A program made the translations under genes and the position numbers. A DNA stretch of 61,674 nucleotides, filler included, from Sphacelaria rigidula (Eukaryota), in the NCBI GenBank assembly GCA_964200075.2. It is 11 parts of 11 records of this genome, joined end to end, with 100 filler letters (N's around TTAATTAATTAA, not from the genome) between each part and the next. Parts side by side here need not be neighbours in the genome. Positions count along the whole stretch, not along the records: positions 33,699 to 39,214 come from CAXNAA020026697.1; 10 more parts are not named here. One strand, written 5' to 3'. Below the pieces are notes generated by a model, which searched no databases, was not told the origin of the DNA, and was given only the letters and a program-made list of their open reading frames with translations. Numbering within the stretch: position 1 is the stretch's first letter; each line of letters starts with the position of its first letter. This document shows, in pieces, positions 1-61,674 of this stretch.

Positions 1-212
1 TGTGAGTTCCGCTTTCTCCTTCTTTCTGGGTGGGAAAATCCTGCAATTGCTCACTTTCCTCCCTCTTCCCCCCCCCCCCCCCCGCGCGCGCGCCTCCTCC
101 TCCCTGCTTCCTTCTTCATTTGAATGAGTGCACACAACCTGGCTCAGCAACTCAAGATTCCCGCCCTACACCTCATCCCCCGTTGTCCCGCGCTCCGCTG
201 GTACCCCAACAG

Positions 213-340
213 GAGCATGCGGATGGCACCTGGAGACAGTCGTAACGCATAACCGTAACGACAAGTATTACTTCCCTCCGGGCATCGAGCGGGGGCCGGG
301 GAGGTTGGTGCGGAGAGACTTCTTCGACTCTGCTAGACAG
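213..340 (+). CDS. Internal exon with MBD-like motif (GWHLETVVTHNRNDKYYFPPG...DFFDSARQ)
   Basis: Pyrimidine-rich caacAG acceptor at 211-212 (alternative AG at 214-215), CAG|GT donor at 341. Ends in phase 0 and splices in frame to the exon at 760. Confidence 0.7.
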
Positions 341-351
341 GTGCTTCGTTA

Positions 352-416
352 GTTGTCGTTGTTGTTGTTGTTGTTACTGCTGCTGCTGCTGCTGCTGATG
401 CTGCTGCTGCTGCTGT
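352..416. repeat. (GTT)n(CTG)n microsatellite in intron
   Basis: Directly visible; source of the spurious poly-Leu ORF 353..568. Confidence 0.9.
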
Positions 417-759
417 TTCTATGGCACGTGCGCGGTCTAAGATGTAGGCGATTTCACACTCAAGATTATTTCCACCACAAACGATTGATAGGTTTTAGTC
501 GCATCTGTCTTGTCGCATTCGGCGTCGGTAATTTAGATCATGGAAACGAGTTGTATTCCTACAGATGATGGACGGCTGCCTTGTTTTCTCACGTCGTTTC
601 TCGCCCACGAAGGCCACAAGTTATTCGAAGATGCATGTGGGCAGTGAGTGACAGCTTCGGACCAACCATAGCGGGATGTTATGCTCGAAAACTTGGGGTA
701 CTATGTCTTCGGCAGTTTCCAACTATGTTCGCTTGCATCAATAATCAATCCCCCGACAG

Positions 760-3700
760 GTAACCGAAAAGATCAAGACAATGGAAGAATGGTCACCGCT
801 GTTGAAGGACATACTTGACCGTGCCAAGGCCGGCCATCAATTCCACTTCTATCGCGCCCCTCCCGAGGCGGAGGAGGCAGCCATTATGGTTACTCCGACG
901 TCGGACGAAAAGGTCTCGCGGTGCAAGCGAGACCGACGCCCGCGCCGTCTGCTAAAAGCATTGGGATTGCAGGCGACTCCATCCTCCGCCGATTCCCCGG
1001 CTTCGAGCGCGACTATGACCCCGGGCACAACCCCCACCGCTACCCTGGCTCCACTTCGCAGTGCACCCCGCGGCCGCGGCGGCAACTCCTATGCCTCACC
1101 CGATCCTCCAGTCAACGCGAGCGGCCGCCCTGGGCGAGCGGCATCCGCACCCCCCGCGACCGACGCGGCCGCCTCCACCCCCGCAGCGCCGTACAGAAGA
1201 GGAAGCAGTGGCAGGGGCCGCGGCCGCCGAGGGAGAGACACCGGCCTCGGGAGCGGCAGCGGCAGAAGAGACGGCACGAGAGACAGCAACGGAAGATTCA
1301 GCGTAATCAAGTCGGCGGAGTCGTTCCCGTTGCCTTGTTCTCCGGACCCCGAAACTCCTGCGAGTATGCACAGCGTCTCCGTCCCTACCCCGGCTTCATT
1401 GGCGTTGCTGCCGCCGCCGCCGCCGCTGCCTCCGTTGACCACGGCGGCGGCCGAACGAGGAGGTAGGCGACGAAGCAGCCGATTTGTAGGTGGTGGTGAT
1501 GATGCGTCCACTTCCAGCGAGAGCGAGGCGACGACATATGAGACGAAAGAGGAGAAACAATCTGTTTTTGTGGCGGCAAAACAAGGAGAGGAGGGAGTTG
1601 CTGGGGATAGCGGGGCCCATGACCGCATCATGTCCTCCCCGGAAACGCCGGTTGTAAGGCTCGGGCGGGTGAGGGGCAGGACAAGGACGCGGGGCGGCCC
1701 TGCTGCAGCTTCTTCGGCGGAGGCGGGCGCGCACGCTGCGATGTCATCGTCTCGGGAAAGGGCGGACGTGAAGTTGGCAGATGTTGTTGCTTCTAGTAGT
1801 TGTTCTGTCGCTGCCGCTTCTGCAGGGTCGGTGAGAGCCAACATAAGAGATGTAGCCGAGGGCAGTGCGCCTACCTCTACCGCTAATGAGGCGGGGACCG
1901 ACAAGAAAGAAATTGCCGACTATGATGTGCCTAGCTTTGCCTTTGAGCAGGTGGGCACCGACACAAAAGATGTAGCCGAAGACGGGGCGCCTATCTCTGC
2001 CGTTACTCAAGCGGGCACCGACACAAAAGATGTAGCCCACGATGGCGCGCCTGGCTCTGTCGCCAAGCACGAGATGAAACCCGGCGAACGCCGCGGTCCA
2101 GGAAAACGGAAGGCTAGGCTGCTGGGTGACATTACCAGCTGGGGGAAACTGCCCTCGTCCCGCCCGCCGCCACGCAACCGTCGGCAGCTCCCTTCGCCGT
2201 CTGGGGGGTCGTCGGTGGCTGGTGATGATGGTGCCGCTGTTGCTGCTACTACCGTCTCCCTTGTAGCTGCCGCTGAATCCACCCGGGAATCCGCACTTTC
2301 TGCGTCGTCTTCATCGACCAGCACGGGAAAAGAAATGAAACCGGATGGTTGTGAAAGGGGATGCATCGGTACCGGCGTCGGCAGCGGCGGCGGCGGAGTC
2401 GGTGGCGACAGTGGCAACTCCAAAGATGAGGGTGTTGACGATGAACCTGATGGTCGGAAGGATAGAGCAGGGTCGGCAGCCGACAAGGGCATCAGCCAGG
2501 GTGTCAATGCTGATGAGAAGCACGGTGGACCGGAGGAGGGGGAGGGGTCGCCACCGCCGGGATTCGAGGGTGAGGAAACAAGAAGGGCGGAGGAGAACGC
2601 GCACCCAAAGGAGACGGAGCAGCCGGAAGTGGCTGGGGCAGAAGCGGATGGAGGTAGTGAGAACCGTGGTGCCAAAGACGGGGTGAGAGACGCGGGATCG
2701 GACGAGATGAAGGGTGACGAAGGTGGAGAACGAAGTTATGTGTCGTCCGTAGGCGATGGCACCGGCAAAGGTGATGAGGTAAGTAACACCGGCAACGTGT
2801 TCCCTGTTGGTGTAGGGGCTAGCAGCAGTGCGTCGGTGAAGGTAGGGGCGACCGTGAGTAGCACTCCGGAGGCGGGGGTAGGGCTGGATGTAACTGGGAA
2901 GGAGAAAGAGCAGAATGAGAATGGTGGGAGCGCGGTGGCGGAGAAAAAGGACCAACTAGAAGACATGGATATGTCGGAAGAGGAGGAAGAGGAGGAAGAG
3001 AAATCCGAGCATTTGAAGCAACACAAAGGAGCAGAAGGAGGCGGTGGCAATGATATCCAGGATACATCTAAGGCGAGTATGGTCCTTGACTCGGGCGCAA
3101 ATGACTACAAGGGGCGTTCGCGGGGCGCGGACGAGACTGACGACGGGAAGCGGCAGGCGGAGGGGCGGGAGGACCATGACGCGGCCACGGGATCCGGCGA
3201 AGGCGTGGTGAGGACGCATGCGGCACGGGTGGGGGCCGCGGGGAACGACAACGGTCATGGTGCCGGCGGTGCTAGTGATGGTGCTCAGCAGGCTGGAGAG
3301 ATGATGCACGGCCACGATGGCAATAATGGCGTCGGTGAAGGGAATAAAACGGAAAGTCTTTCAATGCTGTCACTTTCGGCGGGGCGAGACAGTTCGGAGA
3401 GCGAGGAAAAGCTAACTGCTGTTGTCAGCCGCAGGAGAGGTGAGGACAGCGGCAGCGGGGACGAAAACGATGCCAAGGAGAGCAGAGAGAATTCGTCTTC
3501 AGTGCGCCCGGTCGTCGCCCCTGTCGACTCCTCTTCCGCCGCTGTTGGCGCATCCTTGACCTCGACCGATCGAGTCACGGCAGCACCGCTTGGAGAGGCG
3601 GCCGATGGTGACTTTGCCGTATTAGACATGGAGCAGGCGAACAAGGAAGCCAAGGACGAGCGGTGGTCGGCTGCTTCTGCTGCTGCCGGCGCGGTAGAAG

Positions 3701-4529
3701 TGAAGGCGACGGAGGCGGCGGCGGGGATGGTGACGACCCAGGGGCGGACTGAAGAAACAAATCCAGTGGACACGGTATCGATGCTATCACCATCTGATGA
3801 CACGTCGTCTCTCCCCGCTTCTACAGCAGCGAGGGCTCAGGTCATCGATGATAACAGGGGTGGAGCCTCATCTGCCTTGGGAGCAGTAGTGCCTGGTGAG
3901 GGCAGCGCTATGGACACGGCAGCGATCGCCGACGACACCACTGCTCCCGCTGGTGCAGGAACCGTCGCGATCGCCACCACCGGAGAAACGGCAGGTGTTG
4001 CGACTGGAGACGAGACTCAATCATCGGCCCGACAACCCCCTGAAGCTGGAGCTGAAGCTAGCGTCGACACTTTATCGCCAACGGAAGCAACGACTGCGGT
4101 CGGCGAAAATGCTATCGTTGGCACTGCCGCCGCCGCTACTAGGGAGAAGACGGCGAGCGGGGTGGGGTTGCCCCATGGACGCGCACCCGCGGCAGCGGCG
4201 GCGATTGCAGCCACTGCGGGCGTCGCGAAATCTACCCCAAGCAGCAGTGCCAACCCGGAGGCTGTAATGGCGTGCAGAAAAAGCAGTCGCCGTAGAATAG
4301 CGTCCGATCGCGCCAAAGACGCCGAGGAAGACGAGCAGCGCAAGAGGAAGAGCAGTAGCCTGGGTGGCGGCGGTTGGGCTGTGGACGGCGGCGATGGCGG
4401 CGATGGTGCTGGTGGTTGGGGGGGCGGGGGGACAGGCGCGTCCGGCGTTCCGGCCGGCAGTGCGGTCCCGTTCCCGGCTCATGTGGACACGTCACTTCTT
4501 GCTAGACCTACCGACATGTACCTCTGCCG
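760..4529 (+). CDS. Very large internal exon, Ala/Gly/Ser/Glu-rich disordered protein of unknown function
   Basis: 1250-codon open frame; acceptor ccccgacAG at 758-759 is in frame with ORF 781; donor CG|GTGAGT at 4530. Confidence 0.85.
1847..2067 (+). repeat. 60-bp (20-aa) coding tandem repeat, about 3.5 copies (GTDTKDVAEDGAP...)
   Basis: ggcaccgacacaaaagatgtagcc-like unit recurs at an exact 60-bp period. Confidence 0.85.
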
Positions 4530-5090
4530 GTGAGTTCCGCTTTTTTTTACGTTTCATTGTTTTGTGCTAGCAGGAACGTAGTTGAATTATTCCCCTGGGC
4601 AGTATTGGTGCTCGTATGTTTTGATTTTGAAGCGTGTATCTGCTTGCAGGAAAATAAAGAGAAAGAGCAAATCGGGACGGTACTGATCTACGGTTCTACG
4701 GAAGTGCAGCGTTGCAAGTACCGTAGGGCCCGGTTATCATGAATAGCGTGTTGCCGAAGATTATGAACCTCAGGGTATTGAAGGATACCGCCACACAGGT
4801 ATCGATGATATTTCAAGGATTGCGGATGGCCGATCAAAAGACAAGAGCATCCACGCTTGGCTTGTAACGACCATTGCACAAGCCAGGTGGTGACCATATG
4901 TGTTCGTGATTATATATTTCAAGTATTGATATAGTGGAGTGTGGTACAGTAGCATGAATGAGGAGCTGACCCCCCCCCCCTCCTGTGCATAGAGGAAGGC
5001 GCGGGGTACAAGGCAGAAGTAGAGACACGATAAAAATAAGGGGAAAAGGAGCGCTCAGAAGTAGATGGATAAGATATGTATAATATTTTT

Positions 5091-5237
5091 GTGCGATGCC
5101 TGGAAGAAGCGTAAGGAACGCCGGAATGTTAAAGGTGGCTCTATGAGGAGTAGGAACGGTGCTCCGTCTCGAAAGAGATGCGTGGTCAATGGTCAACCGA
5201 CTAAGGCAATCAAGAAATGAGTACCCCCCCCCCCCCC
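5091..5237 (+). mobile_element. Repeat family A copy (ends AAATGAGTACCCCCC)
   Basis: Core gctccgtctcgaaagRgatgcgtggtcaatggtcaa.cgactaaggcaa is shared with five other copies in other contigs. Confidence 0.85.
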
Positions 5238-5517
5238 ACATACAAATACAAATACACATACACACAACGATGGGAAGTACTTGGCTTTTGGCGGACCAGT
5301 TGATGTGAAGCATTCCATTGATCTGTTCATCGGTACACCTGTCGAATTAATCAAGCAGCCACGGTAGGAACCCCGCTGTATCGAGGATGTCATTCAAAAA
5401 ACGATTTTAACCCTTAGACGACGAGGGTCGCCTCGGAATAGTTTTACAGGCTGACAGTCCGGAGACATGCGGGGGTTTCCAGAGCTCGGGGGTGGTGGTG
5501 TTTGAGCGCGGGGGGGG

Positions 5518-5617
5518 NNNNNNNNNNNNNNNNNNNNNNNNNNNNNNNNNNNNNNNNNNNNTTAATTAATTAANNNNNNNNNNNNNNNNNNNNNNNNNNN
5601 NNNNNNNNNNNNNNNNN
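5518..5617. other. Artificial contig linker
   Basis: 44 N + TTAATTAATTAA + 44 N. Confidence 0.98.
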
Positions 5618-5832
5618 TCTCCAAGCGCGGCATGTCCATCATGAACTCGTTCATCAACGACGTGTTCGAGCGTGTGGCAGGCGAGTCCGGCAAGCTGACC
5701 CGCTACAACAAGAAGTCCACCCTCTCCTCTCGCGAGGTGCAGACAGCCGTGCGTCTGATGCTCCCCGGAGAGTTGGCCAAGCACGCCGTGTCCGAGGGCA
5801 CGAAGGCCGTCACAAAGTTCACTTCTTCGTAA
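5618..5832 (+). CDS. H2B: Histone H2B, 5'-truncated by contig edge, no intron in the visible part
   Basis: [70 protein letters not shown] is the canonical H2B fold and C-terminus. Confidence 0.98.
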
Positions 5833-5935
5833 ATGGTCATCCGTAGCGGGTCTTGGTCCGACGACCACACGAGCAGAGGGCCTTGCGGAGCAGTAAATAC
5901 TGTGATACACCTCCCCCAGCTCTGTTGAACAACCC

Positions 5936-5969
5936 TGGTGTTTACTCAACACCACCCACGAGCAAAGAG
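5936..5969 (+). promoter_or_regulatory. Histone mRNA 3' stem-loop followed by ACCCA and an AAAGAG motif
   Basis: TGGTGTT-TACTC-AACACCA hairpin at 5936-5954, about 100 nt after the H2B stop; ACCCA at 5954-5958; AAAGAG at 5964-5969. Confidence 0.7.
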
Positions 5970-6347
5970 AAAACCCCCCGATACACAAGACCCTGTCTGC
6001 CGCAAGTGTGAGAAGATGGAGTTGCCGCTGCCAAAAGTAAGGTGCATAAATGAGGTGAGGTTCAGGTGCAGCTCACTGGTGGGTGAGGGGGCCTACGGAG
6101 GATGCACTGAAAAGTGCCGCCGTCGGCTTGTCAAAGGACAAATGATGCATTTATGATGGTGTCTTTTACACTACTCGTGTGGTATGGTGCCGACCGTGCA
6201 CCGTGACTGGTGCATCCTGCGGTGCACTAGTCATGGTTCAAGTGATGTATCCAGCAATCCGCGAATCTGCCACCTGTGTACGAGCTGGGCCAGCCCAAAA
6301 ACGGATTCAAGCTCTCAAAGCGATATCTCAACGACAGAGACGAGTTG

Positions 6348-7917
6348 CACACGCGGCCATTCGGCTACCTCGAGAAATTTTTGAACGTCATCCTCGGTTC
6401 CGTTTGTTTGAGAATGCCTCCTAGAGGATATTGGGTATTCGTAATCCTCTGAGAGATTTTCAATGTTGGAGCCCTCGACGGTCTGTGTCGATACAAGGTT
6501 TCCTGGATTGTTTTTGGAGGCACGAGTGCTGTGGAAATCTGGAACTTTCACAGCTGTTCGAAATAAGGCCTGATTCCAAATTATTGGAATCGGGCCAGAA
6601 GGACTTATTCCGAACAGCAGAGGGTGGCTAATCTCATCCTGTATGCACTCGCAAATGGAAATTGATGGACCAAAAACTGTTCCGAAATAAATCATCGTTT
6701 TGCCCACCATTACTTTGAAGATGGAAGATTTTTATTTTCGAGCAGCTTTTGCTGTTCAAGTCCCACATACGGCAAGGTACCGGTGGGTGAGAGTCGAGAG
6801 ACAGCAGAAGTCTTGGGAGAACTCATCCTCTTGCCTCCCATTTCATATCGCGGGGAAGCGGATCGAAGTCTTCATCAAGCTCGACTGGTTTCAAATCCCA
6901 CACACCGACTGCAAATGTATGTATACAGCCATACTGTGTAGCTCAAGCTTGTGGAAATGACGAACATTCTGTATGAACCTCATATATTTGAACATACAAG
7001 CTTGGAAACCCCGTAGTCTCGTGTTCACCATTCGAACACCGAAGTTTATTTTCAGTGAACACGCGAAAAATAAAGATCGCGGTTTATCCTGTAGGTTGAA
7101 GGGGATATGACTCATCACAAGAATAAGCATGTTCAAATGCTGTACTGAACAGAACAATACCGTGTAGGACAGCACCACATCATGCTTACATGCTGTGCAA
7201 TATACTGCAGAGTTAGCGCGGCACATGCGCCACGTATGGCTAAACAAAGTGGATGCCTGTAACCTTGGGTGCATGGGGGTGTTATATACCGTCATCTACT
7301 GAGTATACATCACGATGCCCGTTCTTGCAGCGTGCTCACCGCTGCATTCATTAGGACGTGAAAGGGACGCGGACAAAGTACGGTACAGACATACATCATG
7401 TCCAACTACTGCAGTGTGTATCTATATCCCTGTGCCCAACTCGTGCTCTTTGCTGCAGGGTCATTGTGGTGAAATAAGTGTTGCCGGGTTTGCAATTCAA
7501 TCTGTGAACGGCGGATGATACATAAATTTTTTGGCGTGATGGTCCCGAAGGTACCTTGGAAGTAGTCAAAACGCAAGTTCACAAAAGTAAATGTACACGC
7601 CCAAGGATACTACACGGCCATGCCTTCCGCAGTCGTGAGAAATGCCCTAGAGGGCATAGTCCCTCCGCCAGAGGAACGATGCTCATATTTCCCTCCAAGG
7701 GACGTTCACGAAAACCACGTGCTCCAGAGCACCATATTTTTCGTACTCGGGAGGGATTTAGACCTCAGAAGTCACTGAAGCATCAGATGCCCTCCAGAGG
7801 ATTCGTTTCATGACCGAAATCGAGTATGAAATACCCTCTGGAGGGTATTTTTATCCTCCCGAGAGGACGAAAATCGCGATACAGGATTTTGAGGGGGTAG
7901 CCGAATGGCCGGGTGTG
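6348..7917. mobile_element. Non-autonomous TIR DNA transposon, CACTA/CMC-like
   Basis: 22-bp TIRs CACACGCGGCCATTCGGCTACC / GGTAGCCGAATGGCCGGGTGTG (1 mismatch); many subterminal CCTCNNGAGG-type motifs at 7640-7870. No clear TSD. Confidence 0.7.
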
Positions 7918-10900
7918 AACCGCAGGGTTATGACATGAGACCGAAAGTTCCAATCTATTTTCAGGTGCAGGGTGCGGATTAGGTGGTGTAGGTCTAATGT
8001 AGGAAGCAGTATGGGTCGTGGTGAAGAGCTTCCAACAGGATGCGGCGACCGGCGGGCCGCCCGCCACGCGTGGCTTTGGGGGATACGTTGGTCCCCAACA
8101 CCTTGCCACGCAGCCCCTTGTGGTCGGGGTGGGCCGCCTTTTCCCACCTTGTTGCATGCGGCCAATTCTCTTCAAACGGTATTAGCGTTGGGGCGCGCAT
8201 GCATACAACAGTGTAATACAGTACAGTCTCATACGCCTCTCCGACTGAAGCAGCAGCTGCCGCTGCATACTCCCTTGCACGTTCTGGACGATTCTCAGCT
8301 GCCTATATAAAGCCTTGCCGTTCCCGTCCACAACATACATGTGGACTGCACTCTGCGAGTGATACGCAAAGGGATACGCAGAATTCATGAAGGTAGCTCC
8401 TTTTGTCTTTCCACAGCCCACCTGGATTTTGCGCCTCGTGAAAATGACCACATGGTGGCATGTACACTCCTTCCCGGCTTTTTCTGGCCCACCCTGTGTT
8501 GGTGTAAATAAATACGTTTTAGTATAGAATTGGGACCCAAGAAACTCGGGAACGGTATAATGAGTGCAAGTAATACCATAAAGCCAAGCCGCGATCACGC
8601 TGCACTTGAAAACCTGGAGAGGCTTATCTGGGCCAGGGATAGGGCCCCCACACGATCTTTGCAGTGGCATTACACTCGACAACAATCCCTGCCCTGGTCG
8701 TTCGGATTTGGTCGATAAATTTCGCCTCGCGGTGATTGGGCAGGTCGCCCGAAGGCTTATTTTTAATTATGTCACTAACACGGGGTCAACCCTGTGTTCG
8801 TGGGAGTCCGGCCCCAAAAGGGTTAAGCTGCTTTTCGACAAGACAGCCATTTCTCACCTACAAGAGAGGAGCTTTAGTTCGCGGACATCGGTTCAGCAGG
8901 GGATGCGTAACACTTGGGACGCGCGGAGTTTGAAACAGAAACGGGCATATTTGCTCGCCGTTTGAGTTGTTTCGGCTATGTGATGACTACTTAACACATA
9001 AATCATCGTTCAGATCTCATTTGATCCAACCCCAGAAACGTACACCGCGTGCAGTCAACCAAGAGCTACACTTCGGTGTGAGTCATGTTGCATCGCAAGC
9101 AGCATAGATACTCGCACGGCGTAAATGTAGTACGGTACTGTGCGCATACAATGTTCGCTGAAGGAACTTCGCGGACTTGGTGGTGCAATGCGTGGGAGGA
9201 CCGCGTGTTTTTTGGACCGCATCGGAGTTGAAACATCTCAATGACTGGGATTAGTGTTAGGATTAGGGTCGGGGGTGGTCCCGGCAGGAGCTGGCCCAAG
9301 CGGTCTTGAAAAACGTCGATCCTGGGGTGTTCAGATTCCGATGCGACCCGAAAGGCACGCGGTTCTCCCACTCATCACAGTAGTCTAATGGTCAAGTTCC
9401 CCTAACGAACCTTCTGGGGGGCTGTAATATACGAAGACAATGGCTTGGGAAAAAATGGGGCATATTGATGGATTCTGATGGGAAGTGAAGATCCCTTTCT
9501 ATTATAGAAGAATCACATTTCCAGCGATTGTGCGTTACAGCTATGTGGCCAAATATGAATTATTTTCGTCTCGGTCTGTTATCATTCGCCCGGTAATTTG
9601 AAGCTGAAGATGCTGAAAGTTTCCCTGTTCACCTTCCGGTTGCGCGCCGAAAGTTATGATCGTTTTGATGAAGCCACTGAAGATCAGAAACAACGTGGAC
9701 TTGTCAGCGCTCTTTGTGTCTCGCCGCATCTTCTCCCAGCCCACGCGTTTTGACGAGAGAGCCCTGAACCTCATTTATCGGGCCGCACATCTTGGCGCCA
9801 AAATCGCCCTTCGCACCGCGTATGGTCCCGGTTCATCGCTCTGATCATTTCTTCCAACCTGAAGAAGTGGGTTTTGGTCATCCGACAGATCTGATGAAAT
9901 TTCCAGCAACGAGGGAGAAAATACTGAAGAATGAAATAATAGCTTTCGGGTCCCCCGGTCAACAATTTGCGCAGGCATTTTTTCGCTGCTCACCTCTCAC
10001 AAAATCATCACCGAAATATAAAATATGGTTTGACCATTTTGGGTTTCACCCTCACGAACGACCGAAAACCTGTCTTGCTGGATGGTCCTTTGCGTAGATG
10101 ATGACACACATGATGAAAATCAACCACATACGCTCAAGATCTCTGAAGAGTCTAGTGCATGCATACAGTACCCTGCCATCTCAGACTGAAAAATCACATT
10201 CAAACTGCGGTAGTACTTGGTGGTTACTTCTACTACTCTACTACTACTACTACTACTAACTTAAAACAAGAACAAAAACACACGAAAAGAAACAGGCGAA
10301 ACTGCAGTACGTTCCACATGGCGGGTATGGCACGGTGCAGAAAGCTCTAAAAGAAGAACATTCCGAGGAAGAACCACACCAAAACTCCTACAAAAATAAA
10401 AATAAAACCTGAATGCCAAAGCGTTTTTGATCCCTGCCCTGGCCTCTGCTTAGTTCCCCCAGACGGTTGCGTTGTCGTTGCCCAGGCTGCAGTCGCCCAT
10501 GTCTGATTCTTTCTTGCGATGCAGTGCTGCACCACTATATAGTACAGTGGTAGTAGAGCACAGAGCACGGTACAGTAGAGGACAGTCCCTTGTTACAGTT
10601 CTTGCCCGCGTGCCCAGTGGGCAATTCGAGCGCTCTTGTCTAATATGCAGTGCGGTCACCGCACAGGCGAGATATGCTCATCTGTCTCCAACGCTGTCAT
10701 GGATATGCATGGCTCTCAGCTCGAATTCAGGGCAGCGGCGTGGTTGGTCGCGAACCACCGGCTCACTGTGCAGTGCGGTGTACATGCAAAGATAAGTGCC
10801 AACGGAATCATCCATGTTCGCACCTTTTTGTGCGCAGTAATTGCTTGAAGCTTGTGCCCCAAATCGCGTTGCTGCCAGCCGTAGCTGGAGGGGGTAAGTA

Positions 10901-11134
10901 GGAGTGGCAACCTCTGACGCTGCTGAGTACTACAGTCGTCGCTTATTCTCAATGATTCACCTGACATTCCAGCTGCTTAATGTTGGTAGGTATATCGGAA
11001 GGATTTAGCTTTGATTCGTTTCCCCCGGGGGGGTGGTATGCGGTGAGTTCTTCGAAGCGTTCCCCCTACTCGAAACCCGAATGTGAATCGCTCGCAAAAC
11101 AAATTGAAGTGTTTTCTACACAAAAATCAAGTAC

Positions 11135-11234
11135 NNNNNNNNNNNNNNNNNNNNNNNNNNNNNNNNNNNNNNNNNNNNTTAATTAATTAANNNNNNNNNN
11201 NNNNNNNNNNNNNNNNNNNNNNNNNNNNNNNNNN
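11135..11234. other. Artificial contig linker
   Basis: 44 N + TTAATTAATTAA + 44 N. Confidence 0.98.
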
Positions 11235-11897
11235 CTGTATCTACGGAAAAAATAACTCGCCCCCCCCCCCCCCCCCCCCCCCCCCCTCCCCCCCCCTCCT
11301 TCTCGACGCCCTCATCTGCCGCCGCTGGTTTCCTCTTGTTTTCACTCAAATGGCAGGTGGGACTGGCGCTGATGCTATTCGTGTGTGCCATCGAGGCCAG
11401 GGGTGGGGTCGACAACGACTGTTCTGGGTCAAAATATCTCCTTACACTAGGTTCTCAGGAAGCGCTCCGTAAAAGACGGCTCGCCCGCCTTCAGGGACCC
11501 AACGGTCACCACATGATAGCGCAGGAGACGAACCTCTTGAGGTTCCCAACAAGACCTATTCCGCGTTTGGAGCAGCATCTCCCGAACTGGGCGACAAAGA
11601 TGTTGAGGAAGGTGGGGAAGCTTCCAGGTGCCCTACGTTCCTTTCGCGGAAACGTTCACAACACCGACTCGAAGTTGGTCGGTAGCCAACTGACCGGCAT
11701 CACATCCCGGGGAGCATTGAACGTGAGTACGAGCTTGCGTGCACATTGCAATGTGTCTATTCTGAATATTTGGGATGGCCTTACGGTGCTTGTACAACGC
11801 GACGTTTGTAACAACGAAACTATGCAGTCAAAATCAAAACACTTTCAATCCTACCCGAAGGTATTTGGCATAACCTCGACCCCACTCTCTCCCCTCG

Positions 11898-12010
11898 CCT
11901 GGTCCGCCGAAAACCCGGCGTGCTCCGTCCCGACTTTGTAGGGATGGAAGGTCAGTGGTCTTATGACTATGGCATGCAAGATCATAAGTACATCTCCACT
12001 GTCGCCCCCT
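11898..12010 (-). mobile_element. Repeat family B copy
   Basis: Reverse complement matches gtactcatgatc.tgcatgcc.tagtcat...gggacggagcacgccggg seen at 24612, 46762 and 50558. Confidence 0.8.
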
Positions 12011-12869
12011 ACCCACCGCCCGTTTCGCTCACCCTCCTCCGTTCGATACGCACCGGGTTGTGATGCACATCAGGGTTGTTTTTGCCTCTTCACCGCACCC
12101 GAGAGAAAATTGACCCCTCCCAAACCTAAAGCTTTCTGACAGAAATCTGAGCTCGATTGCAGGTTGGTCGATGGCATTTGACGACGAGGACCATGGCCAT
12201 TAAAAAAAAACAGAAATGCATACCGTGAAAACGTATGCGTCAGAGTACTGTGCATGTGTGTATAAAGATATGCTTGGGAGTACAAGTACTTCAATGTCTT
12301 GGACATCGGTTCTCCTTGGGCGAATAGCTCGCTCTATGATGCCTTTTCCCCCCGTGTGTAAGTCGGCTTCAGGCATGGGTTAGCGGATGTTGGTGCCTCA
12401 AGGTTGGAGGAGAAAATGGGTAGATACGCACATTCGATATTCTATACTTGTTTTCGGGTGCGTTCTCCCAGGTCACTCTTCGGAAGACACGCACATACGA
12501 GGAAAGAGACAGTTGCGCACGTGTAGCTATATCGAGCCTTCTCCGCAGTACGCCAATCGCTGGTCTACCTGAATATAGCTCAAAACCCGGAAATTGTACT
12601 TCGTCTATTGCTACTCTCTACATTTTTTTCTCCCCACCCCTTCCGCTTCAAGGTGTCACTATGTGCTTGTTTTCACCTTGCGTTGCCTTGTGTCTGTGCA
12701 TGTGCTCGTTTTGCTGTTTTTTCTCGCCACGAATGTAAAAAATATCGTCAGGCGCTCCGAGCGGCGCTGTCAGGCGACTTGATTGCAGTGTGGGAGCGGG
12801 GTGACATTGCGTCATGAATAAATAGGATAGGATAAGCGGTCACTCGGGACCTAACGTATACTGTAATGT

Positions 12870-13640
12870 CATACGAAGTGTGTAGAATTATCCGGTGCAA
12901 CATAGCCAAGTTTGCTTAACTTGGTGGTGACCCCGGCGCAGACACGACTATCTCCATCGGAATCAAGCGACGAATCAGCGCCGTATGGGCGCGCCTCGAA
13001 AAGTACAGTTTCCAACTCTACGATCGGTCTCCGCCAAATCCTGTCTGTCGGAAAACCCGGCTGCTCGAAGCGAAGGAGGTAAAAGCCATGTTGTACGAAT
13101 GTGCCACGTGGACAGTGTACCCATAGGAATTCGAGAGCCTGCGCACTGCCCACCACAAGCCTCAAATGTACTGCGTACAGTTGGCTTCCGCAGGAAGGAC
13201 CGCATACCAGAAACAAGACTATTTCATACGGAGCTCAACTCAAGATGCCCAACTGCAAGCATATCAAGACGACCACCCGCAAGCGTCAACCCTGGTTCGC
13301 GGTGGTGGATTGTCCGCAGGATGAAACAAACCTTCCGGAGCGCATCCTGTTCGGACGGTTAGCCGCCAAAGGGCCCGGGGAGGCTGGTCGGCCTTCCAAA
13401 CGCAGCGTGAAGCGCACCCAGGAGAACCTGCGTGCGCCAGTGGCTGTCCCAAGCAAGGGAGGACGCAAGAAATAGTTTGTCTACAGTATGGAGGTCAAAC
13501 ACTCACAGCAATGGGTCACTGCCGCGAAGAACGTGGTCAAATGGTACAACGGGGGTCAACAAAAAAGCAGAGTTTCACATGAAAATACTTGCAGATATCG
13601 CATTTTTTTCTTCCAGTCGTTTTCTTGTCCCGAGGCCGCT
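12870..13640 (+). mobile_element. Degenerate RTE-clade LINE, C-terminal part of ORF
   Basis: Frameshifted pieces IKRRISAVWARLEKYSFQLYDR, AMLYECATWT, ESLRTAHHK, GFRRKDR, IKTTTRKRQPWFA, ERILFGRLAAKGP, WVTAAKNVVKWY; homologous to the copy at 20285-21079. Boundaries approximate. Confidence 0.85.
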
Positions 13641-16546
13641 CTCGAAACCTCGGAGCCAACGAAGCGAATCTACCAAGTGAGCTGGATTACTCTCGGTGGG
13701 GCGATGCAAAGTGTCCAAGACGTGTGGCGGCGTCATTCTCTCTTTGGGGGCCGTGTCAAAGGTCCCAGAAGCGGAAAATACGGTCCCCAAAAGAATGAGC
13801 GATAAAACGAAACGGTTGTGCGTTCGAATGCTGTACTGTAGTGTCATCTGAACGCGCACGCACGCGACCTATTGTAAATATAGTGCACGTCTCATGAGTA
13901 TCTCACGAGAGCTTAGCTGTCTCACAAGAGGTGGGACGATCTCATGATAGGTAGTCGAACGCTATGAGATGCCCATTATCTCTCCTGGACTGTCGTTGCG
14001 TGCTGCCCGTGCGACAGGTTTTGCTCGGACTACCCAAGTTGATTATGTGATGTCGTACTGTATACGAATCAAAAGCCGTGATCTTCAAGGCACATGCATA
14101 TAGTACGTGCATTTCGCCACTAGATCTCCACAATGAGCATGTCCGCAGCATGCCATTATAATCATTGTCGCGCTTCGCTGTTCTGTCGCACAAAACGTTC
14201 GTATTCTGACAAGAGAGAGCGAGGACCCAACGGTCGGATATTTGGCAATCTCCGAAACATGACAGGATTGGCGGTCTACGCAACGGGTTATCATTCCCCC
14301 CTTCCTCTCAACTTTAACGTTCGTGTCAACTGCGAGGGTCACACTCTTGAATCTTGAGATCAATCAAAAGATGTTTTCGACGTTTGTTCGGTAAAGTAGA
14401 GCTTTTGTCAGTGCAGGGCACTTTGTTGAGGGAAATACGATGCTGAAACCTTTCTCGGTTGGGGGTGTTATACCCCGACACGTACGGTTCGAAAATGCGG
14501 GACAATTACAACGTCAAGACACAGGAGGAGCCGATATCCACTTTCCCGAAATATAGAGCCCCAAATCGGCCCTTATTCACCCCACTGTGTTGTAGTGATA
14601 AATGGGTACTACAATTCTGTGATGGCGTTACAGTGCTATAACGTGTGAAACGTGTCTCGGTTCAGTCGCTGCTTCAAAATATCACCTCTCTTGGGTGTGG
14701 ACTGTAAACAGAGAACTGCGACGCCAGGGCGAAAAAGACGCCAGGGCGAAAACATTCTTGTCTTCACGTAGCCCCTCGGCAAGAGACAAGGAAGACGGCA
14801 CCCTGACCGTCAAGCCAAGGAAGTTATACGACGAAACGAGCAAGGTACGCTATCATTCAGGGCACGCGAAAGCTGGCAAAATACAGGGGATGATCCATGA
14901 GCTGTTGAGTGGCAAAACACGGCATACTTTTACATGTCGCTAGACCTCCTCGGAGACGATGTTGTCGCCGCATGTACCAAAACTGAAGACAAAAAAGAAT
15001 AGAAAAAGGGTGAATCTTAGCCCGCGAAGGAGTGCAAGTTGATTTCCGAGTATCGTCCAATCGGTCTAGACTGACTGTTTACAGATGCGGATGAAGCGTG
15101 AAAACACGGTTAGCTGGAAAAAATTCGTAACCGGAAGGAGAGACGGGTTCATGCAAGTTTGGATTGACCGCCGACCTCGCACAACACTGTGCAGAGACAA
15201 CTTTCAAGTAGACTGCAATCTTCAACGAGTTGGACGATACACCACAGTCAAGTGCTTTTAGCGGCGCAATTACTCTGGCTCCACAAACAGTTGTTGTTGT
15301 AGCACTCGTCCGCTCACGCCCTCGTTCATGTGCTGCTGGGTGTAGCTGTCACAATACCATGAAATGTCTAGACCTTGCGAAGACGATGTGGCCTCCGCTG
15401 GAGATTTCCTTAGTCCCTGTGTTGTTGTGTCCCGCTCTGTACAAGAAAAAATAATACCATGATGCGTTTTTCGCATTTGCGTTTTGTGTCTTCCGCAACG
15501 AACAAGGCGCTTCGTGACCCACCATTCAGGTGTTGCAGCTGTGTGATGCTGTATTGTAGGGTGGTGCGTTTGAACCCTGGGAAGACGGTTTGATCTGCAT
15601 GCAATACTATAGGTATTGCTTGAACTGCTGACTCGATACTGTTGCGATTGTATCCCGGTCGATATAAATGCTCTACAGACAGTATAGTAGTTCCCGCGCA
15701 GCAGTGCAGTCCCCAAACGGTTGAAAACTGCTGCTGCAGCCAAACCTACTGGCGGTCGTGTTGTGCCCCAGCTTGGTTCAGTCTCCCTGTGTTCAGTCGG
15801 CCAAGCGTATCGTATTTACTTGAGTTTGCAAACAATTGGTTCATCTTGGATCCAGGTACGATTTCGTTTCATCAGGATACAAGCAGGCGGAGTATACGGC
15901 CGTGGATGGCGATACGCTTAACCCTTACACCCCGAGAGTAGTCTAGCTGGATCATGCATACTTTCAAGTGAAATTGATGCTGAGTCAACATATGCCCCAC
16001 GTTCGCCGTCTAACGGTTAAGAAGTACATACAGGCTGGTTCAGATTGAATACCCGAAATTTATTCCCCGGCCGATGATGAACGCAATACCCAGCCATTAC
16101 GCACAAATGTGGTATCATACTGGCCGCAATAAACATACAAAACGGGTGATATAGCTAGATTTTCGTTCAAGGCTATAGCGGTGGCGCTATGGACAAAAGT
16201 ATGTCTCGACTAATCAGCGCCCTTCAAATTGACCCAAAATTGAAAAGACGAATTCCAAGCCCAATTTCCACCGAATCCCCACATGGTTCAAATCGTAGTA
16301 ACCGTCATCCGCTTGGGAATCTAACGGGAGAAAAAGAGTTGAAAACGGTTCCAACGGGGTCGAATTTTGCCCGAAACCGTAATGTTTCGGTGATGTAGAG
16401 CTTTGGCGTCGTCTAATTTCCACTCATGATACGTACAAAAGATCCACGGAGCGTCGTGACGATTTACTTTTATCTGCTGTAGAAAAGGTCAGATCATCCT
16501 CAAACTTGGAGGTTCCGTAGTTATTTATGCTCCAAGTGGAAAAGTT

Positions 16547-16750
16547 CACAGGCACCGTAGGTAAGGTAGGTAACCGGTACCGGTATTTGGGACATCTCAT
16601 ACCCCACCAATACCGACTGAATCCGGTATTTTCAAATGCCGTATCTACGATACCTGCGATACCAGGGTATTTCGAAATTTCAATACCTACCCTACCCGCC
16701 CAATCCGGGTTTTTAAATGCCATACCTACGATACCTACGATACCAGGGTA
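16547..16750. mobile_element. Repeat family C terminus (TIR CACAGGCACCGTAGGTAAGGTA plus 82-bp-type units), cut by contig end
   Basis: Same terminus as 42258 and 42756; internal units are the reverse complement of those at 42350-42620. Confidence 0.85.
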
Positions 16751-16850
16751 NNNNNNNNNNNNNNNNNNNNNNNNNNNNNNNNNNNNNNNNNNNNTTAATT
16801 AATTAANNNNNNNNNNNNNNNNNNNNNNNNNNNNNNNNNNNNNNNNNNNN
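16751..16850. other. Artificial contig linker
   Basis: 44 N + TTAATTAATTAA + 44 N. Confidence 0.98.
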
Positions 16851-17862
16851 CTGCATGTTTTCGATCGAAAACATTTTTTTTTCCCTCGTTGCATTCTTCT
16901 CCGCGCGCCGCTAATTATATTTTTGAGTTGAAGCCTTCGAGGAACACAAATGCGGTGGACGTATCAGATGGGCAGAGAAAACTTCGATCGCACTTATTCG
17001 ATCGAAAAAAAAGGTGAGCGGTGTTTTAGCGAAACAAAGAAAATGATAATTATTTCGTGATGGTGATCGTGTATCGACGCTACACTCTTGGCTCGTGGCG
17101 TGGTGCGGCTATTCCTTTATAGCTGGCAATGGTGTATTGCATGCACCATCCATATGTATGTTCCATCATGCTTCATCATCGCTTCCTATTTTGAGACCCG
17201 TGGTTGGTTATGATTTCATCATCGCTTCCGACGGAAAGAGATTTTCAATACAAAAAAATGTGGTGATTGCAGCGTTGTGGTTTTCGAAGCCTTGAACGGA
17301 CAAACCTTACCGTCTGCATATTACACGTGGTGTGTTCGTGTGTTCTTGTCCCATCTATTCTGGACGCCGGTCTACACCTTTCGGTAAAAGTCGGTGCATC
17401 AGCCGGGGTCACACAGGAGGAGGATCAACACAGGAGTTTCTCTTTATGTAGAACAAAGTAAACCGTGCTGTTATTCCTCGGAATAGCTCTGATTATGTTG
17501 GGTTGTGTGGTAAGCCTTTGCACGTGCGCCCCTGTCAACCAGACATGTATGTTTCCCGTCAAGGTGTCCGCAAATCCCTCTTCAAAAGAGGATTTCAGGA
17601 AGTAGTGCTATTTTTGCGCTTCCTGAAGTCTTTTCTAAACAAGGGATTTCTGGGCACGTTTCGGGGTTTTTCTGGGGGGGCGGGTGATATCGCAGCGACC
17701 ACTCAGCGATCGTTTTCGAAAGAACAATCTCGAAAAGGGGTTGATTTAACTTGATCGAACCAACAAATGATCGTGATCGGTGCAGGGGTGCACGAGGAAC
17801 CAAAATGCCGCACAGCTATCTACTACAAACTGTACCCTTCTATTTTTTGGACCTCCTCAGGG

Positions 17863-17900
17863 CACACGCGGCCATTTCGCTACCCCCCGAAATGCCTCCG
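17863..17900. mobile_element. Orphan TIR of the CACACGCGGCCAT family
   Basis: CACACGCGGCCATTTCGCTACC matches the 6348 TIR at 20/22 positions. Confidence 0.6.
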
Positions 17901-19011
17901 ACCAATCAGCGATCGTTTTTAATTGAGAAAAGAGGATTTAAAAAAAGATAGGGGAAATCCCGTTCGATGAAAAGGACCCTGGGAGAGTACAGCAGCACGT
18001 TACTCAACTCCTGTACTCTGCGTTGGTTGTTCTGGCTCTGCATTGAAAGTGTGATCCATGTCATCACGGTCGGGGTGGTCATACGGCACTGACCAGGCAC
18101 AAGTATTTTTGCCATAATCCTAGGTTGCACAGGCGTCGATGATGCACCCGGGTGCTCATATAATTTTTCTGCTTCGCGGACGCTACGGTAGAGTTCAAGT
18201 GCAGGTCGAGTAGAGTATATACTTTTGAGTATGCTCCTGCTCGACGAACGGATGTAAGATAAGTATTACCCGAACATCCTCCTCGGAGGCAAAAAACAAA
18301 CGAACGACTCTTGCAAGGGTCGGACAAATCAATGATTCGTCTGGAAATCACTTGCTTTTAGTATAACAGATTCGAATCGTACGAATCAATCCCTAGGCTC
18401 GAATCAATCCCTAGGCTTTGTTTTCAGCGTTGCAACCCAGGTACACGCAGCCCAGACACGTGGAATGGCGCAAAAGTTGCGTGGATACCCCTTGGACCGG
18501 CGGTCAACTTTTATCTCCCTTTTGGACAATCAGGCCGAAGAAACCGTGGATTTGGTGATTCGTAGTCGTGATGATTCGACATAACCGTGGACTCTTGGTA
18601 TTATTTTCACACCAACTACATGGCTGCGGCGTGTTCGCTACTTTTTAGTTGTGTGCTTCGAGCACAAATGCACCCACTGGGTTTAGCCCTTTTCAGGGCA
18701 CGTCCCGCGCTCAGCAGGAAAACTCGGACAATGGCCTATTATTTCTTTTGCGGGTTTTGAGAGTCGGCTTGGAAAGCACGTGGAAATAAGGGTCAACCCC
18801 GGAATGTCTCAGTGGTGCGGAGGTGTATGTGGCGTCTGAATAGGAATAGCGTTACCTTGACGCACGATTTCTCCCTGTCGAGGATGCAGTCTAAAATCAA
18901 TTGTATCGCAAGAAACGAAGGAAAAGGGGCGATGGTTCAAGATGGTGAGTAAAGTGTCGCCACACAGCCCGGACACGTTTCGGGGGCTAGCCCCCGCGTT
19001 TAGCACCCCTA

Positions 19012-19307
19012 CACACGCAGCCATTTCTCCAAAATGCCTCCGGAGGGATGCGCGGCCCTCCAGAGGCAAAACAAGCCTCCGCAGGCCTTCAATCCCGCTG
19101 GAGGAAACCGAATACTACCGGCCTGGGAGGGCGCGCACCCCTCCGAAGGCAAAAACAAGCGTTCATATGCGTTTAATCCCTCTGGAGACAACAAACAAGT
19201 GTTCTGTTGGAGGTCTGCGCACCCCTCCGGAGGCGTTTAGTTCCTCTGGAGACTCGAAACGTTTACCGCCCTGGAGGAATTTTGGGGATAGCCAGATGGC
19301 CGCGTGT
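19012..19307. mobile_element. MITE of the CACACGCGGCCAT (CACTA-like) family
   Basis: Ends CACACGCAGCCAT ... ATGGCCGCGTGT; about ten CCTCNNGAGG-type motifs inside; CTA on both flanks is a possible 3-bp TSD. Confidence 0.75.
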
Positions 19308-19490
19308 CTAACGCTCATCATGTTAGCCATTGGGCTGGAAGCCCATATTTGCTTATACTTTGTACTTATTAGTTATGGTTGACGTCGTTTTCGCTTCTCG
19401 TAATTGTGTTCAAACCACCACGCGTGCGAGAACCGTGGCGTTGGTACCTGCGGCGGTGCTGCCACGTGCGTCAGCCGTGGCTCACCACTA

Positions 19491-21830
19491 GTTATCATTA
19501 TTATCATTATTATCATTATCACCATTATTAATATTATCGCGCATTAGCACGATCTCGCGAACCCGTGGTCACAGACGTAGGCTCGTCTTTCCAATATCGT
19601 CCCTGCTATTACTAATAATAAGACATTACCAAAACCTGAAAGTAATAAGAGAGACGCCACGAAAACATGTGAGAAATGGCTCCGCCGATTTCAAAAGGGG
19701 GGGGGAAATGAGACAAAAATCAACAACGTCATGTTTTCCGAAAAGAAAGAAGTACACCGAAAGAAAGGAAGAGCGAAAATAAAACAAGAGAAGACAAGAA
19801 AAGACAGGTTACACAAGGAGATTAGCATGCAAACCAAGTTCCGGTTCAACTAAAAAAAACAACCCCAGGCACTCTCATCGACGACTACCACAGCTGTTCA
19901 GAAACGTGCGGCAGATGTACCAGCGAGTGTTTTGCCCGATGGACCACAGCTTACGTTTCGGAGCTCCTCGACACTGGGGGAACTCTAGAGGCAGTACAGC
20001 AAAAAACTCCTAAGCTTGGCGTGCTTTTGTCCACGCGACCATGTACAAGTTAGGCCCCTCCTCTACAACTCGAGATCATTCGGACGCATATTGGGCAACC
20101 TGCGTCCACGATGTCGAGTTTATTCCAAAATATGAGCAGTGGTCCGTGGTGCAATGTTGTAGGCACCTTGCGGATCGGCCTGCCCTGGCCTTTCCTCCAA
20201 CCATCACTCCACGAATGACGATGTTGGGGAGGCAATCATCGTGCATATGCACAACGCGGCCGGCGTGTAGGAGGGTTCGTTTCATCACGTTGGCCTCGAT
20301 GCATTCGCAGCTAGTTCGTTCGAGGGCCTCGTGGTACGGCAGCATTTGGTAGTCAGGGTCTTGCGACTGAACGTATGCTTGCTGAGGCACCTCAGAAGAA
20401 ATCCTCGGTAAGCCTCCAATGACGCGCCGAAACTGTCTTGTGCGATCGTCCAGGTCGCGCAGACGTACACCATCACCTCGATCACTTCAGTCTTCAGAAG
20501 GCTGGCCTTGGTGGCCAGGGCGATGTACTGGTTGACGTAGATCGCTTTGCTATACTTGTGGAAGCACGCCCAGGCCTGGCCAATGCGGCTGTGGATCTCA
20601 GGGATGACATCACCGATGCTGCTGATTTTACCGCCAAGATAGAGGAAATATTCAACTTGCTTGTATCGTGGGCCAGCTGCCTCCACCTCGACCGTTTCCG
20701 CCTCCATGTTCGGGGAACACATGTGCATGGTGACAGTCTTGTTTTCCGCCACGACAAGGCCGGACGCCGCACAGACCTCGACGATTGCGATCATCGTCTT
20801 TGCCAGGCTTTCTCGAGACCGCGAGGCGATGCCAGCGTCGTCGGCGTGTAGCATGGTCCAGAGCACTTTCCTGAGTTCATTCCTGGTGTTCCTGCCCATT
20901 GCAGGGATTCGGATGAAATACTGAACCACCGCTTTATTGATCGAGAAGCGGTCGAACGATACCGTCATCAACACCGCGAAAAAGATGTTGAACAGGTCAG
21001 GGGAAAGTACACAACCTTGGCGGAGGCCCTGGTTGACGTTAAACATTCGGATGTTTCGCCGCTGTCCAGGCGTACGCATACCCGCATGCCGTCATGGAGT
21101 TGGCGGAGGATGAAAATTACCTTGGTGCGTATACCGTAGCGCGCTTAAAACGTTTCAGAGAAGAGAGCGGTCCACTGAGTCGTATGCGTTTTGGAGGTCG
21201 ATGAAGCACATGTACAGAGGAACATTCTTCTTTCGGGCCAGTTCTTCGAGTCCGCGTACAACGAACATCATGTCGACTGTGGAACGACCAGGTCGGAAAC
21301 CGCATTGCGATTCTGGGAGGATTCCATTCCACTCGCAAAATGCGCTGAGGCGAGTCGCAACTATCTTGAGCACCACCTTACCCGCGTGGGACCCGAGAGA
21401 AATATCGCGGTAGTTGCCGCATTCGTACGGGTCCTGCTTCTTGAAAAGCACCTTGATGATGGTGTATTTCCACTCTTGCGGTACAACTTTCTGACGCCAC
21501 ATGGTGAGTACAATGTCGTGGAGGCACGTCAGGATGGCAAAGTCTTCGGTGCAGCCAAGCTTCAACAGTTCGTCACAGATAGATGTTGTCCGTCTCAGCA
21601 GTCTTGCCGTTTGTCAGGTTGCCCACCGCTTACTTCACTTCTACCATCGAGGGCTCCGCCGCGAGCGGTGTGTGTTCCGGCAGCTGTTCAATGAGACCGA
21701 TGACCGAGTGACCAATTGTAGACGAGGTTGCATTCAGCACTGTCTCGAACCATTACTTCCATCGTTGCAGGATAGCTTGCTTGTCCCGCAACAGCTCGCC
21801 AGTCGCGCTCCTGACGTAGTTCGGGTCGTG
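19491..21830 (-). mobile_element. 5'-truncated, frameshifted RTE-clade LINE with reverse transcriptase, 3' UTR and (TAA/TGA)n tail
   Basis: RT motifs [69 protein letters not shown]. 3' end at 19550-19612 matches 50352-50444. 5' boundary approximate. Confidence 0.93.
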
Positions 21831-22366
21831 TGATCCTTAGATATTCGTCACAACCCTGAGACCGCCGATGACCAGCGATGAAAATACAAGATGCCCGTCC
21901 ATGAATCGTTTCGTGGTGACCTGAACATATTTGTGCGTTTTTTAAGAGTCCAACTAACTCCAAAACCTCGACCTCAGTTTTTTCGGCGAAATATATTGGG
22001 GGCGACACGCGCGTAAGAGCACGCATACTGCGGTAGTTCAATTTTTTGGAAAGTGGGGCAGTCATCTCGCTGGCAAGGCCCCATAGCTGAAAATGCGCCC
22101 ACTAGAACCTTCGTCAGAACGTGTTGGGTTGTGGCCCCGAAAAATTAGGTTTGAATGCAGAAGTTTTCACCCGAGAATCCTACAGCAATCAGCACCCGTG
22201 TTGCACTCCATGCGAGATGATGGCGATACTTTTTAAGTGACGCACAGAAACAGAACACGTCTCAGCACCAAAGGTACGCAACCCCCCCCCCCCCCCCCCC
22301 CCCCCCCAAAAACACAAAAAAAATCACTTTTTTTTATTTTTTTCTTTCTTTCTTATATTAAAAAAA

Positions 22367-22466
22367 NNNNNNNNNNNNNNNNNNNNNNNNNNNNNNNNNN
22401 NNNNNNNNNNTTAATTAATTAANNNNNNNNNNNNNNNNNNNNNNNNNNNNNNNNNNNNNNNNNNNN
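22367..22466. other. Artificial contig linker
   Basis: 44 N + TTAATTAATTAA + 44 N. Confidence 0.98.
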
Positions 22467-23739
22467 TGAATTCTACCCCCTTCCCTCTGCCCCGTTTTTT
22501 CCTTTTTGTTTTCTTAAGTTTTTTTTTTCCCACTTCCTCCCCCCCCCCCCCCCCCGATATTGTATATACCGAAAGCATGTTGTTCAACTCGGGATATTGA
22601 ATCAGCACTCCGGCATTGAGTTGAGAATGTTCTTGTTTCTTCTTCCGCTCGCCTCTCATGCTCCGGACGTTGTTCAAAACATGAATCAGGCACTTACGCC
22701 CGGGAGAGAAACCGATTTTTTTTAAAGATTTGATCACCTCATCTCAGACCTGACCAGTGCAGCCAGTTGGGCCACAAGGGTGATTGATTTTGAAGGATCG
22801 AACAGGTTGTCGCACATTGCTGTAACTGATCCACGAGGGATCCAACCGTGGTCATTGTGCACAAGATGGGCGTTCCTAACGAAGGAGAAACCACACAAAA
22901 GTGCTTTTTCCCCAAAGAAAGGAGGAAAATGAAGAGCAAGGAGGAACAAACAAGGAAACGGATTGACCCTTTTGGAACCCGTTGACGATTTTCGTATTTG
23001 TGAATCGGGATCATTTTACTTGAAAATGACTCAAAATGATGTCGATCCATTAAAACAAAAATCGTCAATGGGTTCCAAAAGAGAACAAAAAAGAAAGAGG
23101 ATTCATCAATGTGCCGCATTATGCCATTACACACAGGTTGAATACATACACCAACGTACCGTGTGTAGACAGGTTCTGGCGCACTCATACCTATCGCCTA
23201 TCCCGACCAGGAGGCTTCGACACACGAACCCCGTCTAAAGATTTATGTGTGTGTGTTTCCCCTTGAGGGAGGAAACCTCAACCAACACATACCCCGTGAG
23301 CAGGTTCGTGTGCCGATTGCCTGGAGGCTCGGCTACACCTCCTCGTGGCATACAGTCAGTCATGTGGGGGTAGACCCCTCGAGCGTTCGCAATATTTGCT
23401 TAAGGCAAGTGTGGGGGTCCAATCCACTTGAAACCCCTGTTGTGACTTGGCGCAGTCCACGCGCCGCCTCACTCTTGTGGGCTTTGGCCCTGGCATAGAC
23501 GGGGGCTACGCTACCATTGCCCCCTCGAGAGTTGATGTACCTCACAAGCATCAAACGACACTAACAAGAAGAAAGTTGACGCCCGGCTTAATTCGCAGTA
23601 TTCTGCAGCTGACTTTTGGGGATCAATTTCATTCAAGGGTCATTCCACGTGCCGGTCACTCGAGTTGTCGTACGATATGGGTTTACAACATATCCACTGA
23701 GCTAAACAGTCACCGCTGACGTACGATAGGGAAGGGGAA

Positions 23740-23811
23740 GGGGGACGTACTCGTTTGTTGCTTGCCTTGGTCAGTCGACCATCGACCACGCATCCCTTTG
23801 GAGACGGAGCA
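23740..23811 (-). mobile_element. Repeat family A copy
   Basis: gtactcgtttgttgcttgccttggtc...cgcatccctttggagacggagca is the reverse complement of the A core. Confidence 0.8.
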
Positions 23812-24244
23812 AGGGGTGAAGGGCGTGAATTTTGCGGGTTTTTTTTTCCCCAACGAAATACGCACTTTTAATCCTCGTTGGAAGCGAGTTCTTTTGTTCG
23901 AATGCGCTTGGTACCCGTAACACGCACGCTCATTCGTATTGCTTGAAAATGTTTTCACCCATAGACAAGCCCGACGTGAGCGCGTTATAGGTGGGTCGTC
24001 TGTCACCCGTGGCCCCCCGGTTTTTCGTGCAATCAAACACCCTCTTTCTGCTTAGATTACAGCACAATCATGGGATACTCGATCCAAGTCGACGAAATAC
24101 CACAAAATTTTCTGATACTGTACTGTACTGTCCAAAGAAAATGCGCTCTTGCCAGCTAGCTCGTAACCCTATTTTCTCGCGGGGTTCCTCTGGGGATTTC
24201 TCGCACGCATGGTCGTGGGTCGTATGTGGAATGGGAACGAACAG

Positions 24245-24355
24245 ATGATGGAGGACCGGGCACGGAAAGCGTCACAGGCTAAAGTGGACGCTGCGCTGCG
24301 ACGCGAGGAGTTGGCTAGGATGGCGGAGGATAGGCGCCGGGCGCGTCAGCTAGAG
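24245..24355 (+). CDS. Exon of a charged coiled-coil protein (MMEDRARKASQAKVDAALRREELARMAEDRRRARQLE)
   Basis: aacAG acceptor, GAG|GT donor, 111 nt, phase 0/0, E/R/K/A-rich; not in the ORF track. Confidence 0.65.
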
Positions 24356-24449
24356 GTGTTGTGATGTCTTGTGTCTCAGTTCAAGCCCTGCATGTATTGC
24401 TCCTGCGTTGATCGAACAAGGATACCAGTAACAAGTGATGGAGAGGGGA

Positions 24450-24710
24450 GGGGGGAGGTACTCGTCATGATTTTCCATGCGGTAGTCATGAGGCCAATGA
24501 CCTCGTATTGCTTTAAGGCCAAGATGGAATACGCCGGATATTCGCCGGATAAGGCTGGCAATCATCAAGCGCGAAGTGCTGTGGTGTGTTCGGTGAAACG
24601 CATGATTGAGGGGCGGGGGTACTCATGATCTCGCATGCCATCGTGACAAGACAATTGACCTCGCAATCCTTCAAGGCCGGAACGTAGCACGCCGGGTTTT
24701 CGCGGTCGGG
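24450..24710 (+). mobile_element. Two adjacent family B fragments (24450-24603 and 24612-24710)
   Basis: Each begins with a G-rich tract and GTACTC(gtc)ATGAT; both align to 46762-46900. Confidence 0.8.
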
Positions 24711-26409
24711 GGGGGGAGGTCTACGCTCACACAGCTGCTTTGCCTCACCCCCGAAAAAGGCATATTCTGTTTCCATGCATGAGGCATGGATGAAACAGTA
24801 CAAGAGAAGCACGTGGTCGTGGTTTTAGTATGGGTTATAACTAGTACAGGGGTTCGCTCTGTTCTCTCGCTGTCAAACTAGGAAAGGTGCTTTATAAAGT
24901 GATTTACCGATGCATCCTCTACTGTACCCTGCCTTCCGATATATTGCACGCTGCGACCGATGTGTTTGCATACTCCATGAAGTTCAAACTGTGATATTCC
25001 CAACCCGAGATCAAAGTTACGTATTTTTGCCAATGCTTTACCGTACGTGTCTCTAATGGATACTCTGCTGTACGGTTCTCATTGAGCCCCGTCATCCCTG
25101 CGCCCGAAATGAGTTTCTTGTGCAACATTATAGACTGGGGCCCAGAATAAATGGGACAACACAGCAACACACACACTACCGTAGACAATGAATTCAACAG
25201 TGTACGCAGTACACTTTTTGTTGACAATGTATTGTATTGTCATTGTCCAAGATATGGCGCAATGGAAGCCGTGGCGATTGTGTTTGGCTTACGAATATCT
25301 CGTTTTGGTGGCAGCAGTCGAGATGCTGGCGTTTACTCACCCTGGACGTGGGAATTGGGTGGTGTGCGGATGAAGAGAATCTCCTCGAATGTGAGGTTGA
25401 ACAATGAAATGAGATTCAGTTCCAAAACAATGCCTTCCCCGGCCTGACGTTATGACGAATAGTCGTCATATGGATAACCTCATGTCCTCGGATCTCCCTG
25501 AAGCTATTTTGGAGGAGTTTCGCGGCTTTTCCTTTCCCCGAAGGGCATGTGCGAAAACACTTTATCCGGGCAATCAATCGTTCCTTTTTTCACTCCGATA
25601 TTGAGTCGAGAAGATACTTACACACATGAATAACCCTTTGAAGAAACGGAAGACGGCAAGTTCCTAAAAATAGTTGAAGGGAGGGTGGGGGGCATGGCGT
25701 CGTCCATACGTGAGTCATTTTTCGTGACTTCAGGTCAGGCAATACTCTGTTTTAGGAATCGAAGCTCGCTTCGATTTTCAACCTCGTTTTCGATGAGACT
25801 CTCTTGGTATTTGTTGGAGAAATCACGTGTAGAGGGGAGCCTTTTCCGGGAGCCACCCGCTTACAGCGCAGGATTTTTCCATGGATGACCATGATGGCGT
25901 GATGGCGACCGCTGAGGAGGGCACTCGACTGGGCGAGCACACTGTGTCTCTACCGTCAAAACCCATCAACCACGTGTTTTGTGTGTCTGTTTGCCTGTGC
26001 GACTGTGTGTCGTACGTGATATCAAATATGATCCAAAGATCCACGGCAAAGCTCGGCTGCCGACCCCAGCATGAATACGCCAACCGAAGGAATACTCGAG
26101 CACAGTGTACACACCGAAACAAATCAGTAAGATCAGATCAGATCAGATTAGATTAGATTAGATTAGATGAGACTACATCGAATGTAGCGGTATTCGGGGG
26201 TGCCTTCCGTTCCTTCCTCTTCTTGTGCGTGTGTGCGCGTGCGTGTGAGAGTGTATGTTGCAACCCCTTTATATCCTCGACGTCTACACCTTCCGGCGTA
26301 TGTAGGCGTGCCAGCCGGGGTCAGACAGGACTAAGATCACAATGGAGCCACACCCTGGATGATGACAGTAGATTACATTGTCAAAAAGCGTACTGCGTGG
26401 AATATGGAG

Positions 26410-26505
26410 TCTGTTGTCTATTGCAATATATGCAATAGTCGATACTGTACGCAGTACAATTTTCGACGATGTAATTTATTGTCACTGTCCAGCACACCGT
26501 GGACG
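26410..26505. repeat. Short interspersed repeat family D (also about 25180-25250 and 44060-44150)
   Basis: Shared gcaatagtcgatactgtaYgcagtaca...attgtcaYtRtcca. Confidence 0.7.
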
Positions 26506-26639
26506 ATGACAACATACAGTCGACAGATGATATACAAGAATATGTACTGGGTAAAGTACAGGCCTATTGCAACTACTGTCTGTAGGTTTACAGTAGTCGC
26601 ATTTTTCATGTTTTAGCGAACTTTGAACCCCTTTACTTC

Positions 26640-26785
26640 CTCGGGATGAATCCGTGGTCTGTCTCGAGGGATCAACCCTTCTCTCCTCGGGTACACGCTT
26701 TGCATTCTTGGTCTCGCGGATTGGGTCAGCACTACCTCACCCCGTCAAACTCACGTCAAACAAACTCAGTCGACTACTTCGCAAT
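26640..26785 (-). mobile_element. SINE body fragment
   Basis: Reverse complement matches gtagtcgactgRgtttgt.tgacgtga at 33551-33598 and the 3' part of 44428-44735. Confidence 0.65.
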
Positions 26786-26961
26786 ATGCCTATCTATGCT
26801 TGACCCAGTACAATTTTCATCTACTGCATCATTTGACCATATGTTGTTTAGGGTGTGAGTGCACAGGAGTTGTACGTGTTTTTTTTTTGCATTTGTTGAT
26901 ATGGTGTGTTGTGTTGCATGCATTTTACGTACTGCTTTCACGTCTTGACTTATGAAATCAG

Positions 26962-27099
26962 GCGCAGCGGGAGCGGGAAGACGTGAAGCGAGGCGCTACC
27001 CTCCGTAAGGAGGCTGAGGCCCTGAAGGAAGCCATCAAATTGGAGCGCAAGGACGAGAAAAAAGAGGAGACACAGAGCAGGACAGCAGTATTGGCTATG
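26962..27099 (+). CDS. Next exon of the coiled-coil protein (AQREREDVKRGATLRKEAEALKEAIKLERKDEKKEETQSRTAVLAM)
   Basis: tcAG acceptor, ATG|GTACGT donor, 138 nt, phase 0/0, compatible with the exon at 24245. Confidence 0.7.
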
Positions 27100-27599
27100 G
27101 TACGTTCCAGCTAGACCTCCAAGGTTTTTTCTAGTTTGCGTCGTTTTCTTGTACGTCTCGATATGTGTGTTTTCACATTTTTGTTGCAGTACTTGGGGAA
27201 TTCTATTCTACGGTAGAGTTGCACTTTTTAGTCCAAAATTGTCCTGAGGCTGCACACTAGGCAGTAGAGTTGACCGGCGTTTGGCTACAAATGTCCATGG
27301 TTGATATTACTTGATGTGAGTGTGTTCAACGAGAATCGGATCTTTAGTAAGGCTGACAGTCCCGTGCTCCTCGCGTACGAAGAACGCGTTTTCGTTGGAA
27401 TCGGCGCCACGGGCGCCGACTTGGCGTCTAGCAAGGCCGCACTTTGCCTAGGCAACCCTATTTACCGCCCTTGCCCGAGAGAGAGAACTCGAGGACTCGG
27501 CATCCTCATTCGTTCATCATTCAACAACTGGTGCATCTCGGGTCATACTCCACCTCTTGTGCTGGACTAAAAGCTCGTACAGGGTGGTTCACGTTTATC

Positions 27600-27925
27600 A
27601 CCCAAAAAACACTCATCGGCAAAACCTCACGCAGTTTTAAGGAGGTAGACCCTGAGATTTTGCACGAATGTTCTATGGGTCAGTACGCAACTTTCGAAGG
27701 TCGAGGCTTTTTTACTTTTCGACTTTTGTCACCGTTTTTCGGTGGTCCCAGTTTTTTCGGGAAACCTCGACCCAATCGGACCCCCGTCAAACGTTAACAA
27801 GAAACAAAGTAAAGAAACCTCGTCCATCCAAATTTGCGTAATGTTCCAAAGCACAGTTGTTCAAAATTTCAGGGTCTAACTCCTTGACACGGCGTGAGAT
27901 TTTTGGCTTTTGTGCGATGAAGTTT
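27600..27925. repeat. Diverged long inverted repeat (arms about 27600-27725 and 27800-27925)
   Basis: aaggaggtagaccctgagattttg...cgaggcttttttacttt mirrors aaagtaaagaaacctcg...caaaatttcagggtctaactcctt; opposite-strand ORFs give near-identical peptides. Confidence 0.8.
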
Positions 27926-27982
27926 GCCGTACCGCGGTGAAACCGCAAACTACTTGACTTTAGCATCAAAATGGCGTTTTTG

Positions 27983-28082
27983 NNNNNNNNNNNNNNNNNN
28001 NNNNNNNNNNNNNNNNNNNNNNNNNNTTAATTAATTAANNNNNNNNNNNNNNNNNNNNNNNNNNNNNNNNNNNNNNNNNNNN
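27983..28082. other. Artificial contig linker
   Basis: 44 N + TTAATTAATTAA + 44 N. Confidence 0.98.
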
Positions 28083-28140
28083 ATGCGAGGTCAAAATGGT
28101 CTTATGACTATGGCATGCGTGATCATGAGTACACCTCCCT
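28083..28140 (-). mobile_element. Repeat family B terminus at contig start
   Basis: ggtcttatgactatggcatgcgtgatcatgagtacacc. Confidence 0.75.
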
Positions 28141-28574
28141 ATATCTTAGCACGCCTCTTCGGCACTCGTCACCCGCCAGCACAAACCTCACATTCTTGCA
28201 GAATACAGCCACACGCTGTAGAATAGGCATTACCGATGCTAGGATCGATCGATATTCGCTCCATGGATGGACACTGGACCACGAGACTTTCGTATTTTGA
28301 TGTTGTGAAATGCTTGTGGCTTCAAGGTTGTGGACCTGTGGAGCCAGACAGTAAACGATTACATGAATACGAGCAGAGATCAAGGAATACCCGCTCCCGA
28401 TTGCTCTATCGACAGCGACCAAGTGAGTATTGCTCATGTCAGACGAATCATGATCCGTCTGAAAAAAAATTTCTCTCAATGTGCTGATCCAAATCATGAT
28501 CCCGATCATTTGCCCCCCCTTTTCCACGAAGAAACGGCGAGGCAGGACGGTGATAAGTTATGTAAAAATGTTTA

Positions 28575-28727
28575 GTGCAATGTATGGAAGGAACGTAATG
28601 AGCACCTAAATGTTGGAGGTGTCTCTATTAGGAGTAGGAACGGTGCTCCGTCTCGAAAGGGATGCGTGGTCAATGGTCAAACGACTACGGCAAACAACAA
28701 ATGAGTACCCCCCTCGCCCCCCCCCCA
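28575..28727 (+). mobile_element. Repeat family A copy
   Basis: Closely similar to 5091-5237. Confidence 0.85.
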
Positions 28728-29712
28728 CCATGCCGCAATATTCAATACAGTATGGTGGTGGCAGCCAGGAGCGGATTGATACAATGATCGACACAACTCA
28801 GCTCTCGCCCGATCGACTAAAGTTTGCTGCGCACATTGCTGTCGTCAAGGAAAAAACAGTGATACCTGTGCTGACCCGGAAGTCGTCTTCGTTAGAAAAC
28901 GTTATGATCAAACAAAATTGTGATAATACGTCTACGATAATATGAGATTTTCCAAGCCTTCGAGAGTGTACATGTCTTGGATTTTTCGCTCGAGGTACAG
29001 TGTGAGAATGAGGAGGGGTGCGAATCAACCATTTGAAGGCCCTGGATGGGGAATGCTATTTTCGGTATCCGGGGAAAAGTGGTGGATCGCTTCTCATAAC
29101 CCTGTCAAATGGACCCAACCTTTTCCCCAAAAGGCGCTCGCAGTTGTGGCGTTGAAATGGTCCATTCGGACCTCTCCTCAAACTTTCAGGTCCCAAGTCT
29201 CGAAGCTCGAGTGAGAAATTGCTGGTTCGACTTCCGTGGCTTGCACCGTAGAGAGTTTTCGGGGACACGTTTCTGTTTTATACGCTTAACGTTTTGCAGC
29301 TAGCCTATACATCTCATGAAGTTACCATTTTTGAACACTTCTATTCTTACACAGGATATGCCGAACTCAAAACCCCGCGGGAATATCGCCAGCGTCCAGT
29401 TCATGATATATTTAGCTCGAAGTTACGCCAAAAATGAAACTAGTTTCCGAGTACTACCGCAGTAGCTAGCTCTAGATCCCCCGGGAATGTGTTACGGGGG
29501 CCGAGGCAAAACTCTACACTTGAGATGCTTGGACCTGATTTCTAAAACCAACTTCATCTGTACTCTTCAAATTGAATATCAAGACGTGGTTTCCAAATTC
29601 ACCTATCTGTATTCCTCATCACTAATTCGAAGACCTGGTTTCTGAAATCATTCCATCATCTGAATGAGCTGTGTGACGATTGCTTCGCGTCAGTTTTTGG
29701 ACTTTTGTTTTT

Positions 29713-29880
29713 TGGAGGGGGAGGGCGCACTCATTTTTTGCTTGCCTCAGCCATTTCCACAATTTTTGTTTTCCAGTCACCACGCATCCGTTTCCCGACG
29801 GAGCGCCGTTTCTACTCCTGCTGCAGAAACCTCCGACATTCGGGCGCTCATTGCGTTTCTTCCATACGTTACACAAAACG
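29713..29880 (-). mobile_element. Repeat family A copy, diverged
   Basis: gggcgcactcattttttgcttgcct...gacggagcgccgtttctactcct is the reverse complement of the A core. Confidence 0.75.
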
Positions 29881-32800
29881 ATTTACATGTCTTCTCCCCC
29901 TTTCTGTTTTACCGTCTGTGATCACTACCTATTTCCTAGTATAAGCCATCATTGTCTCGCTACTGCTTCATACATCAAAATATTTCATGCCCCCTTCGTT
30001 TACTTCCCATTTTGTTTTTTGGGGGGGAAGGGGCTATCGTGGCATCACGTTTCCGACGCTGTGCGGCGAGACCACCCCGCGTGCTGTCCAGGTTCAAAAC
30101 GTGCTGTCTACGCTATACACATGCACGCACGAAACCGCTGGAGGTACCGCGATACACCATACCGCACCGGACGATTGTTCCCGCTTGCGTGTGCTACGAA
30201 GAATATACGACGAATATCCGATAGACCAACCGAAAATGTACGCTGTACGCCGTGCCATCTTTTCCGTCACATTGGGTGACCTAACAACAGCCCAACAACG
30301 GGGAGCGAACACTGACGAAGGCCTCAAGGACACCCATTCGCGCTTGGCGAGGCAGATTCTTCAGGCTGACGGCTGTGCACTCGATCGTGTGCTGCCTCTA
30401 CTTCACGCTTGTACTAGTGCTGGGGAGGGATATTCGCTGGTCGGTAGTCGCCTTGGGAATACAGCAAAGTTCAGCTTTACTCGTCGGATTCCTGACCGCA
30501 GCACTTATGCTTTATGTGTGAGTACAAACCGGGTGAAGATAGATGTGAACAGACGGGCATTGATATCGTTCCGTTCACGTGCCTTGCAATCGGGAACTAC
30601 GATAGATCCTTCGAGGAAATGTTGATCACCGGGTTGTCCAAGCTGTAGCTCGCCGAATGTCCCACGTATTGTTGGCTATAGCTTTGGACGTGCAACGGGT
30701 ACGTCGGAACTCCCATATTTCAGCGACGGCACAGCCGCCACAGATATCGCGTGACGTCTTGAACCGACTCCAGAGAATCCTATCGTAGCCAGTCCTCTCG
30801 CAAGAGGATGGCTGCTTCCCAAGCGAGGGTGACGAGTGTCCCCCCACAGTTTCTCGTGAATTAGCCGTGTGATCATGCGAGGTCACCTTTTAATAAGCGC
30901 AACTACCCGTCGTAATTGTCGCTACCGCTCGAGTCGCTTCGCTTCCTTCCACACTAGATCGTTGGCCACAAATGTATGCACACCATCCCTGTGCAGACAC
31001 CTGTATAGTCGGAAGCGAAACTTCATTTGTGTGTATTTTGCAGTCGGTAATGCTCTCGTGTCTCGAAGACAACTGTTTCTTCTCGATAAACCACGATTAC
31101 TCGAATGATGACGGCAGGATTTTGCGCTTGCGCTTGCATCGAGTGATAAATGGGATCAGCGGGCATGACTCGATTGCACCCATTGAGGTCTAGGGTCGAA
31201 GCTCTTAAGAGCAGGGCGGCGCGTGTACTGTGCCAAGTTGATAGGGGGTTTTAGTGGGAGCATCCCCCACACTACCTTGAGCCACCGCTCGAGGTGCCTC
31301 CACCACATGACCGCCGGTAAGTGGTCTAGCCGAGCCTTTGGGTAATCAGCACACGAACTCGCTTGCGGGGTACGTGTTGGGTTGGGTTTCTTCCTTTCTG
31401 GGGAAAACAAAAACTCAGCGAAGAAATAGTCAATTTCGTTCCTCTGTTGAGAAAGCCTGTCATAGAGTCATGCTACGATAGGGGGGCGGTATTTTGGGCT
31501 GTTTTCTTCCACGACATTACACCTCAATCGTTGTTGAAAGCGGTAACGGTTGTCCGAACGCGCTTGTTTCCGATAAATAATGCTCATTCATACTGCTGGA
31601 GGCCGCTTTCACACAAGTACAAGCGCATCACGAGTGTGTTGGATCATCTGACGCATCTATGAGCCTACGTTTTTGTTGAATCGAACACCCCCCCCCCCCC
31701 TATCGTAACATAACTCCTCAGTGTACTGTCGACCGCTGTCAAGGTATTCACAGCGAAAGGAGTGCAGTCGCCGCGGTGATCACGACCAGGATCTGTGGTT
31801 GCCGCTCGTACTTGCCAGCTGAGATCCTATCAATGCTAAATAAACACAATGCAAAAAAGCAAGACCCACGTCCGAAACGGCAAACTTCAATACAATCTCA
31901 GTGGTCGCAGCCCAGGGCTGAGCGACTGATTGGCCTTCAATACGGGTAGTCGATGGCGGGAAAACAAAACTCCGAGCAACTGCTGCTGAAATAAACTCCC
32001 CAGTTTTTTTCGGAGTGTGTGCCACGACTCAACCGTCGGTACTTTGACCGAATGTTTAGACTGGAGATACTCAACACAGGCCAACTTCTGGAGGTGCGAT
32101 GTTAACGACCACCTCGGAGATAGTAGCCTGCATTGCATGGCACAAGCCGATTTTTGGATTACTTGGCTGTGCACTACTTACTCACTACGTGCGTCGCGAA
32201 AATATAATTTATTCCGATACGTTCCCCTGTCTTGCACAGTCTGTTTTTGTTCGTTTGACCGAAAGCCCTGCTCTTGCTATGCAGCGTAGGATGCATTGAC
32301 GCACGCAACAGAAGAAACCACTCTGGAATCGGTGTGGGTCTCAACGAGTACCGCTACGAAAAAGTTGAGGAGGTGTTTGTAGCATTCGGCCTTTTTTCCC
32401 CCCTCTTATTTCAAGTGAAGAATGTACGAGCACACACGGGCGCACCAAAACATTTACATCCTACACATGCGCGCACGTGAGTTCTGAGGTGAAATGTACC
32501 TACGATGTTGTCGCCCGAGATCATGCACGTAATAACACGCGACAGAGTTCATGGCTAGCAGCACGATAGTTGCGTTTTGCGCATGGCCGAGTAAGGTGAG
32601 TGCATCACACCCAAAACATAACAGTCAGTGGACCACACCTGAGGACAGGGTGGCACTAACGTGGCTTCTCATGGGTGGTGTTGAGCGTGTTGAGTCTTGC
32701 TGCTTGCCTCAATCGTGTCGACACAACACGACCAGGGTCCATCATCAGTGTGATACGATGATGCGTGATCAAGCCCCGCAGTCGTGTGTGGGCAACGCGT

Positions 32801-33412
32801 AAAGTTCCTCAACCTTGGGGAGGAAATGAAGATTGCGAGCAAGTCGTGCGTGTCCTCGTCGACTATGCCAGCCAAGTCAGAATCTAGTGAGCCACCTTCG
32901 GTGTTGGTATCGATTTGCTTCGCATGACCCAAACCTGAAAGCAAACTGACGACACAGCGCAGCACGCAGCAGGGACACACAGCACTTCAGCCAATGCCGT
33001 GACACAAAGGTGATGAATCTGTGACAGGTATACTGCGTGTTCAGAACGCGTGCGTTCAGGACCACATCGGAGTTTGAACACCCCGGGACCGACGTGTCGG
33101 GAAGACAGCGACACGACGACGACGCAGTGTGCCTAATAACGAGGAGCGCAAGGCTTCCAAAAGTATAAAATTCAGAGGCCAGTAGGTCGTCTAGAATTCG
33201 TTCTCGCAGCTGGCACCTGTAAGTACCGAGCATCAGTTCGTCGTTGTGGCCATGACGACGAAGTAGACGCCGACACCCCCCTAGAATACTCTGGGTCAAC
33301 TATTTCCCACCACAAAACACCTGCGATAGTGATTCCCTATACGAGTTACTGGTGCCTGAATTTCATAGTCTTGAAATTCTTGCTCTCCTCCCTTTCTGGG
33401 CACACTGCTGCC

Positions 33413-33598
33413 GCCGCGCCCCGGTGGTGTAAAGGTCCGACTGTCACCATAAGGGTGGAGAGAACGGGGGTTCGATTCCTGATGCGTTGGGTTTTTTCTT
33501 CGTAATGTATGATTTCCGCCATGGAAAGCGTGAGAGTATGAGTAAACAAAGTAGTCGACTGGGTTTGTGTGACGTGAATTGACGCGGTGCGGGAGTGC
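33413..33598 (+). mobile_element. tRNA-headed SINE, cut by contig end
   Basis: Pol III A-box TGGTGTAAAGG (33425-33435) and B-box GGTTCGATTCC (33469-33479); body shared with other copies; no acceptor stem. Confidence 0.7.
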
Positions 33599-33698
33599 NN
33601 NNNNNNNNNNNNNNNNNNNNNNNNNNNNNNNNNNNNNNNNNNTTAATTAATTAANNNNNNNNNNNNNNNNNNNNNNNNNNNNNNNNNNNNNNNNNNNN
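33599..33698. other. Artificial contig linker
   Basis: 44 N + TTAATTAATTAA + 44 N. Confidence 0.98.
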
Positions 33699-33934
33699 TA
33701 ACTTTTGTGTGCGTTTAAGAGACAACCAACTAGACTACTGCCCCGTCAGCGCTGACTGGTCAGTAGTCTAGGTGGTTGTCTCTTAAACCGTCACACCCCG
33801 CGGCTGGATCCCTAGGAAGTCAACTGATGTGCGACAGGCGACCAAATCAACCAATCGGTCGATTATCCATTAAATTACGCGTGTCCAGCAGACACGGATC
33901 TTGCCGACCACAGTTCGCTCGGGTACGGGGCGGG

Positions 33935-35070
33935 GGCGGGGGGTGGTGGTACTCATGATCATGCATGCTATGGTCATTAGACCATTGACCTCGCATCCCN
34001 NNNNNNNNNGAGTCGCATGAAGGGTGAGCTGCATCTTGCTAAGATTGTCCGGCCCGAAGCCTACTGATTATCTTGCATTTGCAGTTTCCTCTATTTGTGC
34101 CTACAGCTAAGGTTATTCTTATTTAAACTTAAGTAAAAGGGTTAGCTAAATCTAACGTATAACTAAATAAAATATTACTTAATTGCTTGTACATGTTCTA
34201 AGGATTTTTATGTAAAAGGTATAACATGATTCATTATCATTTTTGTTATATTCAAACAATAGTATTTACTTAGTGATAGTGATCTAGCTAAGTGTTTCCT
34301 CCTACTTAAATAAAGATAGAAATAACTTGTTTACCGTAGACACGGATAAAAGAAAAGGTATAAGTTGCAGTATGCTGCTTTCGGGTTTGTAGCCTAGGGA
34401 AGAAAAAATAGTTTTATCCCTAAAGAGGAACAACTGGGTTATTCTTATGTATTCATTTATTGTTTAGGGAAGAAAAGATTGGGCGTGCCATGTATCAGGT
34501 TATGTTTTTTTTCGCGTTTTCTTGTGTTTTTTCACGTTTTTCGCGTTTTTTACATTTTTCGCGTTAAGTTAGTATGTCCGGCGACGGATTTTCTTTGTCC
34601 CAGAAAAGTATAGTTTTTTTCATTATTTTTTTTTATTTCTTGGGTTCTTAAATTAATATTTGCGTTGAGTTGTTCTCCTATACTTTTTTCGTTTTCTTTG
34701 AGATCAGAAATAGTAATTCTATTTTGTTGCATAAAATTTTTCCAAGGCTCAGATTTACTTACCTTTTTAACAGCACTATAGTAAGCCGTTTTGAGGTAAT
34801 GTATGTCAATTATTCGGACATAAAACTCGTCGTGGACGGTGTACGTTGGTTTTTTTGTTTTTCGGAATTCACTTACTACATGATGTAATATTGTAGAATC
34901 CACGTGGTGTATAAAGTTGGGTAAAGTTGCTCTTATCGTTTTATTGATATTAGGAGCTGCGTCGAAACGTCTCGTGTCCCCAAGATTTTGAGGAAGTCTG
35001 GTATCGCCACTTCCAGAGACAGCCACGGCTTATACACTGCCTCATGGGTGTCTCACCATCCCGAGCGGGG
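33935..35070 (+). mobile_element. Family B copy interrupted by a ~0.9-kb foreign insert
   Basis: 33935-34096 and 34997-35070 align to consecutive parts of the uninterrupted copy at 46762-47058; a 10-N scaffold gap lies at 34000-34009. Confidence 0.85.
34550..34996 (-). pseudogene. C-terminal fragment of a T7/T3-phage-type single-subunit RNA polymerase within an AT-rich, probably organellar insert (about 34097-34996)
   Basis: NINKTIRATLPNFIHHVDSTILHHVVSEFRKTKKPTYTVHDEFYV matches the T7 RNAP PNFVHSQD...IHDSF motif C region, including the catalytic Asp; no intron; strongly AT-rich compared with host exons. Confidence 0.85.
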
Positions 35071-37159
35071 GGGAAGTGACGGGGTGCAATTGCGCTGCAC
35101 AACTCCAGAGTGCACATGAAAGGCCTGCATATCAATCATTGAGCTGAGAAGTCTGCTTGGACCACGCTTTCATTGAGAATTGTTTTTTCAAGAATTTATC
35201 TTGTCAGAGCACTTCGCTCCCACGGAGGACTTGTTGCCGCGGACGCTACGTCTGTACTCCAACTCCAGAGTCCAGGTTCGTAGCTGTAGTGTGAAGCACA
35301 CACAAATTGATAGACCTGGGAAGAGGGAGTCTCTCTCGTGTGGGACCTAGCACGCTGTTGGTCGTGGGGAATGATCCTCGGGGGAGGCGACCTGAAATCT
35401 TGGTCGTATATCTACGGTCGATTTTTCCGAACAAACAATAACCCTAGCCCTAACCCTAACCCCGACCCAAGGCGTACGAGACCTTCGGGCAAGGGGGGTG
35501 CACGGGTTCCCCTAGGCAAAGTGTGCGTTGCCAGACAATCGATGCCGAGCGCCGATGTCGACAAAATCAGGTTCTGGACGAACTGGGTCCACTGCTCACC
35601 TGCCCCAAACCATATTTTTTTTCAGAACTTTCTCGAATCTCGAATCAAGTATTATAGTTATTTTGTCAGATATACAGCCAAAGCTTTTACGTGCTTTTCA
35701 CCAAGTTTCACACACGGATTGCCGACAAACGTTCCATTTCGTTGACGAGCACGAAACGAAAGTAGATTTCACTCTGGCTACGATTTTCAGCCAAGTGATG
35801 GGAGTTTCATGGCCGCTCTGATGAACGTGCATTATTACTGACTGTGTAACATTGCAGTCGCCGAAAGATGCGTTGCAGAGCAGTACTGTTTACATCCAGT
35901 GAGTGAAGTCGAGTCCGCGTTACCGTACTACACTGTATCGCTGTGTTGGGTATATTATAGCACCTTCTACTCGTCTACCGCAAGAAGGATGGAATACGAT
36001 AGCACTCGATACTACCACTGCTGTGTCTGTGAATACGACAGACTTGCCCCAACGGCATACGTGCGCCACAAAATTAGGCACGCCCTGATTTTCATGTATC
36101 ACGTGGTATATACAGTACATTAGTAGTATAGTGCACACGCCCCGTCCCACGTGGAGGTTTATTGAGCGCGTGCGGAAGGGTGGGGTGCCTGCGGTCAGTA
36201 GTCGATTTTCAAGCGGAGATGATGCTCATTCCGATTCAACACACACAAAATACGGATTATACAAGTACGGGCATCCCGGGGTGGTCAAGGGGACTTTACG
36301 CCTCAGACCGCGAAGCAGTTGACTGGAATCCACGCATTATTTCAAAGACCGCTACTGCGGCGAAGATCGGCCTCTTCGGCCGAGCCAAGAGCCTAAATAA
36401 CAATACGATTAGAGTTTGACACGTTCTTGGACAAGAACGCTTGTCATGGAACAAAACACAAAATGCCATAGCCGAATGCAGACCGCCTGAGCTGCGAGCT
36501 CATGTAACGCCTGGGACTGGCGACTTTCAAAATACTTCATTGGAGGGAATCCAAGAGGAAAGTCGGGTACACATACGCTACGCATGCATCGGTATGTACC
36601 TGACGGATTTCTGCACTTTGACGCAACCCATGAATATGCGTTGCTTCCCCCCCTTTCGTGTTCGCGCAATGTTGGTTGAACGGGCTTTGAACGCGCGGTA
36701 GATGTCAGACCAGCCCCGTCACGAGTATCTACTCTTGGAAGAGAGGGGGGGTGAGAACGCGGGGCGACAATTCATACCGTATCTACAGCTGAAGCGCTGG
36801 GGTGGGCCTGCGCCGAAATTCACGGCGAAAACAAGCGGAAACAGGAACCTACGAAATAGAAGAGGGGGGGCGCGATCAAAGTTTTTGAATCAAGATTGCT
36901 CGAAAGTAGGCCTTGGGCAGGGAGCAATCCCTGAAACAATACTTGCGTTTTTTTCTCCCATGAACACATGACAGTCGATAGATCGGAGATACAGTACTAC
37001 TACTACTGTTGTCTGTACCATATTTCTGCTACGGCGCTACGGCTTTATACTTTATACACGCCGGGCAACGTTTAGCGAGTACATCAACGATTATGACATC
37101 ATGAGAGATATCCATCTCCGTTCTTTGCCCTCGAATCAAACACTGAACAAAACTCACAC

Positions 37160-37444
37160 CTGGTCGACGACGTCGTCTGTTTTTGGTGATGGAGGGGGTG
37201 AAAGGTATACCACAGCATCGCTAGGATTGAGGCCATGTCGTGCGCAAGCCTCCGCATGACCCTCTTGAGGATGAGAAGCCACCCACACCAAGTCTATCAC
37301 GGAGGAGTCTGCAGTTGCTCCCATAGCAGCACAGGCCTGCTGCAGTATATTCGAGTCGAGTACAACTGCTGCTGCTGCGGTGACAATGGTGATGGCCCGC
37401 GCCCGCGCCATCATGCGCGACAGCGCGGGCCTAAAAGTCTCCAT
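37160..37444 (-). CDS. Probable first exon of an unknown protein with an N-terminal hydrophobic, signal-like segment
   Basis: METFRPALSRMMARARAITIVTAAAAVVLDS...KTDDVVDQ, then CAG|GTGTGAGT donor. Confidence 0.55.
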
Positions 37445-37690
37445 TAGATAGCTATTGCTGGATCCTGAGTGAGTCAAAGTGCCGCTGTGCCTGGGTTCAA
37501 GGCCGCTGTGTTCTCCACGACACTACGCAGAGAAAAATGGGAACGAAGTCTCTCAGGTACCGATATGGATAATGGCCAAGTTGTAAGCTGCCCATGGAGG
37601 CGCCGCGTGCATTCCGAGGTTTGCAGTGCTACATTGATACCTCCCCACCTGTCACAGGTGAAGTATACCGCAAGTGTGAAGTAACTCAGC

Positions 37691-38599
37691 ATGACGGACA
37701 ATGGCGGCGTGGTATCAGCTGCCGACACCGCCGTGGTGGCTTTTCGAGAATTGGTGATCCTTGATGCTGCAGGTGGCCCCAACAGCAGACCGATGGTACA
37801 GGACTCGACACTGTGGACAACAGAGAGAATACGCCATGCAGCACACGGACGTCTCCACTTGCAAGCCTTGGAAGCTATACTCAGCCCGACCACCAGCTCG
37901 GCCGATATCATGGGCGCGGTGGCATACGGTGTTACCAGCCAGGGTCTAAGAGTCACGCAACGCGACGATTCCGGAAGAATAGTGGCCCAGCGCATCGAAG
38001 CTCCATATCTCGCTAGCTTTGCCACAGGGTCACGAGCCAGCCGGATACCCACAGTCGAGTGGCGCGTGGTAGTGGCCACGCTGGGCGTGTCAAGGGGACT
38101 AGCCCCATGGGGCGGCGTAGAGCGCGTTCTTTTGCTGGAATTCATGTCGGACCCTATTTCCACTGCAAAGCAAGATTTGGCCTCGAGAGGTGCCGCTGCG
38201 ATGCTGTCATTGTACGGCGCCGCCGCCGCGGCCGGTGTCGCGGTGGTCTCTTCATCGACGAGTAACAGTAGCTCCAGCAATGGTACCAGCAGCGGAATGA
38301 TGGGGGCAACGACGGCGACTAAGAGCACATCTGCTGTGGCTATTGCTCGTCAGAGGAGTAACCAGCGGGCGGAGGCACTTCTGGAAGGAGTGGCTGCCGA
38401 GCTTAACCGGCTGGGGTGCGGTGTGGTCACCGCTGCGGCGGCGGCCGACAGAGAAGAGAAGGGACTCAAGGAGGCGCATCGCGACGGTGAGAAAACATCG
38501 TCGGTGAAGCTGGTGCCATGGGGCGATGGCGAAGGGACCAAAGAGGGCACCGCGTCTAGCGCTTCTTCGGGTATCGCAGCTGGCGTGGAAAGGACTCAG
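37691..38599 (+). CDS. Probable first exon of an unknown protein (about 303 aa)
   Basis: 318-codon ORF with host-like composition, in-frame stop just upstream of the ATG, CAG|GTGTGG donor at 38600. Confidence 0.65.
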
Positions 38600-39214
38600 G
38601 TGTGGGCGGCTGGAGAGAGATGCACTGGCACCATCGTGGTGAGATAATGATCGCAATGTGCGACACTGGTGAACAAAAGATGACACGTCAAAGCAGTACC
38701 CTAATCGACAGCACAGGACTGGCTCCAGGATAATGGCACGTTTCTGTTTGTGCTTCCGTCTCCCCAAGCGGTGCAGTCAGTCTGTACTGTACACAAACAA
38801 CTAGGGTCATGTGATGAATGTGGTCGTATCGAAGCAATATTTGTATGGAAAGTCTCAATTCACGGAACTCCCGAAACAAGGCCCAGCAACCTTGCAGCCA
38901 CAATTGAACGTTCTGCTGCGAGCGTATTGAGCATGTAAGACGATAACCATCCAGCAGCGCTGATTGCGTACTGGCGTAAAACTGTACGAGCGTACCAGGG
39001 TTAGAAAAACTTCGCAGGCTTCGCGTGCGCTTGCGCAGGCGGGGACCGGAGGCGTCATGCAAGAAAAAAAGGATTTTCCTTTCAAAAAGACGCCTAGATT
39101 TTGTCAAAATGGGGCCATTTCGACGGTTTGAGCCTCGCGGAGGTACCGACCCCACCGTACACAAAAACGCACACCACCAGGCATCCGCCCGGTTGAACAG
39201 CACCAGGGGAATCA

Positions 39215-39314
39215 NNNNNNNNNNNNNNNNNNNNNNNNNNNNNNNNNNNNNNNNNNNNTTAATTAATTAANNNNNNNNNNNNNNNNNNNNNNNNNNNNNN
39301 NNNNNNNNNNNNNN
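39215..39314. other. Artificial contig linker
   Basis: 44 N + TTAATTAATTAA + 44 N. Confidence 0.98.
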
Positions 39315-39379
39315 TCCAGAACAGAATAAAGGTTGGAGGAACGTATGGTTGTTGTGGGGTGGGTGGGGGGGGTGGGGGG

Positions 39380-39410
<31 letters not shown>

Positions 39411-42257
39411 GTGATGAAAACGGAACACGTGAATCCACCCTCCATGTTGCAGAACAGTGGTTCCAAGTGCTGCACGCTGGAGGAACATCGGATGATGTTC
39501 TTCGTCCCTAACCCTTCATAACTGCCCACCAAAAAACTTCGGTCCCCATCACACCGGACAGTCGATGTGACTCCGTATGCTTCGAAGCAAACCCTGACGC
39601 CGTTTCCGCGGTATCTCTCTTTTGTTTCCGACAGCTTACAGTATTACTGACGACACAAGGAATCGGCAGACCGTGAGTGTGTGTTTATTGTATACCTTGC
39701 GCGGCGATCCCGTAAGCACACTTCATTCGCCGCCCCAGCGACAATGACAAACACATGTCTGGGACATCTTTCCCACCGGCGGGCGATCTTAATTGTTGCA
39801 TGTATGCTTGCGGGAGAAGATATTCCCCACGCTACAAACCAAGTGGATGCGGCGCAATTACTACCTGCTCAATGTGGATATCACATGTGACCTGATGGGT
39901 TTTCACACCGCACCTCACATGTTGTAACACCCCTCATCGAGATGGAAATATCTCGACGCACACGGCAGCTATCGACACAAATCAAATAGTTCTGTATAGA
40001 TAACACGTGTACCTACCAGTCCTTCCCTTCTTGGCGGCCAACACTCTTGTCGTAAAATCAGAAGTTGGGGTGAAGTGAAGATCGTCTACTGCAGATATTG
40101 CACTATTTCGACACTCAACTGAAGTCTGCCAGGGCTTGAAGGATGAATAGTATCTAGAAGTACCTGCCTGTGGAGTTTCGGCCTCGTGACGTTCGTCGGT
40201 AGTGAGTAATCTTTTGTCGCGTGAAGGACGGCCATGTTGGAAAATGACTTTTTGGCTTTTACAAATAGTTACAACGTTTTCTAGGGGTATCCATCGCTGG
40301 TTTGTGAGCTGTACGGAGTGGAATCGAGCCAGACTGCAATAAGAAGATAGCTTCAGATATATACTACAGCTTTGTATCGCTTTGGTTGCGATAAAACCTT
40401 CTGCACACTCCTTAGACTCCGTTGCGTCTTCATTTTGGGGGTGGTGGTGGGAAACGTGACACTAATCCCCGGCGTAACACTGGACATGAAGAGCAACCCA
40501 TGACAATACTTCAGAACAGAAAAAAAGTTTGTGAGATGGTCATCAACACCCCGGGGTAGCAAACGCAGTGTGAGCGGTACCACCATTTTCCCGCAGGATT
40601 TCCGTCATCGAAAGATTTTAGCGCCATCAAAGGCTCTATTGTGTACGGTAGCCCCTGCAGCTTGGGAGAATATCACGGGGGTTATCGCGTTTTCGCCCCA
40701 GGGAGAGGGGTGTAACACACCGTAAATCATGCTGTAGTTCAACTACGTGAACGACAAGCGAGGCCGGCTACAACATCGTGTACACTGCCAACGGCTGCTT
40801 GCTGCGTGAGTATTGGTCGCTAAGTGAAGCAACTTAGATGTGATCGGTAAGCTTAACATTTCTGTGCTTCCGCTCGGCAGTGATGATTGACGACCGTGAG
40901 TCGGTTAGTGTTTTGCCACCACTACTGTTCCAGTTGTGCACGCTGGTGCCCTCTCTCTGCGCGATATGTGACCGAGCGTCCCAGTGCTTCCCCGTTGACA
41001 CAAATGCCAACGTCGACCTCTTGAAAGGTGCATCACCCCCACCACCGAAAGGGGTACCATCGAAAATATTATGTTCAACTGTTGTAATGCATAGGCCCTT
41101 GTGCACGTAGAGGATCTTTCTCTCTCGGGAAAATCGAGATCAAACATCTCACGAGGGGGGTGCTATACTCCGTCTTGTAAACTGTAATATGGAGACACTG
41201 GCGTTGCTGGACTCAAATCTCGACTGATGCATTGCTCACACATCCAGCGACCAAAGGCGGGAGAGGAACTGCTCAGAGGGGTGTTGTGGGGTCGTAAAGT
41301 GTTCCCTCTTCAATGCCTGAGCAAGACGGTAACGGCACCTTTGCCTTGTACCGTGTTGTATTGTTCTTGTTGTCTCTCACTCTGGCGTTGGATGGTGTAA
41401 TGTTGGCTTCAAGGAACGTCGAGTATAGCAGCCAATCGAGTCGAAAAATCTCAGGGTGCTACTTCGTGTGCGAGCACGGGCATTGGCCATGACAGGCAGA
41501 GATAAGTGATATCACAGATGCCAGTGATGGTGACCATTGTCCACAAGGTGGGTACATCGAACCTCCAACTAAGCCAGGATTTCGTCTTGCTCTAGTGACG
41601 GAAAGTTGTGGTGTTCCGATATAGTACTTCGAGTACGCTGCCTGTACTGGCAGCACAACTTCGGCTGAGATGTTTGTCATGAAGTGACCCGACGATGTAG
41701 GAGACGAATTCGCAAGTTGACGCTAAACGGTGGTACGGAACTACATGTATATCCGAGCAACCACTTGCTCAGTAGCGCGCATGTGTGATATTACAGCTGT
41801 ACAGCTTCAGTGTAGTTAGTAGCACGTGCGAACCTCGCAGTCGGTCAAATCGAGGGTTCACGTGGACTGGAATCTCGCCATGCACCCTTTTCATTGGTTT
41901 AGATGTGATGCTATCAGTTATCCAGAGGTCTGAAATTATTTTGCACCTCAGGCGCTAAGGCGGGTTCTTCCTGCAAGGGATTACGCCGTGTTTTCTTGAG
42001 ACCATAGGAAAAAAAACGGGAAAAGGAACAACCCCCGAAAGCAGCATGTTGATTAGTCGCCCCAACCATAGACCCGTCCGGTGATAAATCAGCACGCTCC
42101 TTTTGGGCGCTCGTTCCTTTCCCCACTTCCTCTTTTGCTCTCGAATAGACGCAGCCTTATCCCCTTTTGTTTTTAAACTCCCTCTTTAAAAGATGACTGC
42201 TGGTTGGTTGCTGCGATACCACCCTCCTCCCTCCAAAAGAACAAACGTGCAAAAGTG

Positions 42258-42690
42258 CACAGGCACCGTAGGTAAGGTACCATACCGACCGTACCCCCGG
42301 TATTTACCGGGGTATCCCATACCGTGGTATGCGTAGGTATCGTGGGTATGACTTTTCAAAATACCGGATTGGGCCGGTACGGTAGGTATTGAGATCTCGA
42401 AATACCCTACTATCGTAGGTATCGTGGATATGACTTTTCAAAATACCGGATTGGGCCGGTACGGTAGGTATTGAGATCTCGAAATACCCTGGTAGCGTAG
42501 GTAGCGTAGGTATGAGTTTTGAAAGTACCGGAGTTGGCAAATACGGTAGGTATTGAAATCTCGAAATACCGTGGTATCGTAGGTATTGTAGGTATGAGCT
42601 TCGAAAATACCGGATTGGGTCAGTATCGGTAGGGTATGAGATGTTCCAAATACCGGTACTGGATACCTGCCTTACCCTCTGTACCGAATT
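42258..42690. mobile_element. Family C TIR element with 82-bp internal tandem repeats
   Basis: Left TIR CACAGGCACCGTAGGTAAGGTA; units start at 42351, 42433, 42515 and 42597; degenerate right end tacctgccttacc. Confidence 0.85.
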
Positions 42691-42755
42691 CAAAACTGTC
42701 ATCTGGCAGTGCAAAGAGTTTCAGATCTGGGTGCAAGTTGGGCAGTAGAAGTTTT

Positions 42756-43121
42756 CACAGGCACCGTAGGTAAGGTACCGTACCGACCGTACCCCCGGTA
42801 TTTACCGGGGTATGCCATACCGTGGTATGCGTAGGTATCGTAGGGATGACTTTTCAAAATACCAGGTTGGGCCGGTACGGTAGGTATTGAAATCTCGAAA
42901 CACCGTGGTATCGTAGGTCTGAGTTTTGAGAATACCGGATTGGGCGTGTACGGTAGGTATTGAAATCTCGAAATACCCTGGTATCGTAGGTAGCGTAGGT
43001 ATGACATTTCAAAATACCGGGTTGGGCGGGTACGGCAGGTACTGAAATCTCGAAATACCGTGGTATCGTGGGTATCGTAGGTATGACATTTCAAAATACC
43101 GGATTGGACTTCCCGTGCCTG
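42756..43121. mobile_element. Second family C copy in the same orientation
   Basis: Same left TIR; units at 42849, 42922, 43004 and 43086; ends GTGCCTG (TIR remnant). Confidence 0.85.
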
Positions 43122-43293
43122 CCACTCTAACTGTGCTATACCCCTTGACCTCTGCCTGCTGTTCGCTTGCCCCCAGGCACTCTACGCACGCGCCCGCCCG
43201 TGTTTCTCACGAGAAGTGCTGCTTGGCGTCAAGCTCTCACACACGCCAAAGACATAGACCCACACACACAGACCCCCCCCCCCCCCCCACAAC

Positions 43294-43567
43294 GTGCCAG
43301 CACTACTTCCTCCTTTCTACTCGTTCATGGTGCCGCATTCGCCATCACCACCCCTGCTCTCGCGGCTACTGTTCCCCGCGGTGGCGGCCAATGGTGCCTT
43401 CGCCGCAGTGCTGCCTTGCCCCGGACTGCTTGTGAGGGGCGGTGCTGGGGGCAAGGCATACGATTATCCCCCGTCGATGTCTGCAAGAACACCCCTTCGC
43501 AGCGAGGATGGCGATCACCCGCCAGTGGAGGTTGTGGTGGGCGCGGGGGTCGCGGGAGCTTTGGCGG
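43294..43567 (+). CDS. Possible exon ending in a Rossmann GxGxxG motif (FAD-dependent oxidoreductase-like); 5' boundary uncertain
   Basis: VEVVVGAGVAGALA immediately before a perfect G|GTAAGT donor at 43568; GC-rich like host exons. Confidence 0.4.
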
Positions 43568-44427
43568 GTAAGTGAGTGAGTGAGTGAATCGAGCGAGCAT
43601 GTTGCGTGCTATTCCGGGGGAGTGATTTTGCGAACCAGCAAGCTTTGGGGGAATTGGGCTCACCTGTGCCAAGTAGTGTGTCGGTTTTCGAAATGAGAAA
43701 TAGTCTGTTTTCGGCGAGATCCCTGCTGGCGATTGAGTTGCTTAACCATGGGCCTTTTTTATTCTTCTTTGAGGCTCGTAGGTACGTTTTGATCGCATTT
43801 ATTTTTCGTGAAGGATACGATAGTATGAATGCTGTGATCTCGTGTGAAAAATGTGAAGACATGTTTTGTTCCCAACAGCGGTGGCGCTTAGAACATTCGT
43901 AACCCTTGTGGTCGAAATGGGGACATTGAGGCCCCGGTGTCCTTGAATGGTTCCTTGGCATGGTCGAAGAGAAATTTGGAGTTGACTTCACACCCTGGAT
44001 TATGACATCATAATATGTTGTTGAAAAATGTACCGCGTACAGTAATTATTAAGTATGTAATCTATTGTCCACTGCAATAGAGGCAATAGTCGATACTGTA
44101 TGCAGTACACGTTTTGACAACGCAATCCATTGTCATTATCCAGGGTGTGGTTAGTTCACAGACGATGCAGAGAAGCACCAGGCGTCGAGCACCTGTTACC
44201 GGTGAAAACACTTTCGACGAAAAAAATATCTGAAAGCCCAGTATTCGCTACGAACCATTCTCGGCACACAAGCGGCGATCGATTATAGTAGCCTCCCAAA
44301 AGCCGTGCATGATATCCCGGAGCTCTACTCGTGCACTCTTCCTCGTTTTCGAGGGGCCCTTGGCGTCTTTCGCATAATCCAAGTAAGCTTCTCACTGATC
44401 TACGTGAATACAGGTCGCAGCAGCCCT

Positions 44428-44735
44428 GCCGCACCCCGGTGGGCTAACTCTAACTCGTACACCTAGCCCCGGTCAGGTAGAAATGTTGTGGGTTCGATTA
44501 CCGACGAGTGCATTACATTTTTTCCCTATGGAAAATGTTATGTCGTCGGAAGCGCGAGAAATTGAGCAGTAAATAAGGTCTATTTGACGAGAGTCGATCG
44601 CGGTGTGTGAGTGCTGATGGTCATGATCCAATCCGTGTTACCAAAGTACCAGGCGTTTTTTCTCTGCTGCGAAGGAGAGATGGGTTGGGTCATCCCGTGA
44701 GACAGCAGACTCGTCCGGAGGATGGGAGAGCGGGA
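44428..44735 (+). mobile_element. tRNA-headed SINE copy
   Basis: GCCGCACCCCGGTGG start as at 33413; GGTTCGATT at 44491; body gagagtcgat.gcggtg...ggtcatgatcca shared with 52210-52250. Confidence 0.7.
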
Positions 44736-44829
44736 GGTTTTGGGGTGGGGTGGGTGGAGTAAAGCTCGAAGGGGGGGGGGGGGGGGGGGGACTAAGAATC
44801 AAGCCTGCCCAAGTCTCCTGGCCGTTGCC

Positions 44830-44929
44830 NNNNNNNNNNNNNNNNNNNNNNNNNNNNNNNNNNNNNNNNNNNNTTAATTAATTAANNNNNNNNNNNNNNN
44901 NNNNNNNNNNNNNNNNNNNNNNNNNNNNN
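44830..44929. other. Artificial contig linker
   Basis: 44 N + TTAATTAATTAA + 44 N. Confidence 0.98.
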
Positions 44930-44995
44930 GTGGGGTTTTGCCTTGTTTGCCTTAGTGGTCGTGGCGTGGGTGTGGTTCGCGAGGCAGGTGGGGGG

Positions 44996-45031
<36 letters not shown>

Positions 45032-45195
45032 CTTGTGCTGTAGGTAAAAGTGTGCTTGTCCTGAAAGCGGTTTATTCGCCATGCTGAGCTCTTCACACTA
45101 TACTACTCCGTCTCGAATTGAGCGTAGATACCTTGCACCAGTATGTTCGGCATCATATGAAAAAAACATCCCCGAACAACCAATACCCTCCTCAC

Positions 45196-45226
45196 CATTT
45201 GCAGGCGACGCACAGTCCGGGCACGC
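45196..45226 (-). CDS. Possible 31-nt microexon of the VPS39-like gene (ACPDCASPAN)
   Basis: Polypyrimidine tract with CTGAC branch-like site, gAG acceptor, G|GTGAGG donor; phase-compatible with the preceding exon. Confidence 0.35.
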
Positions 45227-45617
45227 CTCAAGGGTCAGGAGAGGAACAGCAAAGAGAACAAGCAACGTGCATGTGTGAACTGCTTCTTGGTGAGGTACAC
45301 GATGTACAAGTGCAGACGCAAGCAGTCCAAACCACCTCGTGATATTTCGAACAAGCTCTACTTGCGAGCCTCAAATCCACCCACCCCCTCGAGCTGTGAA
45401 GGACGGGTTTAAGGTAAGGAGAACGGCACTGGAAGGGCGGATGCGTGATTCTGCACGCTCTGGTCTAGCTACGCTGTAAATAAAAAATGCCACGGTATAA
45501 CGCAGCCCTCCAGACTCTCGACATTGGGTGACGACCAAAGTAAACAACAAGTCAATCGAAGCAGATACGTGGTACATGTATTTATTCTCGTGATTCAAGC
45601 CCCCCACCTCCTCCTAA

Positions 45618-45692
45618 ATGCTCCGTCTCGAAAGGGATGAGTGGTCAGTGGTCAAACGACTAAGGCAAGCAACAAATGAGTACGCCCCCCCG
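45618..45692 (+). mobile_element. Repeat family A terminus
   Basis: atgctccgtctcgaaagggatgagtggtcagtggtcaaacgactaaggcaagcaacaaatgagtacgccccccc. Confidence 0.85.
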
Positions 45693-46361
45693 CCTCCTCA
45701 AGGCAAGCCCGTAGCCTCAAGAAATCAACTCATTTCTCCCCTGGCACTTGTCCTGCAACGTATTTATCAATCTCGACAACTGGATAGTGTACCACTTCCG
45801 CAGCCCGTCAACCTTCATGGAAATGTTCACCAACTGTCTGTCTCACGCCCTCAGATAATGAAAACTACGCAGAAAACATTTCCTGTCGGAATTGGTGGTA
45901 CCCTCACCAAATCCACAGAAGCTAATGCTGATGTATCAGTTTCACCGACAGGGCGCGGCAACAACGAAGAAAAAGAAAAAAGGCCAAAGAGCTTGCGTTG
46001 CTGTCTGCATTATCACGAACACTTTCCTGCCACAGTCAGAAACATTCTCCTCCTCACCAGCGAACACACACATACATACACACACACACACACTCCGCAA
46101 AAATTCATTTTTATCCCTCATAGATCCTAGCACTGTTTTCCGTTTTCAATTTACTGTACGTACCCTCCATCTTCCGTTCTCCTGTGTGTGTTTCAGGCGA
46201 AATTTTAGGCGCAAACCAATGAGGCCTTACCCAGGACTCCCAATGTTCCAGCCTCACAACCAAAACGTTCATGGGTTCAACTCATTGTGACCCCAACCCT
46301 CTCAACTATCTGTAACAACCCCAATCCCAACAAGGCTACTCGTTCGTTTCCCTCTTCTCAC

Positions 46362-46731
46362 CTCCGAAGGCGAAATAGTCTTCAAAAACGAAACGACATC
46401 CTGCGGAGCCAGACGCCCTCCCGCCGCCCCCCCGCCCCCCCCATCTCCAGCCTTCCTGCTACTTCCCCCGCCCGCCAACACCTTCCTCTGAAGCCCGTGG
46501 TGGCCCAATAAACCCTGCTGTTGCCGCTTTTCCAGGAACACAGATAGCCCCAAAGATGGGTCATTTTCCAATAGCGGTCTCGCGGCCGGCAGCACAAGGG
46601 CCCTATGTGCGGGGTCCGAAGATACTTTGAGTTCGCGCAGGTAATTGGTCAGCCAACGACGGAACTGCGGTGCTGTCCAGCCCCCTCCTCCTGCTGTGCT
46701 ACCGCCTCCACTGCTGTCCGGCACGACGCAT
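46362..46731 (-). CDS. Exon of a VPS39/Vam6/TGFBRAP1-like protein
   Basis: LTNYLRELK...LVLPAARPLLENDPSLGLSVF...LAPQDVVSFLK fits the Vps39 helical-repeat region; tccAG acceptor (phase 2) and GAG|GTGAGA donor. Confidence 0.75.
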
Positions 46732-46761
46732 CTGGACATGCAACGAGGAGCAAGAAGGGCG

Positions 46762-47058
46762 TGTGATCTTGCATGCCGTAGTTATGAGACCGTTAACCTC
46801 GCAACCCTACGAAACCGGGACGGAGCACGTTAGGTTGTCGCCGGACCAGGCTCGCAATTAATCGCGCGAAGCGCCGTGATGTGTTCGGCGAGTCGCAAAA
46901 AGGGTGAACTGCATCTTGCCAATATCGTTCGGCCCGAAGCGCACCGATTAACTTGCATTTGGGTCAACGCCTCCAATGAGTTTCCTTCATTTTCTGGTAC
47001 CGCCACTTCCAGAGACAGCCACGGGCTATTCTGCCTGACGGGGTTTTTCACCATCTGA
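46762..47058 (+). mobile_element. Family B copy (uninterrupted reference), intronic
   Basis: Aligns to 24450-24710 and to both halves of the split copy at 33935-35070. Confidence 0.85.
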
Positions 47059-47679
47059 ACATTACGCGGTACAATCATCCTCTTCGCGCGGAGTTACGGT
47101 TCTCCACCCTACACAGAATGATCTACTGTAACTCGATCACCATCATGGAAAGCGGGGAAGGAGGAAGGTATATAGCTTCGGGGGAACACAAAGGGGAACA
47201 CAAAGAGATGCCGACTCCTGCGGACACCTATAGAGTTGAAAATATGCTAGTGCAAAGCACAATGTGAAACACCAAGTAATCAGTTTGTTAGGCCCGCGAG
47301 CTGATCACTCGGGCGCGTTATACAGGAGCGGTACTAGACAATGTGCCATGGGTGATAAACGGCCTGGTGCCAACAACAGCCGGAAATCAAACACCGGGGG
47401 GGGGAGGGGGGGGGTTCCTTCAGGGGGGAGGGGGGTGGTGTGCAATTCTATCGTACCCACACTGCACACATGAACCACCCTACGCAAGCAACGAAGGACT
47501 ACGACAGATAGCCCACCACGAAAATGGAAAATAGTCCCATGACCCCCCCCCCGAAACACAATGATACACACTCAGCAGTCAGCATGTTGCAATACAGCAC
47601 ACGACCCAAGCGTTCATCACTCTTCCACCCATTTTTTACCCACCAACTACATTAGTGGGACATCCATGGGCACCATCAC

Positions 47680-47831
47680 CTCTCTTCCGTTGCGAGCGCG
47701 AGGGCGTCACGATGCATCCCTCTGCCCCTGTACAAACATAGCAATGCCTCCACGAATATGGGCCCGCTTGCCGCCAACAGCGGAGCGCACGCCTCTAGGC
47801 TGCACCGGTTCGGCCCACTTAGGAGATCCAC
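47680..47831 (-). CDS. Upstream exon of the VPS39/TGFBRAP1-like protein
   Basis: VDLLSGPNRCSLEACAPLLAASGPIFVEALLCLYRGRGMHRDALALATEE matches the Vps39 N.C.LE...LY...GMH..AL pattern; ends in phase 2, matching the exon at 46731. Confidence 0.8.
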
Positions 47832-47854
47832 CTGCCATTGTTCACAACGCATCG

Positions 47855-48370
47855 GTGGTTGGTTGATTGATTTGATTGATTGTCGCACTTTAACGAACAA
47901 CCCATGGGTCCAGCCGTGGTCGCATGATAGACGTACCCAAGAAAAGCAAAACTGAAACACTCGTTCAAGAAAACGAAGGAGCAGAAAAAAAGTCGAACAG
48001 AACGACATGGTAGATTAAGACGTAAAAAAAATAATAATAACAACAAAAGCGGAGTACAGAAAGTGATGACCGACCTAAGGAAAAAGAAAAGAAAAGGTGT
48101 AGTATGAGATAAGTCATCAAAGGTGGCCTAGGGCCGAAGATCATAAGGGTAGGGCGGCGAGTGCACTGCGCAAAGTTGGCATGGGGGTTTATAGTGGGTT
48201 CAAGTCCCACACTGCCTTGAGCAAAGCTTTGCGAGCGCTCGAGGCGCCTACCCCACATGACTGCCGCGAGGCGATCTCACCGAGCCTCCGGGTAATCGGC
48301 ACAAGAACCCATTCGCGGGGTAAGTGTTCGGTGGCGTTTGCCCCCTTCCTTCAAGAAGAGAAAAAATGGC
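47855..48370 (-). mobile_element. Probable 3' end of another non-LTR retroelement
   Basis: (TCAA)n-type tail on the minus strand at about 47863-47882, preceded by a T-rich UTR-like region; no coding motif seen. Confidence 0.35.
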
Positions 48371-48394
48371 AAAGGTGGCTTGTGCAGGGTATGA

Positions 48395-48562
48395 TCACGG
48401 GTACGGGTACGGGTACGGGTAAGTATTCCAGGTAATCCGGGATACTAACTTTTTACTTTTTAGTCGATTTCTCGAAATACACTGGTGAAAACTCGGTGCT
48501 GGAAATACCCTGGGAACCCAAGGTACCCTCGGCGTACGATACCCTACCCTATCGACCCTCGC
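48395..48562. repeat. Short MITE-like element with (GGGTAC)n left end and TACCC-rich right end
   Basis: cacgggtacgggtacgggtacgggta ... ataccctaccctatcgaccc. Confidence 0.45.
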
Positions 48563-50351
48563 AATCGATATCTGCCGCGAGCTCAGTCGTGGCCACGAGA
48601 TAGAGGTATCCAAGGCTGAATATTCGGAAAAATGCTTGAAACAGGAATCACGTTTTGCCTGTTCCCCCATTGAAAGGAACTGGAGCTCACTCGAGGGAAC
48701 CGGAGCTTACCAGCGACTAACGTACGCTGCTCGAAGGCTTGGTCGTTGGTGAACAACGTCGAATAGCCATCGAAGCAGTTGGTGAACACATTTGGCAAAA
48801 TGCGCGTCCACTCACGCGACTCTATGATGCAACTGCTTCTTTGGTTGATTCTTTTTACAGGGGATGCATCGGGAGATGTTAGCTCAAGCTGCTATTACTA
48901 GAGAAGAAAAAACGTATGCAGTTCGAGAGGCGTTGGGAGGACAAAGCTTTCCTCTGGATGGTGAAACTTTCTCTGTCCTCGGGAAAAAATGATGAGGCAT
49001 ACAACAATGTTTTCGTGAGATTGAGAGTAGAGGATACGATTGAGAGTGAAAAGCGGTCAATAAGTGTATGAATCGTTTCAGTTCCGAAATGCTACCGAAC
49101 GACGCCCGATATGCTTCCTGTAGTAGCTTGCCATCGAGGCCCTCGATATCCCTGAGTCGGGTATCGACGTGTAGCTGTAAGCACACGCTAGTGATGGAGG
49201 CAAAGAGAACCACACACGGAATTAAAACTGGCTAGGTAAAAGTGAATGATCAAAGCCACTCTCAATCAGCGCTCTACTCTCAATCTCACGAATACGTTGT
49301 TATACATGCACAAACATAACTTTGTGTATGTTCAAAGTGTTTTTTTCGGGGGCTTTATTTACTCGCCTTGAAGTCAGAAATAGGCAACTTCAAAGCATAA
49401 AACTAACCCGGCAGTGTCACAACCGTCGTTATGTCAACTCATGCTTCCACGTCAAAGACTGCCCGATTCAAGGCCGAGTCTCCATGTAGAGCCAATAATT
49501 ATCCAGGGAAATACTCGTGCCCCCCCTGCCTCAACGTGAGACCAAACTTGAACCCTGTGACTACGGCGTAGTCAGTCTGCGTCTGTGCATGCAACCTGCG
49601 GATATACCATGCCTCAGTTCCCATGCACGGTTCCCCAGCAGTGGAGGACAAAAAGCGCTTTGCTGTCAGAAATCCAACGCCGGTCAGCCTAAAAGTGGAA
49701 CCATACTGGTTGCTGTACGCCTTTGCGGTAGGAACATGCTGTATGTATTCGAGCGGCCATGTGCTCGTCTTCAAAGCGGAGCGCGTGTCTTGCAGTCTTT
49801 TGGGCCATACTGTCGAACATGTAATGCCTAACACGGAAAATGTGACCGATTGAGTTGGGTTTCCTAGATGCACACACTGAATCACCATGCAGCCAGGTAG
49901 ACTCGCGCATGTTGCTCTCAGCACTCTGTGCTCGAAGCCTAGGAAAACAGGCGTCGAGGAACTTATACATTTCGCAATCTTCAATTGCACGCGGTTGCTT
50001 TTCCGTTGTAAGACTCAGGATCCCTTTGACCACGGCTTTTACGAGTAGTCCTCTGGTTAGTTTTACACCGGCTTGTTTCCACATGTGTAGCATCTACAAT
50101 CACTGCCGCAGGTTGTCCCCTGAAAGAACAGAAACTGGGCACTGTAGTCGGAGTAACCGCTAGCAGTAAGGTTTCGGTAAGGTGCAGCGATAGTTGACGC
50201 GTGGATTTTGGCATACGCGTATCGAAGTGACATGCTGGTTTGAATGTGATAGGAGGACAGTTAAAAAATACAGCATCCTACTTGATTGCGTTTGTTCTTG
50301 TAATTAGGCTGGCGTCTCAAGCAAAAATGATGGAGGACTTTACGTGTTGTA

Positions 50352-50444
50352 AGGAATAGCAGGGACGGTATCGGAAAGACGAGCTTACGTCTGTGACCAC
50401 GGGTTCGAGAGACGGAAATAATAATAATAATAATAATAATAATA
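50352..50444 (+). mobile_element. RTE LINE 3' terminus with (AAT)n tail
   Basis: aatagcagggacggtatcggaaagacgagcttacgtctgtgaccacgggttcg is the reverse complement of 19557-19612. Confidence 0.85.
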
Positions 50445-50544
50445 NNNNNNNNNNNNNNNNNNNNNNNNNNNNNNNNNNNNNNNNNNNNTTAATTAATTAA
50501 NNNNNNNNNNNNNNNNNNNNNNNNNNNNNNNNNNNNNNNNNNNN
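50445..50544. other. Artificial contig linker
   Basis: 44 N + TTAATTAATTAA + 44 N. Confidence 0.98.
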
Positions 50545-50557
50545 CCATCGGGGGTCC

Positions 50558-50610
50558 GCCCCTACAAAGCCGGGACGGAGCACGCCGGGTTCTCGCCGGA
50601 CCAGGCTAGG
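50558..50610 (+). mobile_element. Family B fragment
   Basis: ccctacaaagccgggacggagcacgccgggttctcgccggaccaggct. Confidence 0.75.
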
Positions 50611-50778
50611 GGGGGGTTAGATTGGTAGAAAACCAAGTACTTCCTACCCCGTGCTGCACTGGACGCCAGCTGTGAAATTCCTTACCGAGACCTTTGTTAT
50701 TGTTACGGGAGCATACATTTACGTTTTCATTGTCCAATAGCCCTACCCGCATGCCGTTTTGTCTGCTGTTTTTGGTAG

Positions 50779-50899
50779 TGAACGTCGTGCGGCTCATTAT
50801 GTGAAGGAGGTTGCCGACGCGTTGAGCTACTGCCACTCGAAGCACGTAATTCACAGGGACATCAAGCCCGAGAACCTCCTCGTCGGGCACAACGGCGAG
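50779..50899 (+). CDS. AURK: Aurora kinase exon (subdomain VI, catalytic loop)
   Basis: [40 protein letters not shown]; tAG acceptor, GAG|GTAAGT donor. Confidence 0.93.
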
Positions 50900-51369
50900 G
50901 TAAGTCTGCAGTGATCAGGCCCCTTTTCGTCGTCCCGTATGGAGGCCGGTCTCTAATTGCCGTCCTTAGTTGGGGATGAATACATCAAATACATCCGAGG
51001 CTTTATTATGTGGTGGAGCGCGCGATTTTGTTTTTGCCATGTGGATGACATAGCTCGGTATGTCGAGCAATTCCATTTTGTTCCGACGAAAAAATAGCCG
51101 CACTATGATACAGGCGTTCTCAAGGAACTGTCATGTGTACGGCCAACGCCCGAGCAACGTGGCGAGTACTACAAATAAATGTACAATACTCCATACGCAG
51201 TACAGTCTATCGTTGACGAATAGCGCTATTTCAGGCCAACCCGTCTCGCAACTTCAGTCATTCCAGTAGCCTGTCAAAGAACATACCCAGGAGCGCATAT
51301 AACCAGAGGAACGCTTCTACTGCAGGTTTGACACTCCACGATACCCGTCCTAGGGGCTTCACGCCTGGT

Positions 51370-51470
51370 GATCGATCGCAAGCCTAGTCCGGCGAAAAGC
51401 CGGCGTGCTCCGATGCCAGCCAGGTCACTGTTCATATGACTGCGGTGTGCAAGATCATGAGTACATGAAA
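51370..51470 (-). mobile_element. Family B fragment, intronic
   Basis: gcctagtccggcgaaaagccggcgtgctccg...tgcaagatcatgagtac. Confidence 0.7.
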
Positions 51471-51807
51471 ACACCACCCGCCCCGCCCCCGTCCCCCCGT
51501 GTCAAATATTCTATAGATCCATGTTGCCAAGCTCAAAATATCAGCGTAGAGACGTCAAGCCTTAAACGCCTGAACCTTGCAGTACTGGTTGCCGCTGAAT
51601 TTCCGAGCATCAGTGCCCCGGCTGTATTCCAATGTTCTCCCTCTTTTGTTGTCGTGTTTTTCCCGCTGAGTGCCTGTTCCCTCTTGTGTTCGCCGTTTCG
51701 CTGATTCTTATTTGTTCCCGATGCATGGATCACCACATCATATCCTCGTTGGATCACCATGTCGTCATCACCATGTCGTCATCACCATCTACATGATCAT
51801 ATCACAG

Positions 51808-51912
51808 CTCAAGATTGCGGATTTCGGATGGTCTGTGCACGCCCCGTCCAACCGTCGCCAGACCTTTTGCGGTACCCTCGACTACCTACCCCCAGAGATG
51901 GTGGAGGGCAAG
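51808..51912 (+). CDS. AURK: Aurora kinase exon (DFG and activation loop)
   Basis: [35 protein letters not shown] contains the Aurora signature DFGWSVH...[15 protein letters not shown]. Confidence 0.96.
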
Positions 51913-52024
51913 GTCAGATGTCGATTGGAAATGCGTATTTTATCTTCGTTAATGGCGTACAGGTATCGGAACGCCATGTTAAGGGCTGGATAGATCTTTG
52001 GTACATCTGTCTGGCAGAGTACCA

Positions 52025-52340
52025 CCCGGCCCCACTGATCTAGCCGGCGCGTTATAAATTAAATCGGTTGCAGCGGAGGACGAAGAGTCCGCATCCCGGC
52101 AAAAAATGTGAGTCTCTTTGTGGAAATTATCTGTTTGTTTCCCGTCTTTTGAAACGAGAGGGCAAAAAAGGCAGCATAAATTGAGTAGCCTAGTAAACAA
52201 ACATTATCGGAGGAGAGTCGATGCGGTGCCGTGTGCTGGTCATGATCCAGTCCTCCATACCAAAATGTAAAACGTGTACCAGGAGGGAGATTGGTCGGTT
52301 TCTCCGGACGACGGACTCGTCCCGAAGAAGGGACGGGGGT
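52025..52340 (+). mobile_element. Degenerate SINE copy, intronic
   Basis: gagagtcgatgcggtg...tgctggtcatgatcca and gactcgtcc shared with 44590-44720. Confidence 0.55.
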
Positions 52341-52562
52341 TCAAGACATCAAGGAAAGAGATGTGTACAGTATGTCCGTTTGGATCGTCTCTAGGTCAAA
52401 CGCTCTCGTTAATTCTCAGCGATATGTTTGAAGAGGTGTTTGAAGAGGTGGCCTCTCCGTCCCCTGTCCGTGCTCCCGTTCGTCACATCTTGCCTGTAGA
52501 TGTCTCCGCTGTTGCCACGAGCGTGATCCACCACCCCTCGTCCAAATCCTTCCACGTTGCAG

Positions 52563-52700
52563 GACCACAATGAAGCCGTGGACACTTGGGCTTTGGGAGT
52601 GCTCATGTACGAACTTCTGGTGGGCAGCCCGCCCTTCAGCGCTAACGGACACAACGCCACCTACCGCCGCATCATCCATGTTGACCTGCACTTTCCGGCT
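52563..52700 (+). CDS. AURK: Aurora kinase exon (subdomains IX-X)
   Basis: [46 protein letters not shown]; gcAG acceptor, GTGAGT donor, phase 0/0. Confidence 0.93.
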
Positions 52701-53796
52701 GTGAGTATACGGTATGTTGGTTGAATGCGTGATAGATCCACTGGTCCACTCTGGATCCGGCCATGAGCACAAGATAGGAGTATCAAAGGTAAACCTTTTT
52801 TTAACAGGAAACCATTGCAAAACGAAGCTCGAGATGGCGGGGGAAAGGAGAAGGAGGGGGGGGAGGGTGAAGAAAATAAGAAGAAAGAGTGAAAAAGTGG
52901 ACATCAAGAGAACAACGGCAAGATAAGAACAACACTTGGTAGAGGCACGTGGTAGAGGCTAAGATCTAGTAGAGTGCCACCGCCTAGGGAAAATAGGCTT
53001 AGGCCCCTGCATCGCACACGAGGCACGGTTAATGCTGGAGGTCTCTCCGGCTAGTTCTGCAGAAGAGACATTCAAACACTTACACGGCTCAAAAGGGGGG
53101 AGCATGAGACAGAACAAAAAAGAAAGGAAGGGCAGGCCATGGACAAAAAGAAGGAGAGGAAACCTACAGAAAAAGTAGGGCATGGACTTTGAAAAAGATC
53201 CAGGTAGTATCCCTCATGGTGCGAACCGGAAAATAAGTAAGCAGTGGAGAGTACAAGGCGGGAATAAATTTTTTCGTGCTATCCGCCCTTCCCCGCCCAT
53301 CCCTAGTCAGGTCAGGGACACAGCGGGCCACTCTCTCGATCACACTTGAAATTCCTCGTGCGCTGTTGCTGCTGCTGCTGCTGCGTCATCGATGGCGGCT
53401 CTCGTACCGGTGGCTTTGACAGCAAAGCCTTCTGTCTGATGTACATGGATCAGATTGGCGGAGCTCGTTCTTCGCGTCGTCACGCCTTGCGGAGCCCTTC
53501 TGCTCCTTTCTCGACCGACAAGTCTCATTTTCTCATGTTCCCGCCCGGAAATGATCCACTCTTACAAGTCTTTGACTTCAATAGGGTATACAGGCATGCA
53601 CACGGTTTCGTACAGTAGTCAACTCCGCCACCCCGCGGCCTAACTCCTCGCGCAAGGAGAATTTCTGTCGTATTTTGCTCTCCGCCATTCATCGCCCATT
53701 TTTTCTCGATTTCCGGGGACGATTTCGAAGAGAAGATTCGGACAGTTATCACGACCTCGACCATTCGACCTTTTCTCTCCGAAAGTGCGACAGATT

Positions 53797-53869
53797 GTCG
53801 TTTGTAGTCGCCGGGTAGTATGCCGTTTGTAATCGCCGGGTAGATTGCCGTTTGTAATCGCCGGGTAGG
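53797..53869. repeat. 24-bp tandem repeat, 3 copies, in an Aurora intron
   Basis: gccgtttgtaatcgccgggtag(at/ta)t unit. Confidence 0.85.
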
Positions 53870-54644
53870 TCCCATAACTCGAGGGTGAGAAGCGTCCGCG
53901 GCGGTTTCTTATTCGAGGTTTAAGAGTTAGGACCTGATATTTTCGGGGAGAGGTGCGCGTCGACGATTTGAAGGACGTCATTGCGGCTAGGTTCATTAGT
54001 TTATGAGTCAGGCCCATTTGACTGAATTTGCGAAGAAGGAAATCCGTCTTCTGAATATCCAAAATGGAAGAACAGTGGTCATGGTGGCCTCCAAAGGGTC
54101 GACGCGCACCTCTAGTCAAGATATCAAGCCCATACTCTCAAACGAAGCAAAGAGTCCAAGTTGTGAAAATTCTTAACGAGTTGGGAATCCCGAACATTAT
54201 TGTGGACGTTTGCCCAAATGCTGAAATTTCGAGCGGCGACCGCTTGAGTGCCGAAGCAGGTATCGCTGTTCTCTCCTTCGCGTCAACAACGCGCATTCCG
54301 AATTTCGGGACGATCGAGCACGAGTTCAGTAACGCTATTTCTGCATCAATCGGTGCCCCAAACGCCGTCACCCAGTCGTACTGGATATGATCGCATGGTG
54401 CCGAATGCTGGAAATACCCGAACGCTCGATCAGATCGCGCGGCGCACTCCAGAGTTGCCGTACCCTAGCAGGGAATCTGTTGTTTGTGATATTTTGTTTT
54501 GCTGCTGCTCGAGCAGGTTGCACCGAAAGTACGTTTGTCCCTCCAGAGGGGGCCTGCCTGCATTTTCACCCCAACTGGATCACTCTCACTACCGTCCATG
54601 CGCTATTCGCCTCAACGTTTCCTCGTATGACTACACTCGAACAG

Positions 54645-54770
54645 CACGTTAGCCCGGACGCCCGCAATTTGATTGGTCTACTTATCCGCAAGAAGCCTCA
54701 GGACCGGCTGCCTCTGGAAAGAGTACCGCAGCAGCCATGGATTGTCAGGCTCACCACAACCAGCACCTAG
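54645..54770 (+). CDS. AURK: Aurora kinase terminal exon (subdomain XI to stop)
   Basis: HVSPDARNLIGLLIRKKPQDRLPLERVPQQPWIVRLTTTST*; aacAG acceptor, phase 0. Confidence 0.9.
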   Translation, partial: HVSPDARNLIGLLIRKKPQDRLPLERVPQQPWIVRLTTTST

Positions 54771-56059
54771 GTAGCACCCAAAAACCAACAAAGGCTCTGT
54801 TATACGGGAAGTTGGTATATTGTTGTTGCTATTGCTGACTTTCAATATTTGATTGGTCTTCTTGCAACGTGATATCCATCCTTCTTCTTGCTGTTTTTTT
54901 TCTGTTTTTTCCCTTCGAAACAAGAGCCCCGATCCATGTATTTTCCATGGGTTTGCGTCCGGTGTCTACACTTTGTTCCGACCTTTTCGAGCTTTGCAAC
55001 ACGGCGTTAGCTCAGTATCACCGTGGCAGGAACTCGCATCAAAATGAAGCTGCCGCGCTACCGTTTGGAACAAGCCAAATGGGGAATACTGCAAAATATG
55101 CGCTCAACCTGTACGGGATTTAGGCCAACACCTCTACCTCAGAGGTGTGCCACGGGAGGGGTGCACGTTTCAGGTCAAGCGTTCTCTGAGGTAGAACACT
55201 TGGGCCGAGATGTTCATCAGTGCGGCACTCGTAATGTGAAGAGCCTCACACAAACTTTGTGCACCCCTACAGTACCACCAGTCCTCAGCCCCACCGGAAT
55301 AGTCGTGTGTCGTCACGAGACGTCCGCACTACTTAGTCCGTATTGTCTCTGCAAGATGCTGATCGGGTGGGAGAGGTTTGATTAGGCAGCAGGGCTTTGT
55401 TGTGTGGTTTCGTGGTGCTGAGCTATCAAACGGTCAGTGTGGACCGTCTGATACATGTTGCTTCTCTGTGCATGTGTGTCTGTTGCAGTCTTTTCGAGAC
55501 ACGATGCACCCGAGCACACTGCTCCATAACGCTGCGCAATCGTGAGTTCGTAGTGCTTCACGTATGTACTATACCTTAGTCGTCGACGTACGATGGGGTT
55601 CAATTCAGCCCAAGTTATCGATATCTCTGTGTGCGACTAGAAGTGTGTGTCGAATAGGTGGCGTGTGAATGTAGTCTGTGTGACGTGCATGTTGATAATG
55701 GTTGAAATAAATACTAACGGCAACATATGAGCATACAGTGGTTGACGCGTGCCCAAAATATGTGCCGGCATCGTCTGTAGCTACAATCTTTTCGCTCTCA
55801 ATCAAGGTGCTGAAGTTTTATATAATATATATATATATTAATTCAGGCCCCACACGCGTTTTGTAGACTTGTCAATGAGAGTCAGTTTGCAGGGGACAGG
55901 ATATGCACGTCTATGTTCAATGAGGAGCCAGGTCTAGGGAAATGGCTGTTGTACTTTGAAAGATGATCTCCGCGCGTTCATGAAATGTGACAAGAATGGT
56001 GGGGGGGGGGGGGGGGGGGGGGGCCCCCCCTCTCCCATCCCCCTCTGTTTTGTTTAGTA

Positions 56060-56159
56060 NNNNNNNNNNNNNNNNNNNNNNNNNNNNNNNNNNNNNNNNN
56101 NNNTTAATTAATTAANNNNNNNNNNNNNNNNNNNNNNNNNNNNNNNNNNNNNNNNNNNN
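56060..56159. other. Artificial contig linker
   Basis: 44 N + TTAATTAATTAA + 44 N. Confidence 0.98.
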
Positions 56160-56210
56160 GGTCAATGGTCAAACGACTAAGGCAAGCAATAAATGAGTAC
56201 ACCCCCCCCC
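56160..56210 (+). mobile_element. Repeat family A terminus at contig start
   Basis: ggtcaatggtcaaacgactaaggcaagcaataaatgagtacaccccccccc. Confidence 0.85.
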
Positions 56211-57631
56211 GGAAGAAAACGACGGCTTCACACGACGAGGATTGATCGCAGGTCGTTTGCACGGTAAGGATGTCAGAGTAATGCTACGGTAGGGTTTCAC
56301 GTTTTGCGCAAAATCTTGTCTGGTTCAGGGGCTCATAACGATTCTAGATTGCACGAGAATATGGGTCAGGGCATCCCCGATTGCAAATTCATCCGGGATG
56401 TCTCTAGCGCAGTGAAATAGTAATCCTAGCGAACCCTCACATATTTCGTTGATGGTATTTGGGAGAAGATGCAGGGCTCCTAATATTCAAACCTCAGAAA
56501 ATATTTGTGCACCCCTACCGTAGCATCACGTCAAGAGAGCGCACTTAACTTGTGTCCGACGATAGTGAAATGGCGGCCTTGTTTGGAGCATTAACGTGTT
56601 TTGTCGGCTGAGGGATATTGCCATAATTACATCATTGGACGTGGCCGAGTCGCAATTTTTCCCTCCATTCATATTCTGTTTTATGTATAATACGTGCACG
56701 TTTTCCCTCCAGCGAGACCCCCATTTCGTTATCTCGGGGGTACGTCGACGAAATTTGAATGCTTCGAGGAAACGATTCCTACTGAAAGGGCACACCTTTG
56801 ACATCTCAGAAAGGGGAAATGATCTTGTTTGCCATTTTGATGGCCTCATTTTGAGACATCCTCTAGCCGTCTCCGAATACGGAGAAGGTGATAGGCGATT
56901 CACATATCGTTCCACACCGAAAACATTGAATTCGGTCTTTTTGAAATCTGCGATCGGTTTGATATTCGCGGCAGGGTACCGGAGTCGATAGGGAAAATAT
57001 TTTACGCGCGCGGGGGAGATACAACTAGCCGTGTGTGTTTGATTATATACAGGACAAATTGTTGTATTCCCATTGATGACGCAGCCCTCTATCGATCCAT
57101 GAAATTAGGTGATATTCGGCTATCCAAATCAGGTGATTGGCTCACAACATTAGCCTTTTCGATTCACAGCGTGCAAATTCGCTCGGACCCAAACATAGCA
57201 CAGCGAAGTGAATCAGTTCCGCCGCACGAACTTGTTCGAGTCGAAATTGTTTTGAGAAGACACGGCCCAGTGCCATCACCTCTCTTGGACTGTATCTGAA
57301 CACGACGTCTGACTTCCACGAAAACGGTTGAACCTATATTGGGGAAGAAAGGGACGATTCCTCTTCCGACAGTGGCGACGACGATGTACTAGAGACAAGA
57401 AAGGGATAATCGACCGCTCTGATGAGGGGTAAGCGTCCTCACGGATAAAGTGGGTGAACAGCTGTCAACACCTTGGCTCAGGCAAATAGCAATGTTCCAG
57501 AACGTTTGTATTTTCTCTTCATTTCACCCTGTTCACTCTCACACAATCCAATCAACTCAGTCACACAGTAATACACGCTCAATATCCCTCTCACTTCAGT
57601 ATCACTCTCACAGACTCACCACGTACACTTA

Positions 57632-57976
57632 TGTTAACCCCCAGAGCAAGGCAGGCAGTCGGCACCCAGAACCCAGAACCAAGAACCAAGCTGGACCAAG
57701 ATGAACTGACTGAGGAGGGCGGTGCTCGACCAGGATGCTTGTATAGCACACGTGAATGTACTCGCATAACTTACGTCATTATACATCATCCCTCTGATTG
57801 GTCACCTAACCCTCCGCAATTGCAACATGGTCCGTGCTATTTGTACCGCATTGTATCCTGCGTTTCTGTTGCCCATGGCAGAGCGTGAGCATAGTCGATT
57901 AAGGGAGGTGTTGAGGAGTCAGTTGAGAGCGCGCCGGACTCGGGACCGGGGCTTCCAGCAAATTCAGGGTTAAACA
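57632..57976. mobile_element. Possible solo LTR
   Basis: Bounded by TGTTAACCC ... GGGTTAAACA (TG...CA inverted ends); flanks ctta/ctaa as an imperfect TSD. Confidence 0.3.
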
Positions 57977-58069
57977 CTAAGGGGTATAGAACCACGACCG
58001 AGAAACCCTCGGCGCTTCGGCCTCATCGGGTTGATGACAGGATATTCATACAGAGTAACTCGTTGGATG

Positions 58070-61000
58070 AAAATGAAGAGGACTAGTGTGACGCATCGAA
58101 TGTACGATCAGTGTTTACCCCTGAAGGGGGTCGAAGCGTGACCAATGAAACAACGTGGGCGCTTCATGCCCCCAAGACAGATAACATGAAATGCGTAGAA
58201 AGACTCACTGTAGAAGGGGCGGTTCTTAGCATCATGAATGTTGTTGACAGAGGTGGACGAAATCGAACCGTGGAAACGTCGGTTGTCCAAGCCTCTGTTG
58301 AATCTGATAGAGATGTGCCCACTATGCCACGCCATGAGAACGAAATTTCGCAACTGCACGGTGCTGCGAATGACTTGCTTGCTGGTGGTCTAGTTGATTC
58401 ACCCTGTGATGTGAAACCATCGTGGCTGGCAGCAATGTACGGGCATCCATAGATGGAAATGACATGCTTGCTGGTGGTAGTGTTGAATCACCCTGTGATG
58501 TGAAAAACATGCTTGCCGGTAGCAATGTGCAGTCACCCACGAATACGGATGGCATGCTTGTTGGTCATGCAAATATTTGTGGTGGTGCAAAAACGATAGA
58601 AGGTACGCAGGTACCACTGTCTAGGATTTACAATGAACAAAACGGGGACGTCGAGCAAAGCAGTGAAGTATGTTCATCCCCGAGTGCACCCCAACGTGAC
58701 TCCTTGTCCCGCCTTTCCACGTCATCAGGGGTTGAGGAGGGTAGTCGAAAGTTGACTGCATCAGGTGTGATTCAACAAACTGTGATACTACACAAAACGG
58801 AGTCACAACTACGATCCATCCTGCCTGATATTGAATGTAGTGATGACAGCATGGCACGTTTGAATCAAGAACCGCGGCGATCTATCGTTTCGCAGGGGGT
58901 AAATGCTGCTTCAGTAAAAGCAGAACAAACGGATCGGGCAGATCAGGGTGTTCGCTCGGTTGGTTGTTTGTTGTTGCCCCGGAAACACTGTGAATTGTTA
59001 CCAGAACCGATGGTGGCCACACGCGCTACTGCTGTTGAGGGTATTTTCCCTTCCACGGCAGACATTAAGCCTTCGACGACCAGCGAGAAATCCCAGAAGG
59101 AGAGAACGCCGGTAGTGGGACTACCCCAGGGGTTATGATACCTCACACCACGCCCGTGGAGAAGGTCGGCTAAGCCAGCGCGGCCACCCCCGCGGAACCT
59201 TTGGTTCCTTCAACGGAAGAGGTGATTAATCAAAATAAAGAGGTAGTTAATGAGGTTGCACCCAGCGATTACTCGGCGGTCGGTCGGGATAACCTTACCT
59301 AGTGCCATGGTCGACGATGTGGTGGAAAATGTTCGCCAATTATTGGATTCGTCGTCGCGTGCGGATAGATGCCGTGTGTTGGGAATTGACGCCGATTATG
59401 GAGGTCGCCCAGTCACGACGGTTGCTGCGCCTGGAGAGGTCTATACCCCCATTCCGTCGAGTCAGACGAGGCCCAAGTTGGCTGAAAATAGAAGAAAGAA
59501 GGCACCCATCTTACGCAAACCGGCGACGGGGGCAAGTCACACAGGCGAACGCCCTCCCGTGGTAGGGTCATACTCCCCAGTCAGTGGAAGATCCCCTCCG
59601 GATTCGGACACGGAAGGTGATGAGGCTTTCGCAAAAGGGTTGTACAAAGCTGAACTCCGTGCTGCTGCGCGCAGACAACAATAGTTGAAGGTCCTCCTGC
59701 GAAAAGATGAGGCAATGGCTAGACATCTGTCCGCTTCCCAAACTAGAGAAATGGAACCCATGACCAACCTCTCAAATCCACGACAAAGTCAGTTGGTCCG
59801 GAGTGGCAGGTGGGAAAGAAACACTCCAATCATCCTCATAAAACCTATGCTCAGGCTTCAAACGCATCTCACTCCGTGTCGTCGGATGAATCTGTGTTGC
59901 CGGCCCGAATATTGCAGGCGGCCCAATTTAAATTGCTAGAAAGTGCTTCAAAGTTCAAACGGACTGAAGATGAGCTAAATGGGGTGTGAGCAGATAAAGA
60001 AGGAGTGTCAAACGAATTGGACGGAGCACTTGCCACGGTGGCCGTCCTCAATCGGAGAAAAAGGGCGATTTTGGACTCGGAGATAGAACAAGAAGCCGCA
60101 ATGATGGGGGCGAGGAAAGAACGTGAGAAAGTGATCGTTGATAACGTCGTGGGTAGTGATGGGATGTACCAAGAGGAAGATACAGAAATGCAGTATGTTG
60201 ATTCTATTGGTCAGAAAAACAATCATCGTTATGAGAAAAAGGGTAGGGATCCCCCCTTTTGCGAACCTTTCAACTCTCGTGAAGCGACAGATGCCGCGCG
60301 TCAAGCATTCGGTCCTTCCTGTTGAAATTGTGGCAGTTCGGAGCACCTTCTTGCCCGAGACTGTCCGAAGGAGTTCATACATAAGTCAGGCATTATCCAT
60401 CATGAGATCGGGGAAGACTCTTCACAAGGAGTATCTGAAAAAGAGCGACGATGGCAACACCGGCTGTGTGCTTACCATCGCAATAGAAAAAAACCGTGAA
60501 GGTGCAGCGATGAAACTTGGGCCAGCTCATCGACAGCATTTCAGCCCGTTATAAGTAATGGAGGACCTGACCCTCCAGCAACAATTGCAATATTAATGAT
60601 GTCACTGTGTTTAGTTCGCACAGTCCAACTGGCTCGTCCTTGCACGGGAAAACTACTAGCTTGACGAACGAGGGAAGTGCGTTCTCACTGGGTAAGAGTT
60701 GTGGTGCCGATGGAACACTGAAATCCAACGCAAGGACTGATCATCCGAGGGAAGGAAATTCGAAAGTTGGAAAGACATCACAATCCTGTACAGATCAGAG
60801 TGTCAACGAGTCTGTAGGCACTTTAATGCAGACGCGTGCAAGCGGGGCCTTCGCGTGGAAATCTTGTGCGAAATTTCAGTCTGGCCACCGGAAGAGTGCA
60901 TCGGGTAGGGATATTTTAGGTGAAACTAAACCGTCGAGTGCACAGGCAGGCAGCCGAGATGAATCATTTGAGCCGTCGGTTGTTGCTAGGGTTACGGATG

Positions 61001-61386
61001 GATCCGAGGCGATTGTACAGTCGCAGAGTAAAGAGCACCCAGCAGGACAAAAAGGCATCCAGGGTGAGGTAGGAGAACCGCATGATCGAGCTAACTCTCG
61101 ACGTAGCCCTCGATACCCATCTGGACCGGGGAACACATGCAAGGGACGTTCTGCAGAAGGTTCTACTGTGCGGGGCAAAACAGCCCGCATCAGCAGGCGC
61201 AATCGTACTAGTAGTTACCAGGTTGGTCTAAATGACATTACTCCCGCCGAAACAAAAGCTTCGACTGTCCACGGCACTTCTGTCAGCGGCAGCCGGGATA
61301 ACAGTAATGCTCCGGAAAGGAAAAAGAGAAATGGTCCCGCCGAGATTTCCACTGTGCTGAAGAATCGAAACATGCCGGTTCGATAA
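58070..61386 (+). mobile_element. Decayed gag-like region of an LTR retrotransposon
   Basis: Chain of broken plus-strand ORFs without obvious introns; CCHC knuckle C*NCGSSEHLLARDCP at 60320-60367; PBS-like CA-G-TGGCGACG at 57370-57380; ~45/90-bp repeats at 58365-58570. Confidence 0.55.
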
Positions 61387-61674
61387 TCAGTAGCATTGAG
61401 GTAGCTGGAAATGAAATTTCGCCGTCTACAGATTCCGATGTGCATAGCTTACCAGCTCGCGAAAAAATCGGGGCAACAGTAATATAGACCAGGAAGGATC
61501 AATCGTGGCTGATCCTACTCTCGATCTGGCAACCGTGCGCGGAAGTGGATGAGTGATGCTACGGTAAACAATGTTTCCGTGATATTGCGAGTAGATGATA
61601 CGATTGAGAGTGGCTCTGATCAATCGCTTTAAGTGAGTCATTTCCTTATTCCACGTGTGCTTTTCTTTACCTCC

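What the first reader, a model, noticed from the sequence alone, without database searches (positions are those of the whole stretch)
34097..34996. T7-phage-type RNA polymerase fragment inserted into a nuclear repeat: likely fossil of a mitochondrial or plasmid rpo gene
Seen: a ~900-bp AT-rich, intronless block interrupts a family B repeat. The flanks (...ttgcatttgcagtttcctctattt | tctggtatcgccacttccagagacagccacgg...) are contiguous in the intact copy near 46950-47030, and there is no TSD. Its minus strand reads NKTIRATLPNFIHHVDSTILHHVV...TVHDEFYV, open to a stop at 34550. Established: this is the PNFxHxxD...HD motif C region of T7/T3-type RNA polymerases. The normal mitochondrial enzyme is nuclear-encoded, but AT-rich versions occur on linear mitochondrial plasmids and in the mtDNA of the brown alga Pylaiella littoralis. 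Inference: this is recent break-repair capture from an organellar genome, or from an undescribed plasmid- or virus-like replicon of this alga. The unbroken frame suggests the donor is recent or still present.
Basis: partly seen in the sequence, partly recalled or inferred. Interest (0 to 1): 0.8.

Follow-up and report, generated by a model that had tools for sequence, protein, structure and literature searches.

The report
Mitochondrial-type RNA polymerase fossil in nucleus
A 900-base AT-rich piece carrying the tail end of a brown-alga mitochondrial-type RNA polymerase gene was pasted into a nuclear repeat and is now decaying there: an ordinary kind of organelle-to-nucleus DNA fossil, of some use as a record of a patchily distributed mitochondrial element.

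Summary
Bases 34097-34996 are a 900-bp block of 32% G+C (window 51%). It splits one copy of a very abundant dispersed repeat exactly where the copy at 46880-47030 is continuous, with no target-site duplication. Its minus strand encodes the last ~145 residues of a phage-type RNA polymerase (Pfam RNA_pol, E 1.6e-7). The best relative is the Pylaiella littoralis mitochondrial enzyme (50% identity, E 5.5e-27). In a tree the fragment sits in a supported clade (95/90) holding all named brown-algal mitochondrial copies.

The insert is real nuclear DNA. Contigs of three public runs from two studies carry it with flank sequence, at depths like the neighbouring unique DNA, and no further copy at least 90% alike was laid.

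It is not "unbroken", and no donor was seen. In the window the family's usual C-terminus (...PDILT, stop) lies in another frame, behind a 9-T run. A variant in an independent run has one base fewer and reads straight through. That variant differs by 17 substitutions (mostly amino-acid changing where coding) and a 79-bp deletion.

So this is a shared, neutrally decaying fossil. Whether the donor was the mitochondrial genome or a plasmid-like element is undecided. Modest interest.

The parts
34097..34996 (-). The insert: 900 bp, 32% G+C. It holds the 3' end of a mitochondrial-type rpo gene plus about 470 bp of downstream DNA.
   Evidence: composition. (flanks adjacent in the intact repeat copy). 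(a 972-bp contig of X1 and an 883-bp contig of X4 carry it with flank sequence).
34628..34996 (-). RNA polymerase remnant in frame 0 (LPQNLGDTRRFDAAPNINKTIRATLPNFIHHVDS...TVHDEFYV...RTQEIKK). It corresponds to about residues 680-800 of the 824-aa Pylaiella enzyme.
   Evidence: Pfam RNA_pol E 1.6e-7. phmmer E 5.5e-27 to P0002. tblastn homology reaches the insert edge at 34996. Columns invariant across 14 sequences, T64 H66 D67 F69 D75, are kept.
34626..34634 (-). Run of 9 T (A on the coding strand), the place of the frameshift. The X4 variant has T>A at 34626 and one base fewer at 34627.
   Evidence: tables 3 and 4.
34564..34625 (-). The original last codons, now out of frame in the window (...KKTILFWDKENPSPDILT), and the original stop TAA at 34564-34566.
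   Evidence: frame one base on. 24 of 54 relatives end in I-L-x. The X4 variant reads into this frame.
34550..34552 (-). The stop codon that ends the shifted frame in the window allele (...VAGHTNLTRKM, stop).
34503..34565 (.). Tandem 9/18-20-nt repeats (TTTTTCACGTTTTTCGCG, about 3 copies) starting at the original stop codon.
34097..34345 (.). Imperfect foldback at the far end of the insert (arms about 34112-34190 and 34250-34326). Nature unknown.
   Evidence: RNA fold of 34097-34565 has z -5.1, with 0 of 100 shuffles as stable. As DNA, 34097-34350 has z -2.5. The longest arm pair is 29 nt at 72% complementarity.
34129..34219 (.). 12-nt direct repeats (TTAAGTAAAAGG at 34129, TTATGTAAAAGG at 34208) that bound the 79 bp (34133-34211) missing in the X4 variant.
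   Evidence: family D11; table 8 record 17.
34010..34096 (+). Left half of the interrupted repeat copy. It lacks 16 bp relative to the intact copy, 15 bp before the junction.
   Evidence: Summed word depth in the millions in the first bins, so the family is very abundant.
34997..35060 (+). Right half of the interrupted repeat copy.
   Evidence: 83% identical to the intact copy.
46880..47060 (+). Uninterrupted copy of the same repeat. It serves as the 'empty site' comparison.
34000..34009 (.). 10-N assembly gap, in register with about 85 bp of the repeat.

Best explanation
A double-strand break inside one copy of an abundant nuclear repeat was repaired by end joining. The repair captured a 900-bp piece of DNA that had leaked from the mitochondrial compartment. 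The piece holds the last ~145 codons of a brown-alga-type, T7-like single-subunit RNA polymerase gene (rpo) and about 470 bp of non-coding DNA behind it.

The piece cannot make an enzyme, because it lacks everything before the motif C region. It has since drifted as a nuclear pseudogene. One lineage (the window) gained a base in a 9-T run and lost the frame of the last 20 or so codons. Another lineage (run X4) lost 79 bp between two 12-nt direct repeats.

Shown: the insertion, its family and clade, its presence in two studies, its unconstrained divergence, and the lack of a near-identical extra copy in three runs. Inferred: end joining as the mechanism, the mitochondrial compartment as the source, and the direction of each mutation.

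Not resolved: whether the donor molecule was the mitochondrial chromosome with a resident rpo (pseudo)gene, as in Pylaiella, Desmarestia and Hedophyllum, or a separate plasmid-like element.
For: Family and clade:
- Pfam RNA_pol hit above the cut-off.
- 54 relatives at E<=1e-3 among 1.84 billion representatives, with the best being the Pylaiella littoralis mitochondrial RNA polymerase at 50% identity.
- 6 of 30 clusters looked up carry a name, and all 6 are brown algae: Pylaiella, Hedophyllum, Desmarestia, Ectocarpus fasciculatus twice, Ectocarpus sp. 4.
- In a tree of the window plus 35 of the 54 hits, the window lies in an 11-row clade (bootstrap 95 / SH-aLRT 90) that holds all four named rows included.
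- All 54 hits are rich in F, Y, M, I, N, K (0.28-0.54) and poor in G, A, R, P (0.07-0.19). This is as expected for AT-rich organelle or plasmid genes.

Insertion:
- The junction is clean, with adjacent flanks and no duplication.

Public runs:
- Contigs carrying the insert with flank sequence: X1, 972 bp, 34054-35025, 0 differences. X3, 34281-34731 and 34702-35025, 0 differences. X4, from another study, 883 bp.
- Contig depths are like the neighbouring unique contigs: 59 against 67, 8-11 against 15, and 48 against 28.

Decay:
- Frameshift in the window allele.
- 7 coding differences between the two variants, of which 6 change the amino acid when taken singly.
- Similar divergence in the coding part (9 substitutions in about 430 bp) and the non-coding part (8 in about 354 bp).

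Host and literature:
- A neighbouring gene's only named relative is from Laminaria digitata, so the host is a brown alga or a relative.
Against: - The donor was not found. No genome or mitogenome of this organism is held, so identity to its own mitochondrial DNA is untested.
- The nearest relative is only 50% identical, so the source lineage is not any sequenced one.
- The 470 bp behind the gene match nothing: no tRNA, no Rfam family at E<1, and no Pfam family above its cut-off in 7 short frames. Nothing there ties the piece to a mitochondrial chromosome.
- On the right junction the public contigs reach only 29 bases into the flank, below the 31 that the tool asks for bridging.
- X1-X3 may be the very samples the window was assembled from, which leaves one independent study.
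- Contig depth is a rough figure and some records are filtered out.
- The X4 insert contig is 1.7 times deeper than its flank contig.
Confidence: 0.82

Rival explanations
1. The donor is an autonomous plasmid-like replicon of the mitochondria (linear with terminal repeats, or circular) that is still present in this alga. The insertion would then be a recent capture from it.
For: - Phage-type RNA polymerases of this AT-rich kind are typical of mitochondrial plasmids (passages of PMC11528492 / bioRxiv 10.1101/2022.04.05.487141).
- Many unnamed relatives sit on contigs of 5-7 kb. The P0022 cluster, for example, has 7 members whose longest contigs are 3.8-6.4 kb, five of them 6.37-6.44 kb.
- An earlier, unchecked note of this scan (e1-2939078) describes a 5.7-kb plasmid-like element with its own RNA polymerase in another brown alga's mitochondrial DNA, closing as a circle in another data set.
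- The frame is open for 148 codons, which limits neutral divergence to under about 15% (P(open) 0.04 at 15%).
- The insert ends in an imperfect foldback.
Against: - In X1, X3 and X4 no contig at least 90% alike covers the insert besides the contigs that carry it with flank sequence and short low-depth pieces in X1.
- The insertion is shared by a variant 2% diverged, so it is not very recent.
- There is no DNA polymerase or other recognisable gene in the 470 bp behind the gene.
- Scans of JGI metagenome contigs and IMG/VR found no relative. The one hit, L001, is a 21-residue K/N-rich match that I take for chance.
- No free mitochondrial plasmid of a brown alga turned up in the literature searches. 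A 2024 paper calls its circular plasmid the first from any stramenopile.
Confidence: 0.1
2. An ordinary, strict NUMT: the piece comes from this species' own present-day mitochondrial genome, which carries an rpo gene or pseudogene.
For: - Several brown-algal mitogenomes carry such genes or pseudogenes (PMC8290108).
- The G+C of 32% and the blunt, duplication-free junction fit a NUMT.
Against: - No second copy at least 90% alike was laid in three runs.
- The distribution of rpo among brown-algal mitogenomes is patchy, so presence in this species cannot be assumed.
- Its mitogenome could not be examined.
Confidence: 0.4
3. An assembly or gap-filling artefact that joined organellar or contaminant sequence into a nuclear scaffold.
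For: - The only true gap of the window lies 87 bp from the insert.
- The flanks are a very abundant repeat in which assemblers break.
Against: - Both junctions fall on adjacent bases of the repeat, which a chimera would not do twice.
- Independent contigs from a second study carry the left junction, with 43 bases on the flank side and 36 on the insert side. They carry the right junction with 29 flank bases, and with their own sequence differences.
Confidence: 0.02
4. Direct horizontal transfer into the nucleus from another organism, such as an epiphytic brown alga, or through a virus, rather than from the host's own mitochondria.
For: - The distribution of these elements among brown algae is read as horizontal in PMC8290108 (abstract and section 8 passages).
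- The nearest relative is only 50% identical.
Against: Nothing points to it specifically. There is no viral or foreign gene next to the insert, and the flanks are the host's own repeat. Organelle-to-nucleus leakage is the commoner route, by established knowledge.
Confidence: 0.05

Closest known systems
T7-like RNA polymerase gene of the Pylaiella littoralis mitochondrial genome (UniRef O78798, NP_150421.1; 824 aa)
   Same: - It is the best hit of 1.84 billion representatives: E 5.5e-27, 50% identity over query residues 19-123 against 691-800.
- Both share the RATLPNFIHH...TVHD.FYVR block and belong to the same supported clade.
- Both have an AT-rich coding style.
   Different: - Here only the last ~145 codons are present.
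- The fragment sits in nuclear DNA inside a repeat.
- It is frameshifted before the C-terminus, and the sequence is only half identical.
[quoted passage not shown] 2021, PMC8290108)
   Same: - They are truncated 'RNA polymerase' reading frames of 145 and 310 aa at 45% identity (P0003, P0004), in the same clade.
- Their distribution is patchy, which suggests mobility.
   Different: Those lie in mitochondrial genomes, reported mostly inside introns of the LSU rRNA and cox1 genes. This one lies in nuclear DNA, and Rfam found no group II intron signal beside it.
NUMTs (nuclear copies of mitochondrial DNA captured at double-strand breaks)
   Same: Both are organelle-like AT-rich DNA in a nuclear context, with a blunt junction, no target duplication, and neutral decay.
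   Different: Identity to the species' own mitogenome, which defines a NUMT, could not be tested. No near-identical second copy was laid.
Mitochondrial linear-plasmid sequences found in nuclear genomes of plants and fungi (PMC10583447)
   Same: The idea is the same: plasmid genes of the mitochondrial compartment end up in nuclear DNA (passages read).
   Different: That survey reports them in land plants and fungi. In the passages I read, no such finding is stated for its 295 SAR species. No protein-primed DNA polymerase or terminal inverted repeat is seen here.
Nuclear-encoded mitochondrial RNA polymerase (RPOT / POLRMT)
   Same: It belongs to the same Pfam family, PF00940.
   Different: None of the 54 best hits has the composition of a GC-rich nuclear gene. 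The fragment is 32% G+C in a 51% G+C genome. A labelled brown-algal RPOT could not be put in the tree.

Membership tests
Single-subunit phage-type RNA polymerase (Pfam PF00940 RNA_pol) | Profile match above the curated cut-off | tested here: met
   31 bits against a cut-off of 22, E 1.6e-7, profile positions 290-403 of 448.
Single-subunit phage-type RNA polymerase (Pfam PF00940 RNA_pol) | Motif C His-Asp of the active site | tested here: met
   TVHDEFY is present. H66 and D67 are invariant in 14 aligned sequences. Equating them with T7 residues is recalled, not tested.
Single-subunit phage-type RNA polymerase (Pfam PF00940 RNA_pol) | Complete catalytic body (motifs A and B, N-terminal domain) | tested here: not met
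   Only the last quarter of the profile is present. tblastn with five longer relatives (310-845 aa, two of them full length) finds no other piece in the window.
Single-subunit phage-type RNA polymerase (Pfam PF00940 RNA_pol) | Family-type C-terminus (...I-L-x, then stop) | tested here: not met
   The window frame ends ...NLTRKM. ...PDILT followed by a stop lies one base out of frame. 24 of 54 relatives end in I-L-x. The X4 variant meets the feature.
Brown-algal mitochondrial T7-like rpo clade | Groups with the Pylaiella, Hedophyllum and Desmarestia copies | tested here: met
   An 11-row clade with support 95/90, on 138 columns.
Brown-algal mitochondrial T7-like rpo clade | Located in mitochondrial DNA | tested here: not met
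   The fragment is flanked on both sides by a nuclear repeat, and its contig depth is like the unique neighbours.
NUMT | Embedded in nuclear DNA without a target-site duplication | tested here: met
NUMT | Matches the species' own mitochondrial genome | tested here: inconclusive
   No genome is held. No extra copy at least 90% alike was laid in three runs, but a more diverged mitochondrial copy would be missed.
Linear mitochondrial plasmid (terminal inverted repeats, protein-primed DNA polymerase B, phage-type RNA polymerase) | Protein-primed DNA polymerase gene beside the RNA polymerase | tested here: inconclusive
   No Pfam family above its cut-off in 7 frames of 34097-34613. However, only about 470 bp beyond the gene were captured.
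Linear mitochondrial plasmid (terminal inverted repeats, protein-primed DNA polymerase B, phage-type RNA polymerase) | Terminal inverted repeats | not testable with these tools
   A 900-bp fragment holds at most one end. Only an imperfect internal foldback is seen.
Nuclear RPOT / POLRMT gene | Nuclear composition and full-length gene | tested here: not met
   32% G+C against 51%. The piece is a fragment only. All 54 relatives are of the AT-rich type.

The most novel reading that the evidence does not exclude
The fragment does not come from the mitochondrial chromosome. It comes from a free, rpo-bearing plasmid-like replicon of brown-algal mitochondria, a kind of element not yet described in print for brown algae (searches). 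Fossils like this one, and the short rpo-bearing contigs in Ectocarpus assemblies (P0011-P0013), would then be a nuclear record of repeated plasmid invasions. That would explain the patchy distribution of rpo in brown-algal mitogenomes.
Probability: 0.25. Interest if true: 0.55.

Novelty: new member of a known kind. Interest (0 to 1): 0.3.

Why it matters
On its own the insert is a dead fragment. Its value is as a marker.

It shows that this lineage, or its ancestors, harboured a T7-like rpo element of the kind seen patchily in brown-algal mitochondria, and thought to spread horizontally (PMC8290108). It also gives a datable nuclear copy, shared by at least two diverged lineages, against which the arrival and loss of such elements could be timed.

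If the donor proves to be a free plasmid, it would be a first for brown algae. In the literature library I searched I found no paper on nuclear copies of these genes in brown algae.

Tried and rejected
- Whole-genome search of the window's own assembly: no genome is held.
- Word-indexed protein searches with the fragment, longer and near lengths: no hit. The full HMMER search found the relatives, so these blanks reflect the index.
- phmmer of the fragment against PDB sequences: only chance matches, E 0.18 or worse. A profile of alignment A2 reached only the two chains of PDB entry 6dt7, labelled RNAP1 and RNAP2, through parts outside the fragment.
- JGI metagenome contigs, two scans, and IMG/VR, one scan: no relative. 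The one locus, L001, is a 21-residue match to the K/N-rich tail, which I take for chance.
- tRNA, Rfam and Pfam searches of the 470 bp behind the gene: nothing. One search failed on my frame error and was redone.
- A group II intron context, as reported for some kelp copies: no Rfam signal.
- RNA evidence: no RNA holder is listed. The run guessed to be RNA (X6) gave no cover on the insert. This says nothing on expression.
- An empty allele at this very locus: the joints come from other copies of the repeat, so insertion polymorphism could not be judged.
- Higher divergence of the insert than of the flank between the two variants: 17 of 814 against 4 of 443, which is not significant (Fisher p 0.17).
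- Notes of this scan on this genome or on like sequence: none.

Full report
**What is there**

The window is 51% G+C. Bases 34097-34996 are 32% G+C, and no other real AT-rich block exists in the window. The other low bins coincide with pairs of 44 N that recur about every 5616 bases and look like masks.

The block splits one copy of a dispersed repeat:
- The right-flank 32-mer occurs again at 46993 with one mismatch.
- In the alignment the left flank (...GTTTCCTCTATTT) ends on the column before the right flank (TCTGGTATCGCC...) begins, along the uninterrupted copy 46880-47030.
- No bases are duplicated or shared at the junctions.
- The interrupted copy also lacks 16 bp of the repeat, 15 bp before the junction.
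- The repeat family is extremely abundant. The summed word depth on the flanks is in the millions, against about 60 for unique DNA in run X1. Hundreds of contigs from other copies join the two flanks directly (tables 5 and 7).

**What the insert encodes**

The minus-strand frame 34550-35029 (159 codons) matches Pfam RNA_pol PF00940. The match is E 1.6e-7, 31 bits against a cut-off of 22, over profile positions 290-403 of 448.

An exhaustive HMMER search of 1.84 billion representatives gave 54 proteins at E<=1e-3, 8 of them at E<=1e-10:
- The best is the 824-aa RNA polymerase encoded in the Pylaiella littoralis mitochondrial genome: E 5.5e-27, 50% identity, query 19-123 on residues 691-800.
- Next come the 'RNA polymerase' frames of the Hedophyllum nigripes and Desmarestia aculeata mitogenomes (45% each).
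- Of the 30 clusters I looked up, 6 carry a name, and all 6 are brown algae. Three of them are short products from Ectocarpus fasciculatus and Ectocarpus sp. 4 assemblies, on contigs of 507-1620 bp.

Further points on the fragment:
- Homology starts at the very edge of the insert (tblastn to 34996). The first 11 codons of the frame are repeat sequence.
- No other piece of such a gene is in the window.
- The fragment keeps the columns that are invariant in 14 aligned sequences (T64, H66, D67, F69, D75).
- A maximum-likelihood tree used the window plus 35 of the 54 hits. I left out 19 short or poorly covering hits. On 138 columns, the window falls in an 11-row clade with support 95/90 that contains all four named brown-algal rows. 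The position inside that clade is weak (88/54).
- All 54 hits have the amino-acid make-up of AT-rich genomes. Nothing resembling a GC-rich nuclear RPOT is among them, though I had no labelled RPOT to put in the tree.

**The frame is not intact**

Relatives end in a conserved C-terminus...I-L-x followed by the stop. This holds for 24 of the 54 hits, including 7 of the 10 other rows of the brown-algal clade.

The window's frame instead ends ...VAGHTNLTRKM. One base out of frame it reads ...KKTILFWDKENPSPDILT followed by TAA at 34564-34566. The switch lies at a run of nine T, 34626-34634.

**Public reads**

Four runs held half or more of the sampled words of 34010-35600. Three are of 'organism A' from one study, and one is an 'algae metagenome' from another study. 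All runs are kept as contigs. I laid X1, X3, X4 and X6:
- X1 has a 972-bp contig, 34054-35025, with no difference.
- X3 has two contigs, 34281-34731 and 34702-35025, with no difference.
- X4 has an 883-bp contig covering 34054-34132 and 34212-35025, with 17 substitutions and 10 gap letters (three small indels).
- These contigs bridge the left junction with 43 bases on the flank side and at least 36 inside the insert.
- Their depths are 59, 8-11 and 48. The next unique contigs have 67, 15 and 28.
- Apart from short pieces of depth about 11-14 in X1, nothing else at least 90% alike was laid on the insert.
- I take this to mean a single nuclear copy with no near-identical high-copy (organellar) twin. 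The caveats are that contig depth is coarse, that some records are filtered, and that X1-X3 may be the source of the assembly. That leaves one independent study.

**The two variants**

The X4 variant has T>A at 34626 and one base fewer at 34627.
- Applying the listed differences in a script shows that it reads straight through to ...ILFWDKENPSPDILT and the stop. The captured piece therefore had the normal gene end, and the window lineage later shifted it.
- Conversely, X4 lacks 34133-34211. That stretch lies between 12-nt direct repeats 79 bp apart (family D11), a typical slippage deletion.
- Upstream of the shift, the variants differ at 7 coding bases. Six change the amino acid when taken singly.
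- Coding and non-coding parts differ about equally: 9 substitutions in about 430 bp and 8 in about 354 bp.
- All of this is what an unconstrained pseudogene shows.
- The insertion therefore predates the split of the two lineages.
- Since 4.7% of point changes in the frame would create a stop, its openness argues for less than about 15% neutral change since capture (P 0.04 at 15%).

**The rest of the insert**

Behind the original stop come three copies of a 9/18-20-nt repeat, 34503-34565. The far end, 34097-34345, can form an imperfect foldback:
- As RNA, 34097-34565 has z -5.1.
- As DNA, 34097-34350 has z -2.5.
- The best arm pair is 29 nt at 72% complementarity.

No tRNA, Rfam family or Pfam family was found there. 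This part does not tell whether the donor was a mitochondrial chromosome or a plasmid.

**Host**

A neighbouring reading frame (37685-38647) has 20 relatives. The only named one is from Laminaria digitata, at 51% identity. With the 'algae metagenome' label of X4, this fits a brown alga or a close relative. I did not go further.

**Mechanism and comparison**

The blunt, duplication-free junction inside a repeat is the usual signature of organelle DNA captured by end joining at a chromosome break (established knowledge on NUMTs; inference here).

What the papers say:
- T7-like RNA polymerase genes and pseudogenes are in print for the mitogenomes of Pylaiella, Desmarestia aculeata, Hedophyllum nigripes and H. 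subsessile, Pleurophycus gardneri and Pseudochorda nagaii. Their distribution is read as horizontal spread (PMC8290108; abstract and passages of sections 5 and 8 read).
- The original Pylaiella papers (Oudot-Le Secq 2001, seen only in that reference list; Rousvoal 1998, recalled) were not read.
- Plasmid genes of mitochondria are known to reach nuclear genomes in plants and fungi (PMC10583447, passages).
- A 2024 paper calls its circular plasmid the first mitochondrial plasmid from any stramenopile (bioRxiv 10.1101/2022.04.05.487141 = PMC11528492, passages).
- An earlier, unchecked note of this scan (e1-2939078) describes a 5.7-kb plasmid-like element with its own RNA polymerase in another brown alga's mitochondrial DNA. 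I could not test it here. It keeps the plasmid reading alive.

**Verdict**

The core of the interpretation, a fossil of a mitochondrial or plasmid rpo gene in a nuclear repeat, is supported. The claims of an unbroken frame, of recency and of a surviving donor are not.

This is a new member of a known kind, organelle-derived nuclear DNA. It has modest interest as a datable trace of a mobile mitochondrial element.

Noticed in passing
window 5518-56159: Twenty runs of exactly 44 N, in pairs 12 bases apart, recur about every 5616 bases. This looks like masking laid over the sequence, not assembly gaps. They depress G+C in several bins of the composition profile.
   Followed up: partly
window 33706-33795: A 45+45-nt palindrome with no spacer, 87% complementary. 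It has a weak Rfam match to the MIR9471 precursor, 33.8 bits against a gathering score of 150. It is probably a small foldback (MITE-like) element beside the repeat.
   Followed up: no
window 35439-35468: A short interstitial telomere-like array, (TAACCC)4, 440 bp right of the insert. It lies in a stretch that is itself highly repeated in the public runs (bins 35414-35600).
   Followed up: no
window 39343-39410 and 44979-45030: Long G runs of tens of bases, flanked by G-rich degenerate repeats (family D2).
   Followed up: no
window 20285-21091 (-): A reverse-transcriptase fragment (Pfam RVT_1, E 1.1e-9), probably a decayed non-LTR retrotransposon.
   Followed up: no
window 42254-43107: A tandem array with an 82-bp period, in two blocks (family D1).
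   Followed up: no
window 745-4533 (+): A 1262-codon open frame of low-complexity, Ala/Ser/Gly/Glu-rich sequence in a 59-69% G+C stretch, with no Pfam family.
   Followed up: no
proteins P0008, P0014-P0022 (one search hits): Many unnamed full-length relatives (663-960 aa) sit on contigs of 5-10 kb. In one cluster (P0022) the longest contigs of the 7 members measure 3.8-6.4 kb, five of them 6.37-6.44 kb. The sizes would suit complete small plasmid-like replicons. Their DNA could not be fetched.
   Followed up: no
window 34172-34279 and 34604-34657, run X1: Extra short contigs of depth about 11-14 lie on parts of the insert in X1. One carries 34621 C>T, the base seen in the X4 variant (tables 2 and 3). 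This may be a second haplotype or strain in that sample.
   Followed up: no

What the first reader, a model, noticed from the sequence alone, without database searches (positions are those of the whole stretch)
34097..34996. T7-phage-type RNA polymerase fragment inserted into a nuclear repeat: likely fossil of a mitochondrial or plasmid rpo gene
Seen: a ~900-bp AT-rich, intronless block interrupts a family B repeat. The flanks (...ttgcatttgcagtttcctctattt | tctggtatcgccacttccagagacagccacgg...) are contiguous in the intact copy near 46950-47030, and there is no TSD. Its minus strand reads NKTIRATLPNFIHHVDSTILHHVV...TVHDEFYV, open to a stop at 34550. Established: this is the PNFxHxxD...HD motif C region of T7/T3-type RNA polymerases. 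The normal mitochondrial enzyme is nuclear-encoded, but AT-rich versions occur on linear mitochondrial plasmids and in the mtDNA of the brown alga Pylaiella littoralis. Inference: this is recent break-repair capture from an organellar genome, or from an undescribed plasmid- or virus-like replicon of this alga. The unbroken frame suggests the donor is recent or still present.
Basis: partly seen in the sequence, partly recalled or inferred. Interest (0 to 1): 0.8.

Follow-up and report, generated by a model that had tools for sequence, protein, structure and literature searches.

The report
Nuclear fossil of mitochondrial-type RNA polymerase
A 900-base AT-rich piece carrying the tail end of a phage-type RNA polymerase gene, of the kind known from brown-algal mitochondria, lies dead inside a very common nuclear repeat; it is a real but fairly ordinary relic of organelle or plasmid DNA captured by the nucleus.

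Summary
Bases 34097-34996 are a 900-nt block of 32% G+C in a 53% G+C setting. It splits one copy of a very high-copy repeat exactly where an uninterrupted copy (46890-47055) is continuous, with no target-site duplication.

Its minus strand holds 148 open codons (34996-34553, stop 34550-34552). They match Pfam RNA_pol PF00940 above the curated cut-off. The best match is the C-terminus of the mitochondrion-encoded RNA polymerase of Pylaiella littoralis (49% identity). In a tree the fragment sits in a 22-row clade (support 100/98) with all seven named brown-algal sequences.

Public-run contigs carry the insert with repeat sequence on both sides, at the depth of the neighbouring unique DNA, so it is not an assembly chimera. 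A roughly 2%-diverged allele from another study has the same insertion, a frameshift and only amino-acid-changing substitutions, so it is drifting.

It lacks polymerase motifs A and B and has no usable start codon. No high-depth (organelle-like) copy at 90% identity or more was seen, so a still-present donor is unsupported.

Best reading: a 5'-truncated organelle- or plasmid-derived gene fragment captured at a chromosome break. The donor lineage is unsampled (about 50% identity or less to anything known). Interest is modest.

The parts
34097..34996 (-). Foreign AT-rich insert (900 nt, G+C 0.32): 3' part of an RNA polymerase gene plus its downstream sequence
   Evidence: Composition. Flanks abut in the uninterrupted repeat copy. 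One 972-nt contig of run X1 covers 34054-35025 with 0 differences.
34550..34996 (-). 5'-truncated reading frame: 148 codons plus stop (34550-34552). It corresponds to residues 693-803 of the 824-aa Pylaiella littoralis mitochondrial RNA polymerase.
   Evidence: frame; PF00940, 31 bits against cut-off 22; 49% identity over 111 aligned positions, E 2e-37 pairwise; clade support 100/98.
34898..34921 (-). PNFIHHVD motif (residues 26-33 of the fragment)
   Evidence: Read. P26, N27 and H30 are invariant in alignment A1. It aligns to PNFIHSLD of human mitochondrial RNA polymerase.
34829..34834 (-). His-Asp of motif C (TVHDEF; residues 55-56)
   Evidence: Read. H55 and D56 are invariant in A1. They align to VHDCYW of human mitochondrial RNA polymerase. 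The name 'motif C' and the T7 residue numbers are recalled, not from a call.
34097..34549 (-). 453 nt downstream of the stop codon: AT-rich (G+C 0.31), non-coding, origin unknown
   Evidence: No tRNA. No Rfam family, including no group II intron domain. No similarity to any held protein or locus beyond chance.
34503..34565 (.). Tandem 9-nt units (TTTTTCACG / TTTTTCGCG) overlapping the stop codon. The allele of run X4 is 9 nt shorter here.
   Evidence: table 4: 8 nt left out at 34529 and 1 nt at 34521.
34010..34096 (+). Left part of the interrupted host repeat, lacking 16 nt relative to other copies
   Evidence: Consensus of empty sites comes from the loose ends, table 7.
34997..35059 (+). Right part of the interrupted host repeat
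   Evidence: Summed contig depth is in the millions against about 60 for the unique neighbours (table 2).
34000..34009 (.). 10-N gap in the record. Sequence to its left does not continue the repeat.
   Evidence: Compare, where the other copy continues 30 nt further left.
46890..47055 (+). Uninterrupted copy of the same repeat, in a different piece of the concatenated window

Best explanation
The 900-nt block is a dead, 5'-truncated fragment of an AT-rich gene for a single-subunit (T7-type) RNA polymerase. The gene belongs to the lineage known from brown-algal mitochondrial genomes (the Pylaiella rpo clade). About 450 nt of the gene's downstream sequence came with it.

The fragment now sits as a single copy in nuclear DNA, inside one copy of a very abundant short repeat. 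The most likely route is the one that makes nuclear copies of organelle DNA. A piece of escaped organellar or mitochondrial-plasmid DNA was ligated into a chromosome break by end joining. This leaves no target duplication, no terminal repeats and no poly(A).

It does nothing now. It lacks the N-terminal four-fifths of the enzyme, including polymerase motifs A and B. No ATG precedes the conserved part, and it is drifting neutrally.

Shown: the identity of the fragment, its clade, the junctions, the single-copy depth, its presence in a second lineage, and the lack of coding constraint.

Inferred: the nuclear location (from composition, repeat context and depth), the end-joining route, and the kind of donor replicon.
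For: Identity:
- PF00940 above its cut-off.
- In a HMMER scan of 1.84 billion representatives, 56 proteins scored E<=0.001, 9 scored <=1e-10 and none <=1e-30. The best was Pylaiella littoralis mitochondrial RNA polymerase O78798/NP_150421 (E 5.4e-27, 50% identity), followed by Hedophyllum nigripes and Desmarestia aculeata 'RNA polymerase'.
- All 11 of 11 invariant columns of the clade alignment are kept in the fragment.
- A profile of the clade reaches human mitochondrial RNA polymerase at E 0.0035, with PNFIH..D and VHD aligned.
- The predicted fold (pLDDT 76) has yeast and human mitochondrial RNA polymerases and T7 RNA polymerase (residues 761-877) as the top 3 of 70 chains. Z is 5.1-5.3, which is weak on its own.

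Clade: in the careful tree of 67 rows by 122 columns, the fragment lies in a 22-row clade (ultrafast bootstrap 100, SH-aLRT 98). That clade holds all 7 named brown-algal rows. Within it, the fragment falls in a 10-row subclade with Pylaiella (89/81).

A real insertion at single-copy depth (contigs only):
- Run X1: one 972-nt contig covers 34054-35025 with 0 differences at depth 59.2, against 67.2 and 64.8 for the unique contigs to the right.
- Run X3 (another sample): contigs 34281-34731 and 34702-35025 with 0 differences at depth 11.1 and 8.0, against 15.2 and 8.2.
- Run X4 (another study): one 883-nt contig with the same two flanks.

No coding constraint: between the window and X4, the 10 substitutions in the frame change 9 codons and all 9 changes alter the amino acid. 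There is also a 1-nt deletion at codon 124.

No ATG precedes the conserved part: the first Met of the stop-to-stop frame is at about residue 99 of 159.

Anatomy: no target duplication, no inverted ends.
Against: - The donor was not found and no genome is held for this window. Whether the donor was mitochondrial DNA, a plasmid or something else is therefore open.
- The host is known only as a coded organism plus the label 'algae metagenome' for one holder. 'Brown alga' rests on the relatives of the fragment.
- All laid data are de Bruijn contigs, not reads. The contigs reach 43 nt into the left flank but only 29 nt into the right flank, just under the tool's own bridging rule of 31.
- A 10-N gap lies 87 nt left of the insert.
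- In X4 the insert contig has depth 47.8 against 27.7 and 24.5 for the flanks, which is unexplained.
- The insert differs more between X1 and X4 (17 of 821 sites) than the unique right flank does (4 of 643; Fisher p 0.025), also unexplained.
- Sequence and fold matches to solved polymerases are weak on their own: phmmer found none, Foldseek had no match at E<=0.001, and Z was about 5.
- End joining is inferred from the absence of other signatures. Microhomology cannot be judged without the donor sequence.
Confidence: 0.8

Rival explanations
1. Ordinary NUMT: the fragment was copied from an rpo gene or pseudogene that sits today in this species' own mitochondrial genome, as in Pylaiella, Desmarestia and some kelps.
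For: Among named relatives, Pylaiella carries a mitochondrial-genome RefSeq accession. The passages read in PMC8290108 place Desmarestia aculeata and Hedophyllum nigripes among brown-algal mitogenomes with T7-like RNA polymerase ORFs or pseudogenes. The AT-rich composition fits organelle DNA.
Against: In three DNA-type runs read whole, depth over the insert is flat at the level of its single contig: 59.2, 8-11 and 47.8. No high-depth contig of 90% identity or more lies on it. Contigs can drop records, and the mitochondrial depth itself was not measured. No known mitochondrial rpo is closer than about 50%. The 453-nt downstream part has no tRNA, no group II intron signature and no match to anything held.
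Confidence: 0.15
2. The donor is a free, still-circulating mitochondrial plasmid or virus-like replicon of this alga that carries a full RNA polymerase gene. The nuclear copy is a recent by-product.
For: More distant relatives sit on plasmid-like contigs. The 7.6-kb metagenome contig L003 has a DNA_pol_B_2 gene (E 1.6e-78) directly upstream of a 1060-aa RNA polymerase. Fourteen unnamed clade members come from 0.9-15 kb contigs. The frame is intact and all 11 invariant residues are kept.
Against: No extra-depth copy appears in any of the laid runs. The insert itself has no DNA polymerase fragment or terminal inverted repeat. The insertion is old enough to be shared by lineages about 2% apart. 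A passage read in bioRxiv 10.1101/2022.04.05.487141 calls another ochrophyte's element the first mitochondrial plasmid reported from a stramenopile.
Confidence: 0.1
3. Assembly chimera or contaminant: the AT-rich block was wrongly joined to nuclear repeat sequence.
For: A 10-N gap lies 87 nt to the left. The flanks are a very high-copy repeat in which assemblers often err.
Against: Independent contigs in runs of two studies (X1 and X3 of P1; X4 of P2) carry the insert with the same flanks. The left flank includes this copy's private 16-nt deletion. Depth is that of the neighbouring unique DNA. X4 carries a diverged allele of the same junctions, which a one-off misjoin cannot produce.
Confidence: 0.03
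4. RNA-mediated retrocopy: a 3' part of an organellar or plasmid transcript was reverse-transcribed into the nucleus by a retroelement.
For: The fragment is 5'-truncated and includes the 3' end of the gene with downstream sequence. A reverse-transcriptase fragment exists elsewhere in the window (20288-21091).
Against: There is no poly(A)/poly(T) at the end corresponding to the transcript's 3' end (34097 side) and no target-site duplication.
Confidence: 0.04
5. Domesticated coding exon: the open frame is kept because the host uses the peptide.
For: 148 codons are open while the other frames have a stop every 12-18 codons on average.
Against: All 9 of 9 codon differences to the X4 allele are amino-acid-changing, and X4 has a frameshift at codon 124. 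No ATG lies upstream of the conserved part. Only the last sixth of the enzyme is present.
Confidence: 0.02

Closest known systems
Mitochondrion-encoded T7-like RNA polymerase (rpo) of Pylaiella littoralis (O78798 / NP_150421, 824 aa)
   Same: Best match in a 1.84-billion-protein scan. It is 49% identical over residues 693-803, with PNFIHH(I/V)DS and FTVHD(A/E)FYVR shared, and it sits in the same 10-row subclade. The gene is AT-rich.
   Different: The window holds only the last ~140 codons, in nuclear rather than mitochondrial DNA. It is half-diverged, so Pylaiella is not the donor. The eight aligned relatives end in IL + one residue; here the frame reads NLT and runs three codons further, into a 9-nt tandem repeat.
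T7-like RNA polymerase ORFs and pseudogenes in mitogenomes of Desmarestia aculeata, Hedophyllum nigripes and other brown algae (Starko et al. 2021, PMC8290108; passages read)
   Same: Fragmentary ORFs (145-310 aa) of the same 22-row clade, 43-45% identical. They too are decayed remnants of a patchily distributed gene.
   Different: Those lie in mitochondrial genomes. This one lies in a nuclear repeat and matches none of them closely.
NUMTs (nuclear copies of mitochondrial DNA)
   Same: Organelle-type DNA lies at a nuclear site without target duplication. It is non-functional, at single-copy depth and evolving neutrally.
   Different: Identity to the host's own mitogenome, which defines a NUMT, could not be shown. 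No organelle-depth counterpart at 90% identity or more was seen.
Linear mitochondrial plasmids carrying a T7-type RNA polymerase and a protein-primed family B DNA polymerase
   Same: Same polymerase superfamily. The metagenome contig L003 shows the paired DNA_pol_B_2 + RNA_pol layout in a 30%-identical relative.
   Different: The insert contains no DNA polymerase remnant and no terminal inverted repeat. No free plasmid was seen.
T7 RNA polymerase and nuclear-encoded mitochondrial RNA polymerases (human POLRMT, yeast Rpo41)
   Same: Same Pfam family. Motif-C region aligned. The fold of the C-terminal region is their best structural match (T7 residues 761-877, Z 5.3, rmsd 4.5, 113 aligned). A phage 'RNA polymerase' matches at 30% identity, E 1e-3.
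   Different: Far more distant than the brown-algal clade: E 0.0035 for a profile against 5e-27 for a single sequence. The fragment is not a version of a nuclear RPOT-type gene: it is 32% G+C in 53% G+C DNA.

Membership tests
Single-subunit (T7/phage-type) RNA polymerase, Pfam PF00940 | Significant match to the family profile | tested here: met
   E 1.6e-07, 31 bits against a curated cut-off of 22, profile positions 290-403 of 448.
Single-subunit (T7/phage-type) RNA polymerase, Pfam PF00940 | Motif C His-Asp and the preceding PNFxHxxD element | tested here: met
   PNFIHHVD and TVHDEF are present, invariant in the clade, and aligned to PNFIHSLD / VHDCYW of human mitochondrial RNA polymerase. 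The motif names are recalled.
Single-subunit (T7/phage-type) RNA polymerase, Pfam PF00940 | Complete catalytic core (motifs A and B, fingers and N-terminal domain; about 800-1000 aa) | tested here: not met
   Only 148 codons are present, matching residues 693-803 of an 824-aa relative. The frame stops 11 codons into the flanking repeat. It is a gene fragment, not a polymerase.
Single-subunit (T7/phage-type) RNA polymerase, Pfam PF00940 | Fold of the C-terminal palm/thumb-proximal region | tested here: inconclusive
   The top 3 of 70 chains are yeast, T7 and human enzymes, but Z is only 5.1-5.3. Foldseek gave no match at E<=0.001.
Brown-algal mitochondrial rpo clade | Groups with Pylaiella, Hedophyllum, Desmarestia and Ectocarpus sequences to the exclusion of other relatives | tested here: met
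   A 22-row clade with support 100/98 holds the fragment and all 7 named brown-algal rows. The tree has 67 rows by 122 columns and the bootstrap had not fully settled.
Brown-algal mitochondrial rpo clade | Located in the mitochondrial genome | tested here: not met
   The fragment is embedded in 53% G+C DNA within a very high-copy repeat. Its depth equals that of the neighbouring unique contigs.
NUMT | Nuclear location of organelle-type DNA, without transposon signatures | tested here: met
   Junctions lie within contigs at single-copy depth. There is no target duplication and no inverted ends. The nuclear location is itself an inference from composition and context.
NUMT | Sequence identity to the host's own mitochondrial genome | tested here: inconclusive
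   No genome is held. No higher-depth contig of 90% identity or more lies on the insert in runs X1, X3 and X4. Contigs may omit records, and a diverged donor would be missed.
Linear mitochondrial plasmid | RNA polymerase together with a protein-primed DNA polymerase B and terminal inverted repeats, as a free multicopy replicon | tested here: not met
   No DNA polymerase similarity and no inverted ends in the insert. Depth is single-copy. The layout was seen only in the distant relative L003.

The most novel reading that the evidence does not exclude
The fragment is a footprint of an undescribed, mobile RNA-polymerase-bearing replicon of brown algae: a mitochondrial plasmid, or a plasmid-derived element that hops between mitogenomes. 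The 22-member clade would be its family. That clade includes 14 unnamed sequences on 0.9-15 kb contigs and partial proteins from three Ectocarpus assemblies. This family would repeatedly leave fossils in mitochondrial and nuclear genomes. It would be the first evidence for such plasmids in Phaeophyceae.
Probability: 0.25. Interest if true: 0.55.

Novelty: new member of a known kind. Interest (0 to 1): 0.33.

Why it matters
On its own this is a dead relic, but it adds a data point to an open question. T7-like RNA polymerase genes turn up sporadically in brown-algal mitochondria, and how they move is unknown.

The fragment is only about 50% identical to every known member, yet it keeps every invariant residue. 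The donor lineage is therefore unsampled and was functional shortly before capture.

If relatives prove to lie on free plasmids, brown algae would join fungi and plants as hosts of such elements. The nuclear copy is also a datable marker, because it is shared by two lineages about 2% apart.

Six literature searches (listings and a few passages only) turned up no report of a nuclear copy of this gene in brown algae.

Tried and rejected
- Whole-genome search was not possible: no genome is held. Earlier findings were not open.
- phmmer of the fragment alone against solved structures gave only chance hits with E>=0.17. The profile search worked instead.
- Word-indexed homology search with the single fragment, longer proteins: none of 225 candidates scored.
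- IMG/VR viral contigs: 73 pattern matches, none confirmed.
- The JGI metagenome scan gave only 4 loci at 30-44% identity and no close donor.
- The 3' 453 nt had no tRNA and no Rfam family at E<=1 within the insert. The one hit in 33000-36000 is a palindrome outside it, at 33.8 bits against a gathering score of 150. There was no blastn, blastx or tblastx similarity beyond chance.
- Sigma-70 promoter and terminator scan: 5 and 1 sites against 3.3 and 0.8 expected, which is uninformative.
- Naming of outgroup rows failed: 0 of 10 clusters carried a name. The tree therefore contains no row verified as a nuclear RPOT or as a named plasmid polymerase.
- Expression: no RNA holder listed. The run guessed to be RNA (X6) had no contig on the insert. 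This says nothing either way.
- Taxon from the window's own genes: of 9 long ORFs, 8 had no Pfam family and one was a reverse-transcriptase fragment. The protein-atlas look-up of the 1262-aa ORF gave nothing.
- Foldseek against PDB: no match at E<=0.001.
Full report
**What the window is**

The 61,674 bases are not one stretch. N44 + TTAATTAATTAA + N44 spacers recur every ~5.6 kb and divide the window into 11 pieces of 5515-5517 nt. The finding lies in piece 33699-39214. No whole genome is held for the window.

**Observation**

Bases 34097-34996 have 0.32 G+C against 0.53 for the rest of the piece. The left flank 34010-34081 matches 46890-46961 at 84.7%. The right flank 34997-35060 matches 46993-47055 at 83%.

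In the three-way alignment the left flank ends ...ATTT and the right flank begins TCTGG..., and these two are adjacent in the uninterrupted copy. There is therefore no target-site duplication and no loss of target bases at the insertion point. The interrupted copy does lack 16 nt of the repeat, 15 nt further left.

The other five frames have 17-26 stops in 299-300 codons and longest open runs of 34-78 codons. A 10-N gap lies at 34000-34009, and the sequence to its left does not continue the repeat.

**Identity of the frame**

- Pfam: RNA_pol PF00940 matches at E 1.6e-07, 31 bits (cut-off 22), profile positions 290-403 of 448.
- HMMER scan of 1.84 billion representative proteins: 56 hits at E<=0.001, 9 at <=1e-10, none at <=1e-30.
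- Names: of the ten best looked up, three carry names. These are the mitochondrial RNA polymerase of Pylaiella littoralis (824 aa, E 5.4e-27) and 'RNA polymerase' ORFs of Hedophyllum nigripes (145 aa) and Desmarestia aculeata (310 aa).
- Pairwise, the fragment is 49% identical (54 of 111) to Pylaiella residues 693-803. It is therefore the last sixth of the protein.
- Searches with a profile of nine clade sequences (A1) added further relatives. These are two more full-length unnamed proteins (826 and 814 aa) and partial 'unnamed protein products' from Ectocarpus sp. 12, Ectocarpus sp. 4 and Ectocarpus fasciculatus. None is more than 51% identical to the fragment.
- The fragment keeps all 11 of 11 invariant columns of A1: P26, N27, H30, R45, T53, H55, D56, F58, D64, Y72 and N92.

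**Link to the solved enzymes**

The fragment alone finds nothing real in the PDB. The A1 profile reaches human mitochondrial RNA polymerase at E 0.0035, with PNFIHSLDS and VHDCYW aligned to the fragment's motifs.

A model built from A1 (pLDDT 76.1) has no Foldseek match at E<=0.001. In the VIA-align second look, the three top chains of 70 are yeast mitochondrial RNA polymerase (Z 5.3), T7 RNA polymerase residues 761-877 (Z 5.3, rmsd 4.5, 113 aligned) and human mitochondrial RNA polymerase (Z 5.1). Such Z values are weak alone, but they agree with the sequence evidence. One phage record matches at 30% identity, E 1e-3, under an annotated RNA polymerase.

**Tree**

I cut 66 of the 67 other proteins held to the region matching the fragment. 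One was dropped for fewer than 58 aligned residues. I then built a careful IQ-TREE tree of 67 rows by 122 columns. The bootstrap had not fully settled.

The fragment lies in a 22-row clade on a long stem (0.90) with support 100/98. This clade contains all seven named brown-algal rows and 14 unnamed ones. Inside it, the fragment falls in a 10-row group with Pylaiella (89/81). Its own end branch is long (0.90).

The rows outside the clade could not be named: 0 of 10 clusters carried a name. So the tree does not contain a verified nuclear RPOT. The argument against a nuclear-gene origin rests on the far weaker match to nuclear-type enzymes and on composition.

**Is the insertion real?**

Eleven public runs were listed, of which nine hold part of 34010-35400. 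Four of the nine hold at least half of the sampled words. Four runs were laid on 34010-35800, all as Logan contigs, not reads.

| Run | Contig(s) on the insert | Differences | Depth on insert | Depth of unique contigs to the right |
|---|---|---|---|---|
| X1 | 972 nt, 34054-35025 | 0 | 59.2 | 67.2 and 64.8 |
| X3 (another sample, same study) | 34281-34731 and 34702-35025 | 0 | 11.1 and 8.0 | 15.2 and 8.2 |
| X4 (another study, labelled algae metagenome) | 883 nt, 34054-34132 and 34212-35025 | 17 substitutions, 10 gap letters, 79-nt deletion | 47.8 | 27.7 and 24.5 |

The contigs stop 43 nt into the left flank and 29 nt into the right flank. This is where the high-copy repeat begins to collapse, and 29 is just under the tool's 31-letter rule for bridging.

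The flanking repeat has summed depths in the millions. Its empty sites have the consensus ...GCATTTG GATGACAGCCTCCAATGAGTTGCTTCATTT TCTGG....

Depth across the insert is flat at the level of its single contig. No higher-depth contig of 90% identity or more lies on it.

From this I conclude:
- The insertion is a genuine single-copy feature.
- It predates the split of two lineages.
- It has no near-identical multicopy (organelle-like) counterpart in these samples. This last point is an inference, since mitochondrial depth was not measured and contigs can omit records.

**Selection**

Between the window and the X4 allele, the frame has 10 substitutions in 9 codons, and all 9 change the amino acid. 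X4 also has a 1-nt deletion at codon 124. The downstream 374 covered nt have 7 substitutions.

The stop-to-stop frame runs only 11 codons into the host repeat. Its first Met comes after the conserved motifs. The fragment is not under coding constraint and cannot make a polymerase.

**The rest of the insert**

The 453 nt downstream of the stop are AT-rich and match nothing:
- no tRNA;
- no Rfam family, including none for group II introns;
- no similarity to held proteins or loci.

A 9-nt tandem repeat overlaps the stop codon and is one unit shorter in X4. The eight aligned relatives all end in IL + one residue. The fragment reads ...NLT and then runs three more codons into this repeat, so the original stop may have been displaced. 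That is an inference.

**Relatives' context**

A metagenome scan gave four loci. L003 and L004 (7.6 kb, 28% G+C, 30% identity to the fragment) carry a DNA_pol_B_2 gene (E 1.6e-78) directly upstream of a 1060-aa RNA polymerase. This is the layout of linear mitochondrial plasmids. L001 (44% identity over 59 residues) has a 699-aa polymerase frame that is open only if TGA is read as Trp.

**Literature**

- Passages read in PMC8290108 say that T7-like RNA polymerase ORFs or pseudogenes occur in mitogenomes of Desmarestia aculeata, Hedophyllum spp., Pleurophycus gardneri and Pseudochorda nagaii. [quoted passage not shown]
- A passage read in PMC4814812 lists the Pylaiella case among plasmid-derived sequences in mitochondrial DNA.
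- A passage read in bioRxiv 10.1101/2022.04.05.487141 calls a circular element of another ochrophyte the first mitochondrial plasmid reported from a stramenopile.
- The original Pylaiella papers (Rousvoal 1998; Oudot-Le Secq 2001) were seen only as references.
- Six searches, read as listings, showed no report of a nuclear copy of this gene in brown algae.

**Explanation**

The anatomy is a blunt insertion with no duplication, no inverted ends and no poly(A). The gene is 5'-truncated and carries its downstream sequence. This fits capture of a stray piece of organellar or plasmid DNA at a chromosome break by end joining, the route accepted for NUMTs. That attribution rests on established knowledge, not on a test here.

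The kind of donor replicon stays open. Against a present-day mitogenome donor or a living plasmid stands the lack of any extra-depth copy. For an organellar-type donor stand the composition and the clade.

**Unexplained**

- The insert differs more between X1 and X4 (17 of 821) than the unique right flank (4 of 643; p 0.025).
- X4's insert contig has nearly twice the depth of its flanks.

**Verdict**

The finding is real and correctly read by the first stage. It is a new, divergent member of a known kind, of modest interest.

Noticed in passing
window 5518-5617, 11135-11234... 56060-56159: The window is a concatenation of 11 pieces of 5515-5517 nt joined by N44 + TTAATTAATTAA + N44 spacers. 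Distances between features in different pieces are meaningless.
   Followed up: yes
window 34010-34096 and 34997-35059; 46890-47055: The host repeat is extraordinarily abundant. Summed contig depth is 2-8 million against about 10-65 for unique neighbours in three DNA-type runs, and it also appears in a run guessed to be RNA. It has a variable ~30-nt core. Its nature (SINE, MITE or satellite) was not determined.
   Followed up: partly
window 35439-35468: A telomere-like (TAACCC)4 tract lies 440 nt right of the insert, within another high-copy stretch with depth up to 185,000.
   Followed up: no
window 33706-33795: Palindrome with 45-nt arms, 87% complementary and no spacer, at the start of the piece. 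It gives a sub-threshold MIR9471 match (33.8 bits against a gathering score of 150), probably by chance.
   Followed up: no
window 745-4530 (+): A 1262-codon open frame in the most G+C-rich piece (0.585). It has no Pfam family and no usable protein-atlas hit.
   Followed up: partly
window 20288-21091 (-): Reverse-transcriptase fragment (RVT_1, E 1.1e-09). It is the only Pfam hit among 9 long ORFs tested.
   Followed up: no
L003 1186-6393; L004: Two 7.6-kb AT-rich metagenome contigs carry a protein-primed-type DNA polymerase B gene directly followed by a 1060-aa T7-type RNA polymerase. This is a linear-plasmid-like layout. No long terminal inverted repeat was found within the contig.
   Followed up: partly
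L001 1601-3700: The RNA polymerase frame of 699 codons is open only with two TGA codons read as Trp. This suggests a mitochondrial replicon of an organism using that code, not a brown alga.
   Followed up: partly
proteins P0068, P0012, P0013: Partial RNA polymerase products of the same clade are annotated in assemblies of three Ectocarpus species, on contigs of 0.5-3.5 kb. They may be further nuclear fossils, or mitochondrial or plasmid pieces.
   Followed up: no
window 34097-35800: Between runs X1 and X4 the insert differs at 17 of 821 sites against 4 of 643 in the unique right flank (Fisher p 0.025). Eight of the 17 changes are C>T or G>A, including an adjacent CG>TA pair at 34844-34845.
   Followed up: partly
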